DNA of 41,649 nucleotides from a virus. Its lineage: Duplodnaviria; Heunggongvirae; Uroviricota; Caudoviricetes. Position 1 is the stretch's first letter. The number at the start of each line of letters is the position of its first letter. Below the pieces are notes generated by a model. That model did not search any database. It saw only the letters and a list, made by a program, of their open reading frames with translations, and was not told the DNA's origin. The stretch lies in the IMG/VR virus record IMGVR_UViG_2718217885_000012, positions 1 to 41,649 of that record; one strand, 5' to 3'. A program made the position numbers and the translations under genes. Positions 1 to 41,649 of the stretch are shown here, piece by piece.

Positions 1-90
1 TCACTCTGCCAGATGGCGCAATGCCATCTGGTATCACTTAAAGGTATTAAAAACAACTTTTTGTCTTTTTACCTTCCCGTTTCGCTCAAG

Positions 91-105
91 TTAGTATAAA
101 AAAGC
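91..105. repeat. att core (left prophage junction; bacterial arm to the left, phage P arm to the right)
   Basis: Exact 15-bp copy of the sequence at 40306-40320; followed by tgaacg... then GGTATTAGTGACCTGTAACAGAGCATTAGCGCAAGG recalled from the lambda attP P arm. Confidence 0.85.
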
Positions 106-250
106 TGAACGTGAAACATTAAAAATCATTAATCTCAATGCATTACAATATCTTTAGTCTAAAAAATAGACTACATAATGCGACAAAACACAACATATCC
201 AGTCACTATGAATCAACCACTTAGATGGTATTAGTGACCTGTAACAGAGC

Positions 251-292
251 ATTAGCGCAAGGTGATTTTTGTCTTCTTGCGCTAATTTTTTG
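251..292 (+). terminator. sib/tI-like hairpin plus T-run in the att P arm (retroregulation site / intrinsic terminator)
   Basis: Stem ATTAGCGCAAG (251-261) pairs with CTTGCGCTAAT (276-286), followed by TTTTTTG; lies about 150 bp beyond the att core on the strand continuous with int transcription in the circular phage form. Confidence 0.6.
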
Positions 293-385
293 TCAACATA
301 CTGGGTTATCTGAATTTACAACCATGCTCAGTATCTCGATAAGCGCAGAGAAATGATGCAATGGTGGGCGGACTGGCTTGATGAA

Positions 386-405
386 AAGGTGGAGTGATCC
401 ACCTT
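386..405 (-). terminator. Possible intrinsic terminator downstream of the tailspike gene
   Basis: Perfect 8-bp stem AAGGTGGA/TCCACCTT with a 4-nt loop; weakly U-rich tail on the minus strand. Confidence 0.35.
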
Positions 406-526
406 AACCACTATCGAAGAGCACAAAGCATTGCAATTCAGTACAAAGCTTTGTTTGTCTTAGTTTTGTCTCATCAACTATAATATATTAATGGCATATG
501 ATTGATTATTAGAGAGTTACATTAAC

Positions 527-2668
527 TCACTTAAAAGGAGTGTTTATCCTAACAACTCTCAAATAAACATCTCTTATATTTTCACCTCCATTTGGCCTTA
601 AAATTGTTGCTGAAATAACTCCACTTTGTGAAGCAGATACTGTTGCGTTATATACTAATGAACTATTGAATTGTTGAGCGTGTATTTGCCTTGATGTTGT
701 TTCAATTTGCTCTCCGGCTCTCATCATAACTGCATGTTCTGAAAAACACCCGCCAGCACCAGTTGTTGTTGTCGCTGTAACCTCAACTCTATAGAAATAC
801 ATAGCAAGCACACCTGAGTTTACTGAATTATTTGGAACTGGCACTTGTACGGTTATTGAGACTGGGCCGCTATCAACTCCTGTTGTCTGAGCACACCAGC
901 CAATTTCACCATTCTGAGATATTAATGTGAATATGCATCGATCTTTTGTCCCAGCGTTTACCTGATACGTTGTTGTATAGGTGGCGCCATAGAAATGCTC
1001 TACGGTTATGGCAGTACCGAAGTTCTCTCCCCAACCAGTCCATGAAGGCCAGATACTGGCATTGCTTTTAATGGCTACGCCATTATTGATGCACTTCAGA
1101 GACACTTTCCCATTATTACAAGAACTCAAGAGCACAGGGACTCCAGGAATGCTGTTCCTTAGTGTTATCTCAACATCCGGCTGCTCTGCGGTTACCAACA
1201 TTAATGGCTCGACTGTTCTTGGAACCGTATTGAGCGGTATGTTAATCTCCATGTCACGCACTCGCGTCCTTGTACCGCCACATAGAAATGCGCACACACC
1301 ACCTACATTAGCAGGAAGATAAAGTCGAACACCTTCAAAAGACAAATCAAAAACATCCGATTGAGAATTTGTGATGATTTGAATAAGGTGTATAGGGCCG
1401 TTAACATTTTCTCCCGTAAAATTACTCTTACTGGTGATGTTTCTGTAAATACCACCTGTTCCTGATACTTTTGCCGCAAACACTGGTGTGTCCGTCATGG
1501 TGCAAACCAAACCATCAACAACACACCCTGTTGACCCCGTGAGTTGTAAAGTTACATTGCAGCCGCCGTATCTGTTAGATAGAGGTTCTCCGAACTCACC
1601 ACAGTTTGTTATAGAACCACTAGTGTTATTGATATACATCAGGTGTGACGGACCATACGCACCGAAACTTTCGTCATGCCGCAATGTCCCATACACGTAC
1701 TCAATATTGCATCCTGCAAAGTTGTTAATAAGTGCGCATGAATAGTGTGTACAATAGATGTTAGAGAATAGAGAGCCTCTAAAATCACCCTCATAACCAG
1801 AAACAAGGAAGTCGTAGCGATTATCACTGGTTTCACCGACTGCCATCGCATTAATCAATTTGAAACGATACGCGTTTGAATTCATCCCGATAAAGCCACA
1901 GAACGCAGCTTCCCACGGGCGAGTAATTCCATAGCGAGTGGTTGTTGTGCCCCCCAAAGGATAGCCGCCTTTATAGACAGCATTAAATCCCATAATGGTC
2001 ACATCAGGATTCCTGTTCATGAAGACTAGAAATCCAGTTTTCTCATGAGTTATTCTAGCACCGTTAAAATCAATATATGCACCAGCGGGGGGAGTGATGA
2101 CATTTTCCTCATTCATCACCATACGATATGTGGAACCTCTCTTCATGAGGCATCTTCCAGTCATAATAGCATTAGTCACCGCCACTGTATCATCAGCTAC
2201 ACCATCTCCAATTGCTCCATATTGCTCTGGCGTTGCCCAATATGACAAACTATCCGCTACTGTACCGGCCAAGTATCCAATTTTAGTTGCACCATCTTCT
2301 TCAGACAGCTCACTTCGAAATTGATCAGGGTCGTACTTCAGCACATTCGGAAAATAGAACTGCTGCACACCGTACGCATCATAAACAGCCATAGAATGGC
2401 CTTGCACAGTTACGAACTTGGCAATCTGTCCGTTATATACCGGATATCCAGCAGCGTTAATGATGATTGGTTGCGAAACAGGAACGTGAGAACCATCTTC
2501 GTTCTCCACATAAACCTGAATCTGGTTTTCAGGGTTTACCGGGTCAGTGTCAATTTTTCCGATATAAATTTTACCATTGGCATTTGCTTTAAACGAGCGA
2601 GCTAAAGTAAATAACTGACTTGGTTGTGAAACAACAACGTTGTATAATTGTTCTGGCATAATAAACAT
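527..2668 (-). CDS. Tailspike protein (P22 gp9-like N-terminal head-binding domain, divergent receptor-binding body)
   Basis: N-terminal ~120 aa (NVVVSQP...[26 protein letters not shown]...[15 protein letters not shown]...[10 protein letters not shown]) matches the P22 tailspike head-binding domain by recall; rest is Gly/Thr/Asn-rich, consistent with a beta-helix; last gene before the att site. Alternative start at the fourth codon. Confidence 0.85.
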
Positions 2669-2681
2669 TCCGGAGAAAATA

Positions 2682-3182
2682 ATGAGTAAGAGACGTCACG
2701 AGGTAGTAACTCGGGAGCGCCTTATGGAGGTTCTCGATTACAATAAAGAAACAGGAATTTTCACTTGGAAAAAGAAATTAAGCGCCAGAGGTGCTGTTGG
2801 GAAAGTTGCTGGCACAATTTCTTATGGATATAACGCAATTAATATTGATGGCGTAAGATATTTTGCACATAGACTTGCCTGGCTGTATGTATATGGCGAA
2901 TGGCCCAAACAAGAGATTGACCACATTGATAGAAACAGAAGAAATAACGCAATCTCAAACCTTAGGGATGTCAGCAGAGTCGTAAATGCATTAAATGTCG
3001 GACCTCGAAATAGCAATGCTGGAATCAAGGGGGTAACTTTCTGTCAAGCCAGAAATCAATGGCAAGCGCAGATAAATGTCTCAGGTAAAAACATAACCCT
3101 TGGGAGATTCAACACCATTGATGAAGCGGCTATAGCTTATAAGGCAGCAAACATGGTTGCTGACCATCTGTTGAGTAGGTAA
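2682..3182 (+). CDS. HNH homing-type endonuclease (HNH plus AP2-like DNA-binding region)
   Basis: Motif region [36 protein letters not shown] typical of phage HNH_3 endonucleases; GGAG RBS 7 nt upstream of the ATG at 2682; sits antisense between ant and the tailspike. Confidence 0.7.
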
Positions 3183-3249
3183 TGTCTGTCATTTAATTTG
3201 CTCCAGATACAAGGAATCGCCGCAGCATAGCTACGGTGAGTTTTGGGCA

Positions 3250-3273
3250 TAAAAAAACCCAGCCGAAGCTGGG
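3250..3273 (-). terminator. Intrinsic terminator downstream of ant
   Basis: Hairpin CCCAGC-CGAA-GCTGGG followed by TTTTTTT on the minus strand, 20 bp after the ant stop. Confidence 0.7.
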
Positions 3274-3292
3274 TCGTTGCGTTGGTTATCTG

Positions 3293-4228
3293 TCAGTAGT
3301 TATGTACTGAAGGAGGTAATTCTTTATTCTTAAGTCTCATCCATGCGGAAAGATTCGTTGGTCCGTCTGGCTCATTGATATCAACATCTCGTGTGTGATT
3401 GATTAAAACGTCTCTCGCCATTCCGATAACATACGAGAACTCATGACCATAGTCGTAGCATCTGCCGGAATAGTTCGATTGAATTTGTTTTAGCGCCGGA
3501 TACAGTTCGCGGAATAATGCCTGTGAACGGTTGGCATAATCCCATAACCATACAAGGCTGTTTGCTTCTTTTGCAGAAAGCTCGTTGGTTTTCCTCTCTT
3601 GTTTGCCAATGAACTCACCTTCAAGCGGAACGCGAGCAGCAAGTGATAGTGCTTCGGTAAACTGCTCCTCACTGATTTCTTTGTACGAACATCCAAAATG
3701 GGATTTCAGTGACGACCACATGGTGATCATCGCCTTCGCCTGTTTTTCTTTTGGCAGAGACTGACCGCGACTCATGACGAGTTGTTTAATGGCTTCCTGC
3801 TGTTCAGTGGTGATTTTACCCGGCAACGCCTTTTTAGCTTTGCGTGGGTTAACTACATGGCCTTTAGTCCAGTAGTCATGCAGCACGCTAAAGCATTCCT
3901 CCTGGTACTGAATCAGTTTATCACGGATGTCAGCACGAACTTTCTCAGGGTTGATGCTGAACAGCCATCCATTTAACTTCTTCAAAGGAAGGCAGAGTAG
4001 CTTACGAAGCTTCCCATCAGCGGCAACCATGTTCATATGAACACAGTTGAATTTGCTAATCTGCTTCATGAGTTTTGTTTGCTGCGTTGACCAGCTCATT
4101 CCAAGGTTTTCAACGATTGGCTTCATCGCAACGTATGCAACTCCGGCAGCCATGGCGGTGATAATTTGCTGACCGTTGAATGGTACGTAAGAGGTGTTCA
4201 CTGCTTCTAAAATTGCTATACTATTCAT
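3293..4228 (-). CDS. ant: Antirepressor Ant (P22 immI)
   Basis: [26 protein letters not shown]...[35 protein letters not shown] matches P22 Ant by recall; the longer ORF from 4294 is probably N-terminally overextended. Confidence 0.85.
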
Positions 4229-4296
4229 GTTGGTTTTTCTCCACGGATTTACTGACAACCGAAGCCCTGACTGTTCCCGCAGTTGGGGCTTCAACT

Positions 4297-4458
4297 TTAC
4301 GCGCCAATGCGCCCTTCCTTCTTAAAGCTTTCCATTACTCTCTGATAAATCTCAGAGTTAACAGACCGACCATTCTCTTCCGCCACCTTGCGTACCAAAT
4401 CCAATACTTCTTTAGGCCACCGCAAATTGAACTGCGGCATTTTTCTTGCGCCTTGCAT
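4297..4458 (-). CDS. arc: Arc repressor (ribbon-helix-helix)
   Basis: [48 protein letters not shown] is near-identical to P22 Arc by recall; 53 codons from the internal Met. Confidence 0.9.
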
Positions 4459-4551
4459 ATTCCACTCCATTCCATTAAATGATAGCACCGTACTACTATT
4501 GAAAGCGTACTACTACCGTTCTAGCATGTCAACAAATAACAGGAGAGCGAC
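4459..4551. promoter_or_regulatory. immI divergent promoter/operator region (Pant / Pmnt)
   Basis: Intergenic region between divergent arc and mnt; contains ATGATAGCACCGTACTACTAT (resembles the P22 arc operator by recall) and a second CGTACTACTA copy 21 bp away. Confidence 0.5.
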
Positions 4552-4791
4552 GTGGCTAGAAACGATCCACAATTTAACGTAAGAATGCCAAGTGAAATCA
4601 AGCAGCAGCTTACTCACATTGCGGCAACAAACAGGCGCTCTATCAATGCTGAAATCATAGCTGCAATACAGCTATGGATTAAGATTAACAGAGAAAAGGT
4701 CATACCATCGACATCTCAAGATCTCACAAAAACAGAGAAGGAAGCAATGGATATTGCAATTAGCGTACTTAAGAAGATTCGAGGCCAATAA
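4552..4791 (+). CDS. mnt: Mnt-like ribbon-helix-helix repressor
   Basis: N-terminus MARNDPQFNVRMPSEIKQQL...NRRSINAEI resembles P22 Mnt/Arc-family RHH proteins; GTG start with AGGAGA RBS; divergent from arc-ant. Confidence 0.75.
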   Translation: MARNDPQFNVRMPSEIKQQLTHIAATNRRSINAEIIAAIQLWIKINREKVIPSTSQDLTKTEKEAMDIAISVLKKIRGQ

Positions 4792-5138
4792 TGAGCAGTA
4801 AGGAGCAATACTTAAAAGTTACTTTTGAGTCTTTTAGTAATTACTTGACTTCATTCAAAAAAACTTATGTATGCCCAATATGCAGCAATACAAACTGGAC
4901 TCTTTTAGCACCGGAGCATCTTAAAAAAGATGATGGTGTTGAAGTTATAGGCCCATCCATACCAGGTAAAAGCTTGCCTAATAATCCTGTTAATCAAGAT
5001 ACTTATAGCAACGATAGTCTTAACATGGTAGCCATGCAATGCACCACTTGCGGTTTCTTCCACTTTTTTAGTTTAAACAAAGTTAGTGAAAATATCTCTT
5101 CTGGAAAATTCGTAAAGGGTGATGGAGATAATGTTTGA
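4791..5138 (+). CDS. Hypothetical protein with two CxxC pairs (zinc-ribbon-like); first gene of the cassette downstream of mnt
   Basis: ATG overlaps the mnt stop (TAATG); CPIC and CTTC motifs; AT-rich coding sequence by eye. Confidence 0.55.
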   Translation: MSSKEQYLKVTFESFSNYLTSFKKTYVCPICSNTNWTLLAPEHLKKDDGVEVIGPSIPGKSLPNNPVNQDTYSNDSLNMVAMQCTTCGFFHFFSLNKVSENISSGKFVKGDGDNV

Positions 5139-5631
5139 CCAACATGTTCACAATAAATCACCTAGTATTTATGGAGATGCTCAAAGCCAACATGAAAACC
5201 TTGACTTTGACAAATCGTTATGGAGTTCAATAGAGAACGCTAAATATTCAGAGTATTACAGACCAACTGGCAGAAATCCGTCAAAGGAACCACAAATATT
5301 TAGCCTACAAGAAGAGCAACACAAAGAAGAAGGTCGTGATACCGTGAAACGTTTAGAGCTATACGGGGTTGCAGTTGCTATCATTGGTTCTATCGTTGCC
5401 GCCACATGGACGATTCGAGGCACTATAGATGATAAAGTTGAATCATCACGACAAGAGCTAACAGGAAACATCCAAACCAGTAAGGCAGAGATAATGGCTA
5501 CTATCCAAAACAACCAATCAGTATTACAGTCAAGGATTGATAACACTGATCAAAAATTAGACTCAACAAACCAATCTCTTTATAAGGTATTGGCTATATT
5601 AGAGTCTCAAAAAGACAAACGTTCTCAATAG
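5131..5631 (+). CDS. Hypothetical single-pass membrane protein with C-terminal coiled-coil-like region
   Basis: Overlaps the upstream stop; GGAG RBS before the ATG at 5131; hydrophobic segment LYGVAVAIIGSIVAATWTI; heptad-like Q/S/L-rich C-terminus. Confidence 0.55.
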   Translation: MFDQHVHNKSPSIYGDAQSQHENLDFDKSLWSSIENAKYSEYYRPTGRNPSKEPQIFSLQEEQHKEEGRDTVKRLELYGVAVAIIGSIVAATWTIRGTIDDKVESSRQELTGNIQTSKAEIMATIQNNQSVLQSRIDNTDQKLDSTNQSLYKVLAILESQKDKRSQ

Positions 5632-5711
5632 TTTCTTGATTTATTACCTATAGCTGCATGATTGATGTCTGTTGAAAATCATGCAGCATTGATAAATCTA
5701 AGGAGATCGGC

Positions 5712-6032
5712 ATGTACATATCGCTCTCTACCATTTTTTTCATCTGCTTAGCTATTTGGCTTTTAAGAATATGGCAGGATTGCTCTGTCAGCCATGCTGC
5801 TGCGGTGAGAAATAAAAACGCCCTCATAAAAGAAGCTGAAAACGTTGTCTTATCAATGGATCACCTTTCATGGACCGAGATGACTACAGGGCAACAAGAG
5901 GTTTATGAGTGTGCGATTGAGCGGTTAAGGCTGCTTAAATCGTACAAAAAGAACCACGCTCCCGACTCATTCCCATTCCTGAAAGAATGGCCGAGATGGT
6001 ATGACCCGAAAAAAGCAACCATCAACCGCTAA
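5712..6032 (+). CDS. Hypothetical protein with N-terminal membrane anchor
   Basis: AAGGAG RBS 6 nt upstream; hydrophobic N-terminus ISLSTIFFICLAIWLL; ends 9 bp before the convergent ejection-protein gene. Confidence 0.55.
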   Translation: MYISLSTIFFICLAIWLLRIWQDCSVSHAAAVRNKNALIKEAENVVLSMDHLSWTEMTTGQQEVYECAIERLRLLKSYKKNHAPDSFPFLKEWPRWYDPKKATINR

Positions 6033-6040
6033 CCAACTTT

Positions 6041-8047
6041 TTACTGCTGGGCTTTCTCACTTGAAGCCTGAATTAGAGGTGTAAGAGTTTCAGATACCCG
6101 TCTGATCGCTCTATCATAAGCAGTACTTCCTTTTGGCGTGTTTGCTAACTTTAGTAATGCGTTCCTCATCGCGCGTGACTCATAGCCCCTGCCAGCCATA
6201 CCGATACCAGCTCCTACTGCCGCAACTTTTGCAAACATTGGATTTGTAACAGACGCAAGAGCTGTTATCAGCGCTGCTGGACCAGCTACCATTTGCCCTG
6301 TTAGTGGGCTTGCGGCAGCAGTAGCTGCCTGTCTAGTGGAATCAAGATATTTCATTATCCCATCAAGCTGTTTCCCATGCTCTCCTCTGAAGAACGTCTC
6401 AGCCTGCTTCCGATTCCTTTTCATTTCATTAATAAACTTCTCAACGCTAAGCTTTCCTGAATCGCTTGTCGCCTTATCCATTGCACGCTGAACAAGTGCT
6501 GCTCTAGCATTTTGACGCCCACTATCATCAAGCAATCGATAAAGTTGCGCCCTTTCCGCTGGGCTTTGGCTGAATACTAGTTTAGTGACATCTTCTGGCG
6601 TTGTTTTACCACTCTGAATAGCTTTTTGGACACGTGTATTGCTCATCATGTCGTTGAACTTTGCCCAAGAACGATCAACACGCGACATGTTTTGCGCTTC
6701 CTTCGCACCTAGTTTTGCGCCAACCGCTTTTTTCATGTCTGTTGTGTATGCGTTATAAACAGACTGCGCAGCTTTCTCCAGCGTATCTCTATCGACCTCG
6801 TCAGGTGCTGCCATAAAGCGCTTACGTAAGTTTGTACGGTTTTCTCTAGCTAATTGCAGGTTATTTGGACCGCTGGTGATGTCATTTCTAAACTGTTGAA
6901 GGACAGAAACAGCTGAGCGGTCTTGCGATACTCCTGGGCGAGTTAACTTGGAAATCTGCTCATCAATTGCTTTCACTGTTCCAGTGATGTCAACAGGAGT
7001 ATCCCCCATCAAACTGATGATCCTGTCGTACCGCTTGCCAGCAGCCTGAATAAATTGCTGCTGACCACGAGTAGCTGATTGGTAAAGTTGTGCGTCAGAT
7101 ATTCCACCAACATTATCGCTAAATGTTCTAACTAAATCTTCCCTGGCCTTTTGCTGTGCATTTCTTATCCCACCTGTTCCGGCTATTGGGATTCGCTCAG
7201 CCATAGCTCGTGCTTGCTTACCAATATTTGTTCCCGGTTCCACAAGATCTGTTGTCATCAGTGGCAAGTTGTTCTGCTTGGCAAAGTCAATCTGAGCTTG
7301 TTTTTCAGGAGCAATCTTACCCATAGCAGAACGAGACACTGCGCTTGCGGTGTTTTCTACACCCTTCAGTACCCCACCAAGACCAGCAGAAATTGCAGTT
7401 TGAACTGGATTAACATTCTCACCGCCAGCGATCTTAGTGGCACCCTGTAAAGCTAAATCAGTAGCGCCTGATTTTAGTGTTGCACCTACAACAGACGCAG
7501 CTCTACCTGCTGGAGTGAATGCAAGAGCATTTGCCAAGAATGACGTTATATCCTGCGGTGACAAACCAGGCTTGTTAAGTGCATATTCCCCTGAAGGAAG
7601 GGTGACTATGGAATTTCCCTTCTCATCCTTCCGGATTTTCCCGCCAATACTTTGCAGTATTTTCTCCTGTGAAGCGTCGGAACCAAATAGCTGCCCCAAT
7701 CCAGCACGCAGCGCATCAGTGCTTAAGCTATTAAGCTCTGGAGCAGACCCAACATTTTGCAGTCTCTCCATTTCTGGTGTCATTCGGCTTTCACCGGTAA
7801 CGGCATCGCGCATTGCAGCACCTAAAACAGCCCCTTGCTCAGCAGAGCGATCTAGTCCTTCCTTCTGCTGAGTGGCAAGCTGTGCATATCCTGATGCAAG
7901 TGAGTTGTCTGCTGGTGATTGCTGAACACCTTGTTGTGTTGGTGCTGACTGACCAGCAAAATACTCATCAATGGCGGTGCCAATATCTTCCGTGCTCGTA
8001 CCATCAGGGAAGGTAAATGTCTTACCGTTTGCAGTTACTTTCATCAT
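6041..8047 (-). CDS. Ejection (internal virion) protein, P22 gp16-like
   Basis: Position and size within the P22-order gene block 14-7-20-16; low-complexity A/G/Q-rich protein; homology not searched. Confidence 0.6.
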
Positions 8048-9459
8048 TCCACCGTAAATTGAATGCCTGATTTTGAGGTATATGATCCAACCTGATTCCG
8101 TGGTTCTCCTGAAGGTGTCGAATCTTGTGCTGGCGCTGCGTCAGTATTCATTGACATATACCGCTTAACGGCACTCCCCAATGATTCACCTTTTTTAACA
8201 TCCAACCCCAATATCTGACCGCCATTACGCGATTGTCCAGGGTTGCCATTCGCGCTCATCCACTCGGCTTTAAACTCATTAAACTGCGCGTTTCGTCGCT
8301 CAAGGTTTGCCATTGCATCAAGCCATCTTGCTACCGTCTCAGGGTTATCCATGTCAGTTGGAGCACCCTGTCGAACGATCTCAACGTCTTTATCCGTTGC
8401 GGGGCCGGGAGGTAGGAATTTAAGAACCTGACTGTTAACAAGGGCATTTTGGCGGATGCGCAAATCACGCAATGTTGTATCGCTTCCGGTAAGTTTTGCG
8501 AACATGTTCTGTGCGTTACCGAACAAACCTGTCGTTGGTTTTTCTGCTCTGAACTGTTGAGCAAGCGCACTCATAGAATTGGCTGAGTTTGATGATGCTG
8601 TAGCATTGTTTACAGCCGTCTCGATGCCTTTTTCCATGTTTACTGACAGCTTAGGTGCTTCGCTAATCAACTGCTGAGCCTTTTTCTGCGCTTGCTGCAT
8701 TTTAAACCCGAACTCTTGCTGATCCAGAGCCAAGCGTTGTGCTGCGATATTGTGCCCAGTCATTGCTGACTGATAGGAAAGGTTTTGCCCTCTCGCCTGA
8801 AGTGCCTCGCCAGCCTGATTACTGCGGATTGTCTCTGCCAGCCTGCCTCGGTCAATTTCACGACCAGCCATCTTATCCTGAACAGCAAACGCCTTTTCTG
8901 GTCCAAGCGCACCGAGAGACATAGTAGTCAGCATGTGTGATAGCTGCTCTGGATTCTGGATACCTGTCTGAATCATCCAGTCAGCATTAGCACCAACGCG
9001 ATTTAACCTGTCCTTGTTGTCAGTAATGAATTTACTGTAGGCTTCCGGTCCCTGAGAAAGAGCGACGTTAGCCCTCATGGCTAAATCGCCCATATCGTTG
9101 CGTTGCTGATCATTAAGACCGGAAAACGCCTGTTGTGCCTGTGCAACAAACGCTGGATTTTCCTGGGCAAACTTAAATAGTCCCGATGGATCACCAGAAG
9201 CCCATGCATCAGCGTGAACCTTATTGAACGCACTAATAGCTTTCTGTTGCTGTTCCTGATTGTAAATATCAGCAACTACAGCCAGACCACGTAACGCGGT
9301 CAGGCCAACGTTATTTGCACCTGAGCGAGCCAGTTCATTGTTTTCGCGGATCAGACCAAGCGTTGCGTTAATGTCGCTTGCCTTTGGCGCATTCTCATTT
9401 TGCGTACCGATGCCAGCCAGAAAACCACCAGAATTAATACCCTGTTGCCACGTAGCCAT
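8044..9459 (-). CDS. Ejection protein, P22 gp20-like
   Basis: 471 aa, same length as P22 gp20 by recall; syntenic position; stop overlaps the downstream start. Confidence 0.6.
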
Positions 9460-9469
9460 TGATTACCCC

Positions 9470-10165
9470 TTAATAAAGCAGTGAACCAAGCAGACCGATA
9501 CCAGCACCGATACCAGCACCCCACGGAGTTGATAAACCAATTAATTTCGCAAGTCCAGCCCCAGCAATAGCACCAGACGCACCTCCGCCAATAGCAGATT
9601 GCATTGCTGATGGTCTGTTGGCATTTGCCGCTGCAAGAGCCGCACTTTGCTGCGAAATCTGACTCATGTTGTTGGCATATGTCTGCCCGGCGTTTGCCTG
9701 ACCTTGCAGTGCGCCAAGACCAATATTTGCCAGATTCTGGTAGTTGTTCATCTGACCAGATAGCCATTGCTGACCAAGCGTTGGTGCGATTGTTGCTAAC
9801 TGATTACCGGTTGCAGTGGAACCCAATCCACCTGTTGCTTCCGCTGCCGCCAGACTCTGATAGCGAGCCTGACCAGCAAGATCTTTGTACTGCTGAGAGT
9901 TGTAATACTGGTTAAGTGCCTGACCTTGCCCTTCCAGAGACGATAAGTTCTCGAGGCTGCCGACATACTTATCAGCCAGAGGAGTAAACGGCTTCAGGTT
10001 GTTCATGATGGTGTTGAACTGCTGATTTTGCAGGTCTGCTGCATACTTCTGAGCTTCTGCGGCATACTTTGCGCTTTTATCAGAACTGCCACCTTTCCCA
10101 CCCTTTTCAGGGCAATAAGGTTCCTCGCCGCGCAGTTTTCTGCCCAGCTTAAATGCATATAACAT
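9470..10165 (-). CDS. Ejection protein, P22 gp7-like
   Basis: 231 aa with Gly/Ala-rich C-terminus; syntenic with P22 gene 7. Confidence 0.6.
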   Translation of the reverse strand: MLYAFKLGRKLRGEEPYCPEKGGKGGSSDKSAKYAAEAQKYAADLQNQQFNTIMNNLKPFTPLADKYVGSLENLSSLEGQGQALNQYYNSQQYKDLAGQARYQSLAAAEATGGLGSTATGNQLATIAPTLGQQWLSGQMNNYQNLANIGLGALQGQANAGQTYANNMSQISQQSAALAAANANRPSAMQSAIGGGASGAIAGAGLAKLIGLSTPWGAGIGAGIGLLGSLLY

Positions 10166-10167
10166 GG

Positions 10168-10623
10168 CTATCTCCCGTGATTCAGGAATTCGATTAGTTC
10201 TTCGCGTGTAGCACTGTAAAATGTCACGTCATCCACGCCTTTGAAGTATTTCTTGATGGTTCCTACACGATTAAGGCCAATCATTGCGCAGTACATCTGA
10301 CCGTGGCGGAATTTGCGTGCAGCGAACGATGTGACGCACTGAACGGTGGTGTTAGTCAGAATGTATCGCCAGAACGCCAGCCCAATTTCCTTGCTGAAGC
10401 CGCGAATCTCTGGCAGGTACATGGCGTGGCAATCGAATGTCAGCGGCTGAATCTCCTGATAGTAAACAATGCCGCCGAACTGCCCGTGCACGTTCACCTC
10501 AAAGTAACGGCAATCAGGTTTGTAGTCGTATCCATCACCGTTGTTGCTCCCGGCGATAATGTCAGGGTGATTTCCTACTGCTTCTATCAGGTCGATGTTT
10601 CGCGTTGGTTTGAATGTAATCAT
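10168..10623 (-). CDS. Ejection / head-completion protein, P22 gp14-like
   Basis: 151 aa; syntenic between the needle and gp7 genes. Confidence 0.55.
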   Translation of the reverse strand: MITFKPTRNIDLIEAVGNHPDIIAGSNNGDGYDYKPDCRYFEVNVHGQFGGIVYYQEIQPLTFDCHAMYLPEIRGFSKEIGLAFWRYILTNTTVQCVTSFAARKFRHGQMYCAMIGLNRVGTIKKYFKGVDDVTFYSATREELIEFLNHGR

Positions 10624-11324
10624 CAGTCAATCAGCCCATGTAATCTAAGTGCTGTTTCAAGCGCCAGAATACGCTGCCGCGCCTGCTGCAAACCTGTAGC
10701 GAGAGCCGCGACTTCGGATTGTGTGTACGTAGTGCCGACCGTGTATGACTGGTTAGCGTTGAATGAGCCAAGAAGAGGTGTACCTGTGGCTGCAGTCCAT
10801 CCGGTATTTCTTGCTCCAACAACCTGAATTCCATCAACTGAATATGATGTTTTTACATCCAGCGGTGACGCAAGAGACTGCGATTCGGTTACGGTTTTCG
10901 ATACGTAATCACTCTTAATGTCAGATACATCGCTTTCTACGCCATCCAGTCTTTGGTCAACAGTGACCAGATGCGCCTGAATATCGATAACCTCATCCAG
11001 CAAGTAATCAACATCGCTACGCAGTACGACTATCTTCCCTTCGGCGGTTGTTAACCTGACCTCAAGGAGATTTATCGCTTTTGTGTTTGCGGTGATTCTT
11101 GCATCGTGGTCAGCCAGTTCGACATCCTGTTCATCGTTTTTCACCTGAGCATCGTAAGCGCCCTGTCCGGCCTCGTTGGCCTTGTTAGCCACGTTACCAA
11201 CATCAGTGCCCTGTGCGATAACGTAAAGCAGATACGACTGCGAGAAGATATTGCGTGGAAGGACTGATGTGTCGAGCCGTGTAGCCTGAATGATTACCGG
11301 CACATTGAGATTCGAATCAGCCAT
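10623..11324 (-). CDS. Tail needle protein, P22 gp26-like
   Basis: 233 aa (same as P22 gp26 by recall); N-terminal [18 protein letters not shown] and coiled-coil-like central region; synteny. Confidence 0.75.
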
Positions 11325-12742
11325 TACTCAATCCTTATCTGGCAGCCAGACAGAGTGACAGGTGACTTTGTGATAACGCGCAATTTGAAACCGACATTTT
11401 TCCTGATGCGCCCGACACGCTTCCACAAAACGCGTTTGTCGTAAACGAACGGTTCATTCTGCTCAATCATCTGCTCACGCCCGTAATTGATGCCGTCAGT
11501 GGTTGCAGAGAGAAAAAGGCGGTCAGCATACTGCGCAACTCCAGTTGACGATTCAACCTCAAGATCAAAGCATCTGGCATTATCTGCTTTGAACAACGGA
11601 GTAAACAGCAGGTGTTCCTGCTGCTTGTCGTACTGGCTGCTGATATCGAACTGCAATTTCCCGGTCACGGATTCCAGCTTATCGCCGCACGTTATCTGAT
11701 TGCCTTCGTAAATGAAGTCGATAGCGCGGTACACATCGTCATACAGGCCTGTTTTCAACACACACCATTGCGGACCATTAGAGCTTGAAGATGCATCGTA
11801 TACGAGGACATGGCGCGGAAGATGGATAATCAGCAACTCATGCGCATCAAAGCGCAGCGATTCCATCACACCATCAGCCAGTTCATCAGCAGTGTAGGAG
11901 CGTAGTATTTTCTCAATGCTCGCGCTGGCGATTGGTGATACCTGACCGGAGCCGATGATGTACACAGACGGCGCACCTGTTGCCGGATTGCTGATGAACG
12001 CATATGAATCAGAGAATGGCGTTTTGCAGTAAGTCCCGGCGATGCCTTTTTGCACCATCAGTGATGGCTGTGCGACATACAAAGCAGCACCAACGGTGGT
12101 TGCGCCAGTCAGGGAGAAATATTCAATCGTCGATGAACCAAAGCAGACGATGAAGTCTCGCCATGTTCCGATGCCGATGATACCGTCAGGCTGAGACTCA
12201 GCACGATATTGTGCGCTGTAACGGTCAGGATGCGATTCGTCTTCAAGGTCAGTGATAAACCATGAATCAGTGCCGTCTTTTGACCACGCATAACGACCAC
12301 GTAAGCGCGTAATGTCACGGACCGAACCTAACTCATACTGCGTGAATCCGCTGTCTGTAGGCCAGTTTGAGACGGTTTTAACCGTGCCATCATAGCGATA
12401 CTCAACCAGTTGACCATTAACGCCTACAGCCTGAGATGTTCGACCATGCGCCATTGATACACGACCACTTCCGGCAACATCACCGACTTCACTTTCTCCT
12501 TTGTACAGCTTGCCGCCACACACGCGATAAACAGCATTCTGCGCCATGTTGTACTCGACGCCTCGCGATACTCCGTTCACATCAGAACGTTTGGCAATGC
12601 CCGGGAATGAACGAAGATATCCGCTGCTGTTAAGGATTTCTTTGGGTGTAGCCAACATATTCACTGGCAGATAGTCGATATAGTCAGCGTTTCGGAAGTC
12701 TTTGCCGACACCTTTCATAAGCGGAAGTTGCTGAATAGGCAT
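11324..12742 (-). CDS. Tail accessory (hub) protein, P22 gp10-like
   Basis: 472 aa; syntenic between gp4-like and needle genes. Confidence 0.7.
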
Positions 12743-13243
12743 TTATTCGCTCCCGTTATCGCAAGATTCCTTCCGGCGGAAGTAATTCCAACCGTTCCAC
12801 TTCGCCAACTGGTTACCGCTACCAACAGGCATACGTTTTGGATAACCGGACTTACATTTAGCGGCTTTTGCTCTGTCCATTGCAGACAGTTTGACGAGTC
12901 GCTCTTTCCCGTATCTGGCAGTGGTTATAAGTTTTGCTGACGCTTCCAGCGCATAATCTGGAGCAATGCGGCAGGCAAGGTTGAAAATGACGGCATTTAT
13001 AGCGTTATTTGATAAGCCGTGCTCATCGCCCGGATCCGGAGCAACATCTGCATCAGCAAAAATGTAGCCAACGTTGATACCAGGTGACGCATCACCGCCA
13101 AGCCATTCAGCCATCATCATTTCAAGGTCGTTGACGCCGTCTTCCATAGACTGCGGTTCGACATCTGTTAACGTGGCATTTGATGCCACACCGAGCTTAC
13201 GTAATGCCGCAAGGACTAAATCACCCTTCGTTGTCAGGTTCAT
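12743..13243 (-). CDS. Tail adaptor protein, P22 gp4-like
   Basis: [29 protein letters not shown]...[14 protein letters not shown] resembles P22 gp4 by recall; internal Met start gives about 166 aa. Confidence 0.7.
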
Positions 13244-13810
13244 CTGCTGCCGCCTTAGGTTTTCGACCAGGCTTTTTACGCTGTTTTTCTTCTGGCTCTG
13301 CAATGGCCGGACGCAAACTCAGGAGTCGTCCAAGAACATCATTTGCTTCATGACCATCCCACTCTTTCCCGAACTCAAGCTCAGTACCTTCAGGAAGGAA
13401 CTCGATTTCTTCAACAGGTAGGTGATAAGTGATTTCGCCTTCTGGAGTGGTGATACCAGCAATGATCCAGCCATCCCACTCTTCACCGTCACTGTGTTTG
13501 CGAGACCACCACGAAAGCTCAGCGTAAGCATGCATCAGCGATGAGAAGAGGCGCACTCGGTGAGCGTAAAGCTCGTTAAAAGTGTGATAACCGTCGGACA
13601 CTTCGCCCATATCAACTGGGGAAGTTTCACCTCCGCCAACACTCCCAATTTGATCACCAACAAGAGGATCATCAGGAACATCGTCAGGGTGCTTATACCA
13701 GCCATTTGATAAGTGCACAGCTACATCATCAGGATCAACGGTTTTCGTTTTCAGCTTGCGCCCCCAGATTTTGGTATCTCCGCCAGCCTGAAAAATCATT
13801 ACGCTCATTG
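13221..13810 (-). CDS. Hypothetical acidic protein between coat and gp4-like genes
   Basis: GGAGA RBS before the Met at 13810 ([10 protein letters not shown]...); D/E-rich; basic C-terminal tail [11 protein letters not shown]; overlaps the gp4-like start by 23 nt. Confidence 0.5.
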
Positions 13811-13825
13811 GTATCTCCAATAGAA

Positions 13826-13848
13826 AAGGGAGCCGAAGCTCCCTCTGG
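13826..13848 (-). terminator. Stem-loop just after the coat gene (likely partial terminator or RNA stability element)
   Basis: Perfect hairpin GGGAGC-UUCG-GCUCCC followed by UUUUCUAUU on the minus strand. Confidence 0.55.
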
Positions 13849-13851
13849 TTA

Positions 13852-15147
13852 TCACGCAGTCTGGTTAGGCAGACCAACACCAATTGCCTCTGGTCGTACA
13901 GCACATGCTGAATACCACACAGCAATACGGCACTTACCAGACAGAGTGTTGATATCACCCTGCGTTGCGAAGATGCCGTTAACACCAATGCCAGGAATGC
14001 TGAAGGAAGACGTTTTCATGCCAGCAAACAGTTCATGGGTTACCGGGATCGGCTGAGACAGCAGACGGATTGAGTCATCAGCCCAGAACACGTTAGCGGT
14101 GGTTGTTGCCACGTTCAGAACGTTTACCGGAGTGGTATCAGCAAGAGAGGTGTTTACGTTAGCGTAAGCCTTCTCTTCTTTTGTCAGTGACGCGTCATCC
14201 AGTGCAATCGGCTTCGGCGTGATTTCGATGTGAGTACCATCGATCACACGGGTAATTGAGAAAGTCGCATCATCAGTCAGCACGTTCTTCGCCATCTGAG
14301 ACAGGAATTTCACACCAGTGAAACTGATTTTGTCGCCGCGCTTAAATCCGGTGGTGGAGGATACGGTCACCGTTGCAACACGGTTGTCGACGTTCTCCTT
14401 GTTACCATCGGTATCAAGGGTGTATGCCTGCGGCTTAAACTTCTGCGCTCCAGTCACAGTTACACCAGTAGCGGTTGACTTAGTAACTGCCGGAAGTTTC
14501 GGTGAGCGAAGAATTTCATCAAAGCCAGCAATCTGACGCTGAATAGTACCGTTGCGATACGCTTCTTCAGGAACGCGCCCAAAGATGTCACCATCTACCA
14601 GGTTGCGGCCTGCTTTGCGGTAATCGTCAGGGTTCAGGAAGTAACTGATTCCCATATCGCGGTTTAGCTCACGGGAGAACATCAGGCGCTCTGCATCAGA
14701 AACAAAATCCCAGCCAGACAGGCCAGTAGATGGACCAATTGCGCGGGTATCGTGAACAACAAGCGAGCCCATTTCAGTTGCCTGTTTGGCAATCGCTGAC
14801 TCAATGTTATTCGCCAGTTTTTTGGCGGATGCCTGGATGCGGCGACGGTAAGAACGCTCATCACGCAGGTCATCTGCACGAAGCTCGAAGAAATCGTTAT
14901 CCGGATCGCCCATGTTGCATTTCACGGAGAGTTCCAGAATCCCGGTTGCGTTGCCAGTTAAATCCCAGCCAGTCTGGGTTGGCGCTTCCTGCTCAACAGG
15001 CATCCACACGGTGTTGCTTGAACGTTGCATGGATTCTGCCGGAGGGGTGTATTTTGTCACTTTGGACGCCATTGGCGTCAGGTTCTGGACGGTTTCGATG
15101 ATTTCATCCAGAGCATACGTGACCAGTTGACCTTCATTTAATGCCAT
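13852..15147 (-). CDS. Major capsid (coat) protein, P22 gp5-like
   Basis: 431 aa versus 430 aa for P22 coat by recall; follows the scaffold gene with overlapping start/stop. Confidence 0.8.
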
Positions 15148-16058
15148 TATCGAATTCCTTTATTCAGTTGCGCCTTGAGCTTGCGGTACGTCTCTACATC
15201 CCCTTTGTTTGCTGCTGCCTCCATCTGCTTTTCAATCGCAGAGATATTTGCAGCAACAGCGTGTCCCTGAATGGGTTCATCAGGTAACGGGGCTTCTGAA
15301 ACAGGTTTTGCTCGAGGCTTGAGAGTTAAACGTTCTGACAGTCGAGTGAGTTCAATCAGCGCTGATTGCCCGTCCATCGCCAGCAACTGGCGTGTTTTCT
15401 CAGGATTAGCACCAAGGTGATACATGAGAGCAGCGGATTTCTCCGGGAAGAGGCGCATGATGTCGGCACCGACTGCTGGCGGCACCAGTTGCATGAATGC
15501 ATCCTCTTTCTCCTGATAGTCAGGGATGTTGAGCTTTTCCGCTGCGTCGTAGTGCTTACGGGCTGCCTCGACGTATTGCGCTGATTGCTGGGTGAACTCC
15601 TGAGTTTTTCGCCCCTGCTCGGCGACAGCCTGGCTTCGTGCGTCCATAGCCTTGATCTGCCATTCACTGTTTGCCTGCTGGAAGGCAGCCAGTGCGCGGC
15701 TCTGGTCATAGTCGTACTTAGCCAGTGCGTCTTCGGAAAGATAATCGTTAGGGTCTGGTTGTTTTGGTAACTCAGGGTTCACCCGCAGGTGCTCCGGCAA
15801 CTCTCCACGCTTAACCGCTTCCATCTGCTGCTCAAGCTCACGCTGGCGTTTGCGTTCGATGCGGCGACGGGCAAATTCAGCATTAGTTGCCGGGTCTTGT
15901 TTTGGTTTCTCATCGTCTTTCAGGACAATCTCGAAGCCTTCTTCCTGACCTGCGTTGTCGTTGGCATTATCGACAACTAAGCCATCAGCAGATGCCGCTG
16001 CATGATTGCCGGGCAGGGTTAATTCTTCAGAAGCCTGAATGTCGGTGGTTTGGTCCAT
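15147..16058 (-). CDS. Scaffolding protein, P22 gp8-like
   Basis: 303 aa (same as P22 gp8 by recall), highly charged and helical; between portal and coat. Confidence 0.8.
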
Positions 16059-16071
16059 GATTAACTCTCTC

Positions 16072-18237
16072 TTATTGAGGTGTCTCGGCTACTCCGCCGG
16101 AGGGGATTTGAACTTGACGCATAAGATTCGCGAAATCCATGCGTTGTGAATGAGTCTGGTCTGCATCTTTAAGAAGCAGCTCAGCGTTAGCACGAGCATC
16201 TTTGCTGCGCTGTTGCTGGAATTGACCTACGAGCTTGAGGTACTCACGCAGTTCTGCCTGCTTGTCGAGGTCCATATTGTTGAAGATTTCTGCAATCTTC
16301 GCGGCGTTGAGTTGGTTTTGAGCTTCAACCTTGGCAGCTTCAACCTGAATCTGCGCCTGTTGGTTCTCTGCCTTAAGCAATTCAGCCTGACCTTGCAGAA
16401 GGATACCCTGCGCCTGAATTTGCTCTGCTGATGGCTGCTGCGGCTGTTGTTGTGCCTGCTGCACCATCTCCATCTCTTCAGGTGTTTCTGGTTTCTTCAG
16501 CCCCATCATCACCAGTTGCTTGTTCGCGTACTCTCGCATCATCTCGACGCCTTTACCGTCAAGCAACGTGAAGTATTGCAGCATCAGCATCTGGAACTCT
16601 GGAGTACCTTGCGGAACCTTGGTGAGCAACTCCTGAATCTCTGCGCGGTTCTGTTCCTTCATACTCTGGAAGGATGGTCCGACGTCTGTATAGCACTCAT
16701 AGCGACCGCGAATGTCGTTGAGTGTGACCACATTACCGGACTGGTAATCTACAACTTGCGCGTAGAGTTGAACGTCTTTCTCGCTTCCATCTTCAAGTGT
16801 CAGCGTTACATGACGAGGAACGTCATAAATATCGTTGACCATTGAGGCATAAATCTCGCCATCACGTCGCATTGCGGTAGCCAGGTTATCCTGAAACACG
16901 TACGTCTCAAGGTCTGCCCGCATGTTCAGTTGATTGACGGTATCGAAAGCGACCTGAGAGTTTGCCGCCTGCGCATCCACGCCAAGACTAGCCACCTCTT
17001 TCACTGCGTTGGTGGCAGCCTCAAGCATGTAAGCGTTGGCTTGCGGCACTTCAGGGTTTTCCATGTAGGAGATTGGACCAATCGGCAGGTCGTTACCGTT
17101 TTCATCGGTCCTGTTCTGCAGATAGTACGGATAGTCATCATTTCCACCGTACATGTATTCGTAGCCTTCGATTTGCTCAGGGAGGAAGGTAGGTTTCTTC
17201 TTCGGTGAACGAGCAACAATATCGGCGTTGAATGACATGATCATGTTACGAAGGCGCTGACCGTCTTTCGTCAGCCTTACCACTCCTTCGTAGCACTCCT
17301 TGTCACCAGCGAATGACCATTCGCCATACACTGGAACGATTGGAATATGCTCTCCGGCTATCTTCTCGCGGTCTTTCAGTATCTGCGTGCAGGTGATGAT
17401 CGACTTATACACACGCCGACGCTTTACCTTGCGCTCTGCTACCTTAATGAATCCACGATTAGCCAGGTCGTCGATAACGTCTTTAATATCCTGCTGGTAA
17501 TAGCTGACCGGCTCACCTGTCAGCGGGTCGCGGTAGATGAAGACCTTCTCTTTCTTCTCTTCGACCTCGTAATACTCAGCGACGTAGACGACATCATTCG
17601 ATACCCACGGAAACAGCCATGTATCGTTCGGATTCTGGAAAGATGGCAAGGTGTCCGGATCAATACCGTAATCCTCTGCGAACTCTTTCCAGCCATTGCG
17701 TGACAAAGCGTTAATCACCGTGCAGTGCTTAGCGTCGCTCTTATCCATCTGCTTGCTGTTGGCGTCCCATATGACGTGTGAGCAGGCTTCATGGATTGGC
17801 AGGCGTCGGATTACCTGATTGTTGCTTGTTGGGTCGTTGTCTTCGTACTGTGTGACCAGACGCCATGCGCCAACGCCGGACTCTATCTGCTCACGAACGC
17901 CAACGTTAACGGCAATTTTTGCCGTGTTATGGCGCATATCAGTACGATACATTCCCATCAACACATCGGCTGCATCAGGATTAGCGCCGTCTTTGGGTCG
18001 GAAGAGAACGTCGATAGGGTTCCGGCGCATCTCTGCGACCAGTTTCCTGACCACCGGGCGAACAACATCGAATTGTCCGCGATATTGCAGGGTGGTGTAG
18101 TTTGATAGCCAGTCATCCCATTGCGACACTCGGCTAAAATACAGGTCATTTGTCGCCTCGGTTCTGGCTTCATCGCTCGCCATCCAGTCCGCGTCAAACT
18201 TGCACAGAATGGAATTGAGTCTGTTTTCGTCGGCCAT
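16072..18237 (-). CDS. Portal protein, P22 gp1-like
   Basis: Start [28 protein letters not shown]...[12 protein letters not shown]...[16 protein letters not shown] and end SGGVAETPQ match the P22 portal by recall. Confidence 0.9.
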
Positions 18238-19737
18238 TTAAGTTCTCCGTGCGATGGGCCTGATTGGGGCTGGTATCTTTTTCTCTTTTGGTTTTTTGAT
18301 GTCGCGCATCATTTTGGCGAAGCGGCGCATCATGTATGCATAGCGAACGGCTGAGAGAACGTCGTCGTTAAGCTTGACGATCTTCCCGTTTTCATCACGG
18401 TGATAGAGGCGGAACTCCTCAAAGAATGGCTCACAGGTGTTGAATACTTTGAAGCGACCATCGAGCATCATGTCGCGCAATTCAGTGATGCCAGGCTCAA
18501 CAGCATTACCGCCATCAGGCCATGTCGCATGCTCCTGTAACATCATAAAACCAGCATCTGCATACTGCCCTTTGAGCTGCTCACCGCCGCCCTTCTCGTG
18601 CTGGTTTCCGTCATGAGGCCATGCGGTTGGCACTTTATGCGCCCATGATTTAACGGCTCCCCACGCCTGAACGGCTGTTTTTTCTTTCGCCTTCCACACG
18701 CGTGAAACGTAGATTGTGTCTGCGTCCTTATCCCACCAAAGCTGAACCTGCGCCTGTGGGTGATCCCATCCGAAATCCATCCCGCCAATTACGTAGAAGT
18801 GATCAGGACACTCGAACGGCTGACACTTAATCGTCTCTTCCGGTATCTGGAAGATTCGACCACTACCCATCGTAGGAATACCGCGAGCACGCGCCTCTCT
18901 CTCATGCTCGGGATAGGATGCGATGATTTGCTCTTTCTGTTCGTCTGTGTAGTGCTCAGCGTCATAGATGGTCATGTTGACCACTTTCTGCGACTTGCTG
19001 GGATTCTTCAGGAACTTGGTAACAACGTCAGACATCCCCATCAGCGGGGTAAACGTCAGAATTGAGAATTGCCCGTATTTGTTGGTACGGGTAAGGCCTT
19101 CACCATAAATGCTGTATGGTGGTTCTTCGTCAAACCACACGCCGTGGATTGTGTCACCCTGCCAGCGAGCACGGCCTTGCGAGTATGGTTTGAAGTAGCA
19201 GATTGAAATTCCATCTTCAACGCCATCAGCCGTGTGATGCTTAACCAGAAGATGATCAACAAGGTTCGGAAAGAAAGGAGACTTCTTCCAGCTAATGATG
19301 TCTTCTTTAGGTATGGAACCGTAGCCTGGCTCATCATTCTCTTCGATACGACCACACAGGATGCGTTGAGTCGTTTTGGTTACAGTCTCGTTTGTCTCGC
19401 CGCCAATCCAGAAGACAACAGGCTCATAGAAACGCTTACCTTTCCACTCCCCACCATATTTACCATCAGCCGGATAGCCTTTTGTTCCCGGATAACGCCC
19501 GGTAAGGTGAAACGCGACTTCAGCAGCACCAGTAAATGACTTACCAAGCTGGTTACCAGCCATAAAACAGCGCTCTGGATAGTCATGCCCGGCGTCGATG
19601 AACTCACGCTGTTTGCTGTATGGCGTAAATTCATATAGCAGGTGTGTGTTCCGGTAGTTCTCTTCTTCTTCGAGTAGCTCGAGCAATTCGATTTGCTCTT
19701 CGTCGCTCAGGTTATCAAGAATCGCGTCCAGTTCCAC
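18238..19737 (-). CDS. Terminase large subunit, P22 gp2-like
   Basis: 499 aa (same as P22 gp2 by recall); nuclease-type acidic motifs; directly upstream of the portal. Confidence 0.85.
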
Positions 19738-20203
19738 GGTTGAATAGCTCCTTGATACGAGAGCGCCGCTTATCGCGATCTCCCTTATCAGGTGTCACGT
19801 CTTCAACTTGCGACTGCTCTTTGAGGCCCAAATCACGGGCGATGATGTTAGCGTTGAGAAGGTCAGCGGCTGCGCCAGAGAATTTCTGGTCGTAGATGAC
19901 CTGCTCTGCTCGCGTAACGACTTCAGATAAATCTTCTCGCAGGCGATATGTGCGCCATGTTTCAAGCGTCACATCAATGAACAGAGTGAGGCCGGTAATG
20001 GTCATCGCTCGCATCTTGGCGATAGGCTCTTGTATCACTTCACCCTGATACGAGAATGCCTTCATCTCCCATAGCGGGTTAGCTTCCACCCACTCGAAGT
20101 ATTCACAACAAGCAGCCCACAGCGCCTCAGGCGATTCGAATTTAGGATTTCGCCCATGACTACTGCGGGCCTCCCAAAATCGGTTGCCCTTTGGTGCTGC
20201 CAT
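19715..20203 (-). CDS. Terminase small subunit, P22 gp3-like
   Basis: [44 protein letters not shown] matches P22 gp3 by recall; 162 aa from the internal Met. Confidence 0.85.
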
Positions 20204-20406
20204 ATTCATCTCACTTAATTGTCATTTAGGTTAAGAACTCTTTTGCACCTTCAATCAATGACTGCTTCAGCAATTCGAGTGTGCCAATCGCCTCGCATAA
20301 ACTGATTTCACCATCGTAATCATGAATGACGCTTTCCAGCCGCTCGTATAGCTCTTGAGTAATTGGGAATTTCTTCTCCTTACCCAAATTGATTACGCGG
20401 CTCACA

Positions 20407-20649
20407 TCATGCTCCGGTGGTGAACAGGTCTAACGCTTCCTTCGATTTACGTACCGCTTCGATAGTGCGGGTCGTGATATCCGAATTAGCGCCGCCTGAC
20501 TGGAAGTGAATTTTGAATAGCTCAAGCTTCAACTCGTCAGTGCCGATGAATTGAAATGCTTCTTCTGCGGCTGCGTTCTGGTTCATGACCAGTTTGTAAA
20601 TCTCTAACTGGAATTTCTGTTCTTCAGTCATGGGAATAATCTCTGCCAT
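20407..20649 (-). CDS. Hypothetical small protein (80 aa) upstream of the terminase genes
   Basis: Clean ORF in the late-operon orientation; no recognisable motif. Confidence 0.45.
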   Translation of the reverse strand: MAEIIPMTEEQKFQLEIYKLVMNQNAAAEEAFQFIGTDELKLELFKIHFQSGGANSDITTRTIEAVRKSKEALDLFTTGA

Positions 20650-20754
20650 TGTTGGCTCCGTTTATCCGTTAAAAGGGATATCAGTTAAGTTATCCCGTGT
20701 AGGGTATAAGCCATTATCAAAGCCACTCAGTAAGGAATGGCTTTTGTGATGGCA

Positions 20755-20778
20755 ATAAAAAAGGCCGCCTGAGCGACC
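20755..20778 (-). terminator. Intrinsic terminator-like hairpin
   Basis: Minus-strand stem GGUCGC-UCAG-GCGGCC (one G-U pair) followed by UUUUUU. Confidence 0.5.
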
Positions 20779-20796
20779 TTTCATTTTTCATCCGTT

Positions 20797-21015
20797 TTAA
20801 TCATCTGGGTAATTAAGCGGCATCCAGTGTGTAACCTTGCTTGCTCCTGAATCGATGAATGCCTTTGTTCTCTGCCAGTAAGAGCCCATACATGATAGTT
20901 TGAACACGTCACCAGTATCAGTAAGAGCTATAACCTCTTTAGACCACATCCCTTCTTTGCTTTCTGGTAGCCGGTGTTCAACATTGATCCATTGGTTTCC
21001 GTTATCATCCATCAC
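20797..21015 (-). CDS. Small DUF551-like protein
   Basis: C-terminal THWMPL motif also seen at the end of the 37764-38657 protein; GAGG RBS upstream. Confidence 0.45.
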   Translation of the reverse strand: MMDDNGNQWINVEHRLPESKEGMWSKEVIALTDTGDVFKLSCMGSYWQRTKAFIDSGASKVTHWMPLNYPDD

Positions 21016-21452
21016 AACCTCGTCTAGTTGTTCGCCATAGATTCAGTGGCAGGCGGTGACGAGTCCGCTTTTCGGGAGCTACCCTAGCCACTGCTTGATT
21101 CTATCCGATGTCTTTCCATCAGTCCGCCACCACAAAGAATCTTTTTTGCCATAAGGCAGGAGGTTCATCTTTCAGTGGCTGCCAGTGTTATTTCCCCACT
21201 TACTGGCTTGGGTTGCTTCGTGGTACTGCCGTTAACTGGTTGCCCAGAATAAATTCCGGTTTCATTATCAAGCCCACCCGTAGATAGGCTTTGTAATGAA
21301 CTGGCTCTTATCTCAACGCAGCCCCTTACCGCGCGCCAGATGCTCAATATCAAGCATCAGCAATGAGATGTTTAATCTGGATTCACTCCAGAAGTGATCA
21401 CCACCCTGTCTACAGAGCCAGATGTGAAGGATGATGAGTAAAATTATCGCTA

Positions 21453-21890
21453 TCATAGAAGGCATTGCGTCCTGATGTATTCCTGCAAGTAGTTAACCTG
21501 CGCGGTTATCCTGTCGATTCCACTTCGGAGACGGTAATAATTGAGTTCAGCATCTGCTGTAAGTCCTGGACTTTCTCCATCGCCCATGCCGCTGGCTCCG
21601 GTCGTTGACTTTGCACAGGTGGCGGAGACTTGCAGGCGCTTACGACCAGCAGAAACATCAGCACGGAGGCTTTCGATAGTCGCGTTAGCATCAGCAAGCT
21701 CCTTTGTATATCTGGCGTCGAGTTCTGCTACGTCACGTTGACGCTTCTGCATGTCAGCGATGATGGATGTGGCTTTGTCGCGCTGGGCTTTGTAGGCGAT
21801 GGCGTTATCACGGTAATGATTAACAGCCCATGACAGGCAGACGATGATGCAGATAACCAGAGCGGAGATAATCGCGGTTACTCTGCTCAT
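21453..21890 (-). CDS. Rz: Spanin inner-membrane subunit Rz
   Basis: N-terminus [31 protein letters not shown] matches lambda Rz by recall; directly follows the endolysin gene. Confidence 0.85.
21506..21697 (-). CDS. Rz1: Spanin outer-membrane lipoprotein Rz1 (embedded in Rz, +1 frame)
   Basis: ORF wholly inside Rz; lipobox-like LVVSAC followed by a Pro-rich segment. Confidence 0.65.
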
Positions 21891-22363
21891 ACCTCAATCT
21901 CTCTGACCGTTCCGCCAGCCTCTTTGAATTTTGCAATCAGGCTGTCAGCCTTATGCTCGAACTGACCATAACCAGCGCCCGGCAGTGAAGCCCAGATATT
22001 GCTGCAACGGTCAATTGCCTGACGAATATCACCACGATCAATCATCGGTAAAGCGCCACGCTCTTTAATCTGCTGCAATGCAACTGCATCCTGGCTTTTC
22101 GGAGAGAAGTCTTTCAGGCCAAGCTGCTTACGATAGGCATCCCACCAACGGGAAAGAAGCTGGTAACGTCCGGCTGCTGTTGATTTGAGTTTGGGGTTTA
22201 GCGTGACAAGTTTGCGAGGGTGATCTGAGTAATCAGTGAATAGCTCTCCGCCAACAATGACGTCATAACCATGATTTCTGGTTTTCTGACGTCCGTTATC
22301 TGTTCCCTCTGACCACGCCAGCATATCGAGGAACGCCTTACGTTGATTATTGATTTCCACCAT
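21887..22363 (-). CDS. R: Endolysin (lytic transglycosylase), lambda R-like
   Basis: 158 aa; [49 protein letters not shown] matches lambda R by recall. Confidence 0.9.
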
Positions 22364-32743: not shown

Positions 32744-33013
32744 ATGATGAAATTCAAATTGAACGATGAAGTTAAATGGTCAAGCTCATCAAACGGTGTA
32801 ACGAAGGTAAAAATCGGGTTTATCGTCGAGGTGATTCCTCCTGGTGTCAACGTAAAAAAATTCGAACTAGGCCGTCTGCTAGATGCACCTGGCCTTCCGA
32901 GGAAAGAAGAGAGCTATATAGTTTGTGTAGGTCCAAGACCCGGATCTCGTGCCAAGCCAAAATATTACTGGCCGCGAGTTAATAACCTGCGTCACTTACA
33001 CGATGACAAATAG
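32744..33013 (+). CDS. Hypothetical protein (89 aa) immediately downstream of N
   Basis: GAGG RBS before the ATG at 32744 (the ORF-track start at 32735 is a TTG); no recognisable motif. Confidence 0.5.
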   Translation: MMKFKLNDEVKWSSSSNGVTKVKIGFIVEVIPPGVNVKKFELGRLLDAPGLPRKEESYIVCVGPRPGSRAKPKYYWPRVNNLRHLHDDK

Positions 33014-33068
33014 AAGTGAGTATCCTTGTTTTACTTTTTCGCGGCAAACCACTTATTTGAGGTGAGAT

Positions 33069-33539
33069 ATGACAAAATCATGGAGCGTACCTTTTCCTGA
33101 ATCAGAAACTGAACATGATGGAATGCCTGTTTTCTGGAGATTCCAGGCGACAGTTGAAGAAGATGGAATCAAAATATTCGCACTTCAATATATAGCTTTT
33201 CATCAGACAGAGCATTATGCATGGTTGGTTCCTGCGCATTGGATTGTTGATTTTAAACCAGCACCAAATCAGTGGTTACAGGAATGGAAACAAAGGAGAA
33301 ATAGATATGCAATTAAGAAAGTAGCAAAAAATGCAGAAAGATCTTTTGCATTCCCAACGAAGAAACTTGCCATTGAGAGTTTATTGCGCCGGAAGAAATA
33401 CCATTTAATGAGAATCAAACAAGATTTGGCTGTTGTATCAACGCTTGTTGATGGGATGAAGAATATTGATACATCAACACCAGATATTGAATATAACTTT
33501 GGACACAACCAAGAAACAGAAAATTGGGTATTTTATTAG
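33069..33539 (+). CDS. Hypothetical protein (156 aa), AT-rich, at the ral/sieB position
   Basis: GAGGTGAGAT RBS before the ATG; coding sequence visibly AT-rich compared with neighbours; no recognisable motif. Confidence 0.55.
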   Translation: MTKSWSVPFPESETEHDGMPVFWRFQATVEEDGIKIFALQYIAFHQTEHYAWLVPAHWIVDFKPAPNQWLQEWKQRRNRYAIKKVAKNAERSFAFPTKKLAIESLLRRKKYHLMRIKQDLAVVSTLVDGMKNIDTSTPDIEYNFGHNQETENWVFY

Positions 33540-33643
33540 TACGAATAAGCACTGTGTATTCATTCCAACGAGTGAATACACGGAGCAATGTCGCTCGTAA
33601 CTAAACAGGAGCCGACTTGTTCTGATTATTGGAAATCTTCTTT

Positions 33644-33670
33644 GCCCTCCAGTGTGAGGGCGTTTTTTTG
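33644..33670 (+). terminator. Intrinsic terminator (tL1-like) in the PL operon
   Basis: Hairpin GCCCTCC-AGTG-TGAGGGC followed by TTTTTTT. Confidence 0.7.
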
Positions 33671-33681
33671 ATGGAGGATAT

Positions 33682-34650
33682 ATGAGTGAAGTAACAGATT
33701 TAGTTGTTATTGAAAAAGCAAATGCAATGACTGTATTTCAGTCTGCCGACCAGATTGAAGAAATCCTTCAAAAGGTTGAACGCGAAGTTATGTCCTTTGT
33801 GCCTGATATCACAACGGCAAAGGGCAGAAAGGAGATCGCTTCTCTGGCGTATAAAGTTGCGCAGACGAAAACATATCTCGATGGTCTTGGCAAAGACCTT
33901 GTTGCTGAACTGAAGGAAATTCCAAAGCTAATTGATGCCAACCGCAAGACAGTGCGTGATCGCCTTGATGAGCTGAAAGCCAAGGCACGCCAGCCTCTTA
34001 CTGATTATGAGGAAGAACAGGCGCGGATTAAAGCTGAAGAAGAAGCTAAGGCAGCAGCTGAAGCTCTCGCAAAGCAAATTGAGTCTGACCATGAAATAGC
34101 GATTTTGATGGATCGCGAATTTGACCGCCAAAGAGAAGAGGCAAGACTCAAAGCGGAGCAGGAAAAGCGAGAGCATGAAGAACGCTTAAAAAGAGAAGCT
34201 GAAGAGAAAGCCAGAGCAGAAGCCGAAGCAAAGGCAAAAGCCGAAATTGAAGCAGCAGCAAGGCGAGAAGCAGAAGCTAAGGCCGCAGCGGAACGTGCAG
34301 AGCGTGAACGCATTGAAGCCGAGCAACGAGCACAGCGCGAAGCAAAAGAGGCAGCAGAACGAGCTGAAAGAGAAAAGCAGGCGGCAATTGAAGCAGAACG
34401 CCGAAAAGCACAGGAGGAGGCTGAACGAATCAGGCGCGAGGCTGAAGCAAAAGAGCAAGCCAGAATAGCAGAAGAAAAAAGAATCAAGGAAGAAGAAGAG
34501 CGTAGAGCAAAGGATAAAGCTCACCGGAAAGAAGTAAATAACAAAATACTTGCTGACCTTATCAAGGTTGGCGCATCAGAAGATGTTGCTAAAAATATCA
34601 TAACAGCCATCGTAAAAGGCGAAGTATTCGCAACAAAAATAACCTACTAA
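33682..34650 (+). CDS. Hypothetical protein with long charged E/R/K/A-rich helical central region
   Basis: GGAGGA RBS; globular N-terminal ~110 aa, ~170 aa of EAEAKAKAE/RREAE-type repeats, conserved-looking C-terminal ~40 aa. Confidence 0.6.
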   Translation: MSEVTDLVVIEKANAMTVFQSADQIEEILQKVEREVMSFVPDITTAKGRKEIASLAYKVAQTKTYLDGLGKDLVAELKEIPKLIDANRKTVRDRLDELKAKARQPLTDYEEEQARIKAEEEAKAAAEALAKQIESDHEIAILMDREFDRQREEARLKAEQEKREHEERLKREAEEKARAEAEAKAKAEIEAAARREAEAKAAAERAERERIEAEQRAQREAKEAAERAEREKQAAIEAERRKAQEEAERIRREAEAKEQARIAEEKRIKEEEERRAKDKAHRKEVNNKILADLIKVGASEDVAKNIITAIVKGEVFATKITY

Positions 34651-34674
34651 TAAAACCAACATAAGGAACCACCC

Positions 34675-34806
34675 ATGATTTACGCAATCGCGGGAGGCGC
34701 TCGCATGGGTGCCTTCCAACTAAATGAATCTTTACTTGAACGAATCACCCGTAAATTACGTGACGGATGGAAAAGAGTTGAGGTCTTATTATGCGCAATG
34801 AAATAG
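34675..34806 (+). CDS. cIII: CIII-like protease inhibitor
   Basis: MIYAIAG...ESLLERITRKLRDGWKR matches the conserved core of lambda CIII by recall; AAGGA RBS; below the ORF-track cutoff. Confidence 0.7.
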   Translation: MIYAIAGGARMGAFQLNESLLERITRKLRDGWKRVEVLLCAMK

Positions 34807-34943
34807 CCATCAATCACCAGATGCTTCGTGCTGCACAGAACAAAGCAGTAATAGCCAGATTTATTGGTGATTCAAAAATGTGGCTTGAAGCAAATAAAGC
34901 AATGAAATCAGCTATCAACCTTCCGTGGTATCGCAGGAAATGA
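34791..34943 (+). CDS. kil: Kil-like host division inhibitor
   Basis: Central segment IARFIGDSKMWLEA resembles lambda Kil by recall; overlaps the cIII stop. Confidence 0.5.
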   Translation: MRNEIAINHQMLRAAQNKAVIARFIGDSKMWLEANKAMKSAINLPWYRRK

Positions 34944-35098
34944 GTTTTACAGACAACTGGTCAGACGAAGAATTCATTCGTCAGATGAAAGATTTAATCG
35001 GTAACGAAGGAGATATTCATGTCACTTGCAACCACAGTGAAGGAGAGCAAGTTACAGAGACGCATGTACACGCAGAAAGCTCTCTGGTATCGCCATAA
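34940..35098 (+). CDS. Small hypothetical protein (52 aa) upstream of erf
   Basis: ATG overlaps the kil stop (ATGA); position corresponds to arf in P22-like PL operons, but no sequence recognition. Confidence 0.35.
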   Translation: MSFTDNWSDEEFIRQMKDLIGNEGDIHVTCNHSEGEQVTETHVHAESSLVSP

Positions 35099-35199
35099 TG
35101 GTGACCGCGAAGGAATGCGGGTATGCCTTAATTTGTCCCGAGTCGAAGTATTAAATCAGCGTTATTTCCTTGGGCCGTGTCCATTCTGAGATCAAACAT

Positions 35200-35805
35200 A
35201 TGAGCAAAGAATTTTATGCAAGGCTGGCAGCCATTCAGGAGAATCTGAACGCGCCAAAGAATCAGTACAACTCATTCGGTAAATATAAATACAGAAGCTG
35301 CGAAGACATTCTTGAAGGCGTTAAGCCGTTACTGAATGGCCTGTTTTTATCAATCAGCGATGAAGTTGTGTTGATTGGTGATCGGTATTACGTGAAAGCA
35401 ACGGCAACTATTACTGATGGCGAAAACAGTCATACAGCAACCGCTCTTGCACGAGAGGAAGAAAGCAAGAAAGGAATGGATTCTGCACAAGTTACGGGAG
35501 CTACAAGCTCTTATGCACGCAAGTATTGCCTCAATGGTTTGTTCGGCATTGATGATGCGAAAGATGCAGATACAGACGAGCATAAACATCAGCAGAACGC
35601 AGCAGCAAAGCAATCAAAACCATCACCTACACCTGAACAGGTTCTAAAGGCATTCACTGACGCAGCAATGCAAAAAAACACCGTGGAAGAGCTTAAACAG
35701 GCGTTCGCCAAAGCGTGGAAGATGCTCGAAGGCACACCGGAGCAGCACAAAGCGCAGGACGTTTACAACATCAGACGAGACGAATTAGAAGGAGCGGCTG
35801 CTTAA
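35200..35805 (+). CDS. erf: Erf-family single-strand annealing protein
   Basis: MSKEFYARLAAIQENLNAPKNQYNSFGKYKYRSCEDILEGVKPLLN matches the ERF family by recall; the ORF-track start at 35170 is a TTG. Confidence 0.8.
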   Translation: MSKEFYARLAAIQENLNAPKNQYNSFGKYKYRSCEDILEGVKPLLNGLFLSISDEVVLIGDRYYVKATATITDGENSHTATALAREEESKKGMDSAQVTGATSSYARKYCLNGLFGIDDAKDADTDEHKHQQNAAAKQSKPSPTPEQVLKAFTDAAMQKNTVEELKQAFAKAWKMLEGTPEQHKAQDVYNIRRDELEGAAA

Positions 35806-36185
35806 TGGCACATTCGATTACTGTAAGACTAAACAAGCCCGCAAGAGAGTTTCAGGCCGGGGAAAATATCGGATTCAACATCCGTGCTGGCGTTCAGTAT
35901 TACGATCGCCAGACAAAAAAGAAAGAATGGACAAACTACAGCGCCGTTGTATTTGCCAAGCCGGGAGCGCAAGCGGATTACTACCGTAGTGTTCTTGTTG
36001 AAGGTGGCATTGTGGAAATTACCGGAGAAAACATCAGGGTTGATGTTTATCAGGGGCAAAATGGTCAATCAATCACCCTTGAATTACTGAATGCAAAGAT
36101 TGGATTTGCAGCTTCAGGAAATGGCCAGCAGCAAAGTAGTAACCAGCAGAACACTCCTGAATACGACGATTCCATCCCCTTCTGA
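35805..36185 (+). CDS. ssb: Single-stranded DNA-binding protein (SSB-like, acidic C-terminal tail)
   Basis: ATG overlaps the erf stop (TAATG); Gly/Gln-rich linker and C-terminal DDSIPF resembling the bacterial SSB tail DDDIPF. Confidence 0.7.
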   Translation: MAHSITVRLNKPAREFQAGENIGFNIRAGVQYYDRQTKKKEWTNYSAVVFAKPGAQADYYRSVLVEGGIVEITGENIRVDVYQGQNGQSITLELLNAKIGFAASGNGQQQSSNQQNTPEYDDSIPF

Positions 36186-36208
36186 TTTAGAAAAATAAGG
36201 ATTTAATT

Positions 36209-36505
36209 ATGCCAGCGCCTCTGTATGGTGCGGATGACCCGCGCCGCTGTTCCGGCAAATCCGTATCGGAGGTGCTGGATAAATTCAGAAAAAACTACGA
36301 CCTGATAATGTCGCTACCGCAGGAAACGAAAGAGGAAAAGGAATTTCGCCACTGTATATGGCTTGCAGAGAAAGAAGAACGCGAGCGAATTTACCAGACA
36401 TCAATCCGACCATTCCGCAAAGCCACATATACCCACTTCCCTGAATATATCGACCCGCGCCTGCGTAATTACCGCTCACGCTATGGCGCTATCAGTAATG
36501 ACTGA
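36209..36505 (+). CDS. Hypothetical protein (98 aa) downstream of the erf-ssb module
   Basis: AAGGA RBS; sits where P22-like phages carry abc (anti-RecBCD) genes, but homology not established. Confidence 0.5.
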
Positions 36506-36515
36506 GGAATTTACC

Positions 36516-36680
36516 ATGAGAGGACGTGCATACAATCCCGGCATTCTTCCGGCAGAAATGATTATTCGCCAACGCGTAAAGCCAATGCCATCGAGAGAGG
36601 AATTGCTTAAGAGAAATTCTTTTCCATCAGTAAATCAAAACAAATATCTGAATGCGATGTGGCGGAGTGGGAAGAAATGA
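36516..36680 (+). CDS. Small hypothetical protein (54 aa)
   Basis: GAGGA RBS 7 nt before the ATG; stop overlaps the next gene's ATG. Confidence 0.4.
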
Positions 36681-37411
36681 AACAAATGTCACTAATTGAG
36701 ATGGATGGATTTCTGAAAGGTAAATGCATCCCACGAGATTTAAAGGTTAACGAAACAAACGCTGAATATCTGGTGCGTAAGTTCGGTGAACTTGAATCAA
36801 AACTCAACGAGCAGCGTGAGTATTACGAAGGTGTTATCTCGGATGGGAGTAAGCACATAGCAGAACTGGAAAAACAATGCGCCGAATGGGAGCGAAAAGC
36901 ATTCAGCAACTTTGAAGAGTGTGCTGCGATGGCTGAACATATCGAAGAGATGCAGACAAAATCTACACCAGATTCGTTTGGCATCATCGGTGAAAATATT
37001 CGAACACAGGATAATCGAATAACGTCAGACCCTATGTTTTGTGTGTATCAAAAGTGCGAAATCGTTGTTGATGCTGATTATGACTATGACCGGATTGTCT
37101 GGGTTGATGAAGATGGCAATGAAGCCAATAAACGCCAAAGTCGTCGTCTCGAACTACTTCACGAAAACTTTCGAGAGCAGCCAGAAAAATGGCGGCGCGT
37201 TGCTGTGAAAGATATTGATGAATTCGTTACCTGCTGTTTCACCGAACAGGGTTGTAAAGACTACCTGGCAGCCAATGGTCACAATCTTCGCTTGCCATTT
37301 ATATATGTAAGAAGCGGTTTCAGGAACGCTGAATATATCGGCATAAGAAACTGGCTTGCTGGCATTCGCATCAAAGGAGACGCAGGAGAACAAAACGATG
37401 AAAAACCGTAA
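36677..37411 (+). CDS. Ea22-like early-region protein
   Basis: ATG overlaps the upstream stop (ATGA); coiled-coil N-terminal part and a Cys-containing C-terminal domain, which I recall as Ea22-like; weak recognition. Confidence 0.5.
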
Positions 37412-37574
37412 AGCAAAATTACTTCTTTTATCGCGTTCGACGGGGTACGAGAAGCTACCAATCAGCAATCACAAACGGGCGGTGATCGGCATGTTTGGTA
37501 GGGTGGTATTCGCATTTAACTATAAACCCACCGCGTCGCGGAACAGACGAGAGAAGGGGTACGCAGTGCGATGA
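37398..37574 (+). CDS. Small basic ORF (58 aa) beginning MKNRKAK, overlapping the end of the Ea22-like gene
   Basis: Starts inside the preceding gene in another frame; its stop overlaps the start of a paralogous MKNRKAK ORF. Confidence 0.3.
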   Translation: MKNRKAKLLLLSRSTGYEKLPISNHKRAVIGMFGRVVFAFNYKPTASRNRREKGYAVR

Positions 37575-37723
37575 AAAACCGTAAGGCAAAGATGCTGATA
37601 GCAAAGCCCGGGCAGCGTATCCGTATCTCAAATCGGCTTGTTATTTACTATAGATATCTGGGTTTTAGGGGGTGTTCCTCTATTCGTTTTTACGGTGTCT
37701 GGCGAAACAGAAGCGCAGCATAA
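37571..37723 (+). CDS. Small basic ORF (50 aa) beginning MKNRKAK (paralogous start)
   Basis: Shares the 20-nt start sequence GATGAAAAACCGTAARGCAAA with the ORF at 37398. Confidence 0.3.
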   Translation: MKNRKAKMLIAKPGQRIRISNRLVIYYRYLGFRGCSSIRFYGVWRNRSAA

Positions 37724-37763
37724 AACCGCTGGAAAAACCACTTTCGCACTAAAGGAGAGTGAT

Positions 37764-38657
37764 ATGACCACTTTCACCGACAAAGAACTGATTAAAGAAA
37801 TCAAAGAGCGTATCAGCAGCCTGGACGTTCGAGACAATATTGAACGCCGGGCTTATGAAATTGCACTGGCATCGCTGGAAGCAGATCCAGTTGCTTATAT
37901 TTTCAAACATCCGGCCGGGAAATTATTCTGGGCTTTAACGGATGAAAGCAATAAAGAGCAAGCGGACGTTATTCCTGTTTATGCCGCCCCTCCAGTACCA
38001 GTAGTACCTGCTGCATTACCTGAGAACGACGATGAGGACGGGCATGACATTGATTATCTTGAGCCATCTGAAGTTTACTCGCTTGGGCGAACAGCTGGCT
38101 GGAACGCCTGCCGCACCGCCATGCTTCAGCCCGGAAACTTTCGGGAAAACAAGAATTCGTCAACCAATAATTTTCGGGAAATCGCGGAAACGTCAACCAA
38201 CTATCCGGCAATTCCTAGTGAGGTGTTGTCCGCAATCCTGAAGGTTGCCAGGATTCGTGCCGATTTCGATGATTTTGACGGTGACAGGCGAGGTATCGGT
38301 GATTGTCTGGATGAGGCTGAGCAAGAGCTTATCGTTACCATTAACAAATATGCCAGTCAGTTGGCAGCAGAACCTATAGCGCCTAATGACGTTCGAGAGC
38401 AGACAGCCATTCCACAAGTTCCGGTAATTCCGGATGGTTGGATCAGCTGTAGTGAGCGAATGCCGAAAAAGAATCAGAACGTACTTATTTCGGTGAATTT
38501 CGATAGTGATCTGGTTGAGCCGCTAATATGCTCCGCACGCTATACAGGAAGCACATTCCGGCGCGGAGATGCAACGATTAAGCCTGGTAATGGTATTGAG
38601 CAAGCAACTCACTGGATGCCGCTGCCAGAACCGCCGCAGGAGGTTAACCGTGGCTAA
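37764..38657 (+). CDS. Hypothetical protein with C-terminal DUF551-like domain
   Basis: AAGGAGAG RBS before the ATG at 37764; C-terminal domain with SERMPKKNQNVLISV and THWMPLPEPP motifs. Confidence 0.6.
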   Translation: MTTFTDKELIKEIKERISSLDVRDNIERRAYEIALASLEADPVAYIFKHPAGKLFWALTDESNKEQADVIPVYAAPPVPVVPAALPENDDEDGHDIDYLEPSEVYSLGRTAGWNACRTAMLQPGNFRENKNSSTNNFREIAETSTNYPAIPSEVLSAILKVARIRADFDDFDGDRRGIGDCLDEAEQELIVTINKYASQLAAEPIAPNDVREQTAIPQVPVIPDGWISCSERMPKKNQNVLISVNFDSDLVEPLICSARYTGSTFRRGDATIKPGNGIEQATHWMPLPEPPQEVNRG

Positions 38658-38757
38658 CCTGCAACTTGCCGTTAAAGGTGAATAACAATCCTCGCACTCG
38701 CGGGGATTTCTTTTATCTGAACTCGCTACGGCGGGTTTTGTTTTATGGAGATGATAA

Positions 38758-38925
38758 ATGCACTTCCGAGTCACAGGTGAATGGAATGGAGAACCATTCA
38801 ACAGAGTTATCGAAGCAGAGAACATCAATGACTGCTATGACCACTGGATGATATGGGCGCAGATAGCACATGCAGACGTAACCAATATTCGAATTGAAGA
38901 ACTGAAAGAACACCAAGCCGCCTGA
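38758..38925 (+). CDS. Small hypothetical protein (55 aa) upstream of xis
   Basis: Hand-translated MHFRVTGEWNGEPFNRVIEAENINDCYDHWMIWAQIAHADVTNIRIEELKEHQAA; weak RBS. Confidence 0.35.
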   Translation: MHFRVTGEWNGEPFNRVIEAENINDCYDHWMIWAQIAHADVTNIRIEELKEHQAA

Positions 38926-38964
38926 TGGCGGTTTTTTCTTGCGTGTAATTGCGGAGACTTTGCG

Positions 38965-39183
38965 ATGTACTTAACACTTCAGGAGTGGAACGCACGCCAG
39001 CGGCGCCCAAGAAGCCTTGAAACAGTTCGTCGATGGGTTCGCGAGTGCAGGATATTCCCTCCTCCGGTTAAGGATGGAAGAGAGTATCTGTTCCACGAAT
39101 CAGCGGTAAAGGTTGACTTAAATCGACCAGTAACAGGTAGCCTTTTGAAGAGGATCAGAAATGGGAAGAAGGCGAAGTCATGA
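38965..39183 (+). CDS. xis: Excisionase Xis
   Basis: MYLTLQEWNARQRRPRSLETVRRWVRECRIFPPPVKDGREYLFHESAVKVDLNRPVTGSLLKRIRNGKKAKS matches lambda Xis (72 aa) by recall; overlaps the int start. Confidence 0.95.
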   Translation: MYLTLQEWNARQRRPRSLETVRRWVRECRIFPPPVKDGREYLFHESAVKVDLNRPVTGSLLKRIRNGKKAKS

Positions 39184-40231
39184 GCGCCGGGATTTACCCC
39201 CTAATCTTTATATAAGAAACAATGGATATTACTGCTACAGGGACCCAAGGACGGGTAAAGAGTTTGGATTAGGCCGAGACAGGAGGATAGCAATCACTGA
39301 AGCTATACAGGCCAACATTGAGTTATTTTCAGGACACAAACACAAGCCTCTGACAGCGAGAATCAACAGTGATAATTCTGTTACGTTACATTCATGGCTT
39401 GATCGCTACGAAAAAATCCTCGCCAACAGAGGAATCAAGCAGAAGACACTCATAAATTACATGAGCAAAATTAAAGCAATAAGGAGGGGTCTGCCTGATG
39501 CTCCACTTGAAGACATCACCACAAAAGAAATTGCGGCAATGCTCAATGGATACATAGACGAGGGCAAGGCGGCGTCAGCCAAGTTAATAAGATCAACACT
39601 GAGCGATGCATTCCGAGAGGCAATAGCTGAAGGCCATATAACAACAAACCCTGTCGCTGCCACTCGCGCAGCAAAATCAGAGGTAAGGAGATCAAGACTT
39701 ACGGCTGACGAATACCTGAAAATTTATCAAGCAGCAGAATCATCTCCATGTTGGCTCAGACTTGCAATGAAACTGGCTGTTGTTACCGGGCAACGAGTTG
39801 GTGATTTATGCGAAATGAAGTGGTCTGATATCGTAGATGGATATCTTTATGTCGAGCAAAGCAAAACAGGCGTAAAAATTGCCATCCCTACAACATTGCA
39901 TGTTGATGCTCTCGGGATATCAATGAAGGAAACACTTGATAAATGCAAAGAGATTCTTGGCGGAGAAACCATAATTGCATCTACTCGTCGTGAACCGCTT
40001 TCATCCGGCACAGTATCAAGGTATTTTATGCGCGCACGAAAAGCATCAGGTCTTTCCTTCGAAGGGGATCCGCCTACCTTTCACGAGTTGCGCAGTTTGT
40101 CTGCAAGACTCTATGAGAAGCAGATAAGCGATAAGTTTGCTCAACATCTTCTCGGGCATAAGTCGGACACCATGGCATCACAGTATCGTGATGACAGAGG
40201 CAGGGAGTGGGACAAAATTGAAATCAAATAA
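39161..40231 (+). CDS. int: Tyrosine integrase Int
   Basis: 356 aa; MGRRRSHERRDLPPNLYIRNNGYYCYRDPRTGKEFGLGRD... near-identical to lambda Int by recall; catalytic region HELRSL...LLGH...Y present. Confidence 0.95.
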   Translation: MGRRRSHERRDLPPNLYIRNNGYYCYRDPRTGKEFGLGRDRRIAITEAIQANIELFSGHKHKPLTARINSDNSVTLHSWLDRYEKILANRGIKQKTLINYMSKIKAIRRGLPDAPLEDITTKEIAAMLNGYIDEGKAASAKLIRSTLSDAFREAIAEGHITTNPVAATRAAKSEVRRSRLTADEYLKIYQAAESSPCWLRLAMKLAVVTGQRVGDLCEMKWSDIVDGYLYVEQSKTGVKIAIPTTLHVDALGISMKETLDKCKEILGGETIIASTRREPLSSGTVSRYFMRARKASGLSFEGDPPTFHELRSLSARLYEKQISDKFAQHLLGHKSDTMASQYRDDRGREWDKIEIK

Positions 40232-40305
40232 TGATTTTATTTTGACTGATAGTGACCTGTTCGTTGCAAGAAATTGATAAGCAATGCTTTTTTATAATGC
40301 CAACT

Positions 40306-40320
40306 TAGTATAAAAAAGCA
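40306..40320. repeat. att core (right prophage junction; phage P' arm to the left, bacterial arm to the right)
   Basis: Exact 15-bp copy of 91-105; preceded by GCAATGCTTTTTTATAATGCCAACT (lambda P'-arm-like, 75 bp after the int stop); followed by CAGGCTTCA and ybhC. Confidence 0.85.
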
Positions 40321-40365
40321 GGCTTCAACGGATTCATTTTTCTATTTCATAGCCCGGAGCAACCT

Positions 40366-41649
40366 GTGAACACATTTTCAGTTTCCCGTCTGGCGCTGGC
40401 ATTGGCTTTTGGCGTGACGCTGACCGCCTGTAGCTCAACCCCGCCCGATCAACGTCCTTCTGATCAAACCGCGCCTGGTACCTCTTCTCGCCCGATTCTG
40501 TCGGCAAAAGAAGCGCAGAATTTCGATGCTCAACACTATTTTGCATCCCTGACACCAGGTGCTGCAGCGTGGAATCCTTCCCCGATTACCCTGCCTGCGC
40601 AACCTGACTTTGTTGTCGGCCCGGCGGGCACTCAAGGTGTAACGCATACCACGATTCAGGCGGCGGTAGATGCGGCAATTATCAAGCGTACCAACAAGCG
40701 CCAGTATATTGCCGTGATGCCTGGTGAGTATCAGGGAACGGTATATGTCCCTGCCGCTCCGGGTGGAATTACTCTGTACGGTACAGGTGAAAAACCGATT
40801 GATGTGAAGATTGGGCTTTCCCTTGATGGTGGCATGAGCCCTGCCGACTGGCGTCACGACGTCAACCCGCGCGGCAAATATATGCCAGGTAAACCAGCGT
40901 GGTATATGTACGATAGCTGCCAGAGCAAACGCAGCGACAGTATCGGTGTTCTCTGCTCTGCGGTCTTCTGGTCACAAAACAATGGCCTGCAACTGCAAAA
41001 TCTGACCATCGAAAACACGCTGGGCGATAGCGTAGATGCAGGTAACCATCCGGCGGTGGCACTGCGTACTGATGGTGACCAGGTACAGATTAACAACGTT
41101 AACATTCTCGGTCGTCAGAACACCTTCTTTGTCACCAACAGCGGTGTGCAGAACCGTCTGGAAACCAACCGTCAGCCGCGTACGCTGGTGACCAACAGCT
41201 ACATTGAAGGGGATGTGGATATCGTTTCTGGTCGCGGCGCAGTGGTGTTCGATAACACCGAATTCCGCGTGGTGAACTCACGTACTCAGCAAGAAGCGTA
41301 TGTGTTTGCACCGGCTACGCTGTCCAACATTTACTACGGTTTCCTCGCCGTAAACAGCCGTTTCAATGCTTTCGGTGATGGTGTGGCGCAACTGGGCCGC
41401 TCGCTGGATGTTGATGCCAATACCAACGGTCAGGTGGTGATCCGTGATAGCGCCATCAACGAAGGTTTTAACACGGCTAAACCGTGGGCCGATGCGGTGA
41501 TCTCTAATCGTCCGTTTGCGGGTAATACCGGCAGCGTAGATGATAACGACGAAATACAGCGCAATCTGAATGACACTAACTACAACCGCATGTGGGAATA
41601 CAATAACCGCGGCGTGGGTAGTAAAGTGGTTGCAGAGGCGAAGAAGTAA
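40366..41649 (+). CDS. ybhC: Host lipoprotein YbhC (pectinesterase-family putative acyl-CoA thioesterase)
   Basis: GTG start; lipobox LTAC; MNTFSVSRLALALAFGVTLTACSS... recognised as E. coli YbhC by recall; lies outside the right att repeat; stop at the window end. Confidence 0.85.
   Translation: MNTFSVSRLALALAFGVTLTACSSTPPDQRPSDQTAPGTSSRPILSAKEAQNFDAQHYFASLTPGAAAWNPSPITLPAQPDFVVGPAGTQGVTHTTIQAAVDAAIIKRTNKRQYIAVMPGEYQGTVYVPAAPGGITLYGTGEKPIDVKIGLSLDGGMSPADWRHDVNPRGKYMPGKPAWYMYDSCQSKRSDSIGVLCSAVFWSQNNGLQLQNLTIENTLGDSVDAGNHPAVALRTDGDQVQINNVNILGRQNTFFVTNSGVQNRLETNRQPRTLVTNSYIEGDVDIVSGRGAVVFDNTEFRVVNSRTQQEAYVFAPATLSNIYYGFLAVNSRFNAFGDGVAQLGRSLDVDANTNGQVVIRDSAINEGFNTAKPWADAVISNRPFAGNTGSVDDNDEIQRNLNDTNYNRMWEYNNRGVGSKVVAEAKK

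What the first reader, a model, noticed from the sequence alone, without database searches (positions are those of the whole stretch)
1..90. Integration site occupancy and a perfect palindrome in the left bacterial flank
The 90 bp left of the prophage are host sequence ending caag before the att core, and ybhC lies to the right, so the element occupies the classical lambda site with a lambda-type integrase. The flank contains a perfect 9-bp inverted repeat CCAGATGGC-GCAAT-GCCATCTGG at about 10-32, which may be a host terminator or protein-binding site now separated from ybhC by 40 kb of prophage.
Basis: partly seen in the sequence, partly recalled or inferred. Interest (0 to 1): 0.2.

Follow-up and report, generated by a model that had tools for sequence, protein, structure and literature searches.

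The report
ybhB mRNA end hairpin beside lambda attB
The palindrome is the RNA hairpin that ends the host bioA-ybhB message, and it lies just outside the textbook phage lambda attachment site, which here holds a P22-like prophage with lambda's integrase; this is ordinary and largely already documented.

Summary
A perfect 9-bp inverted repeat lies at 9-17/23-31 (not 10-32). The 15-bp lambda core TTAGTATAAAAAAGC occurs at 91-105 and 40305-40319. Joining 1-105 to 40320 onward gives 605 nt that are 100% identical to the empty site of MG1655 and C600.

The window starts at the base after the ybhB stop codon, so the palindrome belongs to the ybhB 3' UTR, not to ybhC. As RNA it forms an 11-bp stem (7-33, -19.4 kcal/mol). 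Two published E. coli K-12 data sets place the ybhB primary RNA 3' end 3-8 nt past this stem, at window 36-41, with almost no read-through (R = 0.97-0.98).

Natural variants keep RNA pairing: G.U wobbles and one compensatory pair. The stem has no U-tract, so it is not a canonical intrinsic terminator. It fits the class of protective stem-loops at Rho-dependent 3' ends.

Integration leaves the hairpin attached to ybhB. The integrase is lambda Int with 5 substitutions in 356 residues, and the rest of the prophage is P22-like. About 36% of complete E. coli genomes have this site split.

By-product: a roughly 40-nt block containing the att core is nearly invariant upstream of ybhC across genera.

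Verdict: ordinary, low interest.

The parts
1..90 (+). Host DNA: the ybhB-proximal part of the ybhB-ybhC intergenic region, i.e. the ybhB 3' UTR up to the B' arm of attB. Position 1 is the first base after the ybhB stop codon.
   Evidence: 100% identical to MG1655. In L001 the ybhB CDS ends at 2500 and the match starts at 2501.
7..33 (+). RNA stem-loop at the end of the bioA-ybhB message. The stem is 11 bp (7-17 with 23-33) and the loop is GCAAU. The perfect DNA palindrome arms are 9-17 and 23-31.
   Evidence: -19.4 kcal/mol, z -4.4 to -5.4. The pairing is kept in Escherichia variants. The same fold is printed in the TRS supplementary table.
36..41 (+). [quoted passage not shown] NC_000913.3 coordinates 807397, 807394 and 807392 on the minus strand correspond to window 36, 39 and 41.
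   Evidence: Term-seq, M63 glucose sheet: about 27,505 reads, class 'primary'. TRS termini 807391-807401 with R 0.97-0.98. Coordinates converted.
40..75 (+). Second, weak A/T-rich predicted hairpin. It lies in a C-over-G, T-rich stretch (37-90: C 12, G 6, T 22) that could serve as a Rho loading region. It is a prediction only.
   Evidence: No RNA 3' end is reported here.
91..105 (+). att core copy at the ybhB-side junction. This is attR (P-O-B') read in reverse orientation.
106..296 (+). Phage P arm. The core-proximal part (107-180) has diverged from lambda. The distal part is nearly identical to lambda.
244..293 (+). lambda-type sib/tI hairpin followed by TTTTTTG. In the lysogen it sits about 250 nt downstream of ybhB on the same strand.
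   Evidence: inverted repeat I1. One search shows it is identical to lambda. HK97 carries a 'sib retroregulation site' annotation under the match.
38965..39183 (+). xis (72 aa; 71 of 72 residues identical to lambda Xis).
39161..40231 (+). int (356 aa). It is lambda Int with S88N, H163P, E204K, A245T and I248V, and is transcribed towards ybhC.
40232..40304 (+). Phage P' arm (1 mismatch to lambda).
40305..40319 (+). att core copy at the ybhC-side junction. This is attL (B-O-P') read in reverse orientation.
40320..40365 (+). Host B arm and ybhC leader: 46 nt between the core and the ybhC GTG start codon.
40366..41649 (+). ybhC (outer-membrane lipoprotein, 427 aa), intact. The window ends at its stop codon.

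Best explanation
The palindrome is transcribed as the last structured element of the host bioA-ybhB mRNA. It forms an 11-bp stem-loop starting 6-8 nt after the ybhB UAA codon.

Most likely mechanism (inferred): RNA polymerase passes the hairpin and is released a short way downstream. Release is probably by Rho acting on the C-over-G, unstructured stretch at 37-90. 3'-to-5' exonucleases then trim back to the base of the stem. The stem blocks them, which fixes a sharp 3' end at window 36-41 and protects the message.

The hairpin lies 58 nt from the lambda att core, outside attB. A P22-like prophage carrying lambda's int-xis-attP-sib module has integrated at the core. That leaves the hairpin and the whole 105-nt ybhB tail intact. 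Integration moves ybhC 40.2 kb away and places it directly downstream of int.

Shown: the position relative to ybhB; the fold; the mapped RNA 3' ends with little read-through; the retention of pairing in variants; and the identity of the attB, attP and Int parts.

Inferred: co-transcription with bioA; Rho involvement; exonuclease trimming.
For: Position:
- The ybhB CDS ends at the base before window position 1, on the same strand.

Fold:
- -19.4 kcal/mol, with 0 of 200 shuffles folding as well.

RNA ends:
- Term-seq gives a 3' end at 807397(-), which is window 36, with about 27,505 reads and class 'primary' for ybhB. It is called only in M63 glucose medium.
- The independent TRS analysis lists ybhB primary termini at 807392-807394 with R = 0.97-0.98, where R = 1 minus read-through. 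It prints the same hairpin at -19.4 kcal/mol.

No U-tract:
- The tail is UCACUUAA, and the consensus terminator scan does not call it.
- This matches the class described by Dar & Sorek. Rho-dependent transcripts end immediately after stable stem-loops that lack U-rich tails, with C-over-G sequence downstream, and the stem-loops protect against PNPase and RNase II. Here the downstream stretch has C 12 and G 6.

Variation:
- O157:H7 C25>T gives G.U.
- A metagenomic C9>T gives U.G.
- A divergent Escherichia has C9-G31 changed to U-A.
- E. whittamii and E. albertii turn G8.U32 into G-C.
- The commonest polymorphism (16 of 119) is in the loop.
- 96.4% of cells are paired, against 27-44% when partners are slid.

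Linkage to ybhB:
- E. albertii keeps the hairpin although ybhC and attB are absent downstream.
- Other genera have REP-type hairpins at the same place.

Prophage and site.
Against: - Covariation statistics are weak. There are five distinct sequences and one double change, and 166 of 500 shuffles reach the same count.
- Rho dependence is untested. The bicyclomycin data set of Adams et al. was made in LB and has no entry for ybhB or ybhC.
- TRS ends at window 39-41 lie 6-8 nt past the stem. That is also where a weak intrinsic terminator would release.
- E. albertii has a genuine U-tract after the same stem.
- Co-transcription with bioA is inferred only, from gene order and from the 3' end being called in minimal medium.
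Confidence: 0.8

Rival explanations
1. The hairpin is a non-canonical intrinsic (Rho-independent) terminator. RNA polymerase itself releases the transcript a few nucleotides after the stem, despite the poor U-tract.
For: A stable GC-rich stem sits right after the stop codon. TRS ends at window 39-41 lie 6-8 nt past the stem, in ...CACUUAA, with R 0.97-0.98. The E. albertii orthologue has the same stem followed by UUUUGCC.
Against: Only 3 U occur in the 8 nt after the stem, and there is no A-tract upstream. The consensus scan does not call it. The Term-seq end at window 36 is only 3 nt past the stem, which is closer than polymerase release normally occurs (established knowledge of intrinsic termination).
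Confidence: 0.3
2. The palindrome is a dyad-symmetric DNA site for a host regulatory protein.
For: It is a perfect 9-bp dyad with a 5-bp spacer, in an intergenic region.
Against: The natural substitutions C25>T and C9>T break the DNA symmetry but keep RNA G.U pairs. A two-sided change keeps pairing, and the loop varies freely. The site is downstream of one gene and about 120 nt upstream of the next, and RNA ends map exactly at its base. No promoter consensus lies nearby.
Confidence: 0.04
3. It is a decayed REP element: a relic of the REP/BIME repeats found after ybhB in related genera. It is retained only because any stable hairpin is tolerated there.
For: Directly after the ybhB stop codon, Salmonella and Citrobacter have CTGTGCCGGATGGCG...CATCCGGC, where E. 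coli has CTCTGCCAGATGGCG...CATCTGG. E. coli differs from the GCCGGATG head at one base, and the matching change is present in the other arm. REP-type hairpins are common 'primary' 3' ends in the same Term-seq table.
Against: It is single-copy per genome at BLAST sensitivity. It lacks the CTAC/GTAG flank and is shorter than the REPs seen. Its stem is kept across Escherichia species and it marks a strong RNA boundary, so it is not inert. An origin from REP and a present role as a 3' hairpin are compatible.
Confidence: 0.3
4. Because the stem starts only 6-8 nt after the UAA codon, it interferes with the terminating ribosome and tunes YbhB output. This is what has been reported for REP hairpins within about 15 nt of stop codons (Liang, Rudd and Deutscher 2015, recalled from memory and not retrieved here). 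It would act in addition to 3'-end protection.
For: The distance from the stop codon to the stem is 6-8 nt. That is inside the mRNA channel of a ribosome at the stop codon (established knowledge).
Against: Nothing here tests it. The literature search did not retrieve the source paper.
Confidence: 0.15

Closest known systems
[quoted passage not shown]
   Same: A stable stem-loop lies immediately upstream of a sharp steady-state 3' end. There is no U-rich tail, and the sequence downstream has C over G.
   Different: Rho dependence and exonuclease trimming were not tested for this transcript. Its supplementary tables were not available to check whether ybhB is listed.
Canonical intrinsic terminator
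   Same: A GC-rich hairpin just after a stop codon with an RNA end a few nt downstream. The E. albertii orthologue has a U-tract.
   Different: The E. coli version lacks the U-tract and is not called by the consensus scan.
REP (repetitive extragenic palindromic) elements at mRNA 3' ends
   Same: It has the same position as REPs downstream of ybhB in Citrobacter, Salmonella and Enterobacter. The arms are similar (GCCAGATGGCG against GCCGGATGGCG), and both stabilise upstream mRNA.
   Different: It is single-copy, shorter, deviates from the head consensus and has no CTAC flank. The annotation check was uninformative.
Phage lambda attB / attP, Int, Xis and sib site-specific recombination module
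   Same: The 15-bp core and the B and B' arms are identical. Int is 98.6% identical to lambda Int, and Xis matches at 71 of 72 residues. The P' arm, P1/P2 region and sib/tI are nearly identical. Gene order is int-attL next to ybhC (gal side) and attR next to ybhB (bio side).
   Different: The core-proximal P arm (107-180) has diverged. The rest of the genome is P22-like (IME10, APC_JM3.2, Sf101), with a 713-aa ORF at 527-2668 (-) that looks like a P22-type tailspike (N-terminus compared from memory only).

Membership tests
lambda attB occupied by an integrated element | The 15-bp core GCTTTTTTATACTAA is duplicated as a direct repeat at both ends of the insert. | tested here: met
   Exact copies at 91-105 and 40305-40319. 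None are expected by chance.
lambda attB occupied by an integrated element | Removing the insert and one core copy restores the empty chromosomal site between ybhB and ybhC. | tested here: met
   605 of 605 nt are identical to MG1655, C600 and others. The 200-nt junction is intact in 3489 of 5426 genomes.
lambda-type Int/Xis/attP module | A tyrosine recombinase orthologous to lambda Int, with Xis upstream and overlapping. | tested here: met
   Int has 351 of 356 residues identical to PDB 5j0n/1z1g lambda Int. Xis has 71 of 72 identical. The int start at 39161 overlaps the xis end at 39183.
lambda-type Int/Xis/attP module | P and P' arms with arm-type Int sites, and sib/tI beyond att. | tested here: met
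   The P' arm has 1 mismatch. The distal P arm and sib hairpin are nearly identical to lambda 27540-27640. The core-proximal P arm has diverged. Protein binding was not tested.
Canonical intrinsic terminator | A stable GC-rich stem-loop. | tested here: met
   11-bp stem, -19.4 kcal/mol.
Canonical intrinsic terminator | A U-tract (at least 5 U in 8 nt) directly after the stem. | tested here: not met
   The tail is UCACUUAA. It is not called. The feature is met only in E. albertii.
Canonical intrinsic terminator | Factor-independent release in vitro. | not testable with these tools
   Needs in vitro transcription.
Protective stem-loop at a Rho-dependent 3' end | A precise steady-state RNA 3' end immediately downstream of a stable stem-loop that lacks a U-rich tail. 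| tested here: met
   Ends at window 36, 39 and 41 in two published data sets. The class is defined.
Protective stem-loop at a Rho-dependent 3' end | C-over-G sequence downstream (rut-like). | tested here: met
   Positions 37-90 have C 12 and G 6. This is a composition check only.
Protective stem-loop at a Rho-dependent 3' end | Read-through increases with bicyclomycin, and the 3' end depends on PNPase or RNase II. | not testable with these tools
   The only +/-BCM table held was made in LB and has no ybhB or ybhC entry.
REP element | A match to the GCC(G/T)GATG...CATC(C/A)GGC palindrome with a CTAC/GTAG flank. | tested here: not met
   The sequence is GCCAGATG...CATCTGG followed by TATCAC. 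That is one deviation in each arm and no CTAC. The consensus was taken from REPs seen.
REP element | Many dispersed copies per genome. | tested here: inconclusive
   The 85-nt query gives a median of 1 place per genome, but BLAST cannot detect matches of about 25 nt in 28 Gb. The absence of a REP feature in NC_000913.3 is uninformative, because a control REP locus also shows none.
Described RNA family (Rfam) | A match to a curated covariance model. | tested here: not met
   The only hit is a chance snoRNA match at E = 8.8.

The most novel reading that the evidence does not exclude
The roughly 40-nt block CTTCCCGTTTCGCTCAA(C/G)TTAGTATAAAAAAGCAGGCT contains the whole lambda att core. It may be a conserved cis-regulatory element of ybhC, either its promoter or the start of its leader.

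Evidence for this reading:
- The block is almost invariant 78-82 nt upstream of the ybhC start codon in Escherichia, Intestinirhabdus, Kosakonia and Pseudenterobacter, although YbhC is only about 70-80% identical and the surrounding DNA cannot be aligned.
- It travels with ybhC, not with ybhB.
- Almost no transcription passes the ybhB hairpin, so ybhC needs its own promoter in this stretch.

If this is right, lambda-family phages target a host regulatory sequence. Every integration replaces its upstream half with the P' arm and puts ybhC behind int. About a third of E. coli strains would then carry a rewired ybhC.
Probability: 0.3. Interest if true: 0.4.

Novelty: already known. Interest (0 to 1): 0.12.

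Why it matters
It matters little. The analysis confirms that the window is a lambda-attB lysogen. It also assigns the palindrome to a known class, the 3' stem-loop that ends the bioA-ybhB message. That RNA end is already listed in two published E. coli 3'-end maps.

Practical value: integration at lambda attB, by prophages or by engineered lambda-att insertions, leaves the ybhB mRNA end intact. The gene whose upstream context does change is ybhC.

The only item with some discovery potential is the cross-genus conservation of the extended attB block upstream of ybhC.

Tried and rejected
- Rfam scan of the ybhB-ybhC region found nothing.
- Consensus promoter and terminator scans of the empty site and of both junctions found no sigma-70 promoter between ybhB and ybhC, and did not call the hairpin as a terminator.
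- The NC_000913.3 annotation shows no REP feature here. A control REP locus (25.7-25.8 kb) shows none either, so this negative was discarded.
- The ybhC transcription start could not be obtained. The stored Cappable-seq table is truncated to the + strand and gave only two weak antisense starts. The dRNA-seq paper is not held. A literature search for ybhC regulation gave nothing useful.
- The TERMITe supplements do not mention ybhB.
- No supplements are held for Dar & Sorek or for Choe et al..
- RNAalifold on the ybhC leader gave only a weak helix (-4.2 kcal/mol) pairing the block with the Shine-Dalgarno region. It had no compensatory change and is not claimed.
- By-eye trials of sigma-E, sigma-32, sigma-54, sigma-28 and sigma-S consensus on the conserved block did not fit.
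- Chance palindrome was rejected on position, conservation and RNA-end data, not on window-wide statistics, which are unremarkable.

Full report
**Observation**

The first 105 bases read TCACTCTG-CCAGATGGC-GCAAT-GCCATCTGG-TATCAC...GCTCAAG-TTAGTATAAAAAAGC. The repeat finder reports a 9-nt, 100% complementary inverted repeat at 9-17 and 23-31 with 5 nt between the arms.

The 15-mer TTAGTATAAAAAAGC is the reverse complement of the lambda core GCTTTTTTATACTAA. It occurs exactly twice, at 91-105 and 40305-40319, with none expected by chance. The bases flanking the two copies differ, so the direct repeat is exactly 15 bp.

A perfect 9-bp inverted repeat with a 3-8 nt loop appears in 25 of 20,000 shuffles of the 90-mer. 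About 0.95 are expected somewhere in the 41.6-kb window and three are seen. The palindrome needs support beyond statistics.

**The integration site**

I joined 1-105 to 40320 onward and searched 5,426 complete E. coli genomes. The 605-nt construct is 100% identical over its full length to MG1655, C600 and many wild strains.

A tighter 200-nt junction is intact in 3,489 genomes. In about 1,935 genomes (36%) the match breaks at the core, meaning the site is occupied or otherwise disrupted. In a metagenomic sample, 62 of roughly 109 junctions were empty. The rest carried at least ten different P-arm sequences.

In MG1655 the match lies between ybhB and ybhC, both on the same strand. The ybhB coding sequence ends at the base immediately before window position 1, and ybhC starts 151 nt later.

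The phage side is lambda's recombination module:
- Int (39161-40231) differs from crystallised lambda Int at 5 of 356 residues.
- Xis matches at 71 of 72 residues.
- The P' arm has one mismatch.
- The distal P arm and the sib/tI hairpin (244-293) are almost identical to lambda. The core-proximal P arm (107-180) has diverged.
- Similarity to lambda stops at about 296.

The rest of the element is P22-like. The late and morphogenesis region is 95-96% identical to IME10, HZ41 and APC_JM3.2. The early region is about 98% identical to Sf101. A 713-aa ORF at 527-2668 (-) looks like a P22-type tailspike; its N-terminus was compared only against the P22 sequence recalled from memory.

In lambda terms, the left junction of the window is attR (bio side) and the right junction is attL (gal side, next to int).

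**What the palindrome is**

It lies in the 3' untranslated tail of ybhB. On the ybhB strand the RNA folds into an 11-bp stem (7-17 with 23-33) with loop GCAAU. The energy is -19.4 kcal/mol, and no shuffle out of 200 folds as well.

Two published 3'-end maps of E. coli K-12 place the end of the ybhB transcript at its base.
- Adams et al. (PMC7815308, supplementary file 1) list a 'primary' ybhB 3' end at 807397 on the minus strand with about 27,505 reads. The row lies in the M63-glucose sheet, not the LB sheets. With ybhB at 807433-807909, this is window position 36, three bases past the stem.
- The TRS study (PMC10687069) lists ybhB primary termini at 807391-807401, with peaks at 807394 and 807392 (window 39 and 41). 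It prints the same hairpin at -19.4 kcal/mol and gives R = 0.97-0.98. R is defined as one minus local read-through, so almost no RNA continues past this point.

The 3' end was called in biotin-free minimal medium but not in LB. This fits ybhB being the distal gene of the biotin-repressed bioA transcript. That link is an inference from gene order.

**RNA or DNA?**

Natural variation points to RNA.
- O157:H7 carries C25>T, which turns G15-C25 into G.U. That breaks the DNA symmetry but keeps the RNA pair.
- One metagenomic variant has C9>T, giving U.G.
- A divergent Escherichia (L005) has C9-G31 replaced by U-A, a two-sided change.
- E. whittamii and E. albertii convert G8.U32 to G-C.
- E. albertii has U17.G23.
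- The commonest polymorphism, in 16 of 119 metagenomic loci, is in the loop.

Across five distinct sequences, 96.4% of stem cells pair, against 27-44% when partners are slid. There is only one double change, and the shuffle control is not significant. The comparative support is therefore consistent with RNA structure but thin. All variants fold to -17 to -19 kcal/mol.

E. albertii keeps the hairpin even though ybhC and the att core are absent downstream. There the stem is followed by UUUUGCC. The hairpin goes with ybhB, not with ybhC or attB.

**Mechanism**

The stem is followed by UCACUUAA, and the consensus terminator scan does not call it. It fails the U-tract criterion of a canonical intrinsic terminator.

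It fits the class described by Dar & Sorek. Rho-dependent transcripts have sharp steady-state ends immediately after stable stem-loops that lack U-rich tails. These are followed by C-over-G sequence, and the stem-loops protect against PNPase and RNase II. Positions 37-90 here have C 12, G 6 and T 22.

I therefore favour release downstream followed by trimming back to the stem. A weak intrinsic terminator remains a serious alternative, because the TRS ends lie 6-8 nt past the stem and E. albertii has a U-tract. No bicyclomycin data exist for this transcript in the tables I could read.

**Origin**

In Salmonella, Citrobacter, Enterobacter and relatives, the same position is occupied by REP/BIME-type palindromes. 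Their left arm aligns with the E. coli arm directly after the stop codon: CTGTGCCGGATGGCG against CTCTGCCAGATGGCG. The E. coli hairpin looks like a shortened REP derivative with one matched change in each arm.

It does not meet REP criteria as tested. It deviates from the head consensus, has no CTAC flank, and gives one place per genome at BLAST sensitivity. The absence of a REP annotation is uninformative, because a control REP locus is also unannotated in this copy of NC_000913.3.

**Consequences of integration**

The hairpin and the following 72 nt stay attached to ybhB, so the ybhB mRNA end should be unaffected. In the lysogen, lambda's tI/sib terminator lies about 250 nt downstream on the same strand.

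ybhC keeps only the core and 46 nt of its own upstream DNA. Beyond that, its upstream DNA is now the P' arm and int, which is transcribed towards it.

It matters for ybhC's upstream region, not for the palindrome.

**By-product: the conserved attB block**

Wherever ybhC is present (Escherichia, Intestinirhabdus, Kosakonia, Pseudenterobacter, several MAGs), the block CTTCCCGTTTCGCTCAA(C/G)TTAGTATAAAAAAGCAGGCT is almost invariant. It lies 78-82 nt upstream of the start codon, or 167 nt in one MAG with an insertion. The rest of the spacer cannot be aligned, and YbhC is only about 70-80% identical.

The block stays with ybhC when ybhB is 330-450 nt away. Read-through from ybhB is minimal, so ybhC needs its own promoter in this stretch.

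I could not find a consensus promoter, a start-site record or a covarying RNA structure. This remains an open lead.

**Verdict**

The element is ordinary: a known integration site, a known recombination module, and an mRNA 3' hairpin of a known class whose RNA end is already in published tables.

Noticed in passing
window 73-105 plus 40320-40325 (empty site: L001 2573-2612): A block of about 40 nt containing the whole lambda att core is almost invariant 78-82 nt upstream of ybhC across several genera. The flanking intergenic DNA cannot be aligned and YbhC is only about 70-80% identical. The block travels with ybhC, not ybhB. It may be the ybhC promoter or leader, which integration would split.
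   Followed up: partly
window 244-293 (+): A lambda-type sib/tI hairpin followed by TTTTTTG, identical to lambda. In the prophage it lies about 250 nt downstream of ybhB on the same strand. Similarity to lambda ends at about 296.
   Followed up: partly
window 107-180: The core-proximal P arm has diverged strongly from lambda, whereas the P' arm, distal P arm, Int and Xis are nearly identical. Metagenomic junctions show at least ten different sequences at this position.
   Followed up: partly
window 106-40304: The prophage is a P22-like podovirus. The late region resembles IME10, APC_JM3.2 and HZ41, and the early region resembles Sf101 and mEp043. It carries lambda's int-xis-attP-sib module. 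A 713-aa ORF at 527-2668 (-) looks like a tailspike with a P22-type N-terminal domain; that resemblance rests on the P22 sequence recalled from memory.
   Followed up: partly
window 23303-23326: A perfect 10-bp palindrome, TATCGTTGTG-CTGC-CACAACGATA. On the minus strand it is followed by GTTTTCG, and it lies just downstream of a 207-aa minus-strand ORF (23662-24285). It may be a late-operon (tR'-type) terminator after a Q-like gene.
   Followed up: no
window 86 and 19, minus strand (U00096.2 coordinates 806570 and 806637, + strand): Two weak Cappable-seq transcription starts run antisense to the ybhB tail. The one at 86 sits 7 nt downstream of the -10-like TATACT formed by the att core on the minus strand.
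   Followed up: no
L086 250-300 (E. coli USDA-ARS-USMARC-51688): An IS3 element ends right at the ybhB stop codon and hairpin boundary, replacing ybhB sequence. The hairpin, and an attB occupied by the same P-arm type, are retained.
   Followed up: no
L004 2978-3090 (E. albertii); L006-L018 (Citrobacter, Salmonella): ybhC and the lambda core are absent downstream of ybhB in E. albertii, Citrobacter, Salmonella and most Enterobacter. ybhB is followed there by REP/BIME arrays and a convergent gene.
   Followed up: partly
window 40-75 (+): A second, weak A/T-rich predicted hairpin (AAGGUA...UACCUU) directly precedes the conserved CCCGTTTCG. In Kosakonia a different GC hairpin (GCCGATT...AATCGGC) abuts the same conserved sequence.
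   Followed up: no

What the first reader, a model, noticed from the sequence alone, without database searches (positions are those of the whole stretch)
4791..6032. Three-gene AT-rich cassette co-transcribed with the mnt repressor at the sieA position
Directly downstream of mnt and translationally coupled to it (TAATG overlap) are three genes with no homologue I can recognise: a 115-aa protein with two CxxC pairs, a 166-aa single-pass membrane protein with a coiled-coil-like tail, and a 106-aa N-terminally anchored protein. Being in the mnt operon implies expression in the lysogen. In P22 the segment between the last ejection-protein gene and mnt carries the superinfection-exclusion gene sieA. 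The coding sequence is visibly AT-rich compared with the flanking virion genes, suggesting acquisition as a moron. This is my top candidate for an undescribed prophage-encoded exclusion or defence system.
Basis: partly seen in the sequence, partly recalled or inferred. Interest (0 to 1): 0.8.

Follow-up and report, generated by a model that had tools for sequence, protein, structure and literature searches.

The report
Repressor-linked prophage membrane gene pair
Three uncharacterised prophage genes sit behind the Mnt repressor where phage P22 keeps its exclusion gene sieA; two of them are a conserved zinc-ribbon plus membrane-helix pair that in other prophages almost always follows the main lysogeny repressor, so they are a good but unproven candidate for a new phage-exclusion system.

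Summary
Three real genes (115, 166 and 106 aa) lie at 4791-6032 between a P22-type mnt and the gene 16 homologue. ORF1 overlaps mnt by TAATG.

The "three-gene cassette" is really two units.

Unit 1 is ORF1 plus ORF2. ORF1 is a four-cysteine zinc ribbon. ORF2 has a disordered N-terminus, one TM segment and a ~70-residue helix. The pair is conserved, the two genes overlap, and it is the most AT-rich stretch of the window. In 12 other prophage types from E. coli, Providencia and viral contigs, the same pair sits directly downstream of different CI-type (HTH + S24) repressors, at the lambda rexAB position.

Unit 2 is ORF3, an N-terminally anchored 106-aa protein with near-normal GC. It is the constant neighbour of this gene 16 lineage whatever lies upstream. 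A relative follows cI in phage mEp043.

None of the three matches SieA, RexA/B, PADLOC, Pfam, NCBIfam, PDB sequences or any solved or viral structure.

My best reading is lysogen-expressed, inner-membrane phage-exclusion or abortive-infection cargo. That rests on position and architecture only. Function and transcription are untested.

The parts
4499..4527 (+). Pmnt-like sigma-70 promoter (TTGAAA, 17 nt spacer, TAGCAT)
   Evidence: Found by the promoter scan. Both hexamers align with the annotated P22 Pmnt, while the operator sequences between them differ.
4552..4791 (+). mnt-like ribbon-helix-helix repressor gene (79 aa, GTG start, AGGAG ribosome-binding site at 4541)
   Evidence: Pfam Arc 4.8e-13 and phrog_2685 9e-32. 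The N-terminus MARNDPQFNVRMP parallels P22 Mnt. GC is 0.40. This allele (98.7% identical) always co-occurs with ORF1-ORF2.
4791..5138 (+). ORF1: 115-aa cytoplasmic four-cysteine zinc-ribbon protein (RefSeq WP_024203682.1)
   Evidence: The ATG overlaps the mnt stop as TAATG. C28, C31, C84 and C87 are invariant in 14 homologues. It hits phrog_4293 (unknown function) at 4.7e-31. Only 16 proteins reach E<=1e-3 (14 of them real relatives, listed) among 1.84 billion 50%-identity representatives. The AF2 core is a zinc ribbon flanked by two helices, pLDDT 55. Fold searches return only generic zinc ribbons, none with E<=0.001.
5131..5631 (+). ORF2: 166-aa bitopic membrane protein (disordered N-terminal ~70 aa, TM ~75-95, ~70-aa helical stalk; WP_024222613.1)
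   Evidence: It overlaps ORF1 by 8 nt. One TM segment. AF2 gives a single helix 70-164 with pLDDT above 90 for 100-160. The stalk motif TWTxSN..K...RQEL...E...R.DR.E.K..S..K.T is conserved. Hydrophobic periodicity is 3.6-3.67 residues. A homologue follows the ORF1 homologue in every locus apart from the remote ORF1-like gene in L071.
5631..5707 (+). Structured intergenic region (inner 11-bp stem 5654-5686). The outer stem pairs the ORF3 Shine-Dalgarno sequence (AAGGAG, 5701-5706). It marks the junction between the two modules.
   Evidence: RNA fold gives -25.9 kcal/mol, z = -3.1, and 0 of 200 shuffles fold as well. It has no U-tract and is not called as a terminator. Homology to ORF3-only prophages starts at 5694.
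5712..6032 (+). ORF3: 106-aa N-terminally membrane-anchored protein (WP_000275950.1)
   Evidence: Strong AAGGAG ribosome-binding site. TM at 1-22. It hits phrog_10450 at 3e-52. GC is 0.436. In 24 viral contigs and 19 further E. coli genomes it is adjacent and convergent to the gene 16 homologue, whatever lies upstream. Its relative mEp043_049 lies directly after cI.
4297..4458 (-). arc (context: divergent immI partner, part of the same mosaic block as mnt-ORF1-ORF2)
   Evidence: ORF list and annotation of identical DNA. It is 97.9% identical wherever ORF1-ORF2 are present and 40-47% identical elsewhere.
6041..8047 (-). gene 16 homologue (ejection protein; context: convergent neighbour 8 nt from the ORF3 stop)
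   Evidence: ORF list. Pfam Phage_P22_gp16 is precomputed on near-identical loci. It is always linked with ORF3.

Best explanation
The region holds two separate pieces of prophage cargo placed where they will be made in the lysogen.

Module A is ORF1 plus ORF2. It is a translationally coupled pair.
- ORF1 is a small, acidic, cytoplasmic zinc-ribbon protein.
- ORF2 is a single-pass inner-membrane protein. Its long charged N-terminal tail most likely stays in the cytoplasm, and its conserved ~70-residue helical stalk most likely lies in the periplasm.
- The pair rides on the mRNA of a lysogeny-maintenance repressor: Mnt here, CI in almost every other prophage that carries it.

I propose that module A is a two-component phage-exclusion or abortive-infection device that acts at the inner membrane, by the same logic as lambda RexA/RexB. 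ORF2 would oligomerise through its small-residue-rich TM segment and its stalk. It would either obstruct the DNA-delivery conduit of an incoming phage or open the membrane. ORF1 would be its cytoplasmic partner, sensor or regulator.

Module B is ORF3. It is a small membrane-anchored protein that travels with this gene 16 lineage and fills the slot that sieA fills in Salmonella P22-like phages. I propose it is a non-homologous, SieA-like exclusion factor.

Shown:
- the gene structures, conservation and pairing;
- the modularity;
- the genomic contexts;
- the lack of homology to known systems.

Inferred:
- transcription from Pmnt in the lysogen;
- membrane topology;
- an ORF1-ORF2 complex;
- any anti-phage activity.
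For: Pairing:
- An ORF2 homologue follows, and overlaps, every ORF1-family homologue examined.
- Even a remote ORF1-like gene in L071 is followed by an overlapping coiled-coil plus TM protein.

Context:
- In 12 prophage types with different CI repressors, the pair lies immediately downstream of the repressor on the same strand and ahead of N, ral or kil. This is the lambda rexAB slot. The repressors carry HTH + Peptidase_S24 and form 12 clusters at 90% identity.
- In the window the pair is behind Mnt, a structurally unrelated lysogeny repressor.
- The only other contexts are prophage ends.
- In the Providencia locus L011 a strong intrinsic terminator follows the pair.

Precedent for the slot:
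- The cI-N interval is a recognised hotspot that holds rexAB and bstA, and it shares the highly expressed repressor promoter (PMC8585504).
- The interval between gene 16 and gene 9 holds sieA, an inner-membrane blocker of DNA injection (PMC10883804).

Expression signals:
- The Pmnt hexamers are conserved with P22.
- ORF1 is coupled to mnt by TAATG.
- No terminator is detected up to the end of gene 16.

Acquisition and architecture:
- The block has the lowest GC in the window.
- Architecture: ORF1 has four invariant cysteines and no TM segment; ORF2 has one TM segment and a confidently modelled long helix with invariant polar residues.

ORF3:
- It is linked to gene 16 in 24 of 24 viral contigs, including copies only 66% and 41% identical.
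- A homologue lies behind cI in mEp043.
Against: - There are no functional data of any kind. The argument is guilt by position plus architecture.
- No match at E<=1 to any PADLOC defence model. No similarity to SieA, RexA or RexB.
- The structure models are weak or uninformative: ORF1 has pLDDT 55, and ORF2 is a single helix.
- ORF2 topology is only weakly indicated. K+R counts flanking the TM segment are 2 versus 1 in most homologues. In the remote L071 variant the coiled coil precedes the TM segment, which would put it in the cytoplasm.
- One E. coli genome carries a truncated ORF2 of 140 aa.
- The family is rare: 14 real 50%-identity clusters in about 15 billion proteins, and 41 of 5426 complete E. 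coli genomes hold the full region.
- Co-transcription of ORF3 with mnt is not established.
- No literature mentions these proteins.
Confidence: 0.5

Rival explanations
1. The genes are lysogenic-conversion or fitness cargo unrelated to phages. The lysogen-expressed membrane proteins would alter envelope physiology, for example stress tolerance, colonisation or survival in the host.
For: They occupy the same moron positions and carry the same expression logic. Many carrier strains come from cattle, food or patients. The mnt region of a P22-like E. coli prophage is strongly induced in macrophages (PMC9928086).
Against: ORF1 is cytoplasmic and ORF2 is an inner-membrane protein with no surface-exposed or secreted part. 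The occupants of these exact slots that I know to be characterised are phage-directed: rexAB, bstA and sieA. The module occurs in several genera and prophage types rather than tracking one pathotype.
Confidence: 0.22
2. ORF1-ORF2 take part in the prophage's own lysis-lysogeny control. An example would be a membrane-tethered sensor that modulates repressor or antirepressor activity or induction. That role would explain the tight link to repressor genes.
For: The pair has a near-exclusive association with lysogeny repressors: 12 CI types plus Mnt. It is translationally coupled to mnt.
Against: Mnt (ribbon-helix-helix) and CI (HTH + S24) are unrelated proteins with different operators, so a specific partnership with both is unlikely. 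The pair also occurs away from any co-oriented repressor. Most P22-like and lambdoid phages lack it: it is found in only N7 and HZ41 among 50,697 phage records. It is therefore dispensable for regulation.
Confidence: 0.12
3. ORF1-ORF2 are a toxin-antitoxin-like addiction pair. ORF2 would be a small membrane toxin and ORF1 its neutraliser, stabilising the prophage.
For: It is a two-gene overlapping pair, one member a single-TM protein with a small-residue-rich TM segment. The upstream Mnt/Arc-type ribbon-helix-helix fold is common among antitoxins: weak FitA, HicB and RelB-like hits.
Against: No hit to any toxin-antitoxin family in Pfam, NCBIfam or PADLOC. At 166 aa, with a long conserved extramembrane helix, ORF2 is unlike known small membrane toxins (my own knowledge). 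A toxin-antitoxin pair that triggers on infection would itself count as defence.
Confidence: 0.1
4. The ORFs are chance or decaying reading frames with no function.
For: All are annotated only as hypothetical proteins. One genome carries a truncated ORF2.
Against: Homologues at 23-40% identity keep length, the four cysteines, the TM segment and the stalk motifs. Gene order and overlap are conserved across genera. Ribosome-binding sites are good.
Confidence: 0.02

Closest known systems
Phage lambda RexA/RexB (abortive infection, cI operon)
   Same: Both are two-gene modules made of a cytoplasmic protein and an inner-membrane protein. Both lie directly downstream of the lysogeny repressor and upstream of PL/N. 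In one homologous locus (L011) the pair is followed by a terminator.
   Different: No sequence or profile similarity: hhalign probability is at most 0.12%. By my own recollection (not tested here), RexB is a multi-pass membrane protein, whereas ORF2 has one TM segment and a long helix. RexA is 279 aa with no zinc ribbon; ORF1 is 115 aa with four cysteines. In the window the pair follows Mnt, not CI. No phenotype is known.
Phage P22 SieA (superinfection exclusion; blocks DNA injection at the inner membrane)
   Same: ORF3 has the same genomic slot between mnt and gene 16, convergent with gene 16, and is likewise a small inner-membrane protein in a P22-like prophage.
   Different: No homology. 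The FxRYPxEAxxFNK motif is absent. SieA shows about three hydrophobic stretches, against one in ORF2 or ORF3. P22 sieA has its own promoter after t_mnt. Here no terminator or promoter is detected.
BstA (prophage BTP1 abortive-infection protein downstream of cI)
   Same: It has the same conserved synteny with the prophage repressor and presumed sharing of its promoter (PMC8585504).
   Different: BstA is a single protein that localises to sites of phage DNA replication (PMC8585504 abstract). No PADLOC model matched ORF1-3. The proteins here are a zinc ribbon and a membrane helix.
Generic zinc-ribbon / rubredoxin-like domains (e.g. Pfam RUBY_RBDX, Zn_ribbon_13; NrdR, Elf1)
   Same: ORF1 has two CxxC knuckles on beta-hairpins. 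There are recurrent sub-threshold Pfam hits in 10 of 14 and 7 of 14 family members, and the top fold matches are zinc ribbons.
   Different: No hit reaches a curated threshold. The N-terminal helix, the conserved (S/T)(I/L)PG motif and the acidic tail are specific to this family.

Membership tests
SieA (P22 superinfection exclusion protein, types A-C) | Detectable sequence homology to SieA | tested here: not met
   BLASTP of ORF1-3 against P22 SieA gives a best E of 5.7. tblastn of SieA against the window gives a best E of 3.2. hhalign of the ORF2 and ORF3 profiles against SieA gives probability at most 0.64%. Only type A (P22) was available. Types B and C were not compared directly.
SieA (P22 superinfection exclusion protein, types A-C) | Conserved cytoplasmic motif FxRYPxEAxxFNK (PMC10883804) | tested here: not met
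   A regular-expression search finds the motif in P22 SieA at residue 145. It finds none in ORF1-3 or in any of the six frames of the window.
SieA (P22 superinfection exclusion protein, types A-C) | Multi-pass inner-membrane protein | tested here: not met
   Hydropathy shows about three hydrophobic stretches in SieA, one in ORF2, one in ORF3 and none in ORF1.
SieA (P22 superinfection exclusion protein, types A-C) | Located in a P22-like prophage between the homologues of genes 16 and 9 | tested here: met
   ORF1-3 lie between gene 16 (6041-8047) and the tailspike (527-2668), next to mnt, arc and ant.
SieA (P22 superinfection exclusion protein, types A-C) | Excludes superinfecting P22-like phages by blocking DNA entry | not testable with these tools
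   This needs plating and DNA-injection assays.
RexAB (lambda abortive infection) | Homology to RexA and RexB | tested here: not met
   hhalign of the ORF1 profile against RexA gives probability 0.06%, and the ORF2 profile against RexB gives 0.12%. No PADLOC hit.
RexAB (lambda abortive infection) | Two genes co-oriented immediately downstream of the lysogeny repressor | tested here: met
   The pair follows 12 different CI-type repressors in homologous loci and follows Mnt in the window. This concerns synteny only, not family membership.
Known anti-phage defence systems (PADLOC-DB v2.0.0) | Match to any defence-system protein model | tested here: not met
   There are 0 families at E<=1 for Mnt and ORF1, ORF2 and ORF3. 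The library dates from 2023, so later systems are not covered.
Zinc-ribbon fold (ORF1) | Two pairs of metal-ligand cysteines on beta-hairpin knuckles, conserved across the family | tested here: met
   C28, C31, C84 and C87 are invariant in 14 sequences. The AF2 core has strands at each CxxC. Pfam zinc-ribbon hits are sub-threshold only. Metal binding itself was not tested.
Mnt/Arc ribbon-helix-helix repressors (upstream gene) | Arc-like domain, N-terminal similarity to P22 Mnt, and divergent arrangement with arc-ant and sar | tested here: met
   Pfam Arc 4.8e-13, above its cutoff. The control region and N-terminus align with P22. sar RNA scores 95.6 bits at 4229-4296.
Two-component spanin (Rz-type i-spanin), considered for ORF2 | N-terminal TM segment with a periplasmic coiled coil, encoded in the lysis cassette with an o-spanin partner | tested here: not met
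   ORF2 has a ~75-aa N-terminal tail before its TM segment. It gives no spanin PHROG or Pfam hit. It lies in immI, whereas a block of three consecutive minus-strand ORFs at 21453-22670 occupies what I take, from P22 gene order and not by test, to be the lysis cassette.

The most novel reading that the evidence does not exclude
ORF1-ORF2 define a previously unrecognised two-component anti-phage system. It would consist of a zinc-ribbon partner and a single-pass membrane effector with a periplasmic helical stalk. It has specialised in hitch-hiking on lysogeny-repressor operons: CI in lambdoid prophages and, uniquely here, Mnt in a P22-like prophage. Functionally it would be an analogue of RexAB built from unrelated proteins. 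ORF3 would be a second, non-homologous replacement for SieA that co-travels with the ejection-protein gene it may act against.
Probability: 0.35. Interest if true: 0.7.

Novelty: new variant of a known kind. Interest (0 to 1): 0.58.

Why it matters
Prophage genes expressed from repressor operons are a proven source of exclusion and abortive-infection systems such as RexAB, BstA and SieA. The RexAB mechanism is still poorly understood after more than 60 years of study (PMC8585504).

This work adds a compact, experimentally tractable gene pair with no known relatives. Its link to lysogeny repressors holds across 12 CI types and one Mnt, in E. coli, Providencia and uncultured phage contigs. That makes a sharp, testable prediction: the pair is lysogen-expressed and acts at the membrane against phages.

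The work also shows that the E. coli lineage of P22-like prophages replaces sieA with an unrelated, gene-16-linked membrane protein. This bears on how superinfection exclusion against ejection proteins evolves.

If these predictions fail, the region is simply another set of hypothetical morons.

Tried and rejected
- Word-indexed search of 5.8 billion proteins with ORF1 found only its own cluster. The exhaustive HMMER search was needed to find the family.
- tblastn of ORF1 and ORF2 in 50,697 phage records found only N7 and HZ41.
The narrower alignments A4 and A7 worked.
- PDB sequence-profile searches with the ORF1 and ORF2 families gave nothing below E = 0.046. The hits were Churchill, eL42 and the influenza HA2 coiled coil, all judged compositional.
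- Foldseek of the ORF1 model against PDB and BFVD gave no hit at E<=0.001, only generic zinc ribbons and Lar-like proteins. The model is low-confidence, so I draw no fold assignment beyond "zinc ribbon".
- The ORF2 model is one helix, so no fold search was run on it.
- Weak Pfam hits to CapR, DUF4407, QseG/YfhG, CyanoTRADDas_TM, Apolipoprotein and XhlA are all far below threshold and inconsistent across family members. I rejected them as homology.
- The intergenic hairpin was considered as a terminator. I rejected this because it has no U-tract and the scan does not call it. An Rfam mir-2013 hit there is spurious: 24.9 bits against a gathering score of 70.
- Literature searches on sieA diversity, rex-position hotspots, mEp043, phage N7 and the three RefSeq accessions, plus the DefensePredictor supplements, found no description of these proteins.
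- The genome contigs and metagenome-contig scans were not run, because viral contigs and exact-protein look-ups already gave enough contexts.
Full report
**1. What is in the sequence**

The window is a P22-like (Lederbergvirus-type) prophage.
- It has a lambda-type integrase at 39161-40231, next to a pectinesterase-family host gene.
- The region of the finding is 99.8% identical to Escherichia phages N7 and HZ41.
- The three-gene segment (4791-6032) matches over at least 80% of its length in 41 of 5426 complete E. coli genomes.

On the minus strand lie ant (3293-4294) and arc (4297-4458). The sar antisense RNA is at 4229-4296 on the plus strand (Rfam, 95.6 bits).

On the plus strand, in order:
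- A promoter, TTGAAA-17-TAGCAT, at 4499-4527. Its hexamers align with the annotated P22 Pmnt.
- A 79-aa Mnt-like gene at 4552-4791, with a GTG start and an AGGAG ribosome-binding site. It hits Pfam Arc at 4.8e-13.
- ORF1 at 4791-5138. Its ATG shares the A of the mnt TAA stop (TAATG).
- ORF2 at 5131-5631, overlapping ORF1 by 8 nt.
- An 80-nt structured spacer.
- ORF3 at 5712-6032, with a strong AAGGAG site.
- Eight bases later, the stop codon of the convergent gene 16 homologue (6041-8047).

The scan finds no intrinsic terminator between mnt and gene 16.

P22 itself has mnt, orf59a, t_mnt, P_sieA, sieA and then gene 16 in this interval. The positional claim is therefore correct.

GC content:

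| Segment | GC |
|---|---|
| ORF1 | 0.351 |
| ORF2 | 0.381 |
| mnt | 0.40 |
| ORF3 | 0.436 |
| whole window | 0.472 |

The ORF1-ORF2 block is the lowest-GC 900-nt stretch of the 41.6-kb window.

**2. The three proteins**

ORF1 (115 aa)
- It has no TM segment and has cysteines at 28, 31, 84 and 87.
- An exhaustive HMMER search of 1.84 billion cluster representatives found only 16 hits at E<=1e-3, of which 14 are real relatives at 30-38% identity.
- In the family alignment all four cysteines are invariant, as are L19, G88 and F93. F12, W36, L38, P58 and M82 are nearly invariant. Most members end in an acidic tail.
- AlphaFold (8-sequence alignment, pLDDT 55) gives a helix at 12-25, strands at each CxxC knuckle, a helix at 95-103 and a disordered middle at 42-77.
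- Foldseek against PDB and BFVD returns only generic zinc ribbons, none at E<=0.001.

ORF2 (166 aa)
- It has one TM segment at about 75-95.
- AlphaFold gives a disordered N-terminal ~68 residues and one continuous helix at 70-164. pLDDT exceeds 90 over about 100-160.
- Homologues vary freely in the N-terminal part. They conserve the TM segment and the stalk motif TWT(I/V)SN.I..K...RQEL..I..S..E...R.DR.E.K..S..K.T...L, with invariant polar residues.
- The hydrophobic periodicity of the stalk is 3.6-3.67 residues rather than a 3.5-residue heptad. Only 1 of 2000 shuffles reaches the observed signal at 3.667, against 90 of 2000 at 3.5. One length difference between homologues is an 11-residue indel.

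ORF3 (106 aa)
- It has an N-terminal TM segment and a conserved soluble part: NKN.LI.EA ... A..RL..L..YKKNHAPD.(Y/F)PF..(E/D)WP.

Database searches
- None of the three hits Pfam, NCBIfam or PADLOC at meaningful thresholds.
- Profile searches with the ORF1 and ORF2 families against PDB sequences gave nothing meaningful.
- All three fall in PHROGs of unknown function.

**3. It is two modules, not one cassette**

ORF3 is separate from ORF1-ORF2.
- Nineteen further E. coli records match only query positions 904-1242. That is window 5694-6032: ORF3 plus 18 nt upstream.
- In those prophages ORF3 lies next to the same gene 16, but what lies upstream differs. One has a truncated mnt. Another has other small genes.
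- In 24 IMG/VR contigs ORF3 is always adjacent and convergent to the gene 16 homologue. This holds even for copies 66% and 41% identical, whose gene 16 is 87% and 37% identical.

ORF1-ORF2 belong with the local arc and mnt.
- ORF1 and ORF2 occur only together with this window's arc (97.9%) and mnt (98.7%) alleles.
- ORF3-bearing loci that lack them have mnt at most 53% identical.

The mosaic units are therefore [arc-mnt-ORF1-ORF2] and [ORF3-gene 16].

The junction coincides with a stable stem-loop at 5631-5707 (-25.9 kcal/mol, z = -3.1). Its outer stem pairs the ORF3 Shine-Dalgarno sequence. It has no U-tract, so I do not call it a terminator.

**4. Where the ORF1-ORF2 pair lives elsewhere (the key result)**

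- Distant ORF2 homologues (40-46% identity over the TM-stalk half) lie in lambdoid E. coli prophage contigs. They sit directly downstream of a 235-aa CI-type repressor on the same strand. An overlapping 125-aa gene precedes them, and it is plainly an ORF1 homologue. A gap and the N gene follow. This is the lambda cI-rexA-rexB-PL-N layout.
- The same arrangement holds in Providencia chromosomes behind four different CI proteins.
- It also holds in IMG/VR contigs L021-L023 and L063-L070.
- The upstream proteins all carry Peptidase_S24, usually with HTH_3.
- They fall into 12 clusters at 90% identity. A thirteenth belongs to L071.
- In L071 a remote ORF1-like zinc ribbon again overlaps the end of a CI gene. 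A 101-aa coiled-coil plus C-terminal-TM protein follows it.
- In the Providencia locus L011 a strong intrinsic terminator lies 16 nt after the pair.

The only contexts not adjacent to a repressor are prophage extremities.
- One lies beside smpB and dinI (L010).
- One lies between bacterial genes and phage head genes (L013/L014).

Every homologue in the ORF1 family that I examined is followed by an overlapping ORF2 homologue.

ORF3 shows a similar pattern. Its relative in phage mEp043 (38% identity, E = 7e-13) is the single gene between cI and PL/N.

**5. Interpretation**

The pair rides on the operons of two structurally unrelated lysogeny-maintenance repressors, Mnt and CI. The simplest explanation is that it exploits promoters active in the lysogen, not that it partners with a particular repressor.

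Characterised occupants of these slots are phage-directed:
- rexAB and bstA in the cI-N hotspot (PMC8585504);
- sieA between genes 16 and 9 (PMC10883804).

Mnt acting to maintain lysogeny is annotated in the P22 record. That Pmnt is active in the P22 lysogen is established P22 biology that I cite from my own knowledge.

I therefore read ORF1-ORF2 as a two-component exclusion or abortive-infection module acting at the inner membrane, and ORF3 as a SieA-like analogue.

Topology is inferred.
- ORF1 has no signal sequence, so it should be cytoplasmic.
- The 75-residue, highly charged N-terminal tail of ORF2 is unlikely to be translocated.
- K and R residues are slightly enriched on the N-terminal side of the TM segment.
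- This favours N-terminus in and C-terminus out, with the conserved stalk in the periplasm, roughly 100 Å long if straight.
- The L071 variant has its coiled coil before the TM segment and does not fit this picture. It remains unexplained.

I cannot distinguish an injection block from a RexB-like membrane lesion.

**6. Comparison with known systems**

- No homology to SieA: BLAST E of at least 5.7; the motif FxRYPxEAxxFNK is absent; there is one hydrophobic segment against about three.
- No homology to RexA or RexB.
- No match to any PADLOC model.
- The resemblance to RexAB is one of logic and synteny only.
- No paper, and none of the DefensePredictor supplements held, mentions WP_024203682, WP_024222613 or WP_000275950.

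**7. Verdict**

The genes are genuine, uncharacterised and probably lysogen-expressed cargo. The new finding is the conserved repressor-linked ORF1-ORF2 pair and the separate, gene-16-linked ORF3.

Function remains unproven. I put about 0.5 on phage exclusion or defence. The main rivals are other lysogenic-conversion roles, a role in the prophage's own regulation, and a toxin-antitoxin-like pair.

Noticed in passing
window 31069-32102: The CI-type repressor of this same prophage (31069-31701, 210 aa) is followed at the rexAB position by a 134-aa protein with a signal-peptide-like N-terminus ([20 protein letters not shown]...). It has no Pfam hit. It is a second candidate for lysogen-expressed cargo in the window.
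   Followed up: partly
window 2640-3182: An HNH_3 + AP2-domain (homing-endonuclease-like) gene lies between the tailspike gene and ant. In phage N7 the tail protein and antirepressor genes are adjacent with no such gene, so this looks like a recent insertion.
   Followed up: partly
window 4229-4296: A full-length sar antisense RNA (Rfam RF00262, 95.6 bits) lies at the arc-ant junction. The immI regulatory circuit is therefore of the complete P22 type, although the arc and mnt operators differ from those of P22.
   Followed up: partly
L071 3082-4589 (IMGVR_UViG_3300038797_000105): This locus holds a remote variant: a CI-type repressor, then an overlapping 139-aa ORF1-like zinc ribbon, then an overlapping 101-aa protein whose coiled coil precedes a C-terminal TM segment. 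That order is the reverse of ORF2, and the ORF2 profile does not detect it.
   Followed up: partly
L048-L051 3824-3958; L011 5785-5919: In the Providencia prophages L048-L051 and L011 a conserved 44-aa ORF sits between the CI gene and the ORF1 homologue. It is absent from the E. coli versions.
   Followed up: no
L004 2990-3990; L047 2217-2952: In other P22-like E. coli prophages the mnt-ORF3 interval carries different small cargo. Examples are a 69-aa protein, a 74-aa two-TM protein, a 121-aa minus-strand protein with an HECAH motif, and a 119-aa signal-peptide protein. The interval is a variable moron hotspot.
   Followed up: no
L053 3341-3763 (GCA_047262175.1): One E. coli genome carries ORF2 truncated to 140 aa, while ORF1 and ORF3 are intact.
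   Followed up: no
window 39161-41649: A lambda-type integrase with an Arm DNA-binding domain is followed by a pectinesterase-family host gene that runs off the window end. From my own knowledge this resembles ybhC beside lambda attB, which would mean a P22-like prophage integrated at the lambda attachment site.
   Followed up: partly

What the first reader, a model, noticed from the sequence alone, without database searches (positions are those of the whole stretch)
32744..33539. Two unrecognised genes immediately downstream of N at the ral/sieB position
After N, where lambda carries ral and sieB, there are an 89-aa ORF and a 156-aa ORF with good RBSs and no motifs I recognise. The 156-aa gene is visibly AT-rich and is followed by a perfect 9-bp inverted repeat (33554-33581) and then an intrinsic terminator (33644-33670), so the pair looks like a discrete N-dependent cassette. 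This position is a known hotspot for anti-restriction and abortive-infection genes.
Basis: partly seen in the sequence, partly recalled or inferred. Interest (0 to 1): 0.6.

Follow-up and report, generated by a model that had tools for sequence, protein, structure and literature searches.

The report
Two uncharacterised early genes beside N
Two real but uncharacterised accessory genes fill the swap-prone slots where phage lambda carries sieB and ral, and the hairpin and terminator after them are lambda's already described PreS small RNA, so the finding is a sound but fairly ordinary lead.

Summary
Both ORFs are real genes. Synonymous sites are saturated while amino-acid changes stay low, and dN/dS is 0.05-0.24 for close pairs.

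Neither protein resembles Ral, SieB, P22 gp17, or any Pfam, NCBIfam or PADLOC family.

ORF156 is 933W L0079. It occurs in 562 of 5426 complete E. coli genomes and belongs to a wide, unnamed temperate-phage family. Its fold is unresolved.

The two genes are not an obligate pair. ORF156 usually occurs without ORF89, and ORF89 also occurs next to ral.

ORF156 lies between a 27-nt linker that precedes orf28-ral in lambda and the lambda ral-ea10 intergenic block, so it is a positional allele of orf28-ral. ORF89 fills the sieB slot.

The inverted repeat and terminator are conserved lambdoid backbone. They are the hairpin 5' of the Hfq-dependent sRNA PreS/LPR1 (33583-33670) and its tL2a terminator.

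No intrinsic terminator separates N from the pair, so N-dependence is doubtful. Function is unknown; my best guess is lytic-cycle host-takeover or counter-defence binding proteins.

The parts
32265..32295 (+). nutL: boxA CGCTCTTA (32265-32272) and boxB GCCCTGAAGAAGGGC (32281-32295). It lies downstream of a PL region with three 434-type operators (32153-32220).
   Evidence: Read directly from the sequence. The boxB hairpin was picked up, and the ACAA-N6-TTGT operators. Identity with lambda nutL is from my own knowledge of the lambda sequence.
32406..32738 (+). N antiterminator, 110 aa, with a lambda-type arginine-rich N terminus. Its last ~87 nt travel with the ORF89 module in other prophages.
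   Evidence: Pfam N36 E 1.6e-26 and phrog_271. Homology with L004 starts at window 32652.
32747..33013 (+). ORF89 (88 aa from ATG 32747, or 89 aa from ATG 32744). Basic (pI 9.9), soluble small beta-barrel protein of family phrog_11941. It occupies the slot where lambda has sieB.
33042..33068 (+). Conserved ~27-nt linker carrying the ribosome-binding site (AACCACTTATTTGAGGTGAGAT, immediately before the ATG). The same linker precedes ORF156 in PA28 and Dewey, and precedes orf28-ral in lambda and NCTC9112. I read it as a module-exchange junction.
   Evidence: Alignment. The 33-nt matches 33036-33068 appear (H74-H80).
33069..33539 (+). ORF156. Soluble 18.6-kDa protein, AT-rich gene, family phrog_1636 (equals 933W L0079). 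It is a positional allele of lambda orf28-ral.
33554..33581 (+). Perfect 9-bp inverted repeat with a 10-nt loop. It is identical in lambda and ends one base before the PreS/LPR1 +1 position.
33583..33670 (+). Homologue of the lambda Hfq-dependent sRNA PreS (LPR1), about 88 nt, beginning GAGCAATGTCGC. It includes an identical seed region (~33618-33635) and the tL2a intrinsic terminator (33643-33670).
   Evidence: Near-identity to the lambda ral-ea10 intergenic region. Terminator scans. Literature: bioRxiv 10.1101/2024.10.31.621285 and PMC12197685.

Best explanation
Shown. ORF89 and ORF156 are two independent, real protein-coding accessory genes. They fill two adjacent exchange slots at the promoter-proximal end of the lambdoid early-left (PL) operon. 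Slot A runs from the 3' end of N to a conserved 27-nt linker; it holds sieB in lambda and ORF89 here. Slot B runs from that linker to the conserved PreS sRNA/tL2a block; it holds orf28-ral in lambda and ORF156 here. The inverted repeat and terminator after ORF156 are not part of the genes. They are the conserved hairpin just 5' of the PreS/LPR1 sRNA, and its tL2a terminator.

Inferred. Both genes are transcribed from PL together with N, before the first recognisable intrinsic terminator. They would therefore be made early in lytic growth or after induction, and not in the repressed prophage. Both proteins are small, soluble and cytoplasmic, with no catalytic motifs. ORF89 is a basic Tudor/SH3/KOW-like beta-barrel. 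ORF156 is a Trp-rich beta region followed by a long basic helix. They most likely act by binding a host macromolecule. Given their position, where ORF156 is a positional allele of the anti-restriction gene ral, the likeliest role is host takeover or counter-defence rather than an essential phage function.
For: Real genes:
- dN/dS is 0.07 for ORF89 (window vs L015) and 0.05-0.24 for ORF156.
- Distant pairs have pS 0.74-0.91 against pN 0.15-0.32.
- There are 31 and 33 homologues respectively, with conserved motifs.

Independence.

Slot boundaries:
- The PreS block is in 2237 genomes, ORF156 in 562 and orf28-ral in 786, out of 5426.

PreS/tL2a identity.

Expression from PL:
- No + strand promoter-like site and no terminator-like site were found between nutL and 33643.
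- N's stop codon overlaps the ORF89 ribosome-binding site.

Protein properties:
- Both are soluble, with no hydrophobic stretch (maximum KD19 1.16 and 0.56).
- No PADLOC defence model matched.

Context of relatives: homologues of both families always sit in the early-left, recombination or int region of temperate phages.
Against: - There is no functional evidence of any kind. Position is a weak predictor of function.
- ORF89 often coexists with ral, so it is not simply a ral substitute.
- The promoter scan is a crude consensus search that did not even flag PL, so an internal promoter active in lysogens is not excluded.
- Rho-dependent termination between N and the pair cannot be assessed.
Confidence: 0.55

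Rival explanations
1. One or both genes are phage-internal regulatory or nucleic-acid-binding accessory factors. For example, ORF89 might be a KOW/Tudor-like factor acting on RNA polymerase or the N antitermination complex. ORF156 might modulate DNA recombination or replication. In this reading they are not directed at host defences.
For: - ORF89 is basic (pI 9.9) and has an invariant aromatic and basic motif, AKPKYYWPR.
- It lies directly after N in most contexts and appears translationally coupled to it.
- Fold matches include the NusG KOW domain and ribosomal protein L19.
- Distant ORF156 relatives sit among RecT, YqaJ, RdgC, Dam and int genes.
Against: - ORF89 occurs beside three unrelated N types, and is sometimes separated from N by one to three genes.
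- Most lambdoid phages lack both genes, so neither is part of the core regulatory circuit.
- The fold matches are generic small beta-barrels.
Confidence: 0.25
2. The genes are prophage-encoded defence genes (superinfection exclusion or abortive infection), like sieB or rexAB. They would be expressed in the lysogen to block other phages.
For: ORF89 occupies the slot that holds sieB in lambda. AT-rich, moron-like composition of ORF156 is typical of lysogenic-conversion genes.
Against: - Both genes point downstream from PL, which the repressor shuts off. Lambda sieB, by contrast, is on the opposite strand.
- No promoter-like site was found upstream.
- Neither protein has membrane segments.
- Neither matches a PADLOC model.
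- Neither is similar to SieB or gp17.
Confidence: 0.12
3. The ORFs are chance or decaying reading frames in a non-coding or recombination-scarred spacer.
For: - PGAP does not call ORF89 in the four RefSeq E. coli loci inspected.
- ORF156 was left unannotated in the H-19B GenBank record.
- ORF89 has no match in 50,697 phage genomes.
Against: - Both are under strong purifying selection.
- ORF89 is intact in every locus examined.
- The ORF89 fold prediction is confident from only 25 sequences.
- Both match PHROG families at E 6e-46 and 7e-112.
Confidence: 0.03

Closest known systems
Lambda Ral (anti-restriction, PF11058) with orf28
   Same: ORF156 occupies exactly the same interval, between the same 27-nt ribosome-binding-site linker and the same PreS/tL2a block, in the same orientation and operon. 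It is the other common occupant of that slot in E. coli prophages: 562 genomes for ORF156 against 786 for orf28-ral.
   Different: There is no sequence or profile similarity. ORF156 is 156 aa against Ral's 66 aa. No functional data exist.
Lambda/P22 SieB superinfection exclusion protein
   Same: ORF89 lies in the interval directly after N that holds sieB in lambda.
   Different: ORF89 is on the opposite strand to sieB, has no hydrophobic segments and shows no similarity. It is 88 aa and forms a soluble beta-barrel.
PreS (LPR1) Hfq-dependent sRNA / tL2a terminator of lambda (bioRxiv 10.1101/2024.10.31.621285)
   Same: Window 33549-33662 is essentially identical to lambda. That includes the published 5' end GAGCAATGTCGC, the seed region and the terminator hairpin.
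   Different: The upstream gene is ORF156 instead of ral. The downstream gene is a 322-aa charged coiled-coil ORF instead of ea10. The T-tract flank differs by a few bases.
Tudor / SH3 / KOW small beta-barrel domains (e.g. PHF19 Tudor 6wau, R67 DHFR 1vie, NusG KOW 1m1g)
   Different: Sequence identity is 9-22%, and no sequence-level relation was found to any solved chain. ORF89 has a family-specific conserved C-terminal motif, PRKEESYIVCVGPKPGSRAKPKYYWPR.
PHROG families phrog_1636, 13631, 25384, 28215 and phrog_11941
   Same: ORF156 matches phrog_1636 end to end (E 7e-112). ORF89 matches phrog_11941 (E 6e-46).
   Different: All of these families are listed as 'unknown function', so membership gives no mechanism.

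Membership tests
Ral anti-restriction family (PF11058) | Sequence or profile similarity to Ral | tested here: not met
   No Pfam hit at E<=1 for either ORF. BLASTP of ORF89 against lambda Ral gave no alignment. hhalign of A1 against Ral gave probability 0.4%.
Ral anti-restriction family (PF11058) | Alleviation of type I restriction or enhancement of modification | not testable with these tools
   Needs plating of unmodified phage on EcoKI/EcoBI hosts with and without the gene.
SieB superinfection exclusion | Sequence similarity to SieB | tested here: not met
   BLASTP E 0.2 over 14 residues. hhalign of A3 against SieB gave probability 0.5%. No Pfam hit.
SieB superinfection exclusion | Membrane-associated protein expressed in the lysogen (own promoter, opposite strand to PL) | tested here: not met
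   Maximum 19-residue hydropathy is 1.16 and 0.56. Both ORFs are co-oriented with PL, and no promoter-like site was found.
P22 gp17 | Sequence similarity to gp17. The first database pass suggested this because neighbouring annotations say 'gp17 / superinfection exclusion'. | tested here: not met
   gp17 is the next gene after ORF156 in H-19B and PA28. BLASTP of ORF156 against that gp17 gave E 22.
PreS/LPR1 sRNA with tL2a | Sequence identity to the lambda ral-ea10 intergenic sRNA, including its 5' end and seed | tested here: met
   Alignment. The published primers give the 5' end and seed boundaries.
PreS/LPR1 sRNA with tL2a | GC-rich hairpin plus U-tail at the 3' end | tested here: met
   Hairpin at 33643-33662 followed by T7. 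The same hairpin is in lambda at 33,931-33,952.
PreS/LPR1 sRNA with tL2a | Hfq binding, lytic-cycle expression and dnaN up-regulation | not testable with these tools
   Shown for lambda only.
Tudor/SH3-like small beta-barrel fold (ORF89) | Five-stranded small barrel superposable on known members | tested here: met
Tudor/SH3-like small beta-barrel fold (ORF89) | A specific ligand site (aromatic cage, nucleic-acid surface or R67-type pore) | not tested
   No residue-level comparison was made. The conserved aromatics W12, Y58, Y74, Y75 and W76 are noted only.
Known anti-phage defence systems (PADLOC-DB 2.0) | Match to any defence-protein model | tested here: not met
   Only noise hits, at E 0.018 and above.
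phrog_1636 (ORF156) and phrog_11941 (ORF89) | Full-length profile match | tested here: met
   E 7.2e-112 over 1-156 of 156, and E 6.3e-46 over 1-87 of 88.

The most novel reading that the evidence does not exclude
ORF156 may define a new, widespread counter-defence or host-takeover protein family. That family would include 933W L0079 and the linked families phrog_1636, 13631 and 25384. It would substitute for Ral in about a quarter of PreS-bearing E. coli prophages, including Shiga-toxin phages. ORF89 would be a second, rarer effector that current genome annotation misses.
Probability: 0.3. Interest if true: 0.6.

Novelty: new member of a known kind. Interest (0 to 1): 0.3.

Why it matters
ORF156 is carried by about 10% of complete E. 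coli genomes and by the Stx phages 933W and H-19B, yet it has no name, Pfam family or structure. I show that it is a positional allele of the anti-restriction gene ral, framed by two conserved junctions. That makes it a well-defined candidate for anti-defence screens.

ORF89 is an example of a conserved small gene that PGAP left uncalled in all four RefSeq loci inspected.

The work also shows that the PreS sRNA block is a fixed anchor beside a variable slot. That anchor gives a simple way to catalogue every occupant of this hotspot across genomes.

Beyond that, unknown small genes in the PL operon are expected, so the finding is not surprising to a specialist.

Tried and rejected
Family libraries. 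Pfam, NCBIfam and PADLOC scans of both proteins returned nothing. PHROGs returned only families of unknown function.

Solved structures, by sequence. Profiles A1, A2 and A3 gave only noise at E 0.2 or above.

Deep profile search for ORF156. It found about 100 relatives, all without a name or Pfam domain. The two long multi-hit proteins, P0084 and P0135, are low-complexity artefacts.

Structure.
- The ORF89 search against viral models gave no hit at E<=0.001.
- The afdb50 library was unavailable.

Rfam. No family matched in 31900-34000. PreS is not in Rfam and was identified through the literature instead.

'gp17 / superinfection exclusion' label. This label in the first BLAST table belongs to the neighbouring gene, not to ORF156.

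Literature. Searches for L0079, WP_000167585 and peptide strings found nothing, including the supplements of an accessory-gene screen.

Other searches that led nowhere.
- The genome-contig scan for ORF89 returned only one locus.
- A search for the lambda tL1/tL2 map was uninformative.

Full report
**Setting.** The window is a lambdoid phage or prophage whose early-left operon lies on the + strand.
- A LexA-type repressor is at 31069-31701. It is flanked by 434-type operators (ACAA-N6-TTGT) at 30979-31014 and 32153-32220. There are 6 matches against 1.1 expected by chance.
- Lambda-type nutL follows (boxA 32265-32272, boxB 32281-32295).
- N is at 32406-32738 (Pfam N36, E 1.6e-26).
- The best-matching sequenced phages, Sf101 and IME10, cover only 46-54% of the right half of the window.

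**Observation.**
- ORF89 ends at 33013. ATG 32744 gives 89 aa. ATG 32747 gives 88 aa and is better spaced from the GAGG that overlaps N's stop codon. It also matches the MKFK/MNFK starts of homologues.
- ORF156 is at 33069-33539, behind GAGGTGA.
- ORF156 has GC 36.5% and GC3 28.7%, against 51% in N.
- The perfect 9-bp inverted repeat is at 33554-33562 and 33573-33581.
- The terminator hairpin at 33643-33662 plus T7 is detected.

**Are they genes?** Yes.
- ORF89 has 31 homologues at 56-94% identity in E. coli, Cronobacter, Pluralibacter and other Enterobacterales. They share an almost invariant C-terminal block, PRKEESYIVCVGPKPGSRAKPKYYWPR.
- ORF156 has 33 close homologues at 55-99% identity in Escherichia, Pectobacterium, Brenneria, Rosenbergiella and Cronobacter.
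- In codon alignments, synonymous sites are saturated (pS 0.74-0.91) while pN is 0.15-0.32. For close pairs, dN/dS is 0.07 for ORF89 and 0.05-0.24 for ORF156.

**What are the proteins?**
- Neither matches Pfam, NCBIfam or PADLOC. Their PHROG families (phrog_11941; phrog_1636) have unknown function.
- Neither resembles lambda Ral, lambda SieB or the P22-type gp17 of Stx phages, by BLASTP or by profile comparison. The 'gp17 / superinfection exclusion' label seen in early hits belongs to the next gene.
- Both are soluble with no hydrophobic segment. ORF89 has pI 9.9 and ORF156 pI 8.8.
- A profile search of 1.8 billion representatives links ORF156 to about 100 proteins of 130-160 aa. They share the pattern [FY]Y[RK]...G...ET...C then K..IKRI.K..SRFAF.TKE.A...L..RK..Q..HLKR. 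None has a name or a Pfam domain. They fall in phrog_13631, 25384 and 28215.
- Where context is available, these relatives lie in the early-left, recombination or integrase region of temperate phages. One is an isolated gene among tail genes.

**Are they a pair?** No.
- ORF156 is in Stx phages 933W (L0079), H-19B (unannotated) and PA28, in the BASEL phages Dewey and Huey, and in 562 of 5426 complete E. coli genomes. It is nearly always without ORF89.
- The ORF89 DNA covers at least 80% of the query in only 31 genomes. It has no DNA or protein match in 50,697 phage records.
- ORF89 is followed by ORF156 in one set of prophages, by ral in others (NCTC9112, MS 21-1, Cronobacter), and by other small genes elsewhere. 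It lies beside at least three different N types.
- PGAP left the intact ORF89 unannotated in all four RefSeq loci inspected.

**Anatomy of the slot.**
- The ~27 nt before the ORF156 start (AACCACTTATTTGAGGTGAGAT-ATG) also precede ORF156 in PA28 and Dewey. In lambda and NCTC9112 they precede orf28-ral.
- Downstream, window 33549-33662 is essentially identical to lambda's ral-ea10 intergenic region.
- That block occurs in 2237 of 5426 E. coli genomes, four times as many as ORF156, in stretches with no annotation.
- ORF156 therefore exactly replaces orf28-ral between two conserved junctions. orf28-ral itself is in 786 genomes.
- ORF89 replaces the oppositely oriented sieB between the N 3' end and the linker.
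- Other prophages carry still other genes upstream of the block. This confirms a variable hotspot with fixed borders.

**The inverted repeat and terminator.**
- The literature identifies the lambda ral-ea10 intergenic region as the Hfq-dependent sRNA LPR1/PreS. It is about 88 nt, processed to about 68 nt, and its 3' end is terminator tL2a. It is made in the lytic cycle, activates host dnaN translation and represses alaS. It was reported in 2,537 genomes (bioRxiv 10.1101/2024.10.31.621285; review PMC12197685).
- The authors' cloning and T7 primers start at GAGCAATGTCGC, and their full-deletion primer ends at ...GAATACACG. This places the PreS +1 position at window 33583, directly after the right arm of the inverted repeat. 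The 3' end falls at the T-tract near 33670.
- The seed region is identical here.
- The 136-nt stretch folds far better than shuffled controls (-48.2 kcal/mol, z -4.65).
- Rfam has no model for it.

**Expression (inferred).**
- Between nutL and 33643 the scan finds no intrinsic terminator and no + strand promoter.
- N's stop overlaps the ORF89 Shine-Dalgarno sequence, and only 55 nt separate ORF89 from ORF156.
- The pair is thus most simply co-transcribed with N from PL and ends at PreS/tL2a. N would be needed to read beyond that point, not to reach the pair. This contradicts 'N-dependent', although Rho-dependent termination cannot be excluded.
- Because PL is repressed in lysogens, a lytic-cycle role is more likely than prophage-expressed exclusion.

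**Function.** It is unknown.
- I commit, with modest confidence, to small binder proteins made early for host takeover or counter-defence. ORF156 would be an alternative to Ral.
- The rivals are phage-internal nucleic-acid or RNA-polymerase-binding accessory factors (0.25), prophage defence genes (0.12) and spurious ORFs (0.03).

**Verdict.** The cassette and N-dependence reading does not hold, and part of the finding (PreS/tL2a) is already known. The two genes are real, uncharacterised members of catalogued families of unknown function, sitting in a known variable region. Interest is modest at 0.3.

Noticed in passing
window 33583-33670 (with the hairpin at 33554-33581): A homologue of lambda's Hfq-dependent sRNA PreS/LPR1 with the tL2a terminator. 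It is identical to lambda through the seed, sits in 2237 of 5426 E. coli genomes and is not represented in Rfam. The perfect inverted repeat ends one base before the published PreS 5' end, so it may mark or create that end.
   Followed up: yes
window 33042-33068: A 27-nt linker carrying a ribosome-binding site. Unrelated downstream genes (ORF156, or lambda orf28-ral) share it in different phages, so it looks like a recombination junction for module exchange.
   Followed up: partly
window 32747-33013; L004 4096-4359, L005 2513-2770, L006 and L007 2513-2776: The intact, conserved ORF89 is not annotated by PGAP in any of the four RefSeq E. coli genomes inspected. The family has no tblastn hit in 50,697 sequenced phage genomes, so it seems confined to prophages.
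   Followed up: partly
window 31698-32102: A 134-aa ORF at the rexAB position. Its ATG overlaps the cI stop codon (ATGA), and it has an N-terminal signal-peptide-like segment ([20 protein letters not shown]). It matches phrog_2651 (unknown function). It is probably co-transcribed with the repressor in lysogens, which makes it a candidate exported lysogenic-conversion or exclusion protein.
   Followed up: no
window 33682-34650: A 322-aa, highly charged, Ala/Glu/Lys-rich coiled-coil ORF (phrog_1376) that PGAP labels 'cell envelope biogenesis protein TolA'. It sits where lambda has ea10, directly after PreS, and is common in E. coli prophages. The TolA NCBIfam model does not really match (E 0.97).
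   Followed up: no
window 30979-31014 and 32153-32220: Five ACAA-N6-TTGT operators flank the repressor gene, so the immunity region is 434-type while N and nutL are lambda-type.
   Followed up: partly
L002 2526-2993 (H-19B, AF034975): ORF156 is intact (98.7% identical) but unannotated in the original H-19B GenBank record, between N and gene 17.
   Followed up: yes
L014 3337-3963; L017 2167-3090: Related prophages carry an Nmad5-domain protein between N and the ORF89 homologue. They also carry a BstA_C-domain (abortive infection) protein at the rex position. This illustrates how much defence-related cargo surrounds this region.
   Followed up: no
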